This document shows, in pieces, positions 1 to 59,724 of a stretch of 59,724 nt of DNA (position 1 is the first letter of the stretch; the number at the start of each line of letters is the position of its first letter). Position numbers and translations under genes: made by a program. The notes beneath the pieces were generated by a model that made no database searches, was not told where the DNA came from, and saw only the letters and a list, made by a program, of their open reading frames with translations. The stretch is taken from positions 1 through 59,724 of the IMG/VR virus record IMGVR_UViG_3300037873_000022. One strand, written 5' to 3'. The DNA comes from a virus (Duplodnaviria; Caudoviricetes).

Positions 1-127
1 TGACCAGCACCGTGTCAATGATCTTGCGGACCCGCTCCAGCGCGTCCATGACTTCTTTCCCAGTCCAGTCACGGAGGTCACTGGTTTCCAACCGATGCAT
101 GATCCGGCGCCACACCAGGATCTGCTC
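1..127. repeat. 127-bp exact terminal overlap with 59598-59724 (circular assembly)
   Basis: First 127 nt are identical to the last 127 nt, and an ORF reads continuously across the junction. Confidence 0.97.
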
Positions 128-217
128 TGGCAGTGGCATCCGGACCCGCATCTTGCGGTCCCAGATCGTGATATCCCCCTCGGGGACCGACTGGGCGGTC
201 TGTTCGGTCTCACTCAT
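1..217 (-). CDS. 5' part of putative tail assembly chaperone (continues at 59597 down to 59392)
   Basis: ATG at 217 (MSETEQTAQSVPEGDITIWDRKMRV...) reads in frame into ORF 59392..59712; -10-like TAGGGT 6 nt upstream (leaderless); lies between tail-completion and tape measure genes. Confidence 0.65.
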   Translation of the reverse strand, partial: MSETEQTAQSVPEGDITIWDRKMRVRMPLPEQILVWRRIMHRLETSDLRDWTGKEVMDALERVRKIIDTVLV

Positions 218-219
218 GG

Positions 220-247
220 TGCCACCCTACATGAGGTCGAGCGGACA
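220..247. promoter_or_regulatory. TGYC-N20-GRCA palindrome at a late-gene start
   Basis: TGCC(220-223)-N20-GACA(244-247), immediately upstream of ATG 217. Confidence 0.5.
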
Positions 248-249
248 TC

Positions 250-666
250 TCACCCGATCGAGATCGTCACGTCGAAGCCCTCAGCGCCGGCCACCTCTTC
301 CAGCGCATCCGTCAGGAACGGGCGCCCCGCTCGCGCGGGCTGGTGAACCGACCGGGCATAAACCACCCGGCCGCCAACCTCGAACCGAAGGAACTTCCCG
401 TTTCTGGGCACGATCGTGATTGCCCGGCGCCCGTTGTGGACAGCCAGCGCGTAGTCGGCCGTGTACTCGACCGCGCCCACCACCTCGGAGCCGGACGGAG
501 TGGCGGGGGACATTGACCCGCTAGCCCGCAAGGGTCCGTTGTCGACCGGGCAGAGGGCCGCTGAACGGTTCAGTGTCTGCCGCACGACCCTGCCCACCAG
601 CTCCATCGCCACGTTCATCCCGACCTGATGCAGCGCTGAATGATCGAGGTCAAGTCGGATGGTCAT
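250..666 (-). CDS. HK97 gp10-like tail-completion/neck protein
   Basis: CPVDNGPLRASG, YALAVHNG and RPFLTDAL motifs typical of the gp10-like family; structural-operon position. Confidence 0.75.
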   Translation of the reverse strand: MTIRLDLDHSALHQVGMNVAMELVGRVVRQTLNRSAALCPVDNGPLRASGSMSPATPSGSEVVGAVEYTADYALAVHNGRRAITIVPRNGKFLRFEVGGRVVYARSVHQPARAGRPFLTDALEEVAGAEGFDVTISIG

Positions 667-767
667 AGGTCCAGGCTAACGGCCGGAGGTCCGGGAACAC
701 TGGTGCGTCCACCAGCTCTTTACCGGACCTCCGAACTGTCGATACTAGCAGCAGCAGCTCAGCGTGG

Positions 768-797
768 TTGACAACTTGGACGTAGTGCCTGTAAGGT
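768..797 (+). promoter_or_regulatory. Repeated sigma70-type early promoter
   Basis: TTGACA-N18-TAAGGT; ATG 804 follows 6 nt later (leaderless). Confidence 0.75.
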
Positions 798-803
798 TCA
801 GGT

Positions 804-1010
804 ATGACGTTGACCAAGGCAGCCGAGACGGTAGCGATCCACATGAGGGTCCGCATCCGCCAGGCCCTCGCCGAAGGATGCAGTGCTCCCAGCAACATGA
901 CGCTGTACGCCCAGGGGATGCGGACCGAGCTGTTCAACCGAGGCATCATCACTGTAGAGCCGCACTGGCGGACAATCCGCCAGGAGTTTCGCAAGCTACA
1001 GGGTAAGTAG
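804..1010 (+). CDS. Small hypothetical protein, moron-like insert opposite to the structural operon
   Basis: 68 aa with its own consensus promoter, filling the gap between two minus-strand virion genes. Confidence 0.65.
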   Translation: MTLTKAAETVAIHMRVRIRQALAEGCSAPSNMTLYAQGMRTELFNRGIITVEPHWRTIRQEFRKLQGK

Positions 1011-1110
1011 CTCAACCGCTGGTCCGAGAGGCATCCGTGAACCAGAGGGGGCGGCCGACCCGCCAGCCGGATTGATCGACCGGCAACGCGATAGGCGCGG
1101 CCCCCACTTA

Positions 1111-1668
1111 CTAGCTGGAGGCAACCTCTCCGGCGTCCGGGCAGTCACAGGCCGGCCCGAGCACGGTCATCGTGAGCACCCCACCTACGCAGCCCCCCTG
1201 AACAGCAACCGGCTGCCAGCGGCCGGGCAGGACCCGCTTCTTCCGGCCCGGAACAGCGTCGATGAAACAGCAGATCGCACGGCGCATCGCGGCAGCGTCG
1301 TCCATCACAGCCTGGGTCACCGCGTCCCACTGGGCGGTTGTCGGGATCGAGCCGGGACCAGGGGTGGGCGAGCACCGGACCGCCCCCATCTCCAGCTCCA
1401 CCACCCAGGCCCGCGCGCCCTGCGCGTCACCGATCGGCGCGGCGTCTTGGTTAGGGAAGGTGCCCGAGCTGGGGAAGAAGGTTGACGGTCGCACCCATCC
1501 CAGGCCCTGGCAGCACTCGTCGTGAGAGGTTGATATTAAATGGTCAACCACGGTTCCGGGCCGGAGCCCCACATACGCGGGCGGCGAGGTCACCTTGTCC
1601 AGCTCGACCGCGTAGCAGTCCAACAGCTCCCGCGCCAGCGGCATCACCAGGGGGTCAGCGACAACCAT
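1111..1668 (-). CDS. Putative tail terminator / head-tail completion protein
   Basis: Start coupled to upstream stop (GTGATG at 1671-1666); Cys-rich, with QGGCVGG motif seen in actinophage neck genes; synteny. Confidence 0.6.
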   Translation of the reverse strand: MVVADPLVMPLARELLDCYAVELDKVTSPPAYVGLRPGTVVDHLISTSHDECCQGLGWVRPSTFFPSSGTFPNQDAAPIGDAQGARAWVVELEMGAVRCSPTPGPGSIPTTAQWDAVTQAVMDDAAAMRRAICCFIDAVPGRKKRVLPGRWQPVAVQGGCVGGVLTMTVLGPACDCPDAGEVASS

Positions 1669-2477
1669 CACGAACTCCCCGCCGGGATCACGGTCATCCG
1701 GTCGCACGACTCGGGAAGGTCCGGGCTCAGCAGCACCGGGGGCCGGGTCCGCTTGCTGGGGTTGAGCGCGGCCACGATCGCGTCCACCTCAGTGATCCCG
1801 GTCAGGCCCTCCTCGGGGGAGGCGGGCTCGACCTCGACCGTGACCCCCTGGCGGTTCAGCGAGGTCATCCGGGCCGGCAGCCGGCAGTCCCCCCCGGTCA
1901 TACCCTTGCCGTACTCGCACGCCAGGATCGCGGTAGCGACGGCCAGCGCCTCGGGCAGCTCCCGCCCGCGCTCGTAAATCACCTGGAACGCGCCGGCTGC
2001 ATCCGGGGCCGCGGTGAAGTCCTGGCAGGTCGGCCAGCACGTCCCGTCCAGCCGGATCAGCCAGTAGGTTCCCTGGGTCACGTCCACCCGGTAGGCCGAA
2101 CTGGGGACCACCTCCCCATCCACCATCACCTCATTGACCGAGGCGACCGGGCCGCGCAGCACCACGGCGCACTCGGGCCGGCAGCAACAGCGCGGTCCGC
2201 ACCCGCAGTTCCGCCACACCCCGCCGAACAGGTACGGACCCGCCACCACCGGGTCCTGACCGGGCCACATCGGGTACGCCCGGTAGGCCGGGTCTTCGAA
2301 CCGGTCCTGGGCCGGCCGGACGGTGACCGGGCATGGCCCGTACTGCCGGCCGGTGCGTGCCCATAGGTAGGTGGACGCCAGCCAGAGCGCAGCATCCTTG
2401 ACGGCCTGGGAGTGGCTGGCCCAGCTGGAACACAGTTCGTCCGGGATCACTACGTCCCAGGCGCAAGGAATCGTCAC
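1668..2477 (-). CDS. Head-to-tail adaptor
   Basis: LWARTGRQYG...CPVTVRP, WPTCQD, CRLPARMTSLNRQGV, TGITEVD motifs of actinophage adaptors; synteny. Confidence 0.75.
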   Translation of the reverse strand: MTIPCAWDVVIPDELCSSWASHSQAVKDAALWLASTYLWARTGRQYGPCPVTVRPAQDRFEDPAYRAYPMWPGQDPVVAGPYLFGGVWRNCGCGPRCCCRPECAVVLRGPVASVNEVMVDGEVVPSSAYRVDVTQGTYWLIRLDGTCWPTCQDFTAAPDAAGAFQVIYERGRELPEALAVATAILACEYGKGMTGGDCRLPARMTSLNRQGVTVEVEPASPEEGLTGITEVDAIVAALNPSKRTRPPVLLSPDLPESCDRMTVIPAGSS

Positions 2478-3799
2478 GTCGGTACCTCCGAGAACGAGCG
2501 TACCGGGCGCGGGGGCCAGGGGTACCCGCTGACCGGCACGGGCGGCCAGGGGAAGGCTGAGATGGGTACAGGCACGTGCGGGAAGGGCTGAACCGGCTGC
2601 CCGGTAGGTGGCGCCTCCCCGGTCGCGGCCAGGGTGAGCCCCAGCCCGGCTACTGCGGTGCCGGCCCCGATAACCGGGGCCTGCCCGGTCGCGGCGAGGG
2701 TAATGCCCAGGCCAGCCGCCGCGCTACCCCCGCTCTCACGCGCCCCGGTCGCGGCCAGGCCCAGGCCCAGACCAGCCACCGCAGTACCACCCCCGCCCGG
2801 AGCTTGCCCGGTGGCAGCCAGCACCAGGCCCAAGCCGGCTGCCGCGGTACCGGCGCTCTCGCGCGCTCCAGTGGCGGCCAGACCCAGCCCGACCGCGGTG
2901 GCCGCGGTACCAGCGCTCTCGCGCGCTCCAGTGGCGGCTAGACCCAGCCCGACCGCGGTGGCCGCGGTACCAGCGCTCTCGCGCGCTCCAGTGGCGGCCA
3001 GACCCAGCCCGACCGCGGTGGCCGCGGTGCCGGCGCTCTCCCGCGCTCCAGTCGCGGCCAAGCTCAGCCCGAGCGCGGTGGCCGCGGTGCCGGCGCTCTG
3101 CCGCGCTCCAGTCGCGGCCAGGCCGAGCCCGAGCGCGGTGGCCGCGGTGCCTTCCGAAGGGGGAGGAGGTCCGCCGGTTCCCTCCAAGATCACCGTGAAC
3201 GACCGGGGCGCGAAGCTGGACCCGGCCGAGAACGAGTAGGCCGCGGTACCAACCGCCCCGGTGGTAGCTCGCGCCACCCCTGCGAACGCGGTCAACGAGC
3301 CGCCGTCGCTAGTGTTGTTAGCGGCGTTCTGAACGAAGTGCTGCGCTCCATCGCTGGTGCCTGCGGGGTAGCTCGCAACCGGGGCGGCATGGTTCCAGGC
3401 GTTGTTCGTCATGATGCGGCACACACGAGTGCCGGCAACGGTCGCGGTAGCGGTGGCGCAAGTCAACGTAGTGGTGACCGTGCTCACCGCGTCAACGACC
3501 GTGGCCTGGTCGAACCCCACTATGAGGACACTGGCGGACGCGGTGTTGCTAGGTGCAGTCCATGATGTACCTGGGGTATCTGAACCGGAGTGATAGACCG
3601 CCATGGCGTTGTCCTGGTCGCCAGCGTTGGACCCGATCAGGGTCCACCCGGAAGGGGGAGTCGCCAGCCCTCCACCACCCGAAGTTCGCCGGCACGAACT
3701 GATCGCGATCCACGATGAACCGGCGGCCAGGTTGACCGTGAACGCTCCCGCGCTGTTACGCCCGCCCGGACTGGTGCCCGCAACATCAGGGGTCGCCAT
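2474..3799 (-). CDS. Virion accessory/fibre-like protein with nine 20-aa Ala/Gly/Thr repeats
   Basis: Beta-rich N-terminal half (TPPSGWTLI), repeats GTAATAVGLGLAATGARESA, Pro-rich tail; coupled to the adaptor gene. Confidence 0.6.
   Translation of the reverse strand: MATPDVAGTSPGGRNSAGAFTVNLAAGSSWIAISSCRRTSGGGGLATPPSGWTLIGSNAGDQDNAMAVYHSGSDTPGTSWTAPSNTASASVLIVGFDQATVVDAVSTVTTTLTCATATATVAGTRVCRIMTNNAWNHAAPVASYPAGTSDGAQHFVQNAANNTSDGGSLTAFAGVARATTGAVGTAAYSFSAGSSFAPRSFTVILEGTGGPPPPSEGTAATALGLGLAATGARQSAGTAATALGLSLAATGARESAGTAATAVGLGLAATGARESAGTAATAVGLGLAATGARESAGTAATAVGLGLAATGARESAGTAAAGLGLVLAATGQAPGGGGTAVAGLGLGLAATGARESGGSAAAGLGITLAATGQAPVIGAGTAVAGLGLTLAATGEAPPTGQPVQPFPHVPVPISAFPWPPVPVSGYPWPPRPVRSFSEVPT
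2612..3151 (-). repeat. Intragenic 60-bp tandem repeat (about 9 units, central 3 near-identical)
   Basis: Consecutive 60-nt sequence lines 2881, 2941 and 3001 are nearly identical. Confidence 0.9.
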
Positions 3800-3805
3800 G
3801 GCGAG

Positions 3806-4153
3806 CTACGGCGGAGTCTGGTCAGTGCCCGTAAGCGTGACACCCGTGACGTTGTACTCCCCCGCGGCGTTGAACGCCTGGTCACCAGTCAGCCCCACCG
3901 TGCCGCGGAAGGTGCCATCAGTGATAGCTGACCACACCCCGAAGTCGGTAGCGTCCCCGCCCGGCGCTCCAGTGAACTGAAGAGGCACGCCTCCGCTCGC
4001 AGCGACCACGCCCACGGCAGGGTCCCATGCGATCGCGATCCGGGCAGCGCTCACTTCATCCCCGGCGTCAGGTCCATCGTGGATGGCGCCGAACCCCATC
4101 ACAGCGGAAGCGCCATCCACACCCGCAGCCAGAACCTCATCCTCAAGCGCCAT
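3806..4153 (-). CDS. Small virion structural protein
   Basis: 115 aa with FGVWSAITDGTF motif resembling small phage fibre/collar proteins; RBS GGAGGTGA. Confidence 0.55.
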   Translation of the reverse strand: MALEDEVLAAGVDGASAVMGFGAIHDGPDAGDEVSAARIAIAWDPAVGVVAASGGVPLQFTGAPGGDATDFGVWSAITDGTFRGTVGLTGDQAFNAAGEYNVTGVTLTGTDQTPP

Positions 4154-4167
4154 GGCTCACCTCCGGG

Positions 4168-4863
4168 TCAGCTCGACAGCGACTGGCAACCACACTCGGC
4201 CTCCGGTGGCGGAAGCTGAGTCCAGATCGGAAGGTGATGGGTGTCGGTCGGGATCGCGGTAAACAGCGGGCTCGGGTCGCCGTTCAGGTCGCGGACGACA
4301 TCGTACGGCCCGACCCCCCACGGCGTACCCTTCCGGGTCCGGCCCATCACGGTGAAGGTAATGAGCGAGTTGGCGATCGTGATGGTCCCGCCCAACGTAC
4401 CCTCGACCACCCAGGGGAGCAGGTTGTACCCGAAGAACGGGAGCGGGTCACCCTCCGGCGGGCACTCCTCCTCAGCGTTGCCCATCCACAGCTCCAACCC
4501 GAAGTTGGCCGTGGCGTAGTGCTCCTCGGTCACCGGGAACCCGATGACGTTCCCCTGGTCGTCCTCATAGGGCAGCAACCCGGTCAGGATCGTGAACAAC
4601 TCGGGGTCCACCTCCTGGAACTGGATCGATACGTCGTACCAGTTCAAGATCGGCTTGGACCGCTGGTTCACGATCGCCTTGCCGTTGGCGCCGCGCTGAA
4701 GGAACCGCTCCCCGGCCTCCGAGTTGGGGGTCAGGACAGCTTGCACGAACCCGTCCGACACCCCGAACGCACACTCGCCGAACTCGGGGTTACCACACTC
4801 GTCCAGCCGGGTCACCCGTAGGGTTTCTCCCTGGAGAGGCTTGGCACATAGCAGGTTGGCCAT
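4168..4863 (-). CDS. Major tail protein
   Basis: GETLRVTRLDECGNP and WGVGPYDVV motifs resemble actinophage (mycobacteriophage cluster B-like) major tail proteins. Confidence 0.75.
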   Translation of the reverse strand: MANLLCAKPLQGETLRVTRLDECGNPEFGECAFGVSDGFVQAVLTPNSEAGERFLQRGANGKAIVNQRSKPILNWYDVSIQFQEVDPELFTILTGLLPYEDDQGNVIGFPVTEEHYATANFGLELWMGNAEEECPPEGDPLPFFGYNLLPWVVEGTLGGTITIANSLITFTVMGRTRKGTPWGVGPYDVVRDLNGDPSPLFTAIPTDTHHLPIWTQLPPPEAECGCQSLSS

Positions 4864-5730
4864 TTAGGACACCCCTCCCAGGGGATCGAACAGAGCCCGG
4901 CCGTTCATGCAGTCGAACCCGATTGCGTACTCGCGCTCCGCCATCAGCAAGCGCTGGTTGGTAGTCCGGTCCATGGTCTGGTTGGCCGGATAGACGTGCT
5001 CCTCGGGGGAGCGCCAGACCTGAACCTGGCCGGTGACATGGATGTAGGTCCCGCCTGCCGGTGGGTCAATGCCGGCCGCCCCGGTGCCCGGGTAGCCACC
5101 GCCAAAGATCCAGATCGAGCCGTACGGGGTCCGCTTCAGCGGCCCGTCATCGACCACCAAGCCCGCATCGGCCGCGTGCGCAGCCACCGCTACCGGGGCG
5201 TGGATGTAGGCCACGTAGCCGTACCCCTGCTCCCGGTAGGCCCAGTCTTCGATCCCGGCTACCACGTGCACGATCGACAGCGGGTCCGCGATGGTCACGG
5301 TGTCGGTGGTCTCGGCCAGGTGCGGGATGTTGAGCGAGTTTCCGTCCGGGTCCAGCCCGGTCCACAGAGCCAGCTCGGCAGCGCCCTGCTCCCCGTTGGC
5401 CAGCCGGCGCCGAACCTTGGCCTCGAACTCTGGAGCTGTGTATCCGAGCGACCCGCACTCTTCCGAGGCGACCACCGCGAAGACCCCGGACTCAAACACT
5501 GGGTCCGAAGGATCGACCGGCTTTCCGTCCTCGGGGACCTCAACCAGCCCGTCATAGCACCCGATCGGGTACGGGTGAGCCTGCCCGCACGTCACCGGGA
5601 CGTAGCGGACTCCCCCTCCCCGGCCGTGGGGCTCGGGGAGGTCCACCGGCCCCGAGGCAGCGGTGAACAGACCATACCGGCGCCGGAGCGGTTCCGGCCC
5701 TGGTATCAGGCCACCTGGCACGATGCCCAC
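4864..5730 (-). CDS. Second capsid protein (pentamer-type, cluster B-like)
   Basis: RYGLFTAA start, GYVAYIHAP, TPYGSIWIFGGGY, TNQRLLMAEREY; directly follows the major capsid gene. Confidence 0.65.
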   Translation of the reverse strand: MGIVPGGLIPGPEPLRRRYGLFTAASGPVDLPEPHGRGGGVRYVPVTCGQAHPYPIGCYDGLVEVPEDGKPVDPSDPVFESGVFAVVASEECGSLGYTAPEFEAKVRRRLANGEQGAAELALWTGLDPDGNSLNIPHLAETTDTVTIADPLSIVHVVAGIEDWAYREQGYGYVAYIHAPVAVAAHAADAGLVVDDGPLKRTPYGSIWIFGGGYPGTGAAGIDPPAGGTYIHVTGQVQVWRSPEEHVYPANQTMDRTTNQRLLMAEREYAIGFDCMNGRALFDPLGGVS

Positions 5731-5786
5731 GGCCTGTTCACCTCCCCTCGGTGCTCGTCGGGTTGCTGTTGCTCACCAGGTAGGCC

Positions 5787-7508
5787 TTAGCTGGCCCCGC
5801 CGGAGCAGCACTGCGCCACGTCCGCCGGGTCCACCGAAACCTGGTAGAGCCGGCTGTCCGGGCACATCTGGAGGACGTTGAACCCGTCCTCCGCGAACAG
5901 CGCAGTGTACTGGTTCTGAGTCAACAGCGCGTTGTCGTAGATCGTGTCCAGGTTCACCACGTCGCGGACCGGCTTGGTCCAGGTCCCGGCCGGGTAGGTC
6001 AGGAACTGGAGATCGTCCGGGAAGGCGGTGATCGGGGTGGAGCCACCGGGACCACCGACCAGGCCCGAGAACGCGTCCTGCCAGTCGTAAACGAACCGCG
6101 GCACCGCCTTGCGGACGGTGAACGCCTCCAGGATCTGGGCATCGGTGACCGCCGTGGCCGCAACCCCGGTCCGGCGCGCGAGCGATGCCCGGATCACGGC
6201 CATGGTCCACGCGGGGAGGACCACCTCGATCGTGGAAGCCCGGCTCATCCGGTTGCGGTACTTCGTGTCCTCGATGGCCAGCTCGACCGCGCTCAGGATG
6301 CGGGACACGTCGTCATCGTTGCTGGCGACGGTCGGGACTGTGGTGGGACCGGAGCTGGCGGCAGCGACCCGGGCGATCACCGACTCGTTGATCTTGTGCG
6401 CGAGCGCGACCATGGTCCCCCGGGCGAACCGCTGGATCACCTCGGGGTAGCCACGCCGCTGGAGCAGCGACCCGGTGAGGCAGGCGTACGCCACGTCCAG
6501 CCGGACGTCCTCGAAGTCCGGGCACGGGATCTCCAGGCAGACCTTCTCGGTGCCGTTCTCGATCTCGTACTCGGACAGGATCACGTCGCCCTCGTCGCCG
6601 AGCCCGTCCCAGATCACGCTGAAGTCGGGGCCGCCACCTTCGGGGATCTGGAACCCGCCACGCGCGGCCTGGACCTCGGGAAGGTCCAGGATGCCGTCCA
6701 CGGTCTCCAGCTCGCACAGATCGTAGATGACCTCGCTGGGAGCGCACCAGCCCACGGCAGCGGTCAGCGACCGGCCGGCCTCGACCAGCCGGCGCGCGGA
6801 CTCGACCAGCGACCCGCCGGGGAGCCGGCGCTCACTGGCCGCGTAGTCCAGCACCGCAAGCGGGTTGGACGCGCCCTCGCGGATGCGCAGCTCCTCCGGG
6901 AACTCCCGGCGGAACATCACCGCGCCGTGCCGGACCGCGCTGTGACCGGGCCGGGTGACGAACCGGTGCGGGCCGATCTGGCGGGCCGGCGCCCGGCGGG
7001 AGCTGCCCCCGCCCTGGCTGTAGGTCTGGAGCCGGTTGTCGATGGCCTCGGCAGCCTGGGTGAAGCTCTCCAGCTCCATCCCGGAGTTGAACCCGGGCAC
7101 GTCCGAGGCGGTGGTCATCACGACCGCAGCCGGGGCCGCTTCGTCAGGAGGAGTGTCCAGCGTGCTCGGGGCCGGCGCCGGAGCGGGAGCAGGAGCGGGG
7201 GCCGCGCTCGGGGCCGGCGCCGGGTCGGCGGGCGGCGCGGGGGCCGGTGCCGGGTCGGCGGGTGGGGTGAGCGAGGCGGTCAGGTCGTCCCGCGCGGCGG
7301 CAGCCTGAGCAGCAGCCTCGGTACGACGGTTGGTCTCGGTCTGGGTTTGCTTCACCAGGTCGCGGGTCGCGACCAGCGCGGCCGGCTCGGTGTTGTCGCT
7401 GGACAGGAGAGTCTGGGCGTGCTCGCGCACCCGCGTCGACAGCTCGGCCAGCGCCTCGTCAGTGACGGCGGTCAGATCGGCCGGCACCTCAAACGGGAAC
7501 TCGTACAT
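5787..7508 (-). CDS. Major capsid protein (hexamer-type) with N-terminal scaffold-like region
   Basis: Likely start ATG 7508 (MYEFPFEVP, RBS GAGGA); SLTAAVGWCAPSEVIYDLC, KVCLEIPCP, QYTALFAEDG motifs. Confidence 0.85.
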   Translation of the reverse strand: MYEFPFEVPADLTAVTDEALAELSTRVREHAQTLLSSDNTEPAALVATRDLVKQTQTETNRRTEAAAQAAAARDDLTASLTPPADPAPAPAPPADPAPAPSAAPAPAPAPAPAPSTLDTPPDEAAPAAVVMTTASDVPGFNSGMELESFTQAAEAIDNRLQTYSQGGGSSRRAPARQIGPHRFVTRPGHSAVRHGAVMFRREFPEELRIREGASNPLAVLDYAASERRLPGGSLVESARRLVEAGRSLTAAVGWCAPSEVIYDLCELETVDGILDLPEVQAARGGFQIPEGGGPDFSVIWDGLGDEGDVILSEYEIENGTEKVCLEIPCPDFEDVRLDVAYACLTGSLLQRRGYPEVIQRFARGTMVALAHKINESVIARVAAASSGPTTVPTVASNDDDVSRILSAVELAIEDTKYRNRMSRASTIEVVLPAWTMAVIRASLARRTGVAATAVTDAQILEAFTVRKAVPRFVYDWQDAFSGLVGGPGGSTPITAFPDDLQFLTYPAGTWTKPVRDVVNLDTIYDNALLTQNQYTALFAEDGFNVLQMCPDSRLYQVSVDPADVAQCCSGGAS

Positions 7509-7658
7509 GTGAGGTTGTCCTCTGCACTTAAGCACGCCCAGGCGGACCGAAGCCAGACCCTGGTACGTCTGGCGCCAGCGTAGCACCACCGGCCGGACAC
7601 TTGGACCGGACTGGCCGGCGCCGTTATATGTCGGGCCAGCCGCTGTACCCCACGGCAG

Positions 7659-7713
7659 TGTGACCCACTTCACAAGCATGACGGTTGACACTTAACAGCC
7701 GCGCCTGTAAGGT
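7659..7713 (+). promoter_or_regulatory. CRP-type box plus early promoter
   Basis: TGTGA-cccact-TCACA (7659-7674); TTGACA(7685)-N17-TAAGGT. Confidence 0.75.
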
Positions 7714-7809
7714 TAGACGTACGAGGGGCCGGGAGCGAGCCGGCCGAACAACTGAATAGGGTCCGGCGGCACCCTAAGACCGCAACGCGCAAGGGAAGGA
7801 TCAGAGATC

Positions 7810-8076
7810 ATGAGCACTGTCGAGCTGGACAGCCCGTACGAGGTGAAGGCAACCGGGACCGGAGTGCGGTGCGGGAACCACCACCGCGATGACCGGACCT
7901 ACCACGCGGATGCGGCCAGCGTGCGCGAGTGCTACCGGCTCACCGCCGAGCAGGACGCGGACAGCCGGGCCGAGATCGCAGCAGAGCTGGCCTATGAGCG
8001 GCACCTGGAAGACCGGGGCTACTGGGAGGCCCGCGCCCAGGAGGACTTCGAGCGCAACCACGGCGTCATCTGGTGA
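7810..8076 (+). CDS. Hypothetical protein (moron-like)
   Basis: 88 aa with RBS GGAAGGATC and own promoter; C..H..H..C possible metal site. Confidence 0.75.
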   Translation: MSTVELDSPYEVKATGTGVRCGNHHRDDRTYHADAASVRECYRLTAEQDADSRAEIAAELAYERHLEDRGYWEARAQEDFERNHGVIW

Positions 8077-8126
8077 CCTACCTCACAGGCGTGGGGGTTG
8101 ACACTTAACCGCCACGCCTGTAAGGT
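8072..8126 (+). promoter_or_regulatory. CRP-type box plus early promoter
   Basis: GGTGA-cctacc-TCACA (8072-8087); TTGACA(8098)-N17-TAAGGT. Confidence 0.75.
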
Positions 8127-8168
8127 TAGTCCCACAAGGCAGGGAACGCCCAGGAAGGATCAAGAGCC

Positions 8169-8750
8169 ATGATGACCACCACCGAGTACCGGACCACCTC
8201 GGAAGACCTCCTCGACCTGGTTCCGATCGACAGCCCCAACGAGGGCAACCCGAGCCCTCGCCAGCTCGACCTGATGAACAAGCTGATCGCCGAGATCGAC
8301 CAGCTGGACTCAACCGCCGGTCGGATGGCCCACAGCTACATGGAGAAAATGGCCGGCCGCTGGACCCCGGGCCGCGAGGGCAACGCCAGCCGCTGGATCG
8401 ACCGGCTGATCGCGAAGGTCGGGGAGCTGCGCACCGCCCGCCCGGCGGTAGAGATCGAGGACGGGATGTACGTCCTGGACGGCGAGATCTACAAGGTCCA
8501 GCACGCGGTCCACGGGTCCGGCCAGCAGTACGCGAAGCTGTTCGTTCCCCCCGCGACCGAGGGGGAGCGCGCCACCTTCCAGTACGCGCCCGGGGTGGTC
8601 ACCCGGCTCCGGCCCGAGCACCGGATGAGCATGGACCAGGCCCGCGAGTACGGCGCCCTCTACGGGACGTGCGTCCGGTGCGGCCGGGTGCTCACCCGCG
8701 AGGACAGCATCGAGCGGATGATGGGCGAGATCTGCGCCGGCAAGATCTGA
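8169..8750 (+). CDS. DUF6011-like Zn-finger protein (moron-like)
   Basis: C-terminal CVRCGRVLT..DSIERMMGEIC motif; RBS GGAAGGATC. Confidence 0.75.
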   Translation: MMTTTEYRTTSEDLLDLVPIDSPNEGNPSPRQLDLMNKLIAEIDQLDSTAGRMAHSYMEKMAGRWTPGREGNASRWIDRLIAKVGELRTARPAVEIEDGMYVLDGEIYKVQHAVHGSGQQYAKLFVPPATEGERATFQYAPGVVTRLRPEHRMSMDQAREYGALYGTCVRCGRVLTREDSIERMMGEICAGKI

Positions 8751-8757
8751 GACAGAC

Positions 8758-8789
8758 GAAAGCCCGGGGGTTGCAGCCCCCGGGCTTTC
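8758..8789. terminator. Probable bidirectional intrinsic terminator
   Basis: GAAAGCCCGGGG...CCCCGGGCTTTC hairpin between convergent genes. Confidence 0.75.
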
Positions 8790-8830
8790 CCTTGCCACGC
8801 TCCCCCGGACAGCCCTGAGCAGGCACGCCG

Positions 8831-8974
8831 TCAACTGGCCTTGATGATACGCGCTCCTGGATGCTTGGCCGCGAACGCCACGGCGGCAGCCTGGCTGGTC
8901 TTGGTGATCTTCAGCCCGCCGGGGAGCTGGACCGTGACCGACTCCCGCTTTCCCTTACCGCACCCGCAGCCCAT
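8831..8974 (-). CDS. 47-aa MGCGCG-type small basic protein (below ORF-track cutoff)
   Basis: MGCGCGKGKRESVTVQLPGGLKITKTSQAAAVAFAAKHPGARIIKAS; ATG overlaps the protease stop (TGATG). Confidence 0.7.
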   Translation of the reverse strand: MGCGCGKGKRESVTVQLPGGLKITKTSQAAAVAFAAKHPGARIIKAS

Positions 8975-10383
8975 CAGCTGACCTCCAGCAGCTCAGCCGG
9001 GATCTCCAGGGCCTCGGCCAGCTTGGCGATAGCAGCCTGGCGCTCGACCTCCAGGGTCCGGCGTAGCTCAGCGGCAGCCTGCTCGCGCTCGCGCTCGACC
9101 TTCAGCGCGGCTCGGACCTCAGCCGTGGCGCTAGCCTTCAGCTCCTGGACTGCCTGGTCCGGCCCGAGCGCCGCGGTCAGTGCGACCTGGCGCCCGTTGT
9201 GCGTGCGGGTGGCCACCGGGAACCCGGGCTCGGCGTGCTGGCGAGGTCCGGGGGACAGCGCCAGAACCTCGATCAGGCTGAGCCCGTCCGAGGTCTCCCG
9301 CCAGTCGCCGGAGACCCGGCGCCGGGCCAGGATGCGCTTGGAAGCGTCGTCCAGGTCGGGCCGGATCGGGCCGGCCACCGCGATCCCGAACACGTCCTCG
9401 TACATGCGGACATCGGCCGCGACGGTCTTCCCATCGTAGGCGGCCATCGTGGCGGAGGCAGTCAGGTTGAGGCCCGGGTGCCGGCCGCCCACAGTCAGGC
9501 GCCCTGCCCAGACCACGCCCCCGTCCTGGGTGTCCACCGGGTAGCGATGGAACCAGGAGTAGTCACCGCCCGGGTCCTTCGGGGGGGTGATGCACACGTC
9601 CGGGAACCCACCGTGGCAGGTCCCCCAGACCGCGATGTGCCCGTAGACCCGGCCGGCCTCCCAGTCGAACGTGACCTGGGTAGGGCCGGCCAGCTCGGGC
9701 GCGTCGAAAGCGACGGCCGGCGGTCCGACCGGCGCGCTCACCGAGGCGACCAGCGCAGCAGTACGAGCGGCGGCAGCCTCGTCCGGCTCCTCGTCCTCGT
9801 CGGGCTCCATCAGCTCCAGCGGGTGAGAGGTCTCCTGGAACGCGGGGATCGAGACCAGGGTGGCGGCCCGAACCCGGCCCTCGGTAACCAGCAGCTCGAC
9901 CTTCACCTCCTCGCCGTTCTCCTCGGCCTCCTCCAGGTCCTCCCAGGTGATCTCCTGGTCGGTGCCCTCGCGGACCGGGATGCCCTCGAAGCTGTCCAGG
10001 TCCACGCTGGGACCCAGCACGCCTTCCGAGATCAGCTTCACCGCCTCGGCCACGTCCTCCGCGAGCCGGGGCATCTCCTCGCGATCCACGTCATCGAAGA
10101 TCTCGCCGACCGCCCAGATCGCCTCCATCGAGTGGTCCAGCCCTGAACGGGTGACCGCCTCCTGGCTGACCCAGCCCTGATCGAGCGCACGCGCCACGGT
10201 GGCGAAGTGAGCCTCCTGGACAGCGCCGACTACCACCGCGCCGTCGTGGCCCATGTCGCGCTCGCGCGCCCACTCGAACGGGAACGGGGTAGGCGCGGCG
10301 GTGAGCCCGCCAGACGCGAACCGGCGCCCGTCACCGGTCGGCGCGTTGATAGGCGCCAGCATGGTCCGGAACCTGGTTCCCAT
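8974..10383 (-). CDS. Capsid maturation protease
   Basis: PTGDGRRF, GHDGAVVVG, SVDLD, AATLVSIPAF, GRVYGHIAVWGTCH, SGDWR motifs; lies between MuF and capsid genes. Confidence 0.8.
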   Translation of the reverse strand: MGTRFRTMLAPINAPTGDGRRFASGGLTAAPTPFPFEWARERDMGHDGAVVVGAVQEAHFATVARALDQGWVSQEAVTRSGLDHSMEAIWAVGEIFDDVDREEMPRLAEDVAEAVKLISEGVLGPSVDLDSFEGIPVREGTDQEITWEDLEEAEENGEEVKVELLVTEGRVRAATLVSIPAFQETSHPLELMEPDEDEEPDEAAAARTAALVASVSAPVGPPAVAFDAPELAGPTQVTFDWEAGRVYGHIAVWGTCHGGFPDVCITPPKDPGGDYSWFHRYPVDTQDGGVVWAGRLTVGGRHPGLNLTASATMAAYDGKTVAADVRMYEDVFGIAVAGPIRPDLDDASKRILARRRVSGDWRETSDGLSLIEVLALSPGPRQHAEPGFPVATRTHNGRQVALTAALGPDQAVQELKASATAEVRAALKVEREREQAAAELRRTLEVERQAAIAKLAEALEIPAELLEVS

Positions 10384-10430
10384 GATCTCTACCTCCTCGG
10401 TGGTCCCCAGCTTACGCGGTGGACGTACTG

Positions 10431-12056
10431 TTACTCTCCGGCGAACTGTCGGTTACTCATGTCGGTGTCCTCGCCGGGCTCCATCAGCAACATGGTGCAT
10501 CGGCAGTTGTGTAGTGCGATACCATTACCGGTGAACCAATGGTTGGACGTTGAAAGGTTGTAAACCTCATGGTCGCCCGTAAGCCTGTTGACCTCGATGA
10601 TCTCGCACGGCGCCATGCCAGCGGCCAGAGCGTATTGCAAATGAGCCGAGAAATCGGTGTCAGCCGTCCGGCCATCGTCCGGCGTTTGACGGAGCTGGGC
10701 CTGGAAGTCCGCAGCGCTAGTGACGCGAACCGATTCCGGATGGCTCGGCTCAGTCCCGCCGAACGACGTATCCTCACCCGGTCGGCCAACGAGGCTGTCC
10801 GCAAACCGGCCGTACGAGTCCCCCCGGACTGGCACGCGCGCAACCACAGCACCGCTCAGACCAGACAGCGGACGTTCTCGGCTGTCGAGCCCAACGAGAT
10901 CAAATTCCTGGAGCTGGCGGAGCGCACGGGGGTGCCGATACTCCGGCAAGTAGCCGTTGGCCCCTACAACCTCGATTTCGTCGTAGGTTCCGTCGCCGTG
11001 GAAGTCCATACGGCTGCCCATCACCCGCTCCGACTCCCCCGCCTTGCACAACGCACCATGAACCTGCTGGGCGCTGGTTGGAGCGTCGCGTACCTCTGGG
11101 GGTGGGGGGTTCAGGGTGGCCATGACGTACTGACCTGGGCGCAAGAGACCAGCCGGGACGTACCCGGTGGTGGTGAGTACCGGGTGGTTCGGGGTGACGG
11201 TGAGTTCGTGCCCGTTAGCCGTGGTGAGCTGGACCATCGGGCCGGAATGAAGGCGCCGGGTCGTACCGTATATCAACTGCCAGGGCCACTCGACCTGTGT
11301 TGACCCGATCACGCACTGGATCACCTCCTCAGCCGGGCCGGCCGGGTCACCCGGGAAGTCGATCGCGGCCCCGCCCACCACGAACGGGTCGGTCACCGGT
11401 ACCCGCTGCCCGTCCGCCTCATCATGGGTGTCCCGGGTCCGGTCATCGATGGTGCTCAACCAGACCTTCTCCATGGCAGTTCCGGTCTCTTCAGCCACCG
11501 CCTTAAACGCGTCGAACCGGCTTGAGTTCAACGCACCCATGGACTCAGTTCGCGCCACTACAGTGGCCCGGTTAGGCCATAGTGCACTGTCGGAAGTTGA
11601 CAGTACATCATCGACTCTCTGAGTGAGCTGGGGTATACCCTCGCCCAGGTTGACCCCCTGGGCCACCTGGCCGGCTACCATGTCGTACACCTCGTCCGAG
11701 ATGCCCACCATCCGGTTGTGGACCTCTGCGAGATAGGCACTGGCGAACGGGCGTTGCTCCCACGGGAACCCGGAACCGAGCAGGTTCTCATACGCGCCGG
11801 CCATGGCCGGCCGGACCGCCCCCGCGATCACTTCATCTACAGCGGCGGACCATTGGGGGGCCCGAGCCCATATCGCGTCCAGGTTAGGCGTGCCTCCCCG
11901 CAGCACGCGCCGGCTGGTCTCCACCAGCCAGCCGGACAGAGCCGACCAGAACGCCCGCCGGAGGGCACGCTCAGCGGCCCCGGCGTTGAGCCTGGCGTCC
12001 AGCCGTTGAGGCAGCCAGGGGTCCCGGCCGCGTCCGCTCCACACCGGCTCGGTCAC
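10431..12056 (-). CDS. Phage Mu gpF-like minor head protein containing an intein
   Basis: RATVVARTES, KVWLSTIDDRTRDTH, FPGDPAGPAEEVIQ|intein|CRC; predicted spliced product 271 aa. Confidence 0.88.
   Translation of the reverse strand: MTEPVWSGRGRDPWLPQRLDARLNAGAAERALRRAFWSALSGWLVETSRRVLRGGTPNLDAIWARAPQWSAAVDEVIAGAVRPAMAGAYENLLGSGFPWEQRPFASAYLAEVHNRMVGISDEVYDMVAGQVAQGVNLGEGIPQLTQRVDDVLSTSDSALWPNRATVVARTESMGALNSSRFDAFKAVAEETGTAMEKVWLSTIDDRTRDTHDEADGQRVPVTDPFVVGGAAIDFPGDPAGPAEEVIQCVIGSTQVEWPWQLIYGTTRRLHSGPMVQLTTANGHELTVTPNHPVLTTTGYVPAGLLRPGQYVMATLNPPPPEVRDAPTSAQQVHGALCKAGESERVMGSRMDFHGDGTYDEIEVVGANGYLPEYRHPRALRQLQEFDLVGLDSRERPLSGLSGAVVARVPVRGDSYGRFADSLVGRPGEDTSFGGTEPSHPESVRVTSAADFQAQLRQTPDDGRTADTDFSAHLQYALAAGMAPCEIIEVNRLTGDHEVYNLSTSNHWFTGNGIALHNCRCTMLLMEPGEDTDMSNRQFAGE
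10506..11315 (-). mobile_element. Intein (270 aa, residues 248-517 of the MuF protein)
   Basis: Block A Cys1 (CVIGST), block B LTVTPNHPV, block F EVYNLST, block G IALHN followed by +1 Cys; removal restores the EVIQCRC motif. Confidence 0.92.
10569..11303 (+). CDS. HTH plus DUF559/Vsr-like endonuclease encoded antisense inside the intein
   Basis: N-terminal HTH (GQSVLQMSREIGVSRPAIVRRLTELGLEVR); nuclease pattern E110..RQVAVGPYNLDF..AVEV....HH..R...L...GWSV..LW. Confidence 0.75.
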   Translation: MVARKPVDLDDLARRHASGQSVLQMSREIGVSRPAIVRRLTELGLEVRSASDANRFRMARLSPAERRILTRSANEAVRKPAVRVPPDWHARNHSTAQTRQRTFSAVEPNEIKFLELAERTGVPILRQVAVGPYNLDFVVGSVAVEVHTAAHHPLRLPRLAQRTMNLLGAGWSVAYLWGWGVQGGHDVLTWAQETSRDVPGGGEYRVVRGDGEFVPVSRGELDHRAGMKAPGRTVYQLPGPLDLC

Positions 12057-13987
12057 GGCGCCCCCACCGGCTCCAGGCCCTGGCCGCGGTTCGCGATCGA
12101 GAGCGCGGCGAACAGGAGGTCATCATGGTGCGCCATCCCCCGGGTCAGCAGCTCAGTCACGTAGCCGGACAGCAGCCGGGACAGATCCTCAGCGTCCACC
12201 CCGAGATCCCGGGCCACCTCGGGGAGGTGGGCCCAGGCATCCGCCGTGACCTTCGTGGCCTTGTCCGGGGTGACCGGACCGACCCGCACGTGTAGCTCGT
12301 GACGCGGGACCTCAGACCATCGTCCCCGACGCTCGGCCGGGGTGGTGAGCCGACCCCCGGCAAGCTCCAGCGCTCGCAGGACCATCAGCTTGGACGCGGC
12401 GTTGAACACGTGCTGGGGGTTTGGTGGTAGCGCCGGCTGAGCAGTCAATGCCAGCTCAGTGATCCGCTGGTTCAACTGTGCGGTGATACCCCGAGCGGTG
12501 CCCGATGCCGGCTCGTCCTCGTCCTCATCCGGCCCATCGTCCAGGTTCTCCGGCGGCCCGTCCGCCGGGTCCTCGTCCTCCTCGTCTCCCCCAGCCGGCA
12601 GGGCCGGTGCGGCGGCAGCCGGCGCGGTGATCGCAGGCAAGCCGAGCAGGCGTTGTATCGCCGGGTCGGCCAGTAGCTCCGGCCGGCCCTGCACGATCTT
12701 GAGGAGGAGCATCTGGACCCGCTGCTGAACGGTCGGCATCTGGTCGGTGGAGAACGCGCCAGCCTTCACGGTCTCCTCGTCGCTGAGCAGCAGCCGGTCC
12801 CAGAGCTGCAGCGCTTCGTCCATCCGGTTGGGCCGGGCGGCCAGCGGGCTCGTGTCGAAGCTGAAGGCGAACCGCTCGGGGTTCGGTACCCCCATCGCCT
12901 CCAGCGCCGGCCGGAGGAACCCCCGGGTGAGCGCATCGGCGATGTACGCCAGATACGACTTGATCCGCTTGATGCCCTCTTCGGAGATCGCCCAAGCGGT
13001 CCAGTGGTTGGCCGTGGCCATCCCGATCAAGATCTCGTTGGGGATCTCGAAAGCGGAAGCGACGCGCGAGATCGCCTTGTCTTTCATCGGGGTGATCTCG
13101 GCGGACAGCTCGGACCAGAACGTGGTCGGCTTGAGCTTGTCCAGGTGCTCGATCAGGTGGTCTGGGATGGTCGCCATCATCGGCACCATCGAGCTGGCCT
13201 TGCCCTGATCGCGCATCGAGGCGGCGGCGGCCCGCTGGAGGTAAGCCATGAACCCGGCCAGGCCCTCGGGATCGTCCTGGCCCCGGGGGTAGTCGATCCC
13301 TTCAGGCAGGAACCACACCCCGGCGCCGGTGAGCCGGCTGTCCAGCTCGGCGAACTCGCGCTTGGTCAGAAGCTCGATCTCGCGCAACGGCACGATGGCC
13401 GCACGGGTCGGGCTGTCGGCCTGGTCCACGTCGTTGGGGTGTGGGCGCCAACACCGGATCAGGATGTCGGTGCCGTCGCGGAGCTGTAGCTCGTTTCCGC
13501 CCCGGACCTTGGGCCGCCGGACCATCACGTCGTTGCCCCGGCGCTTGAATGCGGAGCCGGTGACCACGAACCAGGAGCCCTCAGCATCCCCGGGGCTGTT
13601 GGCCGCGCCCTCCCCGACGATCCAACACTCCCCGCCCACGGCGAGGTCCACTCCGGCCAGCCGGAGGTTATCGTCCCGCTGGGCTCCAGTGCCCAGCGGG
13701 ACGGCTGCCAACCGGGCGATCCGCTCCTCGGTGACCTCCCCAGTCTCCTCGCCGGTCTCGGCCACCTCGGTCACGAACAGCCGGGCCTGAGCTACCGAGT
13801 CCCCGATCCAGTTGGCCAGGAACCGGTGCTCGGGGACGATATCGTAGAGTCGCCAGCCTTCGATCTGCCAGTCTCGGTTCCCGAACTTCCAGGTTTTCCA
13901 GGAGCTGGCCTGGTCCAGCGGGACCAGCGCGGTAGCGGCAGTGACGGCCCGGCCGGCGCCGGGCAGGCTCGGGCGCTTCAGGGCCAC
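12053..13987 (-). CDS. Portal protein
   Basis: WQIEGWRLYDIVPEHRF, CWRPHP....ADSPTR, SRLTGAGVWFLP, ANHWTAW motifs of actinophage portals. Confidence 0.85.
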   Translation of the reverse strand: MALKRPSLPGAGRAVTAATALVPLDQASSWKTWKFGNRDWQIEGWRLYDIVPEHRFLANWIGDSVAQARLFVTEVAETGEETGEVTEERIARLAAVPLGTGAQRDDNLRLAGVDLAVGGECWIVGEGAANSPGDAEGSWFVVTGSAFKRRGNDVMVRRPKVRGGNELQLRDGTDILIRCWRPHPNDVDQADSPTRAAIVPLREIELLTKREFAELDSRLTGAGVWFLPEGIDYPRGQDDPEGLAGFMAYLQRAAAASMRDQGKASSMVPMMATIPDHLIEHLDKLKPTTFWSELSAEITPMKDKAISRVASAFEIPNEILIGMATANHWTAWAISEEGIKRIKSYLAYIADALTRGFLRPALEAMGVPNPERFAFSFDTSPLAARPNRMDEALQLWDRLLLSDEETVKAGAFSTDQMPTVQQRVQMLLLKIVQGRPELLADPAIQRLLGLPAITAPAAAAPALPAGGDEEDEDPADGPPENLDDGPDEDEDEPASGTARGITAQLNQRITELALTAQPALPPNPQHVFNAASKLMVLRALELAGGRLTTPAERRGRWSEVPRHELHVRVGPVTPDKATKVTADAWAHLPEVARDLGVDAEDLSRLLSGYVTELLTRGMAHHDDLLFAALSIANRGQGLEPVGAP

Positions 13988-13991
13988 GGGC

Positions 13992-14297
13992 TTACCTCCC
14001 CAGGTTCGAGGTCATGCCGGCGACCTGCCGGAAGGCGAACGCGAGCGCGGGGACGATCAGCCAGGGGGACTGCCCCCAGAACCACACCATCGGGGCGGCA
14101 GCAGCGGAGATCCACATGCCGGCGCACCAGGGGCAGGTGACCAGCTTGGCGACGTACGAGCCCAGGGTGCGAGGCCGGTCGTCCAGCCAGGAGATCAGTC
14201 GGTCCCGAAGATCCTCCGTGATCGAGTCGGACGTGACCAGTCCGGTGACGCTGGCGACCGCGAGAGCGTAGACCACCAGGAGCACCGGATCAAGCAT
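13992..14297 (-). CDS. DUF1360-like membrane protein
   Basis: Hydrophobic; LVTSDSIT and LVTCPWCAGMW motifs; precedes the portal gene. Confidence 0.7.
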   Translation of the reverse strand: MLDPVLLVVYALAVASVTGLVTSDSITEDLRDRLISWLDDRPRTLGSYVAKLVTCPWCAGMWISAAAAPMVWFWGQSPWLIVPALAFAFRQVAGMTSNLGR

Positions 14298-14324
14298 GTC
14301 CCCCAGCGTACGGGACGGATGACA
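14297..14324. promoter_or_regulatory. TGYC-N20-GRCA palindrome and leaderless promoter of the portal operon
   Basis: TGTC(14297-14300)-N20-GACA(14321-14324), enclosing minus-strand TACGCT 7 nt before the ATG. Confidence 0.55.
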
Positions 14325-14370
14325 CTTCGGGCACGATGGCCGGACGATCTACTTCCGGCAGGTCCGCGTG

Positions 14371-14493
14371 TCAAGCGCCCATGAGCGCGGCCACTCCGAA
14401 GACCAGCATGGTCAACACGACAGCGGCAACGATGACACCAGCCCAGACCACCAGCGATGCCACGATGGTTGAGATCAATTCAAGAAGCCTCAT
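14371..14493 (-). CDS. Small membrane peptide
   Basis: MRLLELISTIVASLVVWAG...; start coupled to the HNH stop. Confidence 0.5.
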   Translation of the reverse strand: MRLLELISTIVASLVVWAGVIVAAVVLTMLVFGVAALMGA

Positions 14494-14819
14494 CGCTTCC
14501 TTCCGTTGGACCGGACCGCTCCCCCGGTCTGCGAGTTGCATGGTCCGCACGCTGGTCGGATGTTCGACCGCCGGTAGGTGCCTCCCCGGCACCCGGGGAT
14601 GATCCGGTCCGCGGTCACAGTGTCCACGGTGAGCAGCGTCCCGCACCGGTAGCACCGACACGCGGGATGAGCCTGGCCCAGGGGGACCACGTTGACTCCG
14701 GCCAGGTTCACCACGTCCACGTCGGCACGGTAGGTCTTGACCAGCCACTCACGGCGCCTACGGCGGTCCTCGGCGTTCCCCGAGACGTTGCCGTTGCTGG
14801 TCCCCCGGGTGGCCGCCAT
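14490..14819 (-). CDS. HNH endonuclease
   Basis: CYRCG...TADRIIP...GGTY..SNIRPAC..CN; start 14819 coupled to upstream stop. Confidence 0.8.
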   Translation of the reverse strand: MAATRGTSNGNVSGNAEDRRRRREWLVKTYRADVDVVNLAGVNVVPLGQAHPACRCYRCGTLLTVDTVTADRIIPGCRGGTYRRSNIRPACGPCNSQTGGAVRSNGRKR

Positions 14820-15025
14820 CACGACCGCCTCTTCCACCGCGGCCGGCGCCCGGTATGCCCTACGTGCCACCCCAGGCACTGGTCACACCGGTACGTATTG
14901 GTGTCGACCAGCCGCGCCTTTCCCAAGGTGACCAGCTGCCGGCGCTGGCGCTCGGCTGACCCCTGGTCAAGGTGCCGGCGCTTGCCGGCGCACCGACGCA
15001 TGTACCCCGCGCTCACCTCTTCCAC
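14819..15025 (-). CDS. Small Zn-ribbon protein
   Basis: CAGKRRH...YRCDQCLGWHVGH. Confidence 0.65.
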   Translation of the reverse strand: MEEVSAGYMRRCAGKRRHLDQGSAERQRRQLVTLGKARLVDTNTYRCDQCLGWHVGHTGRRPRWKRRS

Positions 15026-15564
15026 GCCCTCATGTGAGCAGCGCTCACCTTCCGGGCGGTGTTCTCCAGCGCGGGTACCAGGCGCTTAACTGTCAAGTTC
15101 TGGCGGTAACTCGGGTTCTCCCGGTACGCGCGAACCACGCCCTCCACGGCCTGGAGCATCCCGAGCAGCGCCACCCGGGCAGCCTCAGTAGCTCGATTGT
15201 CCCGATCCAACCGATCAAGGTCCTTACCCAGCTCCTGAATCTCCCGGCCGTGCTGCTCGCAGCTCTCCGAGCGCGCCAGCGCGGCGCGCTCGCGGCGGTC
15301 CCCGTCTACCTGCACGGCGGCCACCTGATCGCGGAGCCGGTGAATCTCCCGGGCCATGTCGACCACCTCGGGCATCAACGCCGGGGCCTCCTGGACGATC
15401 TTGCGGGCGGAGTCACGCACCGCCAGCGGGAGGACCTGGAGGGTCGAGTGCGGCCCGTCGTACAACTCATCGCGCGGGTCCAGGTGCCGGCCGGCCAGGT
15501 GCGGCCCGACCGGGCCGGAGCACGCGGTCCGCTGGCACGGCTGGTCGGGTCCATAGCGGTTCAT
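15013..15564 (-). CDS. Hypothetical coiled-coil protein
   Basis: Member of a chain of overlapping minus-strand ORFs. Confidence 0.6.
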   Translation of the reverse strand: MNRYGPDQPCQRTACSGPVGPHLAGRHLDPRDELYDGPHSTLQVLPLAVRDSARKIVQEAPALMPEVVDMAREIHRLRDQVAAVQVDGDRRERAALARSESCEQHGREIQELGKDLDRLDRDNRATEAARVALLGMLQAVEGVVRAYRENPSYRQNLTVKRLVPALENTARKVSAAHMRAWKR

Positions 15565-15863
15565 CGTCCGAACACCGTCCTCACAGTCCGGGGGACGCTG
15601 GCGGTCCCGATCGCCACGAACCCGCGCTCGGCGTACCTGGAGGCGGCCAGCAGCCGCTCGGCGCGGGTCACGTTGGCCAGCGCGGTCATGTGTGAGCTGT
15701 ACGGGCCGAGCAGCGGGGCGCGGCGCGAGCCGGCCAGCTCCACGGCGGTTACGTAGAACCGGGAGCCGGCGCCCGGCCGGACCACTACCGGCTCCAGGGG
15801 CGCGGAGCCGAACCGGCGCCGGAGGTCCCGGCGCCGGGCTCGCTCAGCGGATGATCGGTTCAT
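15561..15863 (-). CDS. Hypothetical protein
   Basis: Coupled ORF in the same operon. Confidence 0.55.
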   Translation of the reverse strand: MNRSSAERARRRDLRRRFGSAPLEPVVVRPGAGSRFYVTAVELAGSRRAPLLGPYSSHMTALANVTRAERLLAASRYAERGFVAIGTASVPRTVRTVFGR

Positions 15864-16122
15864 ACTCGGCCACCTCCAGCCCCAGCTGGTGGTGGACCCG
15901 GACGGCGTTGCCGAACGTGTCCACCTCGATGGTCAGCCCGAACGCCAGCACGGTCTCTACGGCTATCCGGCTGTCCGGGACCTCGACCGCGACGATCGCG
16001 CTGTCCAGCATGGTCCCGGTGTCTTCGATCGCGGCGTACACCTCGCCGGCAGCCTCCTCGCGCCGGCCCTGAGCCTTGATGTACGGGGCCAGAGCCTGGC
16101 AGATCGCCTCCTCGTGGCTCAT
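15844..16122 (-). CDS. Hypothetical protein
   Basis: Likely start MSHEE at 16122 (ATGA overlap). Confidence 0.55.
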   Translation of the reverse strand: MSHEEAICQALAPYIKAQGRREEAAGEVYAAIEDTGTMLDSAIVAVEVPDSRIAVETVLAFGLTIEVDTFGNAVRVHHQLGLEVAEYEPIIR

Positions 16123-16442
16123 CGGTGACGCTCCTGGGCAGCGGTCCGCAGCATCGAGACCAGCTCGACCACCTCGGGGTCGGTGGGCTCGTCTTTCCAG
16201 CCATCCGCGAGCGAAGAGAACCGGGGTGGCGCCCCAGTGGCCCACACGTGCATATACGCCTCGAACATCGCTCGCCGCACAGCACCGGCCTTCCCGTGGG
16301 AGCCGTTCGGCCCCCAGTCCTCGACCTGGGCCAGGGTCATGTTGACCAGGTACCGCGCATCACACTCGTCGCACAGTCCCAGGAAGTGGTTGGTGTGGGC
16401 CTGCGGGCGGTAGTGCCCCGGCTCTCCGATGATCTTCACCAT
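16119..16442 (-). CDS. Hypothetical protein
   Basis: RBS GGAAAAGGATC upstream. Confidence 0.65.
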   Translation of the reverse strand: MVKIIGEPGHYRPQAHTNHFLGLCDECDARYLVNMTLAQVEDWGPNGSHGKAGAVRRAMFEAYMHVWATGAPPRFSSLADGWKDEPTDPEVVELVSMLRTAAQERHR

Positions 16443-16735
16443 TGCTGCTGATCCTTTCCCTAGATCCAGAACGTTACGATCCGGCTACGCCAGGCAGCGC
16501 GGACAGTGTTGCCATCAACCTCGGTAACGACCCAGTAGATCCCTCGGCCCATACCGTCCGGCAGTCCGATCTTCCACCCCGGAACCCGGTCACCAATCCG
16601 GATCATCTGGTTCATGCCTGGTCCCATCCCTTCCATTCGTTACCGACCACTACAGCCTAGCAGGCTCGCCTGTGAAGTGCAAGGGGGCCGGCCGCCGGAG
16701 ACAGGGGTACGGCAGCCGGCCCCCGGGGGAGGAGG

Positions 16736-17257
16736 TCAGTCAGCCTGCCACCCGGGCAACATCAGCCGCTCTCGGATCGAACGGGTCCCTTCGTCATCGG
16801 AACCCTTCCAGCCGGCGCTCTCCATGGCCAGGCCGGCGCTGTGCGCATCCTCCCGACCTACCGAACCTGGCTGGAAGCCCTCGGGCAGCGACCCGCCGAG
16901 CGCGTACACCCGGCGGTCGGGCCTCCACGCGATGTACGCCTCAGCCCCATCGGCCTCGTTTTCCCAGGTCCCGATATTGGCGTGCAGTTCGGCCGATACG
17001 CGCTGGTGCTCGCGCTGGCGCTCCAGCTCGGCAGCGGTCCGGGCCCGCGCCCGGTCGATCATTCGACCTATGGTCTGAGCACCCAGCACGACGGTAGCCA
17101 CCAGCCCGAGCAGGAACCCCACCAGGTGGCGCCCGTCAAACTGGTCATCTCCGATGATCCAGAACGTGGCTCCCCCAGCTACCGCGGTAACGCTCGCCAT
17201 GACCGCGATCGAGATCCGGGACGGGACCTCGGTGGTACCGTTGTTCTCGTTCGACAT
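16736..17257 (-). CDS. Membrane protein (2 TM)
   Basis: Two hydrophobic segments; RBS AGGAAGGAAGGATC. Confidence 0.7.
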   Translation of the reverse strand: MSNENNGTTEVPSRISIAVMASVTAVAGGATFWIIGDDQFDGRHLVGFLLGLVATVVLGAQTIGRMIDRARARTAAELERQREHQRVSAELHANIGTWENEADGAEAYIAWRPDRRVYALGGSLPEGFQPGSVGREDAHSAGLAMESAGWKGSDDEGTRSIRERLMLPGWQAD

Positions 17258-17343
17258 GATCCTTCCTTCCTGTTGAGTCGGCCGGCCCCTACCGCGAGGT
17301 GGGGGCCGTAGCCGTTACCGGTGACGAAACTTCACCGTCATGC

Positions 17344-17373
17344 TTGCGTAGTCTACAGGCACTCCTGTAAAGT
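17344..17373 (+). promoter_or_regulatory. Variant early promoter
   Basis: TTGCGT-N18-TAAAGT with the family's CCTG before the -10 element. Confidence 0.55.
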
Positions 17374-17419
17374 TACAACCGCTACGGGCGAACGACCCGA
17401 GCGGGAAGGAATTTGGATC

Positions 17420-17839
17420 ATGACTCAGGTATCAGGCTCGATCTCCCTGGAGCTGGGGAAAGTCGTCCGGGAGACCAGGGACGCGGTAATCACCGAGCTG
17501 GTCCGCACGGTTCTCACCGAGGACGAGCGCGAGAACGGCATCCCCGTCCCGCTAAACAAGGTCTCGGACGCGGTGGCCGTGCCGGTACTGCAGGCGGTCA
17601 TGCCCGCGCTGGCCTCGATCGAGCGCAAGCTCGACGTGCTGACCGAGCTGATCCGCTCAGAGAGCGAGCGCCGGGACCGGCTGGCCAACGGGCCGGTGAC
17701 CGGGGAGATCCCCCGGATCACCGACGAAGACCTGACGCGGCGCGGCCAGGGCCCGGCGTGGACCCCCAAGGAGCGTGATCTGGTCAGCGGGTCTCCTCGC
17801 GCTCAGGAGCCCAGCCAGGAGATCGGGGTAGACCAGTGA
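17420..17839 (+). CDS. Hypothetical protein
   Basis: Start MTQVSGS with RBS GGAAGGA. Confidence 0.65.
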   Translation: MTQVSGSISLELGKVVRETRDAVITELVRTVLTEDERENGIPVPLNKVSDAVAVPVLQAVMPALASIERKLDVLTELIRSESERRDRLANGPVTGEIPRITDEDLTRRGQGPAWTPKERDLVSGSPRAQEPSQEIGVDQ

Positions 17840-18342
17840 GCACCGCGGTCAAGTCCAAGTCCAGCGGGTCCGGCCTGAAGGCGGCCGGCGCAGCTCTGCT
17901 GATCCTGGCCGGGATCTGGTTTCTAGCTGACCGAGGGATCATCGGTGGGGGTGGAGACCCGTTCGAACCCGGCGGGGCGCCGGAGCAGGAACCACGGCTG
18001 GTGATCCTCACGGCAGCCTGGGGGCACTTCGAAGACACCGGGGAGACCTGGGAGGACGGAGAGCCCCGGTCCAAGTTCGTCAATGACGACCGGGAGATGA
18101 CGATCACATTCTGGGTCGACGGAATCCTGTACCCGGCCGTCCGAGATGAGCAGGTCGGCAGCCCATGGACCGAGTACCTGGCACTCCACGAAGGAGCGGA
18201 GGTCCGGCTCCTGGTCGAACAGCATGGGACCGGAGGGTTTCTGATGTGCTCGATCAGCGCCAACGGAAAGATCCTGTTACCGAATGGCTACATGCATCGC
18301 AATGACGCCGGTGACTGTGACGTAACCGGCGTGGTCGAGTAG
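17836..18342 (+). CDS. Membrane-anchored protein with MmpS-like C-terminal domain
   Basis: N-terminal TM segment; LMCSISANGK...C motif. Confidence 0.6.
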   Translation: MSTAVKSKSSGSGLKAAGAALLILAGIWFLADRGIIGGGGDPFEPGGAPEQEPRLVILTAAWGHFEDTGETWEDGEPRSKFVNDDREMTITFWVDGILYPAVRDEQVGSPWTEYLALHEGAEVRLLVEQHGTGGFLMCSISANGKILLPNGYMHRNDAGDCDVTGVVE

Positions 18343-18352
18343 TTCCCCCGGG

Positions 18353-18382
18353 TTGACAACCTCCCCGCCATGCCTGTATAGT
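18353..18382 (+). promoter_or_regulatory. Early promoter
   Basis: TTGACA-N18-TATAGT. Confidence 0.75.
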
Positions 18383-18427
18383 TACGGGTGTGGCGGGGAG
18401 GTCCCGTCAGGAGGGAAGGATCGACCG

Positions 18428-18778
18428 ATGGAGATCAAGGTCAGGAACGACGAGACGGTCCGGACCATCACGTTCCAGGTGGATGGCGGCCCGGTGCTCG
18501 ATAGCTGGGCCAACCAGTACAGCTCCCGCGCGAAGCGGTTCCGGGTCGAGCGCGGCCGGATCTACCTGGTCGGGGACGAGATCCGCAACGTGAGCGTAGG
18601 CGGCCCGCTGGTCAAGAAGGACGGCAGCCAGTCCGACGTTACCCAGGACGAGGCCCGTTGGTCCACGCGCGACCTGGACAAGCTGCCCGACTGGCTAGCG
18701 GTGATGACCACCGAGGCGGTTCACCAGGTGGCCCGGGAATGGGTGCTCAACGCGGACGAGCCGGAGCAGCAGCCGTGA
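18428..18778 (+). CDS. Hypothetical protein
   Basis: Start MEIKVRN with RBS GGAAGGATC. Confidence 0.7.
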   Translation: MEIKVRNDETVRTITFQVDGGPVLDSWANQYSSRAKRFRVERGRIYLVGDEIRNVSVGGPLVKKDGSQSDVTQDEARWSTRDLDKLPDWLAVMTTEAVHQVAREWVLNADEPEQQP

Positions 18779-19398
18779 GCCGGCCGGCGTTCATGGCCGA
18801 CGACCTACCCGCGGCCCAACCAGCCCTCGGCAAGCTCGAAGTAGGCGATGAGGTCCTGGTCGTGGAACGCGGCTACCACCGCCGGGCAGTCAAGGAAGGT
18901 GTGCAGCCGATTCGGGCCACAGTGACCAGCAAGGCCCGGGTGTGGATCACAGTCGAGAAGGTCGACGGTCCCACAATTCTCGGACAGTACCGGAGAACCT
19001 GGCGACTCCGGCTGGACCACCAAACGGATGGCTCGGACAGTGCCTACGCCGTCCAGTTCTATACCTTCGACCAGTGGCGGTTCCACCAGGCCCACAACGA
19101 GGCGCGCGAGTACCTGACCGAACAAGGAATCCGGATCGACTGGGACTCGCCCTGGAAGCGCCGTGAGATCGAGCTGGCCCGCGGCATCTGGTCCCTCCTG
19201 AACCCGGATGACCTGGCCGCGCTCCGGCGGTTCATCGAGCGCCGGCCCCCGCTGGGGGTCAGCGTGGACGTGTCCACCGGGGATCACGACTATGACCGGC
19301 GGATCTTCGGCACCGTAGCCGGAGTCCAGGCGGACAGCAACGGCGCCCCAATCATCCTGGTAGAACATGACAGTCAAGAGTCAGGGGTCGAGCAGTGA
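18775..19398 (+). CDS. Hypothetical protein (beta-barrel-like N terminus)
   Basis: GTGA coupling; LEVGDEVLVV...ATVTSKARVWITV. Confidence 0.6.
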   Translation: MSRPAFMADDLPAAQPALGKLEVGDEVLVVERGYHRRAVKEGVQPIRATVTSKARVWITVEKVDGPTILGQYRRTWRLRLDHQTDGSDSAYAVQFYTFDQWRFHQAHNEAREYLTEQGIRIDWDSPWKRREIELARGIWSLLNPDDLAALRRFIERRPPLGVSVDVSTGDHDYDRRIFGTVAGVQADSNGAPIILVEHDSQESGVEQ

Positions 19399-19865
19399 GC
19401 GAGACCAACACCAGCACCGGAGCGGGTGCCAAGATCGGAGCGGCGCTGCTCATTGGTGTAGCGATCATCGCGGCAGTGTTGATCCTGAACCAAGAGACCT
19501 CGCTCGATACAACGTTGCCGCCCGACCCGTTCGAGGACGAGGAGCCCCGGATCGTGGACTGTGTGGCGGACTGGGACGGGTACAACCAGGGGGTCACCGC
19601 TGATGTGTACTGCGAGGTGGGCGGCCCCGAGAACAGCTTCGACGCGAGCAACCTGGACCTCTCCCCGTACATCTGGAGCACTACCGCCAATACCGGCCAG
19701 GTGGCGGTGATCGACATGACAGTCAGCCGGCAGACCTCCGGGCTCTGCGAGATCTGGGTGGACGGTGAGCTGCTGGAAACCACCGATGTCGTACAGGTAA
19801 CCGATGAGACGGACGCGGGTGACGCGCTGCTGTTCGGATGCGCCATCGAAGTCCCGATTCCATAA
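19395..19865 (+). CDS. Membrane-anchored acidic protein with MmpS-like C-terminal domain
   Basis: N-terminal TM segment; LCEIWVDGELL...C motif. Confidence 0.6.
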   Translation: MSETNTSTGAGAKIGAALLIGVAIIAAVLILNQETSLDTTLPPDPFEDEEPRIVDCVADWDGYNQGVTADVYCEVGGPENSFDASNLDLSPYIWSTTANTGQVAVIDMTVSRQTSGLCEIWVDGELLETTDVVQVTDETDAGDALLFGCAIEVPIP

Positions 19866-19891
19866 GCAGGGAAGGGGAGGAGGTGAACAAG

Positions 19892-20062
19892 ATGGCAGGA
19901 AGACACCGCACGTCCGGTCCCCAACCAGGCGACCCGGGCTGGACTCACCCGGACGTGAAGGGGGAGACCGACCCGGCCAAGATCAAGGCCGAGCTGGACC
20001 GAATCCAGGGCCAGGAGAACCGCGAGCAGGTCCGCATCCAGAACATGCGGAACCGGGGCTGA
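19892..20062 (+). CDS. Small hypothetical protein
   Basis: RBS GGAGGAGG; followed by hairpin 20080-20120. Confidence 0.55.
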   Translation: MAGRHRTSGPQPGDPGWTHPDVKGETDPAKIKAELDRIQGQENREQVRIQNMRNRG

Positions 20063-20153
20063 GAGCCCCGCACAAGTACGAGGCCCCCGCCTCGGTGTCC
20101 CAACACCGGGCGGGGGCCTCACCCCGTTGTCAGCTCGAACAGCGTACCGCGTG

Positions 20154-20687
20154 TCAGCGCCGTTGACGCTCCCACGGCCAGCCATGCCGAAGATGGACCG
20201 GGAACCATACCGCAAACCCCGCCAGCACGGCCGTGAGCGCCCACCAGCCGATGGTGGCCTGCCCATCGCTGGTGCCGAGCTGGTCGCGTGTCCACTCACT
20301 GAGGGTGCCTCCATCGCCCTGGTAGGCGATGGCGAACGCCTCCGGCCCCACGAACGCCAGCGCGGCCACCGCGAGCCCAACCGGCCAGTAACGCCTCAAC
20401 CACCCCGGATCGCGGAGAGGCGGTGGCGGCACGGCCGGCAGGGCAGGCGAGTCGTTGTGCGCCTGGGTGAGGAGCTTGCGCTCCCGAGTCGCGACGGTGG
20501 CCGGCGAGAACGCCAGCCGGCGCCCTACCTCGCCAACGAGCGCCGGGGCGAGGCCGGCCGCCACCATGCCGGCCGTGCCAGGGTCGAGCCCGGCCAGCTT
20601 GATACCGGCCAGGGTGAGCAGCGCGGTCACCGCGGTCAGCCAGCCGGAGCCACGCACCGGCTCCCGGCTGGCGGTGTTCAGCGTCAC
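20154..20687 (-). CDS. Holin-like membrane protein
   Basis: About 4 hydrophobic helices; coupled downstream of the endolysin. Confidence 0.6.
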   Translation of the reverse strand: MTLNTASREPVRGSGWLTAVTALLTLAGIKLAGLDPGTAGMVAAGLAPALVGEVGRRLAFSPATVATRERKLLTQAHNDSPALPAVPPPPLRDPGWLRRYWPVGLAVAALAFVGPEAFAIAYQGDGGTLSEWTRDQLGTSDGQATIGWWALTAVLAGFAVWFPVHLRHGWPWERQRR

Positions 20688-21565
20688 GTCTGCGCTCCGG
20701 TCAGCCGCTCCCCGATCAGCCGGACCACCTCAGCCGCATCGAGCTGCCCGGACCGGGCCTGCCCGACCAGCTCGACCAGCTCGGCGCGCTCCAGCGACGC
20801 CTCCGCGAGCAGGTCTTGCAGCTCGCCCAGCTCCGCCCGCCGTTCGACGCGCTCGCGCTCCGCGGCCCGGTCCAGCTCGGCGCGCACAGCAGCAGTCACG
20901 TCCTGCCCGCCGACCTTGGCCAGGATCGCCACCTGGTTGGCCAAGATCTCCTTGACCCCCTGGGTGATCCGGTCCTTGCCCAATCGGCCATGCCCGTACC
21001 CGGACACGATGGCGGTCTCCACGGTGAGCGTGCCCCGGTTGGCCGCGCCACCGATCTCCGGGTACTCCTCCATCAGCCACGCCGGGGCCTTCATGCGGTC
21101 CTTGAGTTCCACCTCATCGTCCTCCTGTCCATGAATGATCTTCTCGATGCGCGCGGCGGTGAGGGTGTCAGCCGCGCTCGGGATCAGCTCCCCGTGGATG
21201 TGACCGTGGTACTCCCCGCTGTAGTTGCGCCAGCCGGAGTCGGGGAAGTTGCACGACCAGATGCGGCGGCCCAGGATCAGGAGCTGGATACCCAGCTCGT
21301 GGCTGTTGAGCCGGAGCGCGTTGGCCAGCGCCCATCCCCAGGTGGAGTCCACCCCACCATAGGGGGCGGTGCCCAGGTCATCGGCCCGGCGCTCGGCGTG
21401 GATGGACCAGCCGCTCCCCAGCCGCTTGCAGGCATAGGTTCCGAGGTTGGCCGCGCCCCGGCTCCGGTAGGCGCCCAGGAACCAGCTCATGAGCGCGTCA
21501 GTGCCGGGCCGGGCTCGACTGTCGCAGCCCGACGCGGCGTAGTACCGGCCCCGGTAGATGCTCAT
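20684..21565 (-). CDS. Endolysin (M15-like Zn peptidase) with helical C terminus
   Basis: Start MSIYRG at 21565; SIHAERRADD and HGHIHGE Zn-ligand motifs. Confidence 0.7.
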   Translation of the reverse strand: MSIYRGRYYAASGCDSRARPGTDALMSWFLGAYRSRGAANLGTYACKRLGSGWSIHAERRADDLGTAPYGGVDSTWGWALANALRLNSHELGIQLLILGRRIWSCNFPDSGWRNYSGEYHGHIHGELIPSAADTLTAARIEKIIHGQEDDEVELKDRMKAPAWLMEEYPEIGGAANRGTLTVETAIVSGYGHGRLGKDRITQGVKEILANQVAILAKVGGQDVTAAVRAELDRAAERERVERRAELGELQDLLAEASLERAELVELVGQARSGQLDAAEVVRLIGERLTGAQT

Positions 21566-21717
21566 CCGTCCTCGCCTCCGATCGGTACCGGGGTGGCGCC
21601 CTCGTAGCGCTCGATCGGGTACGGCTGGTTCTCCTCGTACTCCGCGGCAGGTGTCAGCTCGGACTCCTGACCTTCCGGGTACTCGGCCACCAGATCCTCG
21701 GTGGTGGGTTCGCCCAT
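21562..21717 (-). CDS. 51-aa acidic protein upstream of the lysin
   Basis: MGEPTTEDLVAEYPEG...; RBS GGAGG; stop overlaps the lysin ATG. Confidence 0.6.
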   Translation of the reverse strand: MGEPTTEDLVAEYPEGQESELTPAAEYEENQPYPIERYEGATPVPIGGEDG

Positions 21718-21745
21718 GCTCGTGTCCTCCCTTCCCTGGGTAGGG

Positions 21746-21773
21746 TGTCACTTCACGGTACCCGCGCTGGACA
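21746..21773. promoter_or_regulatory. TGYC-N20-GRCA palindrome at the lysis operon promoter
   Basis: TGTC(21746-21749)-N20-GACA(21770-21773), enclosing minus-strand TACCGT. Confidence 0.55.
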
Positions 21774-21902
21774 CGAGAAAGCCCCCGGGGACGTGCGGCC
21801 TTCCGGCCCATCCGGCTCCGGCCGGCCTCTCCTGGTGGGTCTTGAGCCGGTGGCAGTTCGCACAGAGCGTCTGGAGGTTGGCCTATGTCCTAGTTCACCC
21901 CA

Positions 21903-22300
21903 GTAATTATCTAGTTTGCCCCATTAATTATCTAGTTCGTCCCTTTCTAGAGGGCCGGTGGGGGACCTCGCGAGGTCCCCTCGGGCACCGCCGAGTCGAC
22001 TTGTCATGGTAACTATCTGGTTCATCCCTTTCCGGGGGACCGGGGGGACCCGGGGGGAGGTCCGCTGGCGCGAATCCTGGAAACCACTTCTTCTACCGAT
22101 CCAAGGGGCGGCCGGGGGTACTGCCCCCTATATACCCCCTTAAAAGGGAAAAAGTTGTACGAGCTGCACGCGAGGCGAAGTCCAGAGAGGTTGTACGAAA
22201 AACGGTGTCCGGGAGAGTAGCGGAGTGGAGCTACCCACGGTCCCCCCGGTCCCCTAACCAGGACAAACTAGATACTTTCTGGGGCAAACTAGATAATTAC
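21903..22300. repeat. Non-coding element bounded by a perfect 21-bp inverted repeat (ori- or pac-like)
   Basis: GTAATTATCTAGTTTGCCCCA (21903-21923) and its reverse complement (22280-22300); second nested IR; GGGGACC motifs inside. Confidence 0.8.
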
Positions 22301-22370
22301 CGGGACGAATCGCCCACCACAGCGAGAGACCCCCGAGGGCAGGTTCCCCCCGAGGGCCTGAAGTGCCTGG

Positions 22371-22574
22371 TCAGCTTGCGAATGGGTCAGCGTCGTTGCG
22401 CTCTGCCGCGAGCACGAACGGGTCTACCTGGGCGGTCACGCTGGGCTCGCCGTGGCGACGGTCGCGGGCAGCCCGGCGGTTGGCCGCGATCACCGAGCGC
22501 TGCTCGGAGGTCAGAGCCGGCGCCGGCTTGCGGTGATGGTGCATCTCGATCGGGCCGCGAGTCCTGTTCGTCAT
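22371..22574 (-). CDS. Small hypothetical protein (leaderless)
   Basis: ATG 7 nt after the TATAGT -10 element. Confidence 0.55.
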   Translation of the reverse strand: MTNRTRGPIEMHHHRKPAPALTSEQRSVIAANRRAARDRRHGEPSVTAQVDPFVLAAERNDADPFAS

Positions 22575-22581
22575 AGTCACA

Positions 22582-22610
22582 ACTATACAGGCATGACGGT
22601 AAGGTGTCAA
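22582..22610 (-). promoter_or_regulatory. Early promoter
   Basis: TTGACA-ccttaccgtcatgcctg-TATAGT. Confidence 0.75.
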
Positions 22611-24076
22611 CCCAGGGGGGAGAGCCCCGTAGTCGGGATCGAGCCCACCGGATCCGCGTGCTCCATCCGGCCGGCCAGCGAGTCCGCCCACATGGCCATA
22701 GCCACCGCATCCCCCCGGTCCGGGCTGCGCCCCAACCGCTCTACCACGTGCTCCTTGGTCTCCACCTGGATCTTCGGGGGGACCCCCGAGGTGGTGGTCC
22801 AGGTCGGGGTGGTCAGGTCCGAGATCATCAGGTCATCGGGGGGGAGCGCGAGCACCGGTTCAAACCCCGGGTCCAGCAGCTCGCGGACGTGCCACAAGGC
22901 CGCGCTGCGCACGTTGGTGAAGCCGAACTTGCCCGACCGGTCGCGCCGGCTGGTCTTGGCGCTGCCCGCGTACGCCACTGGCCGAGCCTTGACCTCCTTC
23001 AGCCGGTCATACACTCCGGCGCCCAGGCCCACCACGTCCACGATCGGGCGGCCAGGCTCGCCCTGGACCAGCGCCACCGTGGCCATCGTGTCGCGCTTGC
23101 GATTGCCCTTCAGCACGATCGCCCACCCGTCCCGGCAGGCCAGCACCGTCTCATCGCCGCCCCGGCCCACGTCCGTACCGGTCCAGAGCGGTCCCCCCGG
23201 GGAGGGCCGGCCAGCGCGGTCCCAGTCGTGCCACCGATCGATGGCAGCCTCGATCCAGGCCAGTGGGATCACCGCGTCCTCGTCGCTGGCATGGAACTCG
23301 CCCAGCACCCGGTTGGCGTACATCGCCGAGTCCGGCCCCCACTGGCGCGCTCGCTGCTCGGCCCAGGAGCGGCTGATCCTGCCCGCCCGGATCGCCTCGT
23401 CCAGCGTGACGTGGCGGGTCCACCAGTCCTCGTACCCTGGTGCCCGGCGGTGGATGTCGTAGAACCGGCCGGCCGGCGGCCCTGGCGTGCTCATCGCCAG
23501 GACGAACGCCTCCTGGGCAGTGTCCGAGCCGGCGCCGGAGAACGCACCCTCGATCGAGTCCCACGTTCCGGGGGGGACGATCTTGGCCTCGTCGATCAGG
23601 TAGAGCAGGCTGTCCGCGTGCGCACCTTCGATGCGCTCGGGCTGGTTCGAGGCGACCGCGGTGGCCGCGCCGTGGCTGAGCTTGAGCCGGAGGTCCATCA
23701 GCTCCCGGCGCCGGTCGAACGGGCCGCGTCCCAGCGTCTCGAAGTCGATCCGGTCGGCCCACTTGTGGATCTCCGGCCAGAGGTAGACCTCCAGGTGGCG
23801 CCACGCGCTCGCCGTGGTGATGATCTTCCAGTCCAGGCCGGCCAGGTCGCGGGTGGTCGCGAACCAGTTCACCACCACCGCGCCGATGAAGCTCTTGCCG
23901 AGCCCGTGGGGGCCTCGCAGCGCCACCCGCTTACGAGCCGGTAGCTCGTCCAAGACCTCCACCTGGTAGCCGACCAGCTCGACCCGCAGGCACTCGGCGG
24001 CCCAGCACGTAGGGCAGTACATCCACCGGCCCAGCCGGGACCGGGCGAGCACCTTCGAAGCCAGGTCGATGATCAC
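22607..24076 (-). CDS. terL: Terminase large subunit
   Basis: Walker A GPHGLGKS, Walker B LYLIDEA, nuclease GTDVGRGGDETV and RSPDRGDA. Confidence 0.92.
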   Translation of the reverse strand: MIIDLASKVLARSRLGRWMYCPTCWAAECLRVELVGYQVEVLDELPARKRVALRGPHGLGKSFIGAVVVNWFATTRDLAGLDWKIITTASAWRHLEVYLWPEIHKWADRIDFETLGRGPFDRRRELMDLRLKLSHGAATAVASNQPERIEGAHADSLLYLIDEAKIVPPGTWDSIEGAFSGAGSDTAQEAFVLAMSTPGPPAGRFYDIHRRAPGYEDWWTRHVTLDEAIRAGRISRSWAEQRARQWGPDSAMYANRVLGEFHASDEDAVIPLAWIEAAIDRWHDWDRAGRPSPGGPLWTGTDVGRGGDETVLACRDGWAIVLKGNRKRDTMATVALVQGEPGRPIVDVVGLGAGVYDRLKEVKARPVAYAGSAKTSRRDRSGKFGFTNVRSAALWHVRELLDPGFEPVLALPPDDLMISDLTTPTWTTTSGVPPKIQVETKEHVVERLGRSPDRGDAVAMAMWADSLAGRMEHADPVGSIPTTGLSPLG

Positions 24077-24339
24077 CGGGGGCCGTCGGTGCGGGTTGGG
24101 GCGGGCGGCACGTCGGTGTCCGACCCTCGCAATGCTGTCTCCAGCTGGTCTACCCGTCGAGCGGTCTCCGTGCGCTCGCGCTCAAGACCTTCGATCTTCT
24201 CGGTCATCTCGTCGCGCTGGCGGTTGACCATCACGTGGACCTCTTGGACCTGTTTGCGGGTACGCCACGTGACTATCGCGGTACCGAACACCAGCGCCGC
24301 CGTGGCCAGGGCCAAGAGCCCTGTGAAGGTGTTGCTCAC
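24073..24339 (-). CDS. Membrane/coiled-coil protein
   Basis: TM segment followed by coiled coil; coupled to terL. Confidence 0.55.
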   Translation of the reverse strand: MSNTFTGLLALATAALVFGTAIVTWRTRKQVQEVHVMVNRQRDEMTEKIEGLERERTETARRVDQLETALRGSDTDVPPAPTRTDGPR

Positions 24340-24530
24340 CGCGGGCTCACGATGATCGGGGTACGGAGGTGCGCGCGGTCCATGAAGTTGCCGGTGGTCA
24401 TCACGGTCCGGCAGCACGAGCACTCCAGCACCGCGCCGGCCTGGAACTGCCCAGGGTGCTCCTTGACGCGGAACCAGACCATCGGGCCGGGACACGACAC
24501 GGGTGGAGCAGGCAGTGGGAGAGTGTCCAT
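24336..24530 (-). CDS. Small Cys-containing protein
   Basis: Coupled ORF. Confidence 0.5.
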   Translation of the reverse strand: MDTLPLPAPPVSCPGPMVWFRVKEHPGQFQAGAVLECSCCRTVMTTGNFMDRAHLRTPIIVSPR

Positions 24531-24640
24531 TTACCATCGGCCCTTACTGAAGTACCAAACCAACCACAAGTATCCCCCAGCCAGGCCCAGCGCTACGCCC
24601 GCGATCAGGATCAGCAGAACCCGGACCACGCTCACCTGCT

Positions 24641-24871
24641 CTACCTCCCCCGGACGGGCCTGGCACCCGGCCTGGGCGCGCTCCAGCTCTGGGCCGGCGC
24701 CCTCTTCGACGGCCCGTGCTGAGCCACCCACTCGTCGAACGTCGGCATGTCCTCCGGGTCGACCGAGCACCGGACGTACTCGCACAGCGTCTCGGGCTCG
24801 GGGCAGCGCCCTTGAGTCCGACCGGCCAGGACCGGGCAGTCATAGACCGCACACCGGAAGCCCTCGCTCAC
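24641..24871 (-). CDS. Small Cys-rich protein
   Basis: Coupled to the upstream stop. Confidence 0.45.
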   Translation of the reverse strand: MSEGFRCAVYDCPVLAGRTQGRCPEPETLCEYVRCSVDPEDMPTFDEWVAQHGPSKRAPAQSWSAPRPGARPVRGR

Positions 24872-25638
24872 CTGCTCGGCCCTCCCCCGTCGCGCACGCC
24901 GCGCTTGCTGCCGTTCCCGTTCGGGGCCGGAAGCTCCATTGTCTCCGTATCGATCGAACCCAGGTGCCTGACGATCAGCTCGGGCACAACAGCCTGTTGC
25001 TCAGCGTTCAGGTTCAGGTCGCCCAACAGAGCGGTGATCCTGCCCGCCACCACGTCTCCCCAGCGCTCGGCCAACGAGGTCAGACGCTCGCTGATTCCCA
25101 TGTCGTGAGCGGTCTTGCTGTACTTCACCACCCGGTCCCGCTCGGCGCTCTCCAGCGTGACCAGCGCCCGCATCTCTTCGGACTGGGCGTAGATCCGGCC
25201 TTCCTTGCCGGCCGCGCCGTACCGGTAGCCGATCAGGCCCGAAGTGGACGGCTCGCCTTCAGGGTCGAAGGGCTCGGCCTCGATGACCTCCCCCTCGGCG
25301 GCCACCTGGCGGCGCAACAGCTCCGAGTACGCGCCCAGCCGGAGCCAGGTCATCTGGAGCACCCCGAGCACCGCCATGCGATAGTCCACATTAGGGGTAG
25401 CGCCGAGCGCATTCCAAGCGGTGATGATGGCCTGGCCGTTGGCCTTAGCTACATGGGTCTTCTTCCCGGCATGGGTTCGGCAGTGCCGGGTCCCCTTGAT
25501 AGCCGGGCCGTGGCACTGTCCCCGGCCCCGGCTCCGGTTCCCGATGCACTCATGACGGCCATGTTCATCGCACCACCGAGCCCCGTATCCGGGCGGTCCC
25601 ATGTCCGACCTGGTTGTCATGAGCTGGGCAGTAGTCAT
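24868..25638 (-). CDS. Putative terminase small subunit
   Basis: N-terminal C..C....C..H finger, helical C terminus (AERDRVVKYSKTAHDMGISER); upstream of terL. Confidence 0.65.
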   Translation of the reverse strand: MTTAQLMTTRSDMGPPGYGARWCDEHGRHECIGNRSRGRGQCHGPAIKGTRHCRTHAGKKTHVAKANGQAIITAWNALGATPNVDYRMAVLGVLQMTWLRLGAYSELLRRQVAAEGEVIEAEPFDPEGEPSTSGLIGYRYGAAGKEGRIYAQSEEMRALVTLESAERDRVVKYSKTAHDMGISERLTSLAERWGDVVAGRITALLGDLNLNAEQQAVVPELIVRHLGSIDTETMELPAPNGNGSKRGVRDGGGPSR

Positions 25639-25654
25639 GCCTGCAAGGATACCC

Positions 25655-25682
25655 TGTCACCCTGTCCCTGGTTAGGGTGGCA
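25655..25682. promoter_or_regulatory. TGTCACCCT-N10-AGGGTGGCA palindrome at the terminase operon promoter
   Basis: Half-sites and spacing identical to 57984-58011. Confidence 0.65.
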
Positions 25683-25871
25683 TCCCGGAAACGCACCGAG
25701 GGCCTGACCCCTTCCCGCGTACCACACTGGGAGGTTAGGCCCTCGGCTATCCCCACTAGGGGTCTCGCGCTCCAGCATACGCACCGAGGCCCCGGGGAGA
25801 GCAGGCGGTGGCTCCTCGGGGCCTCGGGCTCGACGGGGCCGCTCATTCGGGAAGCGGCCCGCGCCTGGGGG

Positions 25872-26726
25872 TTAGTCGATGACGGTACGCCTACGGCGTC
25901 CGATCCACGTGAGCAGCCCTCCAGTACCGAGCAGCGTGCCCCCGCCGACCAGGAGCAAGGGGAGCAGGGAGACGCCGGAGGTCAGTGGCAGCTCCTTGGC
26001 CGGCCCGGTGGTGGGCTCGGTCGAGCTGATCTCGCACAGCGGCAGGAACCCGTCCCCACCTTCGACCAGCTCGGCCAGCCGGGGACCGCCGGCAGCCAGG
26101 CCTTCGACCCGGCCCAGGTCGTCCACGCTGGTGAACGGGCGTAGCTCGATGATCTGGGCGGCCCGGTCGGTGTTGACATGCTTGAGCTGGACCAGCTCCT
26201 CCTCGGACGCGGTGTTCACGTCTACGCATGGCTCCTCGGTCGGAGCTGGCTCGGTGGGAGCTGGCTCGGTGGGAGCGGGGGTGGTGGGCTCGACAGCCAG
26301 GCACCCGGTAACGGCCAGGTCATGCCAGGCCACACCTGGAGCTTCCACGTCCAGCGGGGTAGTGCCCTCGGTCTTCAGGTAGGAGACCAAGGCCCCCAGG
26401 TCGCTCAGGGCCGGAGAGTCGTAGTCCCGCTCCCCGCCACCCCACACGCGCCACTTCACAGACTCGGTACCGGCGGCCAGCTCGACCTCCAGAACCTCCC
26501 CGACCGGCGCGGTGGTGACCTCCCCGCCCGCGAGGACGGCCAGGACGGTGCTGTCAACCCGGTGGTCTTCGATGGTCCAGGAGGTGGTCCCGGTGACCTG
26601 GCACTCCGTCACCTGGATCTCGGTCTGGACCTCGTTGTGGTGGGCCTGGGCGGGTGCGGCCCAGGTTCCCAGGTTGAACCCGACTATCACGGCCGCCGCG
26701 AGCGCGGCCCGCAGTACGTTCTTCAT
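25872..26726 (-). CDS. Secreted, sortase-anchor-type protein with ComEA-like helix-hairpin-helix domain
   Basis: Signal peptide ending AQA; VDVNTASEEELVQL..V...RAAQII..RPFTSVDDL.RVEGL; C-terminal LPLTS + TM + RRRR. Confidence 0.8.
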   Translation of the reverse strand: MKNVLRAALAAAVIVGFNLGTWAAPAQAHHNEVQTEIQVTECQVTGTTSWTIEDHRVDSTVLAVLAGGEVTTAPVGEVLEVELAAGTESVKWRVWGGGERDYDSPALSDLGALVSYLKTEGTTPLDVEAPGVAWHDLAVTGCLAVEPTTPAPTEPAPTEPAPTEEPCVDVNTASEEELVQLKHVNTDRAAQIIELRPFTSVDDLGRVEGLAAGGPRLAELVEGGDGFLPLCEISSTEPTTGPAKELPLTSGVSLLPLLLVGGGTLLGTGGLLTWIGRRRRTVID

Positions 26727-26941
26727 GGTCTTCCCTCCTGTTTGCTTACTCTCGTTGTCATCGGTGGACGGTATCACACGGTGTCAGTCGGTACGGGGTT
26801 CCGCGGCCGGCCCTGCTACCAGAACAGCAGCGGGACGGTGGTCGGAACGGTGAACGTGAGGACCCCGTACAGCGTGGTACGGGTCCAGGCGAACAGCTCG
26901 TACATGGCTCCTTCTCCCTCGCAGTAGGTGACGGTTAACTG

Positions 26942-27343
26942 TCAGCAGTCGCGGCCTTCCGGCTCGACCGGTCCGCCACCTTCCAGCAGTTCTCCCGGCC
27001 AGTCAGGGGTGGACTCCTTCCATTCCTGGAACTCCTGCCAGTACCGCTCGCACGAGTCCCCGGGGTCTTCGGCGCGAGCGTTGGATACCGTGATCCCGAT
27101 CAACATCAGTCCCAGCCCGAGCAGGGACAGCGCCCCGCCCACGATCAGGACCTTCATGGCCCTCCCGGGCATCGCCCGGCGCCGGCCCCGGTACCCGGGC
27201 GGTGGCGGAGTCGGTGTCGCCTGCCCGGTCTGGTACTGCACGTTCTGTGTGGTCGGCGTGACCGGTTGTTCCGGACCGTTGCGGTGATCGTCCGGGCCCC
27301 GCGAGTAGATCCCTACTTGGCCCCCGTGTGCGAACATGCTCAT
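26942..27343 (-). CDS. Single-pass membrane protein
   Basis: Central TM segment; RBS GGAAGGAAGG. Confidence 0.65.
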   Translation of the reverse strand: MSMFAHGGQVGIYSRGPDDHRNGPEQPVTPTTQNVQYQTGQATPTPPPPGYRGRRRAMPGRAMKVLIVGGALSLLGLGLMLIGITVSNARAEDPGDSCERYWQEFQEWKESTPDWPGELLEGGGPVEPEGRDC

Positions 27344-27404
27344 GATCGTTTACCTTCCTTCCGTTGACTCTTAACTGACAACTGTTGCCATGTCTTCCGG
27401 GGTC

Positions 27405-27433
27405 ACCTTACAGCCGTACCGGGGAAGTTGCAA
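27405..27433 (-). promoter_or_regulatory. Early promoter variant
   Basis: TTGCAA-N17-TAAGGT. Confidence 0.6.
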
Positions 27434-27501
27434 CCCGGGGGCCAGATGAGCTGTCTATGGGTATCGGCCCCAATTTGATCCAGCCCCCGGGAGGTCTTGA
27501 T

Positions 27502-30500
27502 CTACTTCTCATAGACCGCACCCCAGTTGGATGCAGCCGGTGACGCGTCGGCCAGGATCGGCACCCCGCGCCACTCCCAGGTGAATGCCTCCACCACCGT
27601 GCGGCGCACGTCTTCCACCTGGTCCACCGGTACGCTCAGCACGATTTCATCGTGCACCTGAGCGCGCAGCATCGGCAGCACCTCGGGCGCCGCGTCGGCC
27701 AGCCTAAGTAGACCCTCCATCATAATGTCTCGGGCTGCACCTTGGCCCATGAGCGCCGGCCCCTGGGTGTGGGCGCGCTGCGGGTCGGGCCGCATCAACC
27801 GACCGAACCCGTTGTCCAACAGCTCCCCGGACTCGGCCAGGGCCCGTACCTCGTCCTGCCATTCGACCACCCGCGGGAACCGCTCGCGCATCGACGCGTC
27901 GAACTGCCGGACCAGCCCCGGGTCAATCTCCTCACCCTCGCTGATCGCCTTGATCCCCCGCCCGTAGTTCCACCCGTGCCCGATCGCCTTGGCCTGCTCG
28001 CGCTTACCGACGTCACCGAACAAGGCCTTAGCGATCTCCGAGTGCGGGTCTTCCTTGGTCAGCATGTCGATGTACGCGTGATCCTGGCTCAGCCCAGCCA
28101 CCCCGCGCATGTCGACCTGGGAGAGGTCTACGGCCAGAACCAGCTCTCCGGGGTCGGGCAGGAAGATCTCGCGCTCGACGTGCCGGCCGCCGCGCTTTCC
28201 GAACACAGTGAGTCCCGGCTCGGTCAGCGACCATCGCCCGGTGGCCTGTTTGAACGCCACCCGGGGGTGCACCCGGCCGTCCGGGCAGAGGCAGTCCATG
28301 GCGGTCTGGTAGACCGAGCGCGCCCCCACGATCCGGTAGACGTGCTTGGCGATCTCGCGCACGGCCGGGATGTGGTGGTACTCGCTGGCCAGGTGGCGCA
28401 TGTGCTCGCCCCCGATGGCGATCTCGCCGGTCTTCTCGGTGGTCCAGTAGGAGGTGGCGCCGGCCGCGGTGAGCGCGGTGGCCAGGGCCGCCTTCCCGGC
28501 CTTGGTGCCCAGGGGGGCGAGATACGCCTTCCCCCTGGCGTCATGGGTCGGGATGCCGTACCGGCCGGCCAGTACCTCCATGGACCGGGCCTTCCGCTGG
28601 TTGATCTCAGCGACCCGGCTCTCCAGCTCGCCCGTCCACACCCGGAACCCGTTGAGGCTGATCTGGGCAGCCAGCGCAGCCACCCGATGCTCGCGCACCA
28701 GGTACGGGGGGACCGTTCCACCGAGGTCCGACATCAGCCGGTGGTGCAGCGCGCGAGACAGCTCCACGTCCCCGACCAGGTACTCCCGGAACTCTGGATC
28801 GTCGGTGGGGATCTGGTCCCACCCGCCGTACTTTTTGGCCAGGTCCCCCAGCTTGGCTACCTTGCCACCCAGCTCGAACTTCTTGCCCAGTGTGTCCAGG
28901 TCGTACTTGCGACTGGCGTCCACCCCCTTGTCCCGGGCCATCGGCGGGTCCAGGTACCTGGCGGCCAGCAGCCCGTCAAACAGCCGACCCTGGGCGGCCA
29001 TGGCGTGAATCTCGGACATCTCCAGGTGGCCGGCGCGGACCAGCGCGGGCAGGTCGAAGGCCATCACGTTGTGGCCGGTGACCACCGCGCCGGAGCGTAC
29101 CACCGTGGCGGCCTCGCGAGCCCCGTACGGGGTGATCTTCACCGAGTCATCGTCAGATGACCATCCCGCCAGCCGGACGTACGTGGCGGGCTCGGGGTGG
29201 CGGTAGAGGTCTCCGGCGTCTCCGGTCTCAAGGTCGAAAGTCACGAGGCCAGTAGCAGTGAGGTGATCTTGGGTATCAAACGCGCTCTGGCCGCTACCGA
29301 CCTCGTGTGTCTGTGAGGGGGACCGGGGGGACTCGGGGGGAGCCTCGCTAGCGTGTTTCCCGGAAACCAACTCTTGCTCGGGCTCGGTCGGCGCCGTTGG
29401 CTCACTCTGGGTGGACTCCCCCGTTACTCCCCCCTTAAAGGTGTGTTCTTCACCCGTATTAGGTAGAGGGGGTCCCCCAGGTCCCCCCGGGTCCCCCCCG
29501 GTGGAGGACTCGTCACTCTTAGGTCGGTTGTCGGTCACTACCCGCCACAAGCTCACGTGACCGTGCACCGAGCCCACTCGCTCCATGTGCGCTCCGTCGT
29601 ACCGGCGCCCTCGCAACCGCGCGTACGCCTCCCCCAGGGCCTTGGAATAGCCCTTCTCGCTGGGGTCGTCCAGCCGGGGGGGAGCCAGGTAGCCGGCAGG
29701 GTCGGCCATCGCCTTCGACTTGACCTCAGCGGTCCGGAACGGGTTCTGGCCGAACTGCTCGGCCAGCCAGCCCAGGTGACCGGACCAATACTGGGAGTCG
29801 AAGTCGCTCTCGGAGCGCCACACGGTCAGGTTGCCCAGGAAGCCTTCCAGGCCGGCCGTGGCCACGATGCCGCCGACGATGCGCTCCCAGGTCTCGAACG
29901 ACCCGAACGAGATCGACCGGGCCGGGTACGGCTGGCCGGCGGCGAACCAGGCCCGGACCAGGGTGAGCACCGCGCGCAGAAGATCGCGCCGGTTGGCCCG
30001 GGTCCAGCTGCCCAGGTCGAGCCCGGACTGGCCCGGGTGCCGAAACGAGCTGGCAGCGCGGTCCTGGGGATCGGCGTAGGTGGGGCGCAGCGCGATCCGG
30101 TACACGCGTCGCGTGAGGTCCCCCCGGACCTGAACCTGGTTTCCGAGGGAGATCCACGTGACCTTGTTCGGGAACTCGGCCATGGTGCTCACGCCCAAGA
30201 TCCGGTCCTGCCACGTGGTGGCGGTCAGCGCCTGGGCCAGCGCAGCACCTTCGATCGTGTGGGCCTCGTCGAACACGAAGAACTCGGCCCCGGTCCGGAA
30301 GGCGGAGGTGATCTGTTTGCGCAGCTCCTCCTTCTCGTCCACGAAGTTCATCGGCCGGGCTGGTTCCCCGGTGTAGACGGTCAGGATCGAGTCGGCCAGG
30401 AGGTTCTTACCGACCCCCATCTGAAGCCCGTCGACGATCGCCAGCGGTACCCGGGGGACCAGCCCGCGGACAGCCGGCGTGACGATCAGCGCGAGCGCGT

Positions 30501-31881
30501 TGGCCCGGTCAGCGTCCGTATCAAACGGGAAGTCTCCCAGCCACTCACCCAGCAACAGCTCCCGGGCCGCTCGTACCTCGCTCTCGGTCGGGTCTTCAGG
30601 TACCTCGATCCCGGTCACCTCGGGGTCGGTCACCAGCATGGTCCGGGTGGCCTCGTCGTAGCCGGGCTCGGTGACCACCGACCCGTCCGGGCGCACGAAC
30701 GGCGCACGGGACACCCGTTCCAGCGGGGAGAACTTCTCGGCCCGGCTGAGGGTGGCCTGGATCGAGTTGGCGTCCGGCCAGGTGTAGTCGTAGGTGGTGC
30801 CCTGGGCAGTCTCGTTCTCGTTGACGGTGACCGCGGTCTCCTGGATCAGGTCCCGGCTGGCGCCCCGGTCGATCGGCACCATGGCAGCGTCTTTCAGCCG
30901 CGAGATCACCCCACCGTGGTTGAACAGCTCCCGGCCGTCCCACTTGCCGATCAGCGCGGCGGTCAGATCGTTGATGACTTCCAGCCGGTCCCGGTTGCAC
31001 ACCAGCGTCACCCGATCGGGTGAACCCGGGCTGTCCTGGTCCTTCTTCTTGGCTCGGGGTTTGGTGTCGGCGGGTCGGGCCTTGGCCGCGTCGACCACCC
31101 GGGCCAGGTACGCGGCGCGGCGACCGGGCTCCCGGCCGGCGAGCACATCGTCCAGGCCGGCCTTGCCGGAGGCAGGCAGCCGGGCGAACTTGACCGAGGC
31201 GGCCCCCTCGGTGGCCAGGGCCCCGGCGAGCCCCATCCCCGCGGCGTAGACCTCCGCATTGCCGGCGGCATCCGCGTCCAGGATCACCACCACGTCCCGG
31301 CTGTCTGCCTGGGCGAGGTCCGGGATGGGAACCCCGTCCGACTGCCAGGACCGGCAGCCGGCGATCCCGTAAACCGCCACCTCTTCGGGGGCGTAGCTGG
31401 CGGCAGCCAGGCATTGCTTTGTACCTTCCACGATCAGCATCCGGCCGCCTCTCCCGGAGGACCCTTTCCCGGGGGGCCGGACCAGCCACAACACCGGGAT
31501 CATGCCCTTGCGGAAGACATACTTCCGCGGCCGGCCGTTGGCGCTCTCGGTCGGGTTGTCCGGCCGGACCTGGTACTCCACCCGTCCGTCCATCCCGGTC
31601 CACGGGAACAGGATCGCGGGGAAGTTCGCCCACGAGTCCCACGGCTCGGGAAGCTCAGCCACATCGGACCGCTCGATCAGCGAGCGCACCCCGAGCGCGC
31701 GAGCCAGCTCCGGGTCTACAGCCTGGGCGGCCAGGTAGGACTCATGAGCCACCGAGAGGGTACCGGGCCGGTGTTCGGGCTCGATCGAGCCTTCGGTCTC
31801 GCGGAGCTGTTGCGCGAAGTCCACCAGCTCAGCGTCAGTAGCCCCACCGAACTTCTCTCCACCCGTGGTATCGTTCGTCAC
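27502..31881 (-). CDS. Primase (TOPRIM/DUF3854-like) - helicase-like ATPase - family A DNA polymerase fusion
   Basis: IVEGTK and ILDAD; GLQMGVGKN and FVFDEA; exonuclease TFDLETG and GHNVMAFDL; polymerase ATGRWS, VDLSQVDMR, REQAKAIGHGWNYG, QVHDEIV. Confidence 0.9.
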   Translation of the reverse strand: MTNDTTGGEKFGGATDAELVDFAQQLRETEGSIEPEHRPGTLSVAHESYLAAQAVDPELARALGVRSLIERSDVAELPEPWDSWANFPAILFPWTGMDGRVEYQVRPDNPTESANGRPRKYVFRKGMIPVLWLVRPPGKGSSGRGGRMLIVEGTKQCLAAASYAPEEVAVYGIAGCRSWQSDGVPIPDLAQADSRDVVVILDADAAGNAEVYAAGMGLAGALATEGAASVKFARLPASGKAGLDDVLAGREPGRRAAYLARVVDAAKARPADTKPRAKKKDQDSPGSPDRVTLVCNRDRLEVINDLTAALIGKWDGRELFNHGGVISRLKDAAMVPIDRGASRDLIQETAVTVNENETAQGTTYDYTWPDANSIQATLSRAEKFSPLERVSRAPFVRPDGSVVTEPGYDEATRTMLVTDPEVTGIEVPEDPTESEVRAARELLLGEWLGDFPFDTDADRANALALIVTPAVRGLVPRVPLAIVDGLQMGVGKNLLADSILTVYTGEPARPMNFVDEKEELRKQITSAFRTGAEFFVFDEAHTIEGAALAQALTATTWQDRILGVSTMAEFPNKVTWISLGNQVQVRGDLTRRVYRIALRPTYADPQDRAASSFRHPGQSGLDLGSWTRANRRDLLRAVLTLVRAWFAAGQPYPARSISFGSFETWERIVGGIVATAGLEGFLGNLTVWRSESDFDSQYWSGHLGWLAEQFGQNPFRTAEVKSKAMADPAGYLAPPRLDDPSEKGYSKALGEAYARLRGRRYDGAHMERVGSVHGHVSLWRVVTDNRPKSDESSTGGDPGGPGGPPLPNTGEEHTFKGGVTGESTQSEPTAPTEPEQELVSGKHASEAPPESPRSPSQTHEVGSGQSAFDTQDHLTATGLVTFDLETGDAGDLYRHPEPATYVRLAGWSSDDDSVKITPYGAREAATVVRSGAVVTGHNVMAFDLPALVRAGHLEMSEIHAMAAQGRLFDGLLAARYLDPPMARDKGVDASRKYDLDTLGKKFELGGKVAKLGDLAKKYGGWDQIPTDDPEFREYLVGDVELSRALHHRLMSDLGGTVPPYLVREHRVAALAAQISLNGFRVWTGELESRVAEINQRKARSMEVLAGRYGIPTHDARGKAYLAPLGTKAGKAALATALTAAGATSYWTTEKTGEIAIGGEHMRHLASEYHHIPAVREIAKHVYRIVGARSVYQTAMDCLCPDGRVHPRVAFKQATGRWSLTEPGLTVFGKRGGRHVEREIFLPDPGELVLAVDLSQVDMRGVAGLSQDHAYIDMLTKEDPHSEIAKALFGDVGKREQAKAIGHGWNYGRGIKAISEGEEIDPGLVRQFDASMRERFPRVVEWQDEVRALAESGELLDNGFGRLMRPDPQRAHTQGPALMGQGAARDIMMEGLLRLADAAPEVLPMLRAQVHDEIVLSVPVDQVEDVRRTVVEAFTWEWRGVPILADASPAASNWGAVYEK
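29317..29498. repeat. About 180-bp dispersed repeat, copy 1 (in replicase linker)
   Basis: 29439-29498 is identical to 49435-49494; upstream blocks also shared. Confidence 0.9.
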
Positions 31882-32056
31882 GTTCGGTCTCCATTCACAT
31901 GGTTGATCTGTTGGGGCCGGCCACCTAGCACTCCTGGTGGCCGGCCCCGGTGCCTTCTGAGCCTAGCCCCGGTCCTACTTGCGGCGCGCGTACCAGTTGG
32001 CCCAGACCATCAGGCCAGCGACCAGGGCGACCACGGCGATCCCCGCCCAGGGAAGA

Positions 32057-33265
32057 TCAGGCATCGACCGGACCCTCTTTGGCCTCCTCGACCAGCCGGG
32101 GGATGGCATTCCTGATCCCCCGGACCACCCGGATCAGGTGGTGCCAGTGCGGGTCCCCGCCGTCGCCTGGGTCGTTGTAGCCGGCCAGCGCCTCCTCGGT
32201 GTCTTCGGAGCCGGCCAGCTCGGCGATCTTCTCCCCGGCGCTATCCCAGTCGGCGAGCGCGACCTCCAGGAGCTGGATCTCGGTCTCGCGGGTCCTCAGA
32301 TCCTGGGTGGCCTTGGCTAGCAACCGGTCCCGGGCCTGGACCGACTGCTCCAGGTCATCGATCCTCGACTGTGCCTGGCTCATGGCCATTCCGTTCGCCC
32401 GAACCGACTGGCCCAGCTCGGCCACCTGGCGGTGTAGCCTAGCTGCCTCGTCCCGGGTACCGATGTGGCGCTGCTCGGCCTCGTCCAGCCGGCGCGCGTG
32501 CCGAGCGGCCCGGTGCTCGGCCGCCTGTTCTCTCGCCAGCGCCTGGGTAGCAGTCTGCTCCAGCTCAGCGATCCGAGCCTTCAGGGGGGCCGAGACCAGA
32601 TCAGCCTCTGAGGTCTGAAGGTCGCCCACCTTGCGGCACAGGGTGTCGTACAGGTCCGCGCCGGCCCCGATCCCGAACCGCTGGCGGATCTGGTCAATCA
32701 CCCGGGTCCGCTTGATGGCGTCCTGGTAATACTCCTGGATGCGGGCGTGGGCCTCGGCCAGCTCGCGCTTCAGCTCCTCCAGCTGGCGCCGGCCCTGGAA
32801 CGCCACATGGGCGTTGGGCCGACAACCGTCCACGCACACGTGCCCGGACCGGTAATGCTTCAGCTCCCGGTCCAGCGCAGCCACCTCCTCGGCCGCTTCA
32901 CGGGCCTGGCGCTCGGCGCGCTCCCGGCCGGCCACGGCGTCCGCTAGGTGACCGAGGTCTGCCATTGGCCCCTGAGCCTTCAGGGTGCGCTCGACGGACT
33001 CAGCTCGCTCGCGGGCTCGGGCTGCCTCCTGGCGGGCCTCGGCAGTCTCGTTGAACCGGCGTGCAATCCGCCGGGTCAGATCGGTGATCGTGTTGACCAG
33101 CGCCAATGCCTCGTTGGGCGCGGTCATCGCGCCGCGCCGGGCGGCAGCCTCGATCTCCTCCAGCTCCCCGGGGTTCAACCGTTGGGCAGTGCCGTACTGG
33201 GGTGTGGTCCGGCTGGCGCGGGCCTGGTCCAACGTCCGGAACCCTTCGTTGTCCACGTTGCTCAC
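32057..33265 (-). CDS. Long coiled-coil hypothetical protein
   Basis: Ala/Glu/Arg-rich heptad-like sequence. Confidence 0.7.
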   Translation of the reverse strand: MSNVDNEGFRTLDQARASRTTPQYGTAQRLNPGELEEIEAAARRGAMTAPNEALALVNTITDLTRRIARRFNETAEARQEAARARERAESVERTLKAQGPMADLGHLADAVAGRERAERQAREAAEEVAALDRELKHYRSGHVCVDGCRPNAHVAFQGRRQLEELKRELAEAHARIQEYYQDAIKRTRVIDQIRQRFGIGAGADLYDTLCRKVGDLQTSEADLVSAPLKARIAELEQTATQALAREQAAEHRAARHARRLDEAEQRHIGTRDEAARLHRQVAELGQSVRANGMAMSQAQSRIDDLEQSVQARDRLLAKATQDLRTRETEIQLLEVALADWDSAGEKIAELAGSEDTEEALAGYNDPGDGGDPHWHHLIRVVRGIRNAIPRLVEEAKEGPVDA

Positions 33266-33486
33266 AGCGACCTCCCGGCGGGGCGCCGGAAGCTGGCCTC
33301 GGTCACCGAGCGCGGTTCCGGCGCGTCGAGCGCGGCCCGCACCTCGTCCTGAGTGGCGTATCCCACCGCCACACCTTCCGGGCGGTCTTCGATCACCGCC
33401 ATGTACTCGCGAGTGTCGTTCGGCCCGAGCACCGTTCCGGGCTCGGCGTGAACGCCCTTCAGCACTCCTCGCACGTATCGCTTCAT
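33262..33486 (-). CDS. Hypothetical protein
   Basis: Start MKRYVRG with RBS GGAAGG. Confidence 0.55.
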   Translation of the reverse strand: MKRYVRGVLKGVHAEPGTVLGPNDTREYMAVIEDRPEGVAVGYATQDEVRAALDAPEPRSVTEASFRRPAGRSL

Positions 33487-33631
33487 CGGTCCAACCTTCC
33501 CTTCCATCGACGTATCCAGCTTTCTACCCGGGCGGCCCGCTTGTCGCTGGAGCAGGCCCAGGCCACGAACCCGACCGATCCGAGCACCATGGCGGACAGG
33601 GCCCAGCACGCTACCGAGGCGATGACCTGCC

Positions 33632-34549
33632 TCACCGGCCCTCCCCCAGAACCCCACCTGGCAGGTCGGTCGGGTCGGTGTCGCGCTCGGGTCGCTGGAT
33701 CGAAAGGGTCTCCAATACCTCGTCCATCAGCCAGGCCCGCGCCTCACCCTCCGGGTTCTTGTGCCGGTCCCGGTTCTCGCGGCGCCACAGTTGCTCTAGC
33801 CTGTCCCGGGGCGGCCATAGCTGGATACTGGTGAGTACCTGGTCCTCCGGCGGTTGATCGGTCGGGATACCGGCTGCCTTGAGCTGGTCCTCCAGCTCAG
33901 CCTCACGCTCCAGGCGTTCCAGCTCGTCCGGATCGACCCCAGCCCGCTCCAGGGCGCCAGCCTGGTCGGGGTTGTCGGTCTCGGGTTGCGGTCCCTCGGT
34001 TGTGTCGTACCCGACCGTGGCCAGATCCTCCTCACGCTTGCGGCGGGCGGTCTCCCGGCGACGCTCGCGGTCTTTCAGCCAGGACACGATCACGGCGGCA
34101 GCCTGGGTCAGCTCCTTGTCCAGGTCCTGGTTATCCAGGTCGGGGCGCTCGGCGGCAGCCTCCAGGACCTCCTCCAGGAGGATGTCCCACCAGGTCAAGT
34201 GCCCGTTGACCTTCAGGGCATGGCACTCCCGGCGCTGTGCATCCGCGACCTCGCCCGACCTGTCGTCATGCCAGGGCCCTAACGCCTCGATCGGCCGGGT
34301 CTCCGGGCCGGTGCCCTCCGGCCAGCTCTGGACCCCCCACTCGCGCTCCTGGCGCCCGACCTCCTTCAGGATGCCCCCGGTCACCCGGGAGCCGGCCAGC
34401 GCGTTGTCCAGGCTGTCCGCGACCTTGTTCAGGCCCTCCCGCAGCGCGCGGCCCAGCTGCTCCTGCGCCCCCCGGACATCATGGGGCGCGGGGGATGACG
34501 CGTGCGGTCGGCTCTGACCTGGTGGTACCCGACGACGCTCCTTCTTCAC
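33632..34549 (-). CDS. Protein with MazG-like nucleotide pyrophosphohydrolase domain
   Basis: WWDILLEEVLEAAAE...DKELTQAAAVIVSWL pattern; RBS GGAAGGATC. Confidence 0.6.
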   Translation of the reverse strand: MKKERRRVPPGQSRPHASSPAPHDVRGAQEQLGRALREGLNKVADSLDNALAGSRVTGGILKEVGRQEREWGVQSWPEGTGPETRPIEALGPWHDDRSGEVADAQRRECHALKVNGHLTWWDILLEEVLEAAAERPDLDNQDLDKELTQAAAVIVSWLKDRERRRETARRKREEDLATVGYDTTEGPQPETDNPDQAGALERAGVDPDELERLEREAELEDQLKAAGIPTDQPPEDQVLTSIQLWPPRDRLEQLWRRENRDRHKNPEGEARAWLMDEVLETLSIQRPERDTDPTDLPGGVLGEGR

Positions 34550-34610
34550 GATCTCGATCCTTCCTGTTGGGGGGACCGGGGGGACCTTAAGTCCCCCCGG
34601 TCACGTCACT

Positions 34611-34640
34611 ACTTTACAGCCATGGCGTCCAGGTTGTCAA
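34611..34640 (-). promoter_or_regulatory. Early promoter
   Basis: TTGACA-N18-TAAAGT. Confidence 0.7.
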
Positions 34641-36295
34641 CCTGCCTCGACCATCCGCCGCACCGCGCGCCGGCCCTGAATCCTGGTGATCAGGTCAGCC
34701 GCGTCGCCGCGGGTCCGCACCCGGTCCAGCTTCTCAGCCGGGAAGCCCTCGCGGACCAGCCGGGAGAGCTGGAGGTCCGAGACCGGGGACTTCAGCCACC
34801 GCGCGTCGCGCTCCACCAGCTTCTGGAAGGCTTTCGCCCGGTCCTCCCCGATGCCCTGCGCCCACTCGGCCGGGAGCTGCTGGTGGAGCACCTGGACCCG
34901 CCCGTTGGTGTACGCGCCCAGCTTCCAGGTGTCGACCCCGGCCGGGACCATCACCACTACCTCCTTGCCGGCGCCCAGGCACCAGGCGTCCCCGACCGGC
35001 AGCCAGCGGAGCCGGGAGGAGGCGAACACGTCCACCTTGGCGGTCTTGCCGGCGCGGCACGTCTCGTGGCGGGTGTCGCCATCCTGGATCAGCTCCAGGG
35101 GCAGGGGGCGGGAGCAGAGCCGGCAGCGGTGCGCCGGGTCCTGGCACGGGCCACCGCACGCGGCACAGACCCGACCCTCCCCCGGCTCCTTGGGCGGCCC
35201 GGCCGGATTGTCCATCTCCAGCCCGAGGTCTACCACGGCTACCAGGTCGTGGCGCTCGCTGACGCCGGTCACGTCCAAAACCAACAGGTCCCGCTTACCC
35301 GGGTAGATCCGGGTCCCCCGGCCCACCATCTGGACATAGAGCCCGTGGAACTTGGTCGGGCGGGCCACCGCTACGCACTCGATCGAAGGCTCATCGAACC
35401 CCTCGGTCAGCACTGCACAGTTGCATACGACCTGGGTCTCCCCGGTGTGCAGCCGCTTCAGGATCAGCCGGCGCTCTTCGGTGGGGGTGGTCCCGTCCAG
35501 GTGCTCGGCCCGGATGCCGCGCTCACACAGCGCGCGGGCCAGGTGCCGGGAGGTCTCGATGGTGGGGGTGAACGCGACCCCCTTGCGATCCTTGGCGAAC
35601 TTCACGTAGGCGTCGGCGATCTCCTCGATGGCCCCGGAAGCCTCCAGCGCTCCACCCAGCGACCCATCCTGGTAGTCGCCCCCGGTGACCCGCACGTCGT
35701 CCAGGTCCATCGAAGTCTGGACGGTCTGGCCCTGGATCGGGCACAGGTACCCCTGGTAGATCATCTCGCGGATTGACTTATAAGAGACAACCTGCTCCCA
35801 AACGCCCAGCGACTTCCCATCGCGCTCGGGGGTGGCGGTGAACCCGGCGGTCAGCGGGCCGTACGGGGAGAACGAGCCCAGGGTGGTGAGGATCTTGGTC
35901 CAGCTCGGGGCGGGGGCGTGGTGGGCCTCGTCCACGATCACGGTTTCCACCGGGCCGGCCGCCAGCAGCGCGGCCAGCCGCGCGTCACGCTGGAGGGTCT
36001 GGACCGAGCCCACGATCACCTCCGCGTCCACCTCGTTTCGCTCGGCCTTCACGATGCCGGTCCGCAGCTCGGGCGCGATCATGGCCAGCTTGTCCACCGT
36101 CTGGCCGGCCAGCTCGTCCCGGTGGACCAGCACCAGCGCCCGGCCGACACTGGCTCGCTGAGCGATCAGGTGGGAGAAGGTGACGGTCTTGCCGGTGCCG
36201 GTCGGGTGGACCACCAGCGGCCGGCGCACCCCGGCGCGGTCAGCGGCGGTTACCGCCTCGATGGCCTCGGTCTGGTAGTCGCGTAGTCCCAACAT
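34637..36295 (-). CDS. SF2 DEAH-box helicase
   Basis: LRDYQ, PTGTGKT, VDEAHH, TATP, LTEGFD, QMVGRGTR; start ATG 36295. Confidence 0.92.
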   Translation of the reverse strand: MLGLRDYQTEAIEAVTAADRAGVRRPLVVHPTGTGKTVTFSHLIAQRASVGRALVLVHRDELAGQTVDKLAMIAPELRTGIVKAERNEVDAEVIVGSVQTLQRDARLAALLAAGPVETVIVDEAHHAPAPSWTKILTTLGSFSPYGPLTAGFTATPERDGKSLGVWEQVVSYKSIREMIYQGYLCPIQGQTVQTSMDLDDVRVTGGDYQDGSLGGALEASGAIEEIADAYVKFAKDRKGVAFTPTIETSRHLARALCERGIRAEHLDGTTPTEERRLILKRLHTGETQVVCNCAVLTEGFDEPSIECVAVARPTKFHGLYVQMVGRGTRIYPGKRDLLVLDVTGVSERHDLVAVVDLGLEMDNPAGPPKEPGEGRVCAACGGPCQDPAHRCRLCSRPLPLELIQDGDTRHETCRAGKTAKVDVFASSRLRWLPVGDAWCLGAGKEVVVMVPAGVDTWKLGAYTNGRVQVLHQQLPAEWAQGIGEDRAKAFQKLVERDARWLKSPVSDLQLSRLVREGFPAEKLDRVRTRGDAADLITRIQGRRAVRRMVEAG

Positions 36296-36666
36296 CAGTG
36301 GTGCCCCCGCTCCACCATGACTGAGAAGTTCCGGTACTCCTGGCCAGCGTGCCGGCCGTGCTGGATCGTCTTGTGACCCAGGTAGGACACCCTCATCCGG
36401 TCCCCCACCTTCGGCACCTGCTCCAGCAGCGCCCGAGCTAGAACCATCCCGGACCCGATCACCCGGACCCGGCGGAAACCTCCGATCCATAGATCCACGA
36501 ACGGGATCACGCTGCCGAACTGGTTCGGGTACTCACCAGTGCGCAGCACCACGCCGGAGATGGTGGCCAGCTCAGTATTGGGGTTCCAGGTCTCCTCGGG
36601 AACTCCCTCGGTGAGCTGGCGAACGGCGCACATCAGGCAGTCCGGGACGGTCATCGTCTGGTCCAT
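36295..36666 (-). CDS. OB-fold-like putative ssDNA-binding protein (paralog B)
   Basis: Aligns by eye with 37382..37876; RBS GGAAGGATC. Confidence 0.55.
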   Translation of the reverse strand: MDQTMTVPDCLMCAVRQLTEGVPEETWNPNTELATISGVVLRTGEYPNQFGSVIPFVDLWIGGFRRVRVIGSGMVLARALLEQVPKVGDRMRVSYLGHKTIQHGRHAGQEYRNFSVMVERGHH

Positions 36667-36703
36667 GGTCTTGATCCTTCCTGTTCGGCTTCCTTCCGGA
36701 CCT

Positions 36704-36732
36704 ACCTTACAGGCGTACCGGGGAAGTGTCAA
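36704..36732 (-). promoter_or_regulatory. Early promoter
   Basis: TTGACA-N17-TAAGGT. Confidence 0.75.
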
Positions 36733-36938
36733 GCCTCCGGAGCCGGCACCGGCAGCCCATCCGGACCGCGTACCTGCCCCGGTCCAACCGGCCAGCCGTA
36801 CTTAGACACATAGCTCTCGGAGTCCATCCGAACGGGGTTCATGCGCGCGTCCTCCGGGTCTTCACCCCAGGTCCACCGGCCATCCGGCAGCCGCCACACC
36901 CGGTCTCCGGCCTCGTCGGTACCCAGGTACACGATCAT
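36729..36938 (-). CDS. Small hypothetical protein
   Basis: Start MIVYLG coupled to upstream stop. Confidence 0.5.
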   Translation of the reverse strand: MIVYLGTDEAGDRVWRLPDGRWTWGEDPEDARMNPVRMDSESYVSKYGWPVGPGQVRGPDGLPVPAPEA

Positions 36939-37300
36939 CAGTGCTCGCCAGGAGCCAGGTCCAGAACGCCCTCGCCGCGGGCCACCACGTGTAGGGACGG
37001 GGGCGGGTCGTCGGCCTCGGTGCGCTCCCACAAGGGCTCCAGCCCAGTAGCCACCTTGACCCAGGCCACCTCCTTGCGCTCGTCGTCCAGCCAGCGCGCC
37101 ACCGCGCCCCAGCCGGCATCCTGGGGGACCCGGCCGGTGCCGGTGAAGTACCAACGGCCCCCCACCTTGAGCGCGACGTACGTCCAGATCTTCGACCCGG
37201 CGAAAGTGGGCTCCTCCCCCGGGTCCATCCGGATGAACCGGATTCCGAACAGGAGGACCGTGCCGTCCGCCACGATCTTATCGTCAAGCTTGAATATCAT
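36938..37300 (-). CDS. Hypothetical protein
   Basis: RBS AAAGGAGG; WTYVALKVGGRWYFTG. Confidence 0.7.
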   Translation of the reverse strand: MIFKLDDKIVADGTVLLFGIRFIRMDPGEEPTFAGSKIWTYVALKVGGRWYFTGTGRVPQDAGWGAVARWLDDERKEVAWVKVATGLEPLWERTEADDPPPSLHVVARGEGVLDLAPGEH

Positions 37301-37381
37301 GATCGACTCCCCTCCTTTCTAGGTCCGATGCGGAAGAAAACGGGACCGACCCCCGTGGCGCCGGTCCCGTTCCCTACCGTC

Positions 37382-37876
37382 CTACTGGGACTTGGCCATC
37401 GCCTCACCGAGGCTGAGCTGGTTCTCACTGCCCGGGGTGCGCTTGATGGCGACCCCGAAGTGGCGGTACGGCTTGCCCTGGAAACGCCCCTTCTTGATCG
37501 GCTTCTCACCGAAGAACTTCACCGCGATCCGGTCACTGATCCGGGGGTTGGCGTCCAGCAGCTCCCGGCGCAGCACCGCGCCGTAGCCGATCACCCGGAA
37601 CTTGTCGCCGTCCTTGGTCAGGATGGTGACGGTCGGGCACCGAGGGTCCTCGCCCTCCTTGGCGAAGTCGCTATTGGTGTGACCCACCTTGACGACCTCA
37701 CCGGCGATCCCCTCGCCCTTCTCGGCCGGGACCCAGCCCTCCGAGTCGTCTTCCACGACCTGATCGAGCAGGTCATCGAAATCATCGTCATTGTCCGATG
37801 CGGCGCCAGCCTCACCGAACAGCTCGTCCACCTCGTCCTGGGCAGGGGTGGCGGTCTTGCTCTTGGCAGCGGGCAC
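37382..37876 (-). CDS. OB-fold-like putative ssDNA-binding protein (paralog A)
   Basis: Acidic N terminus; W.P..GE.IAGEV...; lies in the replication/recombination block. Confidence 0.6.
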   Translation of the reverse strand: MPAAKSKTATPAQDEVDELFGEAGAASDNDDDFDDLLDQVVEDDSEGWVPAEKGEGIAGEVVKVGHTNSDFAKEGEDPRCPTVTILTKDGDKFRVIGYGAVLRRELLDANPRISDRIAVKFFGEKPIKKGRFQGKPYRHFGVAIKRTPGSENQLSLGEAMAKSQ

Positions 37877-38070
37877 GCGGCCCACCTCCTATCACCTAGT
37901 TACCTACTTGACCTACTTAACGGCCCGGCGGGGACCGGATCGGCGTCCGGTCCCCCGGCTGTTGGGTGCCTGTCTCTCCAGGCTGTCACCGATAGGTCCT
38001 GCCTACGGTCGGCCGGCCGTTCCAGCTCATCTGAAGGGGGAGAGAGTCACGACGAACCTCCGGTACCCCG

Positions 38071-38136
38071 TGGACCCCGGAGGACTCGAACCTCCATCTT
38101 CTCCGTCGAGTGCTCTGCCAGTTGAGCTACAGGCCC
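38071..38136 (-). ncRNA. tRNA-like RNA lacking the anticodon loop (66 nt)
   Basis: GGGCCTG TA GCTC-AACTGGCA-GAGC A CTC-GACG-GAG AAGAT GGAGG-TTCGAGT-CCTCC GGGGTCC A. Confidence 0.7.
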
Positions 38137-38221
38137 ATGCTCCCCGGTTGATTGGGGCCCAACCGGGGGAAAGCCCGCTTACCACTACAGACTAGCACCG
38201 GTCATCACCGAGCGCAAGTCA

Positions 38222-39214
38222 TCACTTCTTCGGAACCCGGATGGTCATCCGGCGGTGCGTGGACTTCACGGTCACCTCAGCCGCGATCTCGGGGTGGTCG
38301 CGCTTCAGGGCCTCCACGTCGATCCGGTTGGTGGTCACCTCGGGGTACGAGACCACCTTGCGGTCCCCCAAGTAGCCGGCCGCCGCGTCGGCCACCTGCA
38401 TCCTGAAGTAATTTTTGATCTCGTCCAGCCGGGCCTGAGCCCGGTCCACATCGGCCTTGGCGGCCTGGTAGCCCTCCAGCCACTCGTCCGCGTCAGAAGG
38501 CAGCTCCACCGAGGGCCGGACCACGGCAGGGTGAAGGTAGCGCATCAGCTCCTCAGTCTTCGGGTGCCGGAGATCGTGCATCGGGGGCTCGTCGCCCAGC
38601 ACGTTAACGTGCCAGAACCGAGTCGCCTCCTCGCGCATCTCAGCGAACCAGGCCGCGTCGAACTCGCATTCGACCACGTAGAAGTTGCGAGCCGAGCCCA
38701 GTACCAGGCAGCCCAGCCAGCCCCGGTTCAGGCCCAGGATGCCGAGCTGCCATTGGAGCTGAGCCTGGTAGCTCAGCGGGGCGGCACCGTCGCCCTGCCC
38801 ACCGGCCGCGATCGAGCCGGACTGCCAGCCCTCGTCCTCCCCGGCGGTCTTGCACTCGAACACCCCGACCGCCCGCCACTTCCGGGAGTGGCAGGCGAAC
38901 CGGTCCGGAGTGACCCGCAGGAACTCCTCATTCAGCGCCGTGCTGACCCAGAGTCCCCCGCCCGGCCGACTCACAAGCCCCACCATCTCGGCCGTCTTCT
39001 GAGCGACTACCTCTTCCAGCCGGTGGCCCCATTCGACCGGCGCCAGGTGCGAGAGATCCTTGCCACCGTGGGCCTTGGTGTTCCAGACCGAGAACGGCGT
39101 CTCGTACTCCGAGACCCCGATCAGCGCGCCGATCTCGGAACCACCGATGCCGCCCTGCCGAGCCTTCAGCCACGCCTCGTGGCCAGCGCACTCGGGGAGG
39201 ATGAGCCGAGCCAT
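38222..39214 (-). CDS. YqaJ/lambda-exonuclease-like recombination nuclease
   Basis: WLKARQGGIGGSE, WGHRLE, TPDR, ECKT, YQAQLQWQL; start MARLIL at 39214. Confidence 0.9.
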   Translation of the reverse strand: MARLILPECAGHEAWLKARQGGIGGSEIGALIGVSEYETPFSVWNTKAHGGKDLSHLAPVEWGHRLEEVVAQKTAEMVGLVSRPGGGLWVSTALNEEFLRVTPDRFACHSRKWRAVGVFECKTAGEDEGWQSGSIAAGGQGDGAAPLSYQAQLQWQLGILGLNRGWLGCLVLGSARNFYVVECEFDAAWFAEMREEATRFWHVNVLGDEPPMHDLRHPKTEELMRYLHPAVVRPSVELPSDADEWLEGYQAAKADVDRAQARLDEIKNYFRMQVADAAAGYLGDRKVVSYPEVTTNRIDVEALKRDHPEIAAEVTVKSTHRRMTIRVPKK

Positions 39215-39303
39215 CGGTCGCGGCCCCGGGATCTGCGGGACCCGGTGCGCGCGGTGCCGGCAGGCCCGTTCAGCCGGCGCCGCATCGGGGTGCCGAGCGG
39301 TCA

Positions 39304-39483
39304 TCACTTGGCCTGCCCGCAGTACCGGCACACACAGACCCCCGGGTGGCCGGCCGGTTCGACCCGGCATCGGTGCTGCCGGTAGCTGTCCTGGTCGGCG
39401 TCGCGCCGGGCGGCCACCACGGCGGCCGGTTCGACCACCTTCCAGGTCCGTTGACACCCGGCCCGTTCGATCGTTTCCATCAT
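39304..39483 (-). CDS. Small Cys/His protein
   Basis: HRC....GHPGVCVCRYCG. Confidence 0.5.
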   Translation of the reverse strand: MMETIERAGCQRTWKVVEPAAVVAARRDADQDSYRQHRCRVEPAGHPGVCVCRYCGQAK

Positions 39484-39695
39484 CACTGCTCCCAATCGAC
39501 ATCGGCCATCCGGAACGCGATTCGGCGGTTAGGGTCCAACACGTTCCGCCACCGGGTCCGGATGATCGCTTTCTTCGTCTCAGCACTCAGCTCCGCCCAG
39601 TGCTGCCCACACGCGTAGCGCGTGTTCGGAACCTGGACCGAGCAACCGTGCCGGGGGCAGGTGTGCTCACCTGCCCGCGGCCGGTTCAGTCCCAT
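39483..39695 (-). CDS. Small Zn-finger-like protein
   Basis: HTCP..GC.......YAC..HW..L. Confidence 0.6.
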   Translation of the reverse strand: MGLNRPRAGEHTCPRHGCSVQVPNTRYACGQHWAELSAETKKAIIRTRWRNVLDPNRRIAFRMADVDWEQ

Positions 39696-40070
39696 GTCGC
39701 CTCCTCGTACTGGCTCCGGATCAGGTCTGCGTCCCGGACCAGATCCAGCATCCGACGCAACGGGTACTCCCGGATCGAGTTCAACAGCTCCTGGTCCTGG
39801 ACCTCTTCGACGGTCCGCACCCGGCCCGACTCGACCTCGCGCAGCAGCGCGTCCAGGGCGCGTGAGCTGACCTGGTGGTTACACGGTGTCGACAGGTCCA
39901 GCCCTCGCGCGCAGCACCCGAACCACGGCGGCGCGGCCGGGTCTTTCCCCCGGTCGGCCTTGCACGACTCCAGCGTGGCCCCGCAGCCCTCGCAGCGAGC
40001 CTCGCGCCTGATCTGCTCCCGCCGGGCTGTTACGACCCGGGCCAGCTCCGCTCCTTCCATGATCGGTCAC
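39686..40070 (-). CDS. Hypothetical Cys-containing protein
   Basis: Coupled between neighbours; exact start uncertain. Confidence 0.5.
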
Positions 40071-40579
40071 CCCTCCTTGTTGATCTTGCCCAGAGACTCC
40101 CGGTTCAGGGCCGGGAGCACGAACCGAGCGCTGCCCAGGTAGTCACACGCGGCCACCCACAACCACCAGGCGTCGCATGTGTTGTCGTCGGTGAACTCGA
40201 CCTCGGCCCGTTTGTAGGCGGCCAAGGCCATCGCCCGCTTGTCGGTCTTGCTGCCCCCGTTGCCCGTGGCGTACTTCTTCAGGCTGGAAGGGGGGAGCGT
40301 GGCGTACGGTATGCCCTGCTCGATCAGCATCGAGCGGACCGCCCCGTGGACCATCCCAGTGATTCCGGCGCTCTTGCTGTGGTTCAGGTACCCCTCGATC
40401 AGGACCAGCTCGGCCCCGAGCACGTAGGTTCGGACCTGGTTCCGGATCACCACCAGCCGGTCATCCTTGGTGCCCCTGGTCCGGACCAGGTGCCAGCATG
40501 GGGCATCGGCCACGGTGTGGGTTACCCCGGTAGCGGTGATGGACAGGTCCAGACCTGCCACCTTCGGGGGGGCGGTCAT
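40067..40579 (-). CDS. RuvC-like Holliday junction resolvase
   Basis: GLDLSITATG, VLIEG, PSSLKKYATGNG...K, DNTCDA. Confidence 0.88.
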   Translation of the reverse strand: MTAPPKVAGLDLSITATGVTHTVADAPCWHLVRTRGTKDDRLVVIRNQVRTYVLGAELVLIEGYLNHSKSAGITGMVHGAVRSMLIEQGIPYATLPPSSLKKYATGNGGSKTDKRAMALAAYKRAEVEFTDDNTCDAWWLWVAACDYLGSARFVLPALNRESLGKINKEG

Positions 40580-41208
40580 CAGTCCCGCCCGTCCCCGAGC
40601 GCGCCACCCGGGTTGTACGGCGGGACCACGCCGGTCCGAGAAGGATGCCGGGCACGTGCGAGCGCGGCCCGACCCTGCTCGGTATAGGGATGCCCGTACT
40701 CCTCGGCATAGTTGCGGTCCTCCTGGCTCGGGCGTAGGAGAGCGCGAGCCTTCAGCTCCTGGACTCCCAGCCGGTCCTCCAGGGCAGCCACCTCGGTCTC
40801 CTCCCCCTCGGGGAAGATCCCGTCTGAGTGCAACTGGCCCAGGACGTACCCCTGATCGTGGATCTGTTCGATCAGTGCCTGGACGGCCTGGTGGCCTTCC
40901 ATCGACTTCTGGTTGTACGGCAGGTCCAGGTTCACCCCGTCCGCCAGGGCCTCCTCACGCGACCTCCAATGGACACCCAGGTACTTGCGGACGACGGCCA
41001 GGAACTGCCGATAGTAGTGATCCACGTCCCTGGTCATGACCGGAGAGCCCTCGTCCCGGATCTCTTCGATCAGCGCCCGGACAGCCTGGTGGCCAGCGGC
41101 CGACAGGCCGACCGGTGCCCGTTGCTCGGGCAGGCCGGCGCCGCCTCCACGCCCCTGTGACTCCAGGATCGCAAGGAGCTTCCGGTGGTACTCCTCGACC
41201 GTGCTCAT
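40579..41208 (-). CDS. Hypothetical protein with internal GHQAV.ALIE.I.D.G duplication
   Basis: Coupled ORF. Confidence 0.6.
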   Translation of the reverse strand: MSTVEEYHRKLLAILESQGRGGGAGLPEQRAPVGLSAAGHQAVRALIEEIRDEGSPVMTRDVDHYYRQFLAVVRKYLGVHWRSREEALADGVNLDLPYNQKSMEGHQAVQALIEQIHDQGYVLGQLHSDGIFPEGEETEVAALEDRLGVQELKARALLRPSQEDRNYAEEYGHPYTEQGRAALARARHPSRTGVVPPYNPGGALGDGRD

Positions 41209-41462
41209 GACTGGGACCCGCGCTCGGGGTCGGGAAGCTCCCCCTCACACGCCTGGCCGTCTCCGTCCTCGTCCAGGTTGTGGGGGTCCAGGTCGTTGGT
41301 GGTCTGCGCCTGGTCGTACGCGCGCTGGGCCTGGTCCCGGTTGTCGAAGTCCTCGCAGTCCAGGGTGTCCGTCACCGGCTCCTGGGGCGCGTTGTCGCAA
41401 CCATCGGCGGCAGCCAGCGCCGGCAGCAGTGCCAGCGCGGCCAGCCCAATCTTGATCCTCAT
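41205..41462 (-). CDS. Putative lipoprotein with Excalibur-like Ca-binding domain
   Basis: Signal peptide ending in Cys; LDCEDF...DPHNLDEDGDGQACE. Confidence 0.8.
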   Translation of the reverse strand: MRIKIGLAALALLPALAAADGCDNAPQEPVTDTLDCEDFDNRDQAQRAYDQAQTTNDLDPHNLDEDGDGQACEGELPDPERGSQS

Positions 41463-41510
41463 TGTCCGTTTCCTTCCTGTTGTTACTTAGTTACCGAACA
41501 TCCCCGATCA

Positions 41511-41798
41511 TCAAGACCCGCTTGGGTCCTCCTCGTTTCGAATCTTGGTGGTCGCCTCCTGTTGCTGGCGTAGCCACGCCTCCAGCTCCCGCTCGAATGC
41601 CACCAGCCGGCGGCCGAGCTTCCATAGGCACGCCATCGTGCCCGCGTGGTACCGGCTACGGATGGTGCCCTCCGGCATACCGGTGCGCTCCATGATCTCT
41701 GGCAGGTACAGAATCCGGCCCTTCTCACCGCCGTGGTCTACCGCGTCGCTACGGGTCACCCCACCCTCCTTTCTTAAGTCGATGGGTTCGTTCACCAC
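41511..41798 (-). CDS. AlpA/excisionase-like HTH DNA-binding protein
   Basis: ILYLPEIMERTGMPEGTIRSR...WKLGRRLV....ELEAWL. Confidence 0.75.
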   Translation of the reverse strand: MVNEPIDLRKEGGVTRSDAVDHGGEKGRILYLPEIMERTGMPEGTIRSRYHAGTMACLWKLGRRLVAFERELEAWLRQQQEATTKIRNEEDPSGS

Positions 41799-41862
41799 CG
41801 ATCATAGCAGGGCACTACCACTGGACGCAACAGCCCCCCGCCCGGGGGCGGGGGGCTGGCGG

Positions 41863-43047
41863 TCAGTCCTCGTCGGTGGGCTCGAACTTGGCGCCCTCCT
41901 CCTCGAAGGGCTCCCGGCACCGCCCGCACACGATCTCGCCCTCGGCGAGCACCTTCCGGCTGGCCCGGATGATCCGGGGGGTCTCACACCCGCACACGGC
42001 CTTGACGTTGTTCGTGCTCGGGCCGGCACCCTCCTTGCGGGGCTTCTTGGCGCCGTGGATGAACTCCCCGCCACCGGGACCTTCCCCGTCCTCGCCGGTC
42101 ACGGCCAGGAACCCGGGCAGCGCGATGGTCATCCGGATCGCCTTGTCCAGCTCCTCGATCACCGGGGCGTACTCCTCGCGGGTGCCCGGCGTCATCAGGC
42201 ACTCGGAGAACCCGGCCTGGGGGTGGGCCGACTCCTTCGGGTACTCCAGGCCCATCTCCTCGGCCAGCGTGCGGAAACGCTGGTTGTGCCAGCGGCCCTG
42301 GCGCGAGGTGTCCTTCACGTCGCGGACCTGGGCGAGCACGTGGGCGGCCTCGTGGAGCATCGTCTCCACGGTGTGGCCCGCGCCCTTGGCCAGCGTCTCC
42401 CCGGCCACGAACATCTCACCCAGCCGGACGTTGACGGTCACCCCGTCCTGGGTCTCCTCGTGCTCCCGGTCGGTCCAGCCGTTGGCCCGGAAGTGGCCCC
42501 ATCGGGCCGGGCCGACGAACCCGGAGCCGGTCACGATGACCACCGGGGGGAGGTCGGCGTGGTTGGCCCGTACGGCCTCCCACACGCGCTCCAGGACCGT
42601 CACAACCGCCGAGCCGGTGGTCTGGGTAGCCGGCGGGCTCGCGGGCTCCTGGTGGGAACCGAACGGGTGGGCCGGCGCGGTCTCGACGTTGACGGGTTCA
42701 CTTGGTGCGGCCTCGGTCTCGCCGAACGTGCCGTCCACCATCTCCCGTTCGAGGTGTCCGGCTACCAGGCTGAACGGCATGGCCTTGCCGGCCACCCGGG
42801 TCAGCTCGTAACCGTTGCTGGTGTCGTTAACCGCGCTGGGGGTGGTCAGTGCCACCTTGGCGTTGAGCCGGCCCACCGACACGACGATCCCGCGCCGTAG
42901 CTTGCCGTGGGAGTGGATCACTACAACCTCCCCGGTCACGGGCCGGCGGGTGCCGAAGTGGTAGCCGGCGCCGTTCACCTCGGCCTCGGTGTTCCACGTG
43001 CCGATCCAGCGGATCAGGTCCTGGTCGGTGGGCTCGTAGGTCTTCAT
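41863..43047 (-). CDS. SprT-like zinc metalloprotease domain protein
   Basis: TMLHEAAH...RQGRWHNQRF; C-terminal C.C...C..C ribbon; start MKTYEP with RBS GGAAGG. Confidence 0.75.
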   Translation of the reverse strand: MKTYEPTDQDLIRWIGTWNTEAEVNGAGYHFGTRRPVTGEVVVIHSHGKLRRGIVVSVGRLNAKVALTTPSAVNDTSNGYELTRVAGKAMPFSLVAGHLEREMVDGTFGETEAAPSEPVNVETAPAHPFGSHQEPASPPATQTTGSAVVTVLERVWEAVRANHADLPPVVIVTGSGFVGPARWGHFRANGWTDREHEETQDGVTVNVRLGEMFVAGETLAKGAGHTVETMLHEAAHVLAQVRDVKDTSRQGRWHNQRFRTLAEEMGLEYPKESAHPQAGFSECLMTPGTREEYAPVIEELDKAIRMTIALPGFLAVTGEDGEGPGGGEFIHGAKKPRKEGAGPSTNNVKAVCGCETPRIIRASRKVLAEGEIVCGRCREPFEEEGAKFEPTDED

Positions 43048-43085
43048 GATCTTGGTCCTTCCTGTCTCGTCCTGTTGTGCTTCCA

Positions 43086-43140
43086 ACCTTACAGCCGTGA
43101 CGGTTAAGTGTCAACTCTCCCGGGTGTGTCGTACCTCACA
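43086..43140 (-). promoter_or_regulatory. Early promoter plus CRP-type box
   Basis: TTGACA(43114)-N17-TAAGGT; TGTGT-cgtacc-TCACA (43125-43140). Confidence 0.75.
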
Positions 43141-43203
43141 GGCGTGACTGTCCCCAGGAACGGGGAAGGCCCCGAGCCGGAGCCCGGGGCCTTCAGGAGG
43201 TGG

Positions 43204-43458
43204 TCAGATCTGGACCAGCGCGGCCTCCAGGCTCATCCCCGCGTAGGTCTGGTGGATCTGCCAGTCCTCGGAGCGCCCCAGACCGTACGCCTTCAGGATC
43301 TCGTCCACGCTGCCCAGCTCCCCGGCTACGGTCTCGGTGAACATCGGGCCGTCCACCCCGGCCCAGACCGAGCGCCGGACTACCAGCTCGGTACGGCGGT
43401 TGCCGTCCTCGTCCTGGTCCTGGCTGATGATTGCGGTGAACTTCTCGATGATCGCCAT
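43204..43458 (-). CDS. Hypothetical protein
   Basis: RBS GGAAGGATC and own promoter. Confidence 0.7.
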   Translation of the reverse strand: MAIIEKFTAIISQDQDEDGNRRTELVVRRSVWAGVDGPMFTETVAGELGSVDEILKAYGLGRSEDWQIHQTYAGMSLEAALVQI

Positions 43459-43508
43459 CTCTTGATCCTTCCCTGTCGGTCCGGGCCTTCCCCGTCCCTG
43501 TACCTACT

Positions 43509-43602
43509 ACTTTACAGGCATGACGGTTAAGTGTCAATAGGCACGCCTGTGAGGTAGCTCACACCGTCAGGGCTTGACACTTAACCGTCATGCCTGTAAT
43601 GT
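43509..43602. promoter_or_regulatory. Divergent promoter pair with central perfect CRP-type box
   Basis: TTGACACTTAACCGTCATGCCTGTAA on both strands (43537 minus, 43574 plus); TGTGA-ggtagc-TCACA at 43548-43563. Confidence 0.85.
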
Positions 43603-43652
43603 TGTGGATGTGAGGGGGACAGGCCCCCGGAACCCAGGAAGGATCGACAGAG

Positions 43653-43862
43653 ATGAACCGTCGCGCCAAGGGCAAGATGATCCGGAAGATCGCCAAGCTG
43701 GACCGGGCCTGGAGGACCGGCGGGAAGGTCGAAGGTCGGACCGAGAACGAGCTGGCCCTCCACCTCGGCCGGGCGTACCGCGCCGGGCTCGGGCCGGTCG
43801 CACGGCGCACCCAGAACCGCAGCGCGGCCCGCCTGGGCCAGCGGTCCGGCTGGGAGGGCTGA
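43653..43862 (+). CDS. Small basic protein
   Basis: RBS GGAAGGATC and own promoter. Confidence 0.65.
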   Translation: MNRRAKGKMIRKIAKLDRAWRTGGKVEGRTENELALHLGRAYRAGLGPVARRTQNRSAARLGQRSGWEG

Positions 43863-44063
43863 GACGTTGAGGCCCCCGGGGGAGACTCCCCCGGGGGCCG
43901 CCCGGGTCGTCGTCAGACGACCATCCCGAGATATCCCATAGCGGCCGGCGCCGGCCCGGGGGTTCCCCCGCCACGGGGGAGGGGGTGACCCCTGGTACAG
44001 CGCGGTCGGCCCTGGTGCGAACGACAGGCCCGCCCCGACCGGCGGGGCGGGCCTGCTCCGGTG

Positions 44064-44243
44064 CTACCGGAGGCCCGTCAGGATCTGCTCGGCGCGGCGG
44101 TTGCTGCGCTCCTCGCGGTTCCGGTCGCCGGAGACCTCGGCCAGGCCCTCGCTGCGGAGCTGGGCCATCACCTGGCGGTACTCCTCGGGGCTCATCGTCG
44201 CCAGCATGTCCATCGTTCCCGATCCCTTCTCTCCGTTGCTCAT
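44064..44243 (-). CDS. Small hypothetical protein
   Basis: Leaderless ATG 44243 or an internal ATG; own promoter. Confidence 0.55.
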   Translation of the reverse strand: MSNGEKGSGTMDMLATMSPEEYRQVMAQLRSEGLAEVSGDRNREERSNRRAEQILTGLR

Positions 44244-44250
44244 GAGGACA

Positions 44251-44305
44251 ACTTTACAGGCATGGCGGTTAAGTGTCAACCTCGCTGCCTGTGACCTACG
44301 CCACA
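44251..44305 (-). promoter_or_regulatory. Early promoter plus CRP-type box
   Basis: TTGACA(44279)-N17-TAAAGT; TGTGA-cctacg-CCACA (44290-44305). Confidence 0.75.
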
Positions 44306-44442
44306 ACGAGATGAGCCCCGAACCGGGAGACTGGCCCGGTCGGGGCTCGGGGCTACGGTGTGAGCCACCGCGCCCCCTTACGGCGCTGGCTCCCCAGCAA
44401 AAGCACCGGCCCGCTGGCGGGCGCGCTCCACCAGCGGGCCGC

Positions 44443-44673
44443 TTACGCGCTGGCCTTGGCCAGCAGATCGGTACGGGCTCCCTGACCCGGCCGGCTGTCG
44501 CGCCACCGGTTCAGCTCGCCCACCTGGAATACGGGTAGAACGTACTGACCTTCGGTCCGGCGCTCCTTGATCTTCGGTCCTACGCCTCGGGAGCAGTAGC
44601 TGGAAAGCGTGTTCCGCTGTAGGCCCAGGTACTCGGCGGCCGGACCGAAACCCACCAGCTCGGTATCGGGCAT
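44443..44673 (-). CDS. HTH DNA-binding protein
   Basis: AAEYLGLQRNTLSSY...W...RPGQGARTDL, a common actinophage HTH pattern. Confidence 0.75.
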   Translation of the reverse strand: MPDTELVGFGPAAEYLGLQRNTLSSYCSRGVGPKIKERRTEGQYVLPVFQVGELNRWRDSRPGQGARTDLLAKASA

Positions 44674-44827
44674 CCGGTCCTCCTTCCGGGTTGTCAGGGG
44701 CCAGGTGGTCCGGGGTACTAGGGTCCTGTTCACCGCCGGCTTACCGGGTCGCGTACCCCATGCGGATATCGGCTACTGGGGACCGGGTTCCCCCGGCCTG
44801 GTCCCGCTCGCGTCGCGGGCAGTTCTC

Positions 44828-44930
44828 ACCATACAGGCATGACTGCCCAGATGCAACATGGCAGGTACGCCTGTGACGTGAGCCACAAACGGCGGCAGCG
44901 CTTGACACGTAACCGTCACGCCTGTAAAGT
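44828..44930. promoter_or_regulatory. Divergent promoters with central CRP-like box
   Basis: Minus TTGCAT-N17-TATGGT; plus TTGACA(44902)-N17-TAAAGT; TGTGA-cgtgag-CCACA at 44872-44887. Confidence 0.65.
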
Positions 44931-44980
44931 TGGTCTCACGAGCAGGGAACAACCCCCGCCGGACAGGGAGGATCAACACC

Positions 44981-45475
44981 GTGCAGATCACCGCCATCAT
45001 CACCGGCACCGCCATCCGCGTGGAAATGCGGGACCTTCTCGGCACCGTTGAGCAGGTCTTCACCGAGCCCCGGCCGGCCACGTTCGCCCATGCTGACACA
45101 GCGCTGGCGGCCCACGGGTTTGGCCGGATTCGGGGGTGGAGCTGGAACCTGGGGGAGCAGGGCACCGTGACCGCACAACTGCAGGTCATTGACAACCGGT
45201 TCAACGGCACTCGGGCGGCACGCCTGGACCAGGCGATCGGGACCACCCACGGGAAGCTGGAGACCGTTCCAGCCAGCTCAGTGAACAACGGCGACATCAT
45301 CACCGACCTGGAAGAGTGCGCGCTCTACGTGGTCGCGGGCTCGAACCCGGGCTGGAACAACTACGGCCCGGCCATACGGGTCCACATGGTGGGCGAGGGC
45401 AAGGTCTGGGATGACCGGTATACAACCGACTTTCCGGCCGGCCAGCTCGTGAAGGTCGCGCGCCGGAAGGCGTGA
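44981..45475 (+). CDS. Hypothetical protein
   Basis: GTG with RBS GGAGGATC; hairpin-T terminator at about 45490-45520. Confidence 0.7.
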   Translation: MQITAIITGTAIRVEMRDLLGTVEQVFTEPRPATFAHADTALAAHGFGRIRGWSWNLGEQGTVTAQLQVIDNRFNGTRAARLDQAIGTTHGKLETVPASSVNNGDIITDLEECALYVVAGSNPGWNNYGPAIRVHMVGEGKVWDDRYTTDFPAGQLVKVARRKA

Positions 45476-45687
45476 CTCCCACCGGGACAACCCCCCGACC
45501 CTTACGGATCGGGGGGCTTTGCGTCAGTACCCGCCACCCGGAGATGACAGTAAGTCGCGGGCTCGGTGCACTTCCGGCCACCTCATGTCGGCCTCCCTAC
45601 GGTGCTGCCGGGCCTCCCGAAGGGCGCGGTCAGCCCGATCCTGCTCCCGGCTGTTGCGGCGCGTTACCCACCGCCACCATCTCCTGG

Positions 45688-45900
45688 TCATGGCCTGGCA
45701 CTCTTCCGCAGTGGAGCTAGTACCTGGTAGAGCTGTTCTCTGGTCGTGTCGTGAGCCCGGCGCTCCTCGGTGGCCGCTAGCCAGGCTTTCTCAGCTACGT
45801 ATCGGTAAGCGTTGATGCTGCTCCTGTGCAGCATACCGAAGACAGTAGCCAGCACGCTCAGCGTGCCGCCTTGAATCAGCCACACCCAGGACTCATTCAC
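45688..45900 (-). CDS. Small membrane protein
   Basis: N-terminal TM segment; coupled to the glycosyltransferase stop. Confidence 0.5.
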   Translation of the reverse strand: MNESWVWLIQGGTLSVLATVFGMLHRSSINAYRYVAEKAWLAATEERRAHDTTREQLYQVLAPLRKSARP

Positions 45901-46619
45901 TACCTCCACGCCCCTCGGGGAGCAGACCTGGGTCCCCTCCGGCGCAGGACCATCGGGTCCACCACGGTCGGACCGTCCCAAGCCAGCTCCAGGGCCGACT
46001 CCAGGTGGTGACGAACCGCGATCCGCTCCACCTGCCTATGCTTGGTCAAGGAGTCCCCGGGGCGGTGATCGACCAGGCTCGGCCAGGTGTACCAAGTGTC
46101 GATCTTCTGGCGCTGGAACCAGCGACCTACCCGCATGTCGTCCGGCATCCCACTCTTCCGGTCGCACCACGCGATCATCTCCGGAATCATCGCCACCGGA
46201 ACGGCCAGGCACACGCCCCACATGAGCACGTACGAGCAGATCCAGGAGGCCCCCTGATCGTCGGCCTGGTCCGCCATCTTGCCCCAGCGCCTCGGTACGT
46301 TGCGGCCCTGCCCGAGGTAGGGGGAGACCAGTGCGTAGTCGGGGACGTGCTCCAGGGCTTTCTCCAGCGCCGGCAGCATGTCCGGGGAGGGGATCGCGTC
46401 GTCCTGGACCAGGACGTGGAAGTCCGCTCCCGGGTCGTGCATCGACCAGGCTTCCCGGGCCACCGACCACACCCGGTCGCCCTTGCCCGAGGGGGCGCCA
46501 TGCGGGTCGAAGTGGACCGGGACCTGCCGGCCGCCCCAGCCGGCGGCCAGGCCGGCGGCCAGCTCGGCCACCATCCTGGCCCGGTCCGGATGCGCCATGA
46601 TGCTGGCGGAGATCTTCAC
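45900..46619 (-). CDS. Glycosyltransferase (GT-A, actinophage type)
   Basis: IMAHPDR, VLVQDDAI, MWGVCL, YTWPSLVDH; GTG 46619 coupled. Confidence 0.75.
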   Translation of the reverse strand: MKISASIMAHPDRARMVAELAAGLAAGWGGRQVPVHFDPHGAPSGKGDRVWSVAREAWSMHDPGADFHVLVQDDAIPSPDMLPALEKALEHVPDYALVSPYLGQGRNVPRRWGKMADQADDQGASWICSYVLMWGVCLAVPVAMIPEMIAWCDRKSGMPDDMRVGRWFQRQKIDTWYTWPSLVDHRPGDSLTKHRQVERIAVRHHLESALELAWDGPTVVDPMVLRRRGPRSAPRGAWR

Positions 46620-47257
46620 CGGTACCCGTACCTCTCCGCCATGTCGGCCACGCGCCGGCAGATCTCCGGCCGGACCAGGGTGGTCAGCTCGGCCCAAGTC
46701 AGCTCGGGGTGACTGGACGTGTCCAGGGGAGGGGGGAGCGGCCCCACCAGCGCGGCATCCGGCTGGACCATCCGGGCCACGCTGGTCACGTCCTCCGGGG
46801 TCACCCCGCCCAGCCAGAGCATCCGGTCCGCGTAGGGCTCGACCAACCGGTTCCATTCCACCCAGTAGAGCGCGGCCCGCTCCAGGTGGGTCTGGCCTTC
46901 CGCGATCACCGGGCACCGGCCGATCACCCACTCCTTCAGCCGAGCCGCTTCCGGGGTAGGCGGGTGGTCAGCGAGCACGCCGCGCGCCAACCGACTGGCG
47001 ATGTTAGGCAAGGGGTGGCGGACCAGGTGGATCACCTGGGCGCCGGGAACCGGCAGGTACGCGGCAGCCGGGGCCGAGACCTCGGCTTGCCAGGGCCGAC
47101 CCGTCCCATCTCGGTCCTTCGTGAAGGCGTACTCGTGGGTAGCTGGCAGCCCGGCGCGTCGAAGACACTCCGCAACCCAGTGGGTCCCGGACCGGCCGGC
47201 ACCGGTCACGATCAACCGTGGCTGACCGTCCACCCCCGGGCCGGTAGCCGGTCTCAC
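46616..47257 (-). CDS. Sulfotransferase-family protein
   Basis: 5'-PSB-like IVTGAGRSGT and 3'-PB-like IHLVRHP...IAS motifs. Confidence 0.7.
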   Translation of the reverse strand: MRPATGPGVDGQPRLIVTGAGRSGTHWVAECLRRAGLPATHEYAFTKDRDGTGRPWQAEVSAPAAAYLPVPGAQVIHLVRHPLPNIASRLARGVLADHPPTPEAARLKEWVIGRCPVIAEGQTHLERAALYWVEWNRLVEPYADRMLWLGGVTPEDVTSVARMVQPDAALVGPLPPPLDTSSHPELTWAELTTLVRPEICRRVADMAERYGYR

Positions 47258-49263
47258 CTCCCCGCTCGCAGCGCGGCCAGCGCCGCGTCCCGGGTCTTCC
47301 GGTCCCGCCCGAGTGTGATCCTCCGAGCTTGGGCCAGCTCGCGGAGCTGGGCCACGTTCAGCTCGCCCAGCGTGGTCTGAACGGTCACGCTCGCGATCTC
47401 ACCGGGCAGCACGGTCTCATGCGCCACCGCGATGTTGGGGTCCGCGTCCACGCCGGGCTTGCCCGCGATCTCGGGCGGAACCTCCGCCATCGGGACGGTC
47501 TCCGCCTTGCCCGCGGCCACCGTGTCCGCCTTGCCGGCGGGCTGTTGGCCAGCCTGCCACGCCTCCTCGGTGCCCGGGGGGAGCGGGTATGCAACTCCCC
47601 CGCGCCTGACCAGACCCTCCGCCTGGTCGCCCTCGGCCTCGACCGCTTCCCCGGGCTCGCCCGTGCCCGGGTGCTCGCGCTCGGTGGAGTCCCCCTCGAT
47701 CGCGTCAGGGAGCGGGAAACCCGGTCCCCCCCGGTCGATGGTCAGGTCTTCCTCCTTGATCGCGTCCACCAGCTCCTGGCGGGCTTCCTCGGCCCGGTTC
47801 TCGGCCGGCACGCGCTCCAGCTCGCGGTGAACCAGGACCGGGTGGCCCGAGCCCAGCCGGGTCACGGCCAGCCGATCGTGGAAGACCAGCACTGGCTCCA
47901 GTAGGCCTTCGGTCACCATGTCGTCCACGGCCCGGACCACCTCCGGGTGAGTGCTCTCCACGTAGTCATCGAACGCGATCTCGGCATCCCGAGCGAGGTG
48001 GGGCGCCCAGGCTGCCAGGTCTTCCCGAACCGCGTCGTACCGGTGGTCTCCGTCCACGAACAGCATCCCCACCGGGGGGCCGGACCAGGCCCTACCCTGC
48101 TCGGCCGAGAACCCCTGGACCAGCCGGACCGAGTTCGAGAACCCCTGGGCCTTGACGTTGTAGCGCGCCCAGGCCCGGGTGCCCGGGTCGGTGAACGCCT
48201 TGCGATGCTTGCCCAGCGCTCCAGCGGGGTTCTGGGTGTACGGGCCGCGCTCGCCCGGCAGGTCCCAAGGGTCGATGCCCCAGATCCGCGCTCCGCGGCC
48301 CTGGCGGGCTCCCCAGGCGATGTACAGCAGCGTCCGGCCCTGGTAGACCCCCAGCTCCACGATCGCCCGGTCAGCGGGCACCTGGGCGGCCAGGTCGGCG
48401 AGCGTGATAGCCACCGGCTCGGGGGTGAGGCCGGCGGTCTTCCGGATGCGGTTGGGTACGGGCATGGCTCGCTTCCTTCTCGTTGCTGGCGGGTCCGGTC
48501 GGACGGCTGGTTGGGTGGTGACCTCGCCCCCCGGGCCGGCGCCCATCTTGATCCGGTGTCTCGATCCCGGGCGAGCGGGGGTGGAATGGGTACCGCCACT
48601 CGTTTGGCTCGCCCGGGAGGTCTGTTCTGTCGTTTTCCTGTGCCAATGATGCAAGGTGTACGCCCCTGGGAAGTTCTCCCCGCGCCGGCCCAGCTCGCTC
48701 CAATGCATGGGGTAGATCAACTCCGGGGGGAGGACGGTCACCTCGGGGTGTGCGGCGGCCACCTCGGTCAGGTAGTGGGGGCCGGTGGCGACGTTGCTGG
48801 GCTTCCCCCGCTTGGCCCGGACCCGGGCGGGCAGCCCGTCCACCATGGCGGAGATGAACGCGCTCTGGTCAGGGGTAGCCAGGAAGGCATTGTTGACGTA
48901 GGTCCGGTCTTCCCGGGCGGCCAGCGACCCGCCCGCCTCGTCCAGCGGTTCGATCAGCGGGTCTATCGCGTGCAGCGGTTCCAGGTCCGCGTCCACCCAC
49001 AGACCTCCCAGCCGCTGGAGGATCAGGTACCGGGCAATGTTCGTCTTCCACCCCCACTCCGCGGACCGGGGGGACCAGTGCATTCGTTCGAAGTACAGCC
49101 CACTCACCGGGTGGTGCTCGAAGTTGAGCCGGAACGTCTCTTCGTTCCAGATCATGAGTCGCCACTCCGGATGGAGGTCTACCCAGCGGTTCCGGTACCG
49201 GGCGTAGTCGTCCGGCAGCGGAGGACCGTCCCACCACCAGTGGATCAGCCGGGGGATCGTCAT
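47254..49263 (-). CDS. GT32-like glycosyltransferase fused to a class I SAM methyltransferase, with C-terminal helical DNA-binding-like tag
   Basis: IPRLIH, RYLIL...GGLWVDADLE, TGP; VELGVYQGRT, GIDPW, LFVDGDHRY; start ATG 49263 after TATGAT. Confidence 0.82.
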   Translation of the reverse strand: MTIPRLIHWWWDGPPLPDDYARYRNRWVDLHPEWRLMIWNEETFRLNFEHHPVSGLYFERMHWSPRSAEWGWKTNIARYLILQRLGGLWVDADLEPLHAIDPLIEPLDEAGGSLAAREDRTYVNNAFLATPDQSAFISAMVDGLPARVRAKRGKPSNVATGPHYLTEVAAAHPEVTVLPPELIYPMHWSELGRRGENFPGAYTLHHWHRKTTEQTSRASQTSGGTHSTPARPGSRHRIKMGAGPGGEVTTQPAVRPDPPATRRKRAMPVPNRIRKTAGLTPEPVAITLADLAAQVPADRAIVELGVYQGRTLLYIAWGARQGRGARIWGIDPWDLPGERGPYTQNPAGALGKHRKAFTDPGTRAWARYNVKAQGFSNSVRLVQGFSAEQGRAWSGPPVGMLFVDGDHRYDAVREDLAAWAPHLARDAEIAFDDYVESTHPEVVRAVDDMVTEGLLEPVLVFHDRLAVTRLGSGHPVLVHRELERVPAENRAEEARQELVDAIKEEDLTIDRGGPGFPLPDAIEGDSTEREHPGTGEPGEAVEAEGDQAEGLVRRGGVAYPLPPGTEEAWQAGQQPAGKADTVAAGKAETVPMAEVPPEIAGKPGVDADPNIAVAHETVLPGEIASVTVQTTLGELNVAQLRELAQARRITLGRDRKTRDAALAALRAGR

Positions 49264-49264
49264 G

Positions 49265-49292
49265 TGCCCCATCATACGGGGACAGGGTGGCA
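49265..49292. promoter_or_regulatory. TGYC-N20-GRCA palindrome at the transferase operon promoter
   Basis: TGCC(49265-49268)-N20-GGCA(49289-49292); right half AGGGTGGCA. Confidence 0.55.
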
Positions 49293-49315
49293 TTCCGGGT
49301 GGCTCCCCCGGAGCT

Positions 49316-49494
49316 GGGGGACCGGGGGGACCCGTAGGGACCCCCGCTGGCGTGTTTCCCGGAAACCAACTCTTACCCGAGCCGGACACCGGGTGATGTC
49401 ACTCTGGGTGGACCTCCCCATTACCCCCACCTATAGGTGTGTTCTTCACCCGTATTAGGTAGAGGGGGTCCCCCAGGTCCCCCCGGGTCCCCCC
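49316..49494. repeat. About 180-bp dispersed repeat, copy 2 (intergenic)
   Basis: Direct repeat of 29317-29498. Confidence 0.9.
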
Positions 49495-49574
49495 ACGGCA
49501 GAAGCTGAGCACTTGACGTTAAGACGTCAACGGCCCCCGCCCAGCTCGGGCAGGGGCCGTCACGGGTAGTTGAT

Positions 49575-50267
49575 CTACAGCGCGATCACCGCGAGCGTAC
49601 GAGCGCTGAAGACAGCATCCGCGGCTACCGAGAAGTTCCGGTACTTCATCGTGAACGTGTGCTCCCCGGGGTTCAGGCCCAGCAGTGGCACGATGTTGGC
49701 GAACCGGTCGGTAGCGCCGTGAGCCTGGCCACCGCTATCCACGTTGGTGAACGCCTTTGCGGCGCTGGTCGTGGTGGAAGCCGGGATCGAGGTGGCGCCG
49801 GACACCTGGATGCCCGCGTAACCGCCGATAGCGTCGATGCCGGTGTTCACGATGCCCTCGATCCGGACCCCGACGAACGCCAGCGCCACGCCGGAGATGA
49901 TCTCGCACGTCACCGATGGTCCGAAGCTGGGCAGGTCCCCGAAGGTGATATCGGCGGACAGGATCTCGGAGGTGACAACGGTGTCCACAAAGATCCTCGA
50001 TGCCAGGATCGACACAGCGAACGGCCCCAGCACATCGTCCCGGATGAAGACCTCCCCGGGGTCGCCACCGGCCCGGAACATGTCGTCCCCCGCGATGTCT
50101 TGCACCCGGATCTGGCCGCCCCGGATGCGCAGCCCTCCCGCCCCGATCGAGGACGACTCCAAGCTCCGGGCGGTGCCCATCTGGGCGACAGCTTGCTCCA
50201 GCCGGCGCAGCCGACGCATGACGTCACCCTGGCTGAATCCTTCTGGGCCGAACTTGCTCTCGCTCAC
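49575..50267 (-). CDS. Minor tail protein
   Basis: GTG 50267 coupled; short coiled coil then beta-rich domain; terminator hairpin at about 49530-49561. Confidence 0.7.
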   Translation of the reverse strand: MSESKFGPEGFSQGDVMRRLRRLEQAVAQMGTARSLESSSIGAGGLRIRGGQIRVQDIAGDDMFRAGGDPGEVFIRDDVLGPFAVSILASRIFVDTVVTSEILSADITFGDLPSFGPSVTCEIISGVALAFVGVRIEGIVNTGIDAIGGYAGIQVSGATSIPASTTTSAAKAFTNVDSGGQAHGATDRFANIVPLLGLNPGEHTFTMKYRNFSVAADAVFSARTLAVIAL

Positions 50268-52693
50268 AGATCCTCCCTTAGTATCGGGACGATGACCTGC
50301 CGTTGCATGTCCAGCTTGAAACCGATCACCCGCCCCTGACCCTGAACCCCGCTCGGGTGCCGGTGCCCGAACAGGTTCCACGCGATGTCATCCCCTAGCT
50401 GCCAGTCCACCCCGTACCGCGGGTAAGCATCCCAGCGTGCCTCCAGAGTGAACGTGCGGGTGCCCATCCGGCGCCGGCCCAGCTCCGCAGTGGCATGGGA
50501 GTTGAGGACCGAGGCAGTGATGATGTTGGACGAAGGCTGGAAGTGACGCTCATAGATCGGGTAGCCCGCGGCCAGAACCTCGCTAGCGATGGCTGGAGAT
50601 GACTCGGCTTGGTCCTCCCCCTGCCCGGAGCTGTAGGCCACCACGTAGTTAGCCCCGTGCCCATCGGTATAGTTGATCTTGTATCGGTACCTGGCTTCGG
50701 ACCCGTCGCGAGAGCCGAACACCGAGTTGGCCGTGGCCTGGAAGACCGCCCCGGGGGAGGGGGATGCCACCCCGATCCGCTTGCGGACTCGGAAGATCTT
50801 GGCGATAGCGGTCTTCGTGGCATCGGTCCAGTCCAGATCGATGGTCCACTCGGGGCCGTCTATCACCCCCATCAGCTCCTGGAGCGCATCGAACACGGTC
50901 TTACGGTCGGTGAGCAGGTACTCCCGGGTGCGCAGTGTGCCGGTCAGTGGTGCGTCGATCTCCAGCCCGATCCCGGAACCCACGCCCGCGATGTCCCCGG
51001 CGTCACCCACCAGAGTGGCCGCGATCACTGCCTCGTCTACCTGGTTGAACTGGTGGTCCCGGACGATCCGGCGCTCCAGGTACGCCTCCAGGGAAGCCAC
51101 CGGCAGGCTCATGACCGCCTCGGTCCCCCCGTCCGACACCCCCACGATCCCGGCCCAGGTCGGGATGTCGTTGACGATGGCCGCGATCATCGCCCGGCCT
51201 GGCTCGGTGGCCTGCTCGACCAGCCCGATCGGGAGGGCGGCCGGCCCGGACAGCGGGATAGGCAGGTTCAGGCCCGAGGTGGTGATATCCCCCAGCACCC
51301 GGGAGACCTCGCCAGTGATGTCCGGCAGCTCGGCGATGATCCGACCGTCCGACAGCCGGCACCCCAGCCAGGTCACCCGGGTCCGGATCTGAGCTACAGC
51401 CACCGGGGGAGGGCCCGGGTCCGGCCCCGGCCCAGGGCCTGGCTCTGACCCGACCGTGAACGTGTGCGAGCGCCATACGCTGGTGCCCGACCACCCCGTT
51501 CCGGTGACCGTTACCTGCCCACCTTCATCAGTGATGTCCAAGGTGCCGTACTGGTTTCGGCCAGGCTGCGACGGACCGGTGTCGTACTGGTTCACCACAC
51601 TGGCGGTAGGGGTGGAATCCAGGCTGGCGAACTGGAACACCGGGAACCCGCCGGGGCTGTTGCCACCCGTGTCTATGGCCAGCGAGTGGATGTCGCCGGA
51701 GATGATGCACATCTTCTCGGCCCATCCTGTAGAGCCGAACATCTCTACCAGCTCGGCCTGTTCAAACTGGAAGCTGGCCCAGGTGTCGGAACTGGTCCCC
51801 ATCCACTGGGACGGCATGACCCACACCAACAGGCTGGCGTTAGAGCTCAACAGGAGGTCCGACATCCATAGCTTCTGGTCGGCGCCCAGCATGGTCTTGC
51901 TAGGGCTGTCAGTGTCGCTGTTGGGAGAGCGGTAGCTCCGGGTGTCAGACACCATGAACAACACTCGTCCAATCTGGAACGAGTGGTATATGGCCTGGCT
52001 CTCCGCGAGAGAGTAGTGGGGGACACGCTCCCGGTACGCCTGTTGCGCGTTCGCCTTTCCTACATGGGTTCCGTCAGAGTTGTCCGGGCCGTAGTCATGG
52101 TCATCCCATACGTAATCGATGGGGATCTTTCTATATAGCCCGTGCTGGTTCGGCTGGTCCAGGACATCACGGTACGACTCCCGGTAGTTGGACAGGCTGG
52201 CGCCCCCGGCTATCCCGTGGCTGCCACTGCCCAAGTCGTAGTAGTGCATGTCTCCCATGTGGATGAACGCAAGGGGTCGGGGCTCTATGTCCCCGATGGT
52301 GCTGAAGACTCCATGATTGGATATCCGGTTGCTGGCAAGCACGGTGCCCACTCCGGGCACTTCGGGAGCCGATCCCGCGCAGGAGGCGGCAGCTATCCGA
52401 AACGACGCTGGCTGGCCCATCACCGGGTGACTGTGGACCTGCCCGGTAAAGCTGGCGTCCAGGACGCCATCGTGCTCAACAGCCCAGTAGTACCCGGTGT
52501 CTGGCGTCATCCCCCCTACGCTCACACGAGCCACGTTCTGAGCGTCAGGTGCAACTAGGTCCCCAAACGACGGAGCAGGGAAGCTCGGATCGGTGTCTAT
52601 CGCCAGCCGGGCGTTAGCACTGGAGGACACCTCTGTCACGACGTGAAGTAAGCTGGGTGTGACAGACCCGGCCCAGGCCGATATGACAGTCAA
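50264..52693 (-). CDS. Tail hub/minor tail protein fused to an N-terminal PhoD-like phosphatase domain
   Basis: FRIAAASC, HMGDMHYYD, VWDDHDY, DTRSYR, MLGADQK.W, ISGDIH; C-terminal half has IIAELP, WAGIV and WQLGDDI tail motifs. Confidence 0.82.
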   Translation of the reverse strand: MTVISAWAGSVTPSLLHVVTEVSSSANARLAIDTDPSFPAPSFGDLVAPDAQNVARVSVGGMTPDTGYYWAVEHDGVLDASFTGQVHSHPVMGQPASFRIAAASCAGSAPEVPGVGTVLASNRISNHGVFSTIGDIEPRPLAFIHMGDMHYYDLGSGSHGIAGGASLSNYRESYRDVLDQPNQHGLYRKIPIDYVWDDHDYGPDNSDGTHVGKANAQQAYRERVPHYSLAESQAIYHSFQIGRVLFMVSDTRSYRSPNSDTDSPSKTMLGADQKLWMSDLLLSSNASLLVWVMPSQWMGTSSDTWASFQFEQAELVEMFGSTGWAEKMCIISGDIHSLAIDTGGNSPGGFPVFQFASLDSTPTASVVNQYDTGPSQPGRNQYGTLDITDEGGQVTVTGTGWSGTSVWRSHTFTVGSEPGPGPGPDPGPPPVAVAQIRTRVTWLGCRLSDGRIIAELPDITGEVSRVLGDITTSGLNLPIPLSGPAALPIGLVEQATEPGRAMIAAIVNDIPTWAGIVGVSDGGTEAVMSLPVASLEAYLERRIVRDHQFNQVDEAVIAATLVGDAGDIAGVGSGIGLEIDAPLTGTLRTREYLLTDRKTVFDALQELMGVIDGPEWTIDLDWTDATKTAIAKIFRVRKRIGVASPSPGAVFQATANSVFGSRDGSEARYRYKINYTDGHGANYVVAYSSGQGEDQAESSPAIASEVLAAGYPIYERHFQPSSNIITASVLNSHATAELGRRRMGTRTFTLEARWDAYPRYGVDWQLGDDIAWNLFGHRHPSGVQGQGRVIGFKLDMQRQVIVPILREDL

Positions 52694-52935
52694 CGTAGAG
52701 CCTCGCGAAGATCTGCCAGAGATACCCCGGCTGTCTCAGCCAGCTTCGATCGGGTCTCCTTCTTACGACGGTTCAGTTCCACGTGGCTGCGAACCAGATC
52801 GGTCCAGTCGTCAGCGTCCACCGGTTGGTGCCCCTCCTGAAAGTCCAGGACGTGAGTCTCCAGATCTCCCCGATCCGCAGCCTTAACCCCGCAAGTGCAA
52901 CGGTGCGCGCCCTCTGGGACAGTGCTCGTAATCAT
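52690..52935 (-). CDS. Small hypothetical protein
   Basis: TGATG coupling at 52935. Confidence 0.55.
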   Translation of the reverse strand: MITSTVPEGAHRCTCGVKAADRGDLETHVLDFQEGHQPVDADDWTDLVRSHVELNRRKKETRSKLAETAGVSLADLREALR

Positions 52936-54338
52936 CAGCCTCTCACTCCGATCAAGGTCACCCGCACGTCTCCGCCCCACAGTTGTCCCGCGGGCCATAG
53001 CTGAATGCTGGTGATAGCCACGGTGCTATTCCAGTATCCTCCGCCTACCCCATACGACGTGTCGGTAGAGCTGCCGTCTACCCCCCGCGCCACACTCTCC
53101 CCGTGGGCAGATTTCGTGGGCACGATTCCTTGGTTGCTGTACCAGGGAATGAAGATCTTACCGCTACCGCCGTTCTGAGATCCGGTGAACCCGACTCGGA
53201 CGGAAGTTGTGTTAGCGCTGGCGTTGTGCGCCCACGCGGTACCATCAGTGCGTGCCTGCTCAGAGAAGTAGTTGGTACCGCCATCCCCATTGAACCTCAT
53301 GCTGAGAGTCGCGGCAGCGTTAGACGCGTCGTTGCGTCCTCGCCAGAACAGGATCAGGTGGGCAAAATCCTGATTGATCCCGCTAAATACGGTGGTGACG
53401 CTGGTTCCGGCTCCACCGTCAAACTCGGCGATGGTGACCATAGACCTACTGTGGATGAATGAGGACGCGACACTGTTCCAGGCAGAGCCGTTCCACCGTC
53501 GAAGTTCGTCAGTATCTGCCTGGTCCGCGTACATCCCCTCATACCGGCCAGCAGAGGGCAGGGTGGTGGAGGTCAGTACGGGTAGGATGCCGCCAGATGA
53601 CACGGTGAACTGGGCTTGTGACTGGACACTGGGGGCGGGTGAACCGCCGGACGGGACCAGGATAGTTCCCAGCCGGGAGGAGTTGGCGGTGACCGCTGGT
53701 GTACCTGCTCCCGGAGTCCCCACCACGTACTCGACGCGTGAACGCCGGAACCCGCTGGCGTCTTCGTCGTCATCCTCAATCACCAAGTCCAGCGCATCTA
53801 CCCGGTCGTTGGTTCCGTCTGCCGGGTCGAGCGCGTCTGTCTCCTGGAGTTGGTGGTACCGGTAGGGTCCGCTGGTGGAGGTCAGTCCGGGGTATACGAC
53901 CCCGGAGTGGTTGTTGACTGTCCAGTTGGTCCCCGCTACAGAGATGACCACGCCACTGCCTGGCCGGACTCCTTGGCGGGCGCCCAGCCCGTCCCCCGAG
54001 CCGTGGAACAAGGTCACAGCATCGTTGCGGCGCAACGCCACGGCGTTGTAGCTCGGGACTGCCACGTAGACCTCAGCGGTCCCGTTAGAGGCGAACTCCT
54101 TGAGCTGGCTACCCCGGGTGCCGGATAGCTGGAAGTTGTTCCCAGCCACGTTGCGGACGAAGTAGACCGCGCCCGAGATGAGGGGGCCAACTGCCCCGCC
54201 AGTGAGCGTATCGACCATCACGATATCGCCATCTATGAGCCCATGCCCGACCACCGTGAGCGTGTTAGTGCCCGAGGTCACCGTGGCCGAACCCACCGAA
54301 TCCTGAGCACCGACGTTGATCCACGCGGGCCTACTCAT
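52935..54338 (-). CDS. Minor tail/fibre protein (candidate receptor-binding protein)
   Basis: Gly/Ser/Thr-rich; NDRVDAL, RRWNGSAW, AITSIQL; tail-module position. Confidence 0.75.
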   Translation of the reverse strand: MSRPAWINVGAQDSVGSATVTSGTNTLTVVGHGLIDGDIVMVDTLTGGAVGPLISGAVYFVRNVAGNNFQLSGTRGSQLKEFASNGTAEVYVAVPSYNAVALRRNDAVTLFHGSGDGLGARQGVRPGSGVVISVAGTNWTVNNHSGVVYPGLTSTSGPYRYHQLQETDALDPADGTNDRVDALDLVIEDDDEDASGFRRSRVEYVVGTPGAGTPAVTANSSRLGTILVPSGGSPAPSVQSQAQFTVSSGGILPVLTSTTLPSAGRYEGMYADQADTDELRRWNGSAWNSVASSFIHSRSMVTIAEFDGGAGTSVTTVFSGINQDFAHLILFWRGRNDASNAAATLSMRFNGDGGTNYFSEQARTDGTAWAHNASANTTSVRVGFTGSQNGGSGKIFIPWYSNQGIVPTKSAHGESVARGVDGSSTDTSYGVGGGYWNSTVAITSIQLWPAGQLWGGDVRVTLIGVRG

Positions 54339-54341
54339 GAT

Positions 54342-55256
54342 CTACCACCATGCCGATCTGTACGTGACAGTTAAGAGAGCGTCCTCATTGAACTCTTCAG
54401 CTACGAAGCGCAGCGTGGTCGTTCCAGGAAGCAACGGGAACGGGTCGATGTCCCAGATCACTTGGCCGCGCGCTGAAGACCCGGGCAGCCCGTTACGTAG
54501 CACCGTCCCGGACGCCGTGCTGATCTCCACCCACTGGCCAGCCGGGATGGTCAGGTCAAAGAAGTCGATCTCTTGGACACTGCCGTCCGGGCGCTGAAGG
54601 ATGATCCGGGGGTTGACTACCGGCCCGTCTATCCGGAAGAACAGGGGGGCGGGGGCGGTGCCTATGTTCACCAGCTCCAGCACTCCGCCGACCAGGAAGC
54701 CTTCCACCACGAACGGGACAGTGAACGGGACAGTGAGCCCGCCCTCCTGTTGAGACAAGCCGATCGAGTCAGTGATGGCGGGGGTGGAATACTTCCGGGG
54801 GTCGAGTGCGACGAACACTAGCTGAGTGTTGGTACGCGCGATCCGCCATAGGTTGGTAGTGTCTGGCTCGACCACCCGGGGCCGGCCGAACATCACGTAG
54901 TCGCGCGAGCCCAACGTGAAGGTCAGCTCGGACTCACCGATCAGGTCCCCGATCGGTGCCCAGGCAGCCGACAGGGCTTGCTGGAGGGCCGCCCAGGCGT
55001 CCTCAGCCTCGGGGGTGACCAGACAGTCCGGGTCTCCCCGATCGGCCCGCACGGTGAGAACCAGGGGGACCACGACCTCCTCGGCCCACTCCGCCCCGGA
55101 CCACGCGCCATGGTTCCAGGCCCGAGGCTGGCTGCTCGCGCGAGCGCGGAGCCGGAACGGGTTGAACTCGACTACCGCGTACGGTGTGCCCGGACCGAAC
55201 TGGAGACCGTCCAGGCTCACGGCCGGTTCATTCAGGTACTGGGTGGCAGTGCTCAC
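54342..55256 (-). CDS. Distal tail (Dit-like) protein
   Basis: Follows tape measure; FVALDPRKYS, NIGTAPAP..FRIDGPVVNP, YRSAWW. Confidence 0.8.
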   Translation of the reverse strand: MSTATQYLNEPAVSLDGLQFGPGTPYAVVEFNPFRLRARASSQPRAWNHGAWSGAEWAEEVVVPLVLTVRADRGDPDCLVTPEAEDAWAALQQALSAAWAPIGDLIGESELTFTLGSRDYVMFGRPRVVEPDTTNLWRIARTNTQLVFVALDPRKYSTPAITDSIGLSQQEGGLTVPFTVPFVVEGFLVGGVLELVNIGTAPAPLFFRIDGPVVNPRIILQRPDGSVQEIDFFDLTIPAGQWVEISTASGTVLRNGLPGSSARGQVIWDIDPFPLLPGTTTLRFVAEEFNEDALLTVTYRSAWW

Positions 55257-57968
55257 TCACATGACCCCCGATCGTTCCAGGGTCCGGATCAGCTCATCCT
55301 CAGACCAGTGGTTGTCGAGCGCCTGCAAGTTCAGGTTCTCGATGTGTACCGGCGGCCGGGGGTCGGCTGCCGAGGCCCCGTCGCTGCCGGCGGGCCGGCC
55401 GCCAGTGAAGAACGACTCAGGGACCATCGACCCGTCCTCGGCCCGGACCATCCGGATCTCCTCCCCTGCCGCCCTGACCTGATCGGTGATCGCCCGGAGC
55501 TGGCGGTCCAGGTTGTCACGCTCGTCTTGCAGCCCGGCCTGGAGCCCCAGCATGATCCACCGGCCCGGGTCGCGTAGCAGCCCGCGGTCTACAGCCTCGG
55601 GCCCCTTCAGCTCCCGGATACGGTCGCCGAGCCCGCCCAACCAGTTCTCCACGTCGCCCCAGATCTCCCGGAGCCCGTTCCACAGGCCAGACATGATGTT
55701 CCGTCCAGCTTGGACCAGCCAGTCCCTGGCGTTGCTGAAGAACCCGACCAGACCGTTTCGGATGTTGCTGAGCTGCTGTCCCGACCGCTCCCGCCAGGTG
55801 TTCCACAGAGCAGAGATCAGCGACCCGATGAGCCGCGTACCAGCCTGCCCCATCCGGGGGATAGCGCTCAGCAGCGCCAGCGTCATAGCCGGGATGATCT
55901 GGGTATAGAACGCCTGAACCAGCTGAGGTAGCGCCTTGAGCAGGCCATCGGTGAGGGCGCCCAGGATCAAGATCCCAGCGTCGATGATCTCTGGCAGGTT
56001 CTCCTCAATGACCACGGTCATCAATGGGATCAGGGTCTCAGTGATGAACTCGGTGATCATCTCGATGTTGTCGACCCACGCCTGGACCAGGGTCAAGATC
56101 ACGTTTACAGCCGAGTCGATGATCTCCGGGTTGTCCCGCAACAGCTCGGTGATAGCCGGCACTACCTCCTCAGTGATGACGGTGGCGATCTCCTCGATCG
56201 ACTCGGCCATGCCGGTAGCGAACTCGCTCAGGAACTGGACCCCCTGCTCCAGGGCCTGGGGCAGCTCGTTCTGGACCGCATCGATGAAGGCCGGGATCAC
56301 CTCGTTGCGAACGATGTCGATCATGTCTGGGATGGACTCCACCAGACCCTGGATCAAGGCTATGAGGATCTGCTGGCCCAGCGTCAGGAGCTGGGGCAGG
56401 AGCTGGATCACCGCGACCAGAATCACCGGGACCAGACCGAGGATCGCGGCCTGGAGCTGGGGCAGCGCCTCGATGATCCCGGTCACCAGCCCGACCAGTA
56501 GCTGAATCCCCGCATCGAGCAGGTCGGGCAGAGCCTGGACCAGGGTGGTCAGCAACGTCGCGATGATCGAGACAGCGGCATCGAGCACCATGGGGAGGGA
56601 AGATAGAATCCCATCGATCAGGCCGGTGACCAGCATGATCGCGCCTTCCAGCACCAGCGGCGCCGCGCCGATCAGGGTCTCCACAATGGCCTGAATCATG
56701 CCTACCACCGCTTCGATCACCTGGGGGATGATCTCCGGCAGGGCCTCAGCAACTGTCGATATGACCGTCAGGACCGCGTTAAAGAACGCCTCTCGCGCCT
56801 CCAGGATGAAATCGATGATTCCATCTATGTTGTCGGTGATGAAACCCAGAACGGACTCAAACGTGCTCTGGATGGAGCCGAGCAGGTCACCGCCCGAGAA
56901 AACATCCTGGACAGCCCGGAAGGCGCCGGCCAGCCCGTCCTCGCTGAAAGCCTCGATCACGTCCCCGATCACGGGGAGGATCGTGTCATTCAGCATCGGG
57001 AACAACCGGTCCACAAAGAACTCCATGACCGGCTCACCCGCGTCGAACAGGAACGCGCGCATCCGGGTCTTCACCTGGTCCCAGGAGTCCGAGAACTGCA
57101 CCGCCAGGTCGATCTGCTCCTGGGTCGCGCGCCCGGCGTCGTCCATGACCGCCGTGGCGTCCTCCAGGGTGAGGGACCCGTCACGAAGCGCGGGCGTGAG
57201 CTGGACAGCTGCCCGACCAAAGATGTCGTAGGCGGCGGCGGTTTGGGCGGCCGGGTCCTGGATGTCTTTCAGAGCCTGGATACTGTCGCGGAAGACCTCC
57301 TCACTGGATCGAAGGTTGCCATCAGCGTCGGTGACCGAGACCCCAAGGTTCTCGAACGCATCACGGGCCGGGCCAGCTTCCGAACCCGCCTCACCGATCG
57401 AGCGCGACAGTCGCTCCATGGTCCGGTCCAGAGTGCCGGCCTCGATGCCGTTCTGGGAAGCCCAGAACCGGAGGTCCTGAAGGAAGTCGGTAGTCGTTCC
57501 GATCCGGGCTGAGGTCTTGTCCAGGTCATCCCCGAGCCCGGCCACCGTGAAGCCGAGCGCGGTCACTCCGGCGCCGGCAGCAGCCACAACAGCGGTGACT
57601 CCCAGGATCGCCCCGGTCATCACCTCGGCCGCACCCTCCATGGCGGTGCTCGACCGGTCGGCACTCTCCTCGAAGTCGGATGCGATCGACTCGGCGGACT
57701 CCTGGGCGGCCTGCTCCGGCTCGGTGAAGTCGCCCTCTACCTCGCCCAGCGAATCGGATGCCCCCTCGGCCCCCTCCTCAAACTCACCCGCGATCGTGTC
57801 CGAGGCTTCCTGGGCTGAGCCCTCGGCCTCGGTGAAGTCGCCGGTCACCTCGACCGGTTGTACGTCGATCCCGCTGAGGATCGAGTCCAGCTCGTCCTGT
57901 ACGTCGGACGCGAAGCTGGACACATCGCCGGTGACCTGCACTCGGGCGGAACCTACCGGCGATGTCAT
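55257..57968 (-). CDS. Tape measure protein
   Basis: About 900 aa, helical, with periodic Pro/aliphatic repeats; likely start ATG 57968. Confidence 0.9.
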   Translation of the reverse strand: MTSPVGSARVQVTGDVSSFASDVQDELDSILSGIDVQPVEVTGDFTEAEGSAQEASDTIAGEFEEGAEGASDSLGEVEGDFTEPEQAAQESAESIASDFEESADRSSTAMEGAAEVMTGAILGVTAVVAAAGAGVTALGFTVAGLGDDLDKTSARIGTTTDFLQDLRFWASQNGIEAGTLDRTMERLSRSIGEAGSEAGPARDAFENLGVSVTDADGNLRSSEEVFRDSIQALKDIQDPAAQTAAAYDIFGRAAVQLTPALRDGSLTLEDATAVMDDAGRATQEQIDLAVQFSDSWDQVKTRMRAFLFDAGEPVMEFFVDRLFPMLNDTILPVIGDVIEAFSEDGLAGAFRAVQDVFSGGDLLGSIQSTFESVLGFITDNIDGIIDFILEAREAFFNAVLTVISTVAEALPEIIPQVIEAVVGMIQAIVETLIGAAPLVLEGAIMLVTGLIDGILSSLPMVLDAAVSIIATLLTTLVQALPDLLDAGIQLLVGLVTGIIEALPQLQAAILGLVPVILVAVIQLLPQLLTLGQQILIALIQGLVESIPDMIDIVRNEVIPAFIDAVQNELPQALEQGVQFLSEFATGMAESIEEIATVITEEVVPAITELLRDNPEIIDSAVNVILTLVQAWVDNIEMITEFITETLIPLMTVVIEENLPEIIDAGILILGALTDGLLKALPQLVQAFYTQIIPAMTLALLSAIPRMGQAGTRLIGSLISALWNTWRERSGQQLSNIRNGLVGFFSNARDWLVQAGRNIMSGLWNGLREIWGDVENWLGGLGDRIRELKGPEAVDRGLLRDPGRWIMLGLQAGLQDERDNLDRQLRAITDQVRAAGEEIRMVRAEDGSMVPESFFTGGRPAGSDGASAADPRPPVHIENLNLQALDNHWSEDELIRTLERSGVM

Positions 57969-57983
57969 AGACCCAGCGTACGG

Positions 57984-58011
57984 TGTCACCCTAGCTGCCG
58001 ACAGGGTGGCA
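57984..58011. promoter_or_regulatory. TGTCACCCT-N10-AGGGTGGCA palindrome between divergent tape-measure and HTH genes
   Basis: Flanked by -10-like TACGCT (minus) and TAGGCT (plus), each 6 nt before a start codon. Confidence 0.65.
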
Positions 58012-58030
58012 TTTCGCGTAGGCTGGCCAG

Positions 58031-58504
58031 GTGGACATCTCCCAAGCCCAGGTGTCGAACCTCGGGGACGAGGTAGTCCTCACCGACCCCGAATGGCCGT
58101 GGACGCTGCAGGTCCGGATAGGGGAGGTGGAAGGCCGGCCAGCGATCACCGAGCTGACCGTGACCGCGCGTGAGCTGGAGGCTGGAGCCACGGTGGGTGG
58201 GGGCACGTACCAGCTCCCGATCACGGCAGCCGTGCTGGACCAGATCCCCCTACGCCAGCTCGCCCGGGTAGCCGCCAGCACGATGGCCGGTGAGGGGGAG
58301 GCCCACTACCGGATGTTGGCTCGCCCGCGCCCCCAGGGCTCCCGTAGCTGGCCGGCAGACCACTTCCAGCGGGTGGTCAGGGTGGCAGCCTGGGCGCGCT
58401 CTACCGGCCGGACCGGGGGCGCTGCCGGGGCTGTTGCCGAGTTCTGGGGCGTGCACCCCCGGACTGCCCGGCGGTGGCTTTCACGGGTACCGGGGCGGGC
58501 TTAG
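58031..58504 (+). CDS. DUF6214-like protein with C-terminal HTH (candidate regulator)
   Basis: GRPAITEL, PITAAVLDQIPL, AVAEFWGVHPRTARRWL. Confidence 0.7.
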   Translation: MDISQAQVSNLGDEVVLTDPEWPWTLQVRIGEVEGRPAITELTVTARELEAGATVGGGTYQLPITAAVLDQIPLRQLARVAASTMAGEGEAHYRMLARPRPQGSRSWPADHFQRVVRVAAWARSTGRTGGAAGAVAEFWGVHPRTARRWLSRVPGRA

Positions 58505-59036
58505 GTCCGGCCATCTCCTCGAACTGGGCCATAGCCCGGTCCCGGTTCGGCCGGCGCCGGAGCCGGGGGCCGGTATCACCAGCCGGCGCATCCTCGTTGT
58601 CCAAGAGCGCCCGGAACTTCTCCTGGCCTTCAGGCTTCAGGTGTGCCAGGACGGTGGAGTGGATGGCGTCCAGCGCGGCGCCCAGGGGGATCTCGTCCCA
58701 CCGCACGCCGAGCCGAGCCAGCTCCCCGCCCACCACGGCCCACTCCATGTGAGCTACCCGGGCCAGAGTCAGGGCCTGGTGGACCGACCGGCCGGCCACC
58801 TGCTCCACGGCCATGGTGACCGAGGCGGACAGGTCCGCGGGCTCAGCCTGGCCGGACAGGATCATCTCGTCCAGGGGGTCCGGGTCCTCGATCAAGTCCA
58901 GGACCGCGCTGATCTCCCCCTCCATGAGCAGGGGGAGCCAGTCCGCGGCCGGTAGGGGCGGGATCTCGAAGGTCCGGCCCGCGAGGTTCAGCTCCACCGC
59001 CCAAACCCGCATCGAAGCGGCCGGGTCGGTGGTCAT
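58401..59036 (-). CDS. Putative tail assembly chaperone (pre-tape-measure)
   Basis: Position; W..VGGELARLGV....PL.A.LD pattern. Confidence 0.6.
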   Translation of the reverse strand: MTTDPAASMRVWAVELNLAGRTFEIPPLPAADWLPLLMEGEISAVLDLIEDPDPLDEMILSGQAEPADLSASVTMAVEQVAGRSVHQALTLARVAHMEWAVVGGELARLGVRWDEIPLGAALDAIHSTVLAHLKPEGQEKFRALLDNEDAPAGDTGPRLRRRPNRDRAMAQFEEMAGPKPAPVPVKATAGQSGGARPRTRQQPRQRPRSGR

Positions 59037-59038
59037 GG

Positions 59039-59395
59039 TCAGTCGGTCCGGGAAGGGTGGTCAGCGAACAGCGGCGGGTTGACCACGGTGGCCGGCCGCG
59101 GGACCGAGCCGGCGCGGCCCTGGTCCGCCTTGATGCCGGCCCGGACCGCGCTGTCCTTGGCCGAGATCAACCCGTTGAGCGCGGTGGTCAGCTCGGGGGA
59201 GTCCACCCGGATCAGGTCGATGAGATCCGTGGCCGCGTGGTAGAAGGGGGACGAATACTGGCGCAGCACCAGGGGGAGGTGGGAGTACGTAAGCCACTGG
59301 AGCGCGTCCTGGACCCCCGGATGGCGGCCGGCGGTCAGGGACTCCGCGTGCTCCCTGGTCCCCAGGTCATGATCGTGCGGTGCGGGCTGAGTCAT
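59039..59395 (-). CDS. Small helical protein, YxHLP...AKDxAVRA family
   Basis: WLTYSHLP..L...SSPF...A.......SPELTTAL..L..AKDSAVRA. Confidence 0.7.
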   Translation of the reverse strand: MTQPAPHDHDLGTREHAESLTAGRHPGVQDALQWLTYSHLPLVLRQYSSPFYHAATDLIDLIRVDSPELTTALNGLISAKDSAVRAGIKADQGRAGSVPRPATVVNPPLFADHPSRTD

Positions 59396-59724
59396 GATGT
59401 CGCCTTCCTGGTGGTCTTCTTGGCAGGGGTGGTCTTGGCCGGTGCCTTGCGGCGCGCGGGGGCCTTCTTGGTGGCAGCCCGGCGTCCGGCGCGGTTGCTG
59501 AAGGCGGCAGTGGCCTCTAACAGGATGTTGCTGGCCTCCTTGAGCCCGAGCCGGCCGGCCAGCATCTCGTCGTCAAGCCAGTCGATGTCGGCCGAGTTGA
59601 CCAGCACCGTGTCAATGATCTTGCGGACCCGCTCCAGCGCGTCCATGACTTCTTTCCCAGTCCAGTCACGGAGGTCACTGGTTTCCAACCGATGCATGAT
59701 CCGGCGCCACACCAGGATCTGCTC
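59392..59724 (-). CDS. 3' part of putative tail assembly chaperone (starts at 217 across the junction)
   Basis: In frame with ATG 217; Lys/Ala-rich tail. Confidence 0.65.
   Translation of the reverse strand, partial: EQILVWRRIMHRLETSDLRDWTGKEVMDALERVRKIIDTVLVNSADIDWLDDEMLAGRLGLKEASNILLEATAAFSNRAGRRAATKKAPARRKAPAKTTPAKKTTRKATS

What the first reader, a model, noticed from the sequence alone, without database searches (positions are those of the whole stretch)
10506..11315. Intein whose putative homing endonuclease is encoded on the opposite strand
Seen: the MuF-like gene carries a 270-aa intein with intact splicing blocks. The roughly 180 aa between block B and block F, where a homing endonuclease normally sits in frame, show no LAGLIDADG or HNH motif and read like antisense shadow sequence (D/G/R-rich). 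A plus-strand ORF, 10569-11303, lies entirely inside the intein in exact codon register. It encodes an N-terminal HTH (aa ~9-48) and a DUF559/Vsr-like nuclease pattern (E110, RQVAVGPYNLD136F, AVE145V, H151H152, GWSVAYLW). The domains tile neatly: the ATG falls just inside block F, and the nuclease ends (~11100) where the sense-strand N-terminal Hint region ends (~11110). Established: Vsr-like (EDxHD) nucleases act as homing endonucleases in phage introns and inteins, normally in frame. Inference: this is a dual-coding selfish element. The sense strand splices itself out of a late head protein, while the nuclease is made separately from an antisense transcript, which could time it to replication. 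I do not know of a description of this arrangement. The usual EVDG and downstream Asp are changed (EVHT; no Asp), so activity is uncertain.
Basis: partly seen in the sequence, partly recalled or inferred. Interest (0 to 1): 0.93.

Follow-up and report, generated by a model that had tools for sequence, protein, structure and literature searches.

The report
MuF intein with antisense homing nuclease
A self-splicing insert (intein) in this phage's head-assembly gene carries, on the opposite DNA strand and codon against codon, a real and conserved gene for a DNA-binding, Vsr-like nuclease that most likely spreads the insert; the layout is genuine and widespread, but a 2025 preprint already describes it.

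Summary
Window 10506-11315 (-) is a 270-aa class-1 intein inserted exactly at ...EVIQ|CRC... of a MuF-like gene; Actinoplanes phage phiAsp2 has the empty site. The plus ORF 10569-11303 lies inside it in exact antisense register.

It is a real gene, not a GC-driven shadow.
- 1640 representative proteins match it.
- It sits opposite the host gene in 20 of 20 fetched phage loci.
- In GC 45-52% phages the antisense frame has 1-2 stop-forming codons where 5-17 are expected.
- In four clades, insert substitutions are antisense-silent 172:37. The ratio is 23:65 in the Hint ends and 3:114 in exteins.
- The antisense protein folds confidently (pLDDT 86.8). Its best structural match is the I-Bth0305I homing endonuclease.
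- Sense residues 121-217 are predicted disordered.

Expression and cleavage are not shown.

The layout is not new. Gosselin, Arsenault and Gogarten (bioRxiv 10.1101/2025.01.02.630785) describe anti-sense VSR-like homing endonucleases in actinophage minor-capsid inteins. This scan also found it before on other DNA.

Added here:
- reach far beyond actinophages;
- a frame-specific selection test;
- a 15-nt stretch constrained in both frames;
- a start codon paired to the block F histidine;
- a candidate promoter inside block G in enterobacterial and Vibrio members.

The parts
10431..12056 (-). MuF-like (SPP1 gp7 / Mu F) head morphogenesis gene, 541 aa including the intein
   Evidence: ORF. Pfam Phage_Mu_F 7.2e-12. 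PHROG 2468 head morphogenesis 7.4e-41. 59% identical over 270 aa to intein-less phiAsp2 Pas6.
10506..11315 (-). Class-1 intein, 270 aa (MuF residues 248-517): Cys1, block B TPNH, block F ...DHEVYNL..., block G ...ALHN, then Cys+1
   Evidence: Single 270-aa gap against phiAsp2 Pas6. NCBIfam intein N- and C-terminal models above cut-off. Foldseek top hits of the model are inteins such as TliVMA, PhoVMA and Mtu RecA.
11106..11315 (-). Hint N-terminal part (intein residues 1-70, blocks A and B). It overlaps the C-terminal tail of the antisense ORF.
   Evidence: pLDDT 76-96 in the sense model. Substitutions here are mostly sense-silent in relatives: 5:13, 6:7, 3:20 and 1:3.
10665..10955 (-). Sense-frame linker (intein residues 121-217) with no predicted fold; it must only stay open
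   Evidence: pLDDT below 50 over 121-217 with a 42-sequence alignment. No Pfam domain. In relatives, insert substitutions are antisense-silent 172:37.
10506..10664 (-). Hint C-terminal part (intein residues 218-270: a helix, then blocks F and G)
   Evidence: pLDDT 82-94. Substitutions are mostly sense-silent in relatives: 3:13, 5:5, 0:4 and 0:0.
10569..11303 (+). Antisense gene, 244 aa, in exact codon register with the intein: an HTH followed by a Vsr/DUF559-like nuclease (putative homing endonuclease)
   Evidence: ORF. 1640 representative proteins at E<=1e-3. tblastn to 129 phage records. Model pLDDT 86.8. Insert bit scores to 8 relatives are higher in the antisense frame than in the sense frame in all 8.
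10593..10694 (+). N-terminal helix-turn-helix DNA-binding module (aa 9-42). Relatives carry one to several copies.
   Evidence: Helices 9-17, 22-29 and 33-42 at pLDDT 96-97. Sub-threshold Pfam HTH hits (GcrA, HTH_AsnC). PDB profile hits to HTH proteins such as 2lvs (7.1e-5) and 7bhy. 1-4 matched stretches per protein.
10881..11156 (+). Nuclease domain (aa 105-196), with E110 (10896-10898), D136 (10974-10976), E145 (11001-11003), H147, H152 and R162
   Evidence: Profile hits to DUF559-type 3hrl (3.9e-6) and I-Bth0305I 3r3p (3.6e-3). Foldseek top hit 3r3p_B, prob 1.00, TM 0.58 on the target. Residue conservation. Residue equivalences come read against Taylor 2011.
10992..11006 (.). 15 nt fixed in both frames: antisense V-A-V-E-V (with invariant E145), sense D-F-H-G-D
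   Evidence: Identical at all 15 nt in 16 of 21 loci, from GC 45% to 68%. The central 9 nt are identical in 20 of 21. Sense F105, H106, G107 and D108 are invariant in 42 sequences.
10552..10571 (+). Translation start region of the antisense gene: SD-like GAAAGG (10552-10557) and ATG (10569-10571). Both are the reverse complement of block F codons (His = CAT; ...NLS...).
   Evidence: Sequence. The start is opposite the block F His in 21 of 21 loci (ATG 19, GTG 2). GAGG or AAGG lies 8-11 nt upstream in most.
10520..10525 (+). Weak candidate -10 element (TACCAT), antisense of block G codons, 43 nt upstream of the ATG. Not supported by the consensus scan.
   Evidence: The same hexamer is present in the 3 Gordonia A loci. 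The sigma-70 scan found 0 sites in 10150-11500.

Best explanation
The element is a mobile intein that encodes its two functions on opposite strands of the same codon triplets.

Minus strand: the MuF-like head protein is translated through the intein. The Hint splicing domain (intein residues 1-70 and 218-270) excises the 270 residues and joins ...EVIQ to CRC.... The middle of the sense reading (residues 121-217) is an unstructured linker that only has to stay open.

Plus strand: a separate 244-aa protein is made from its own start codon, which is the reverse complement of the block F histidine codon. It has an N-terminal helix-turn-helix module and a Vsr/DUF559-like (EDxHD-related) nuclease domain.

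Most likely action: this protein recognises and cuts the intein-less MuF allele near the ...CAG^TGC... junction in a co-infecting phage. Recombinational repair then copies the whole element in, i.e. homing.

Shown here:
- the intein and its exact boundaries;
- the antisense ORF is a conserved gene under purifying selection in relatives;
- its predicted fold and conserved acidic residues;
- the sporadic distribution of the element.

Inferred, not shown: transcription and translation of the antisense gene, DNA cleavage, the target site, and splicing activity.
For: 1. Boundaries and empty site. There is one 270-aa gap against phiAsp2 Pas6. 38 of 48 nt around the junction are identical to the empty site.

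2. Family size and placement. phmmer found 1640 representatives at E<=1e-3 and 903 at <=1e-10. tblastn hit 129 phage records from Salmonella, Gordonia, Pseudomonas, Klebsiella, Escherichia, Vibrio, Acinetobacter and other phages. In 20 of 20 fetched loci the match lies opposite the annotated host gene.

3. Openness is selected. Antisense-stop-forming codons (TTA/CTA/TCA) are 1.9-5.2% of extein codons in the 11 Jersey-like, Pantoea and Vibrio loci (GC 45-53%). That predicts 5-17 per intein; 1-2 are seen, all at the intein's ends.

4. Frame-specific selection. Variable codon columns that are antisense-silent but sense-changing, versus the reverse, were counted.
   - Insert: 62:10, 49:11, 44:13 and 17:3 in four clades, total 172:37.
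   - Hint ends: 23:65.
   - Extein flanks: 3:114.
   - Fisher test, insert vs Hint ends: p = 4e-20.

5. This window itself. The antisense translation of its insert outscores the sense translation against all 8 relatives tested, e.g. 142 vs 83 bits (APunk), 84 vs 23 (Malisha) and 74 vs 30 (Snoke).

6. Fold. The antisense model has pLDDT 86.8 and pTM 0.69. Its top Foldseek hit is the I-Bth0305I catalytic domain. The profile hits 3hrl (3.9e-6) and 3r3p (3.6e-3). The sense model is below pLDDT 50 over residues 121-217, while its ends match solved inteins.

7. Active-site residues. E110, D136 and E145 are conserved in 33-35 of 35 sequences. They align with E170, D196 and the extra conserved acidic residue of I-Bth0305I (Taylor 2011, passages).

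8. Mobility.
   - The element is better conserved than its exteins: Malisha's extein gives no significant hit, while the antisense ORF gives 124 bits.
   - The same element sits in a dCMP-deaminase-like gene in Virus Rctr197k; the host was identified by my reading of the zinc-motif sequence, not by a tool.
   - Related inteins sit in VG15, Phage_min_cap2, RtcB and 2'-5' RNA ligase proteins.
   - GC dips to 0.58-0.65 over the element, against about 0.70 in the flanks.
Against: - No expression evidence exists. No listed sequencing run is RNA.
- The sigma-70 and terminator scan found 0 sites in 10150-11500.
- None of the Pfam or NCBIfam nuclease or HTH models reaches its curated cut-off for the window's protein: DUF559 15.1 vs 20.6 bits, MTES_1575 17 vs 38.2.
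- No Foldseek hit for the antisense model has E<=0.001. The best is 6.9e-3 and covers 96 columns.
- The last Asp of the EDxHD motif (I-Bth0305I D222 / Vsr D97) has no conserved counterpart.
- The putative general-base His is present in only 20 of 35 family members, though the window has it.
- The selection test could not be run on the window's own lineage. No DNA of close relatives could be fetched, so it rests on four other clades.
- In this window alone the open antisense frame is not unusual: 3 stop-forming codons against 2.8 expected.
Confidence: 0.75

Rival explanations
1. The antisense gene is real and selected, but it is not (or is no longer) a homing endonuclease. It could be a DNA-binding regulator, a nickase, or a nuclease with another role such as competition with co-infecting phages, merely housed in the intein.
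For: The final Asp of EDxHD is missing family-wide, and the general-base His is in only 20 of 35 members. HTH modules are the most expanded part, with 1-4 matched stretches per protein. The preprint reports that some VSR-like HEN intein groups look vertically inherited (passage).
Against: E110, D136 and E145 are conserved in 33-35 of 35 sequences, which argues for catalysis. The gene is confined to inteins in every locus examined (20 of 20). The element appears in unrelated host genes and beside intein-less alleles, as expected of homing.
Confidence: 0.17
2. The sense-frame insert is the functional domain and the antisense ORF is a conserved but untranslated mirror image, kept open by codon bias.
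For: The sense motif DFHGD is invariant in 42 sequences. In-register antisense ORFs are common in this GC-rich window. In the window itself the count of stop-forming codons equals expectation.
Against: Insert substitutions are antisense-silent 172:37, the opposite of exteins at 3:114. In GC 45-53% relatives 5-17 antisense stops are expected and 1-2 are seen. Sense residues 121-217 have pLDDT below 50, while the antisense protein scores 86.8 and has a nuclease fold.
Confidence: 0.03
3. The window's copy is a decaying relic: the intein still splices, but the antisense nuclease is inactive in this lineage.
For: No close DNA relative was available to test selection in this lineage.
Against: The ORF is full length. 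It carries every invariant and near-invariant family residue, plus H147 and H152. A 69% identical full-length protein exists elsewhere (P0001). The EV-x-x positions are variable across the whole family, so EVHT is not a lesion.
Confidence: 0.05

Closest known systems
Full inteins with an anti-sense VSR-like homing endonuclease in actinobacteriophages (Gosselin, Arsenault and Gogarten, bioRxiv 10.1101/2025.01.02.630785; outline and passages read)
   Same: The intein sits in a minor capsid (MuF-like) protein. The in-frame middle makes no recognisable structure. A separate ORF on the antisense strand has a Vsr-like core preceded by helical DNA-binding elements. The preprint reports HHpred similarity to 3R3P; here the Foldseek top hit and a profile hit are to the same entry.
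   Different: The preprint surveys PhagesDB actinophages only. In the passages I saw it gives no frame-specific substitution test, no promoter or start-codon analysis, and no mention of Salmonella. This window is an uncultured IMG/VR phage. I could not see its Supplemental Table 1 (supplements closed), so I cannot say which of the Gordonia phages used here it lists.
I-Bth0305I and the EDxHD (Vsr-like) homing endonuclease family (Taylor et al. 2011, PMC3239194, passages read; Dassa et al. 2009, known to me only as cited)
   Same: Bipartite build, with an N-terminal HTH/NUMOD-type DNA-binding region followed by a C-terminal Vsr-like nuclease. There are equivalents of E170, D196, the extra conserved acidic residue and, in the window, H213. 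It is the best structural match.
   Different: I-Bth0305I is encoded in frame in a group I intron loop; the Dassa et al. cases lie between split-intein halves or stand free. Here the gene lies antisense over a contiguous intein's codons. The D222 equivalent is absent, and the His is present in only 20 of 35 members.
Inteins with out-of-frame or antisense LAGLIDADG endonucleases (Synechocystis dnaX etc.; cited; Phillips, DeSimone and Gogarten, bioRxiv 10.64898/2026.09.14.751524, abstract and outline only)
   Same: The homing endonuclease is encoded in a reading frame other than the one for the intein and extein. The suggested origin is secondary invasion of an intein by a free-standing endonuclease gene.
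   Different: The nuclease family differs (LAGLIDADG against Vsr-like), and so do the hosts (cyanobacterial dnaX).
DUF559 / Vsr very-short-patch-repair endonuclease superfamily (Pfam PF04480; PDB 3hrl, 1cw0)
   Same: Same core pattern: E ... (Y/W)-x-x-D ... E-x ... R ... GW-x-V. The family profile hits 3hrl at 3.9e-6.
   Different: The window's protein is below the Pfam DUF559 cut-off (15.1 vs 20.6 bits). It lacks the D-G after the Glu, and Vsr itself is only a marginal hit (E 0.51).

Membership tests
Intein (Hint domain, class 1) | N-terminal Cys/Ser, block B TxxH, and C-terminal (H)N followed by a Cys/Ser/Thr +1 residue | tested here: met
   The intein reads CVIGST..., TPNH...ALHN|C. NCBIfam intein_Nterm and intein_Cterm are above cut-off. 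Pfam Intein_splicing is below cut-off (28.9 vs 35.8).
Intein (Hint domain, class 1) | Precise in-frame insertion relative to an intein-less allele at a conserved site | tested here: met
   There is one 270-aa gap against phiAsp2 Pas6...EVIQ|CRCTMLL.
Intein (Hint domain, class 1) | Hint fold | tested here: met
   Top Foldseek hits of the sense model are solved inteins: 3 at E<=0.001, and Mtu RecA mini-intein with TM 0.53-0.63 on the target.
Intein (Hint domain, class 1) | Protein splicing activity | not testable with these tools
   Inferred from intact blocks and from the essential head gene being otherwise interrupted.
EDxHD / Vsr-like homing endonucleases | Vsr-like nuclease fold | tested here: met
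   Foldseek ranks 1-2 are 3r3p chains B and A (prob 1.00 and 0.99; TM 0.58 and 0.57 on the target), although E is 6.9e-3 and no hit reaches 1e-3. The profile hits 3hrl at 3.9e-6 and 3r3p at 3.6e-3.
EDxHD / Vsr-like homing endonucleases | Conserved Glu and Mg-binding Asp (I-Bth0305I E170 and D196; Vsr E25 and D51) | tested here: met
   E110 is in 33/35 and D136 in 35/35. They align to those positions. 3R3P carries D196A, as stated.
EDxHD / Vsr-like homing endonucleases | General-base His (H213 / Vsr H69) | tested here: inconclusive
   The window has H152 at the aligned spacing. The family has His there in only 20 of 35.
EDxHD / Vsr-like homing endonucleases | Second Asp (D222 / Vsr D97) | tested here: not met
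   No conserved Asp lies between positions 153 and 165; the best is D at 156 in 6 of 35. R162 is conserved instead, in 34 of 35.
EDxHD / Vsr-like homing endonucleases | Site-specific cleavage of the element-free allele | not testable with these tools
Pfam DUF559 (PF04480) | Score at or above the gathering threshold | tested here: not met
   15.1 bits against a cut-off of 20.6, E 0.022.
Anti-sense VSR-like HEN inteins (Gosselin et al. preprint) | Contiguous intein whose endonuclease ORF lies on the antisense strand within the intein and has a Vsr-like core | tested here: met
   ORF 10569-11303 (+) lies inside intein 10506-11315 (-).
Anti-sense VSR-like HEN inteins (Gosselin et al. preprint) | The antisense ORF is functional, i.e. 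under selection and not a chance open frame | tested here: met
   in relatives. For the window itself there are only the higher antisense-frame scores.

The most novel reading that the evidence does not exclude
The element is an obligately interlocked two-strand gene pair, not just a nuclease gene that happens to lie antisense.
- The intein's own splicing blocks may double as the nuclease gene's expression signals. The block F His codon gives the start codon, and the block F 'NL' codons give the Shine-Dalgarno-like sequence. In enterobacterial and Vibrio members, the block G Ile-Ile codons, including the rare ATA, give an extended -10 TGnTATAAT.
- The nuclease's active-site strand (VAVEV) is co-encoded with an invariant sense motif (DFHGD), so that 15 nt are frozen from GC 45% to GC 68% phages.
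- This design is one of the commonest intein architectures in tailed phages, with more than 1600 protein clusters, far beyond the actinophages in which it was described.
Probability: 0.45. Interest if true: 0.6.

Novelty: new member of a known kind. Interest (0 to 1): 0.4.

Why it matters
Long antisense overlapping genes with both products functional are rare and often disputed in bacteria and phages. This family offers an unusually clean case: about 700 nt in which selection visibly switches strand along the sequence.

It also bears on how inteins acquire endonucleases. It fits invasion of a mini-intein by a free-standing gene, the 'splicing first' model discussed in the preprint.

It matters for annotation too. 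Most records examined here annotate only the head gene. Only phage PK1's record carries an antisense CDS among the loci fetched; two other records are listed with 'hypothetical protein (x2)' under the match.

For this window the news is modest, because it is one more member. The family-wide points could be tested directly in E. coli or Gordonia phages: the wide host range, the dual-frame-frozen motif, and the expression signals built from the splicing blocks.

Tried and rejected
- DNA of close relatives of the window. The search for related loci with the window's protein found nothing in viral contigs or genome contigs. So the frame-specific selection test could not be run on the window's own lineage.
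Whether all 1640 homologues lie inside inteins is therefore not shown. A rough regular-expression count found the antisense image of block B at a constant distance in 111 of the 135 sequences (of 150) that matched my nuclease-core pattern. The misses may be pattern failures.
- Expression. No RNA holder was listed. Laying contigs of 4 DNA runs gave only short pieces, no listed differences and nothing usable.
- Promoter and terminator scan of the window: 0 sites. A scan of E. coli phage Snoke did not list the TGnTATAAT site because its -35 is poor. The Vibrio locus did list it.
- Curated family libraries for the antisense protein gave only sub-threshold hits. The weak PHROG 'HNH endonuclease' hit (0.013) was not pursued.
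- 'Chance ORF in GC-rich DNA' was considered and rejected.
- 'Sense insert is a folded domain' was considered and rejected for residues 121-217. It stays open for the hairpin around DFHGD (residues 95-118, pLDDT 63-73).
- Literature searches did not surface the prior description. Search 60, prompted, did.
- A recount gives 16 of 21.
Full report
WHAT IS THERE. The window is a complete 59,724-bp virus record with direct terminal repeats. At 10431..12056 on the minus strand lies a 541-aa MuF-like head morphogenesis gene. Pfam Phage_Mu_F scores 7.2e-12 and PHROG 2468 scores 7.4e-41. It sits between a 644-aa ORF upstream (12053..13987) and a 469-aa ORF downstream (8974..10383), both on the same strand and both without Pfam hits.

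Residues 248-517 of the gene are an intein. It begins CVIGST, has block B TPNH, and ends ALHN followed by Cys. The NCBIfam N- and C-terminal intein models pass their cut-offs; Pfam Intein_splicing does not (28.9 vs 35.8 bits). A global alignment with Pas6 of Actinoplanes phage phiAsp2 (59% identical, intein-less) shows a single clean 270-residue gap between ...EVIQ and CRCTMLL. 38 of 48 nt around the junction match the empty phiAsp2 site. GC falls to 0.58-0.65 over the element, against about 0.70 on either side.

THE ANTISENSE ORF. ORF 10569..11303 (+), 244 aa, lies wholly inside the intein. From the coordinates it is in exact antisense register: its codon position 1 is the intein's position 3. 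In this GC-rich window that alone means little. The intein has 3 codons that would read as antisense stops (TTA/CTA/TCA) against 2.8 expected from the exteins. Other long antisense ORFs lie nearby, e.g. 9199..10146. Curated libraries give only sub-threshold hits for its product: GcrA-type HTH 2.9e-4, REase MTES_1575 6.5e-3, DUF559 0.022 and NCBIfam DUF559 3.5e-3.

IT IS A REAL, LARGE PROTEIN FAMILY. An exhaustive phmmer search found 1640 representative proteins at E<=1e-3 and 903 at <=1e-10. The listed best 150 are 124-436 aa long and show one to four matched N-terminal stretches. A 35-sequence alignment (A1) has G19, L40, R48, N134, D136 and E145 invariant. E110, Y133, A143, V144, R162, G170, W171 and W177 are in at least 90%.

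tblastn against 50,697 phage records hit 129 of them: Salmonella 62, Gordonia 15, Pseudomonas 15, Klebsiella 8, Escherichia 6, Vibrio 3, Acinetobacter 3 and others. I fetched 20 of these loci. In 20 of 20 the match lies on the strand opposite the annotated host gene and inside an intein. Hosts are:
- MuF-like proteins at the conserved ...H-x-N|C-R/K-C/S... site;
- gp5 of Gordonia phage Malisha;
- in Virus Rctr197k, a gene I read as a dCMP deaminase from its zinc motifs (...HLPCVA|CAKRLIN...). That host identification is my reading of the sequence, not a tool result.

The conserved C-terminal 'YRVIRGxGE' of the family is simply the antisense image of intein block B (L-T-V-T-P-N-H-P-V). I found it at a constant distance in 111 of the 135 sequences (of 150) that matched my nuclease-core pattern. 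So most of the family probably lives inside inteins.

IS THE ANTISENSE FRAME SELECTED? There are three independent tests.

First, stop-codon depletion. In the 11 Jersey-like, Pantoea and Vibrio loci (GC 45-53%), TTA/CTA/TCA make up 1.9-5.2% of extein codons. That predicts 5-17 per intein. Observed are 1-2, always at the extreme ends. In the two Vibrio phages (325-codon intein, GC 0.45-0.46) 15-17 are expected and 1 is seen, at intein codon 2, where it serves as the ORF's own stop.

Second, the direction of silent change. The two frames share codon triplets, so every variable codon column can be classed by which protein it changes. In the insert the counts for 'sense changes, antisense silent' against 'antisense changes, sense silent' are:
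- 62:10 in 9 Jersey-like phages;
- 49:11 in Gordonia group A;
- 44:13 in Gordonia group B;
- 17:3 in the Vibrio pair;
- 172:37 in total.

In the first 60 and last 45 intein codons (the Hint blocks) the total reverses to 23:65. In the extein flanks it is 3:114. Fisher's test for insert against Hint ends gives p = 4e-20 with odds ratio 13. Each column is counted once per clade, so shared ancestry within a clade does not inflate the counts.

Third, the window itself. The antisense translation of its insert scores higher than the sense translation against all 8 relatives tried: 142 vs 83 bits (APunk), 99 vs 43 (Vivi2), 84 vs 23 (Malisha), 74 vs 30 (Snoke) and 34 vs 21 (Vibrio).

The limit of these tests is that no DNA from close relatives of the window's own lineage could be obtained. 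Selection is therefore shown for the family and inferred for this copy. This copy is full length and keeps every conserved residue.

STRUCTURE. With alignment A1 the antisense protein is predicted at mean pLDDT 86.8 and pTM 0.69.
- Helices at 9-17, 22-29 and 33-42 form the HTH.
- A helical linker follows.
- An alpha/beta core has strands 125-130, 133-139 and 142-147, helix 157-168, strand 172-177 and helix 181-196.
- Residues 223-237 are below pLDDT 50; blocks from about residue 211 onward average 66 or less.

The top two Foldseek matches in the PDB are chains of 3r3p, the catalytic domain of homing endonuclease I-Bth0305I (prob 1.00 and 0.99, TM 0.58 and 0.57 on the target). Their E-values are only 6.9e-3 and 2e-2, and none of the 345 matches reaches 1e-3. 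The family profile hits the DUF559-type 3hrl at 3.9e-6, a two-HTH protein 2lvs at 7.1e-5, 3r3p at 3.6e-3 and Vsr 1cw0 only at 0.51.

I read that alignment against the residue list in Taylor et al. 2011 (PMC3239194, passages).
- E110 corresponds to E170 (Vsr E25).
- D136 corresponds to D196 (Vsr D51). The crystal form is D196A, which explains the Ala in the alignment.
- E145 corresponds to the extra conserved acidic residue at the Vsr F62 position.
- H147 corresponds to N208 (Vsr H64).
- H152 corresponds to H213 (Vsr H69).
- There is no counterpart of D222 (Vsr D97). R162 is conserved nearby instead.

Across A1, H147 is in 18/35 and H152 in 20/35. The protein therefore works like an EDxHD/Vsr-type enzyme but fails one defining residue of that motif.

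The sense intein was predicted with a 42-sequence alignment (A2). It has high confidence for residues 1-70 and 218-270, and those parts match solved inteins. Confidence is intermediate for 71-120. It is below 50 for all of 121-217.

THE SENSE FRAME IS NOT PURE FILLER. In A2 the sense residues F105, H106, G107 and D108 are invariant. That set was gathered by sense-frame word matching, which favours such words. In the 21 DNA loci the 15 nt at 10992-11006 are identical in 16 of 21, from GC 45% to 68%. These 15 nt read V-A-V-E-V on the antisense strand and D-F-H-G-D on the sense strand. The central 9 nt are identical in 20 of 21. For each of the five codons, every alternative that is synonymous in one frame changes the residue in the other. 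Complete fixation is therefore what joint selection on both proteins predicts; selection on the nuclease alone would leave its third positions free. In the sense model the motif sits in the turn of a hairpin (strands 95-99 and 113-118, pLDDT 63-73). Its role is unexplained.

EXPRESSION SIGNALS (INFERENCE). In 21 of 21 loci the antisense start codon is the reverse complement of the conserved block F histidine codon: CAT gives ATG in 19 and CAC gives GTG in 2. A GAGG or AAGG, the antisense of the block F 'N-L' codons, lies 8-11 nt upstream in most. In the window it is GAAAGG at 10552-10557.

In 9 of 11 Jersey-like, Pantoea and Vibrio loci an extended -10 element, TGnTATAAT, lies 45 nt upstream of the ATG. 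It is formed by the antisense of the block G codons ...G-I-I-A/T-H. This requires the codon pair ATT-ATA, and ATA is a rare codon in enterobacteria (from my own knowledge). TATAAT is present in 10 of 11. The consensus scan independently lists this site in the Vibrio locus, with TTGAAC at -35. The window has only TACCAT at 10520-10525, shared with the three Gordonia A loci, and the scan finds nothing there. No RNA data exist for the window.

MOBILITY. The element is far better conserved than its hosts.
- Against Malisha the exteins give no significant hit, while the antisense ORF gives 124 bits.
- Against Snoke the figures are 22 and 91 bits.
- The closest extein relative in the phage collection, phiAsp2, lacks the intein.
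- Related inteins, by sense-frame search, sit in VG15, Phage_min_cap2, RtcB, 2'-5' RNA ligase and MuF proteins.

This is the pattern of a homing element. Cleavage itself is untested.

WHAT IS KNOWN. My first three literature searches found nothing. Earlier notes of this scan pointed to a preprint, which I then found and read in part: Gosselin, Arsenault and Gogarten, 'Actinobacteriophage Inteins...', bioRxiv 10.1101/2025.01.02.630785.
[quoted passage not shown] Host proteins include minor capsid proteins.
- It credits antisense LAGLIDADG inteins to Gorbalenya 1998 and Gogarten 2002, and VSR-like endonucleases in split inteins to Dassa 2009.

A second preprint, Phillips, DeSimone and Gogarten (10.64898/2026.09.14.751524; abstract and outline only), treats an out-of-frame endonuclease in the cyanobacterial dnaX intein and has a section on selection in the two frames.

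The scan has also reported the same layout on at least five other genomes. In the passages I saw, the actinophage preprint does not mention Salmonella or promoters and gives no substitution test.

VERDICT. The window holds a new member of a known, recently described kind. The additions listed in the summary are leads for experiments, not a new category.

Noticed in passing
window 10992-11006 (and the same motif in L001-L021): The 15 nt that encode antisense VAVEV and sense DFHGD are identical in 16 of 21 loci, from GC 45% to 68%. The central 9 nt are identical in 20 of 21. Only joint selection on both frames fixes every base. The role of the sense DFHGD hairpin is unknown.
   Followed up: partly
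L001, L007-L013, L021 (antisense of intein block G, 45 nt upstream of the antisense ATG); window 10520-10525: An extended -10 promoter motif, TGnTATAAT, is built from the antisense of the block G Gly-Ile-Ile-Ala/Thr-His codons. It is present in 9 of 11 Jersey-like, Pantoea and Vibrio loci, with a TTGAAC -35 in the Vibrio phage. The window has only TACCAT at the corresponding place.
   Followed up: partly
window 10552-10571; all 21 loci: The antisense start codon is always the reverse complement of the block F His codon (ATG 19, GTG 2 of 21). The SD-like GAGG or AAGG is the antisense of the block F Asn-Leu codons.
   Followed up: yes
L020 (Virus Rctr197k, KX853510.1) 616-1968: The CDS annotated 'putative head morphogenesis protein' reads as a dCMP-deaminase-like protein (HxE and PCxxC zinc motifs, by eye). 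It is interrupted at PCVA|C by the same intein type with the antisense nuclease ORF. The annotation probably came from intein similarity.
   Followed up: partly
L002 (Salmonella phage PK1) 2411-3220 (+): Among the fetched loci, only this record annotates the antisense ORF as a CDS ('hypothetical protein'), plus a second overlapping plus-strand CDS. Records of vB_StyS-sam and PK2 also show 'hypothetical protein (x2)' under the match. All other fetched records annotate the head gene alone.
   Followed up: no
P0007, P0010, P0023, P0037, P0113, P0126: Family members carry two to four tandem N-terminal HTH modules in front of one nuclease domain, for proteins of 344-436 aa. The sense-frame linker of their inteins must be correspondingly longer. 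This may tune target-site length.
   Followed up: no
window 8169-8750 (+): A plus-strand 193-aa ORF with a C-terminal DUF6011 domain (4e-9) sits among minus-strand structural genes, 1.8 kb upstream of the antisense nuclease gene and on the same strand.
   Followed up: no
preprint passage vs L014, L019: The preprint names Sedona, Keitabear, Affeca and 'Angelicase' as carrying endonuclease VII-like out-of-frame HEN inteins (cluster 47). Here the MuF inteins of Sedona, Keitabear (hit only), Affeca (hit only) and Angelicage carry the Vsr-like antisense ORF. Either these phages have two different inteins or the classifications differ. The supplements needed to tell were closed.
   Followed up: no
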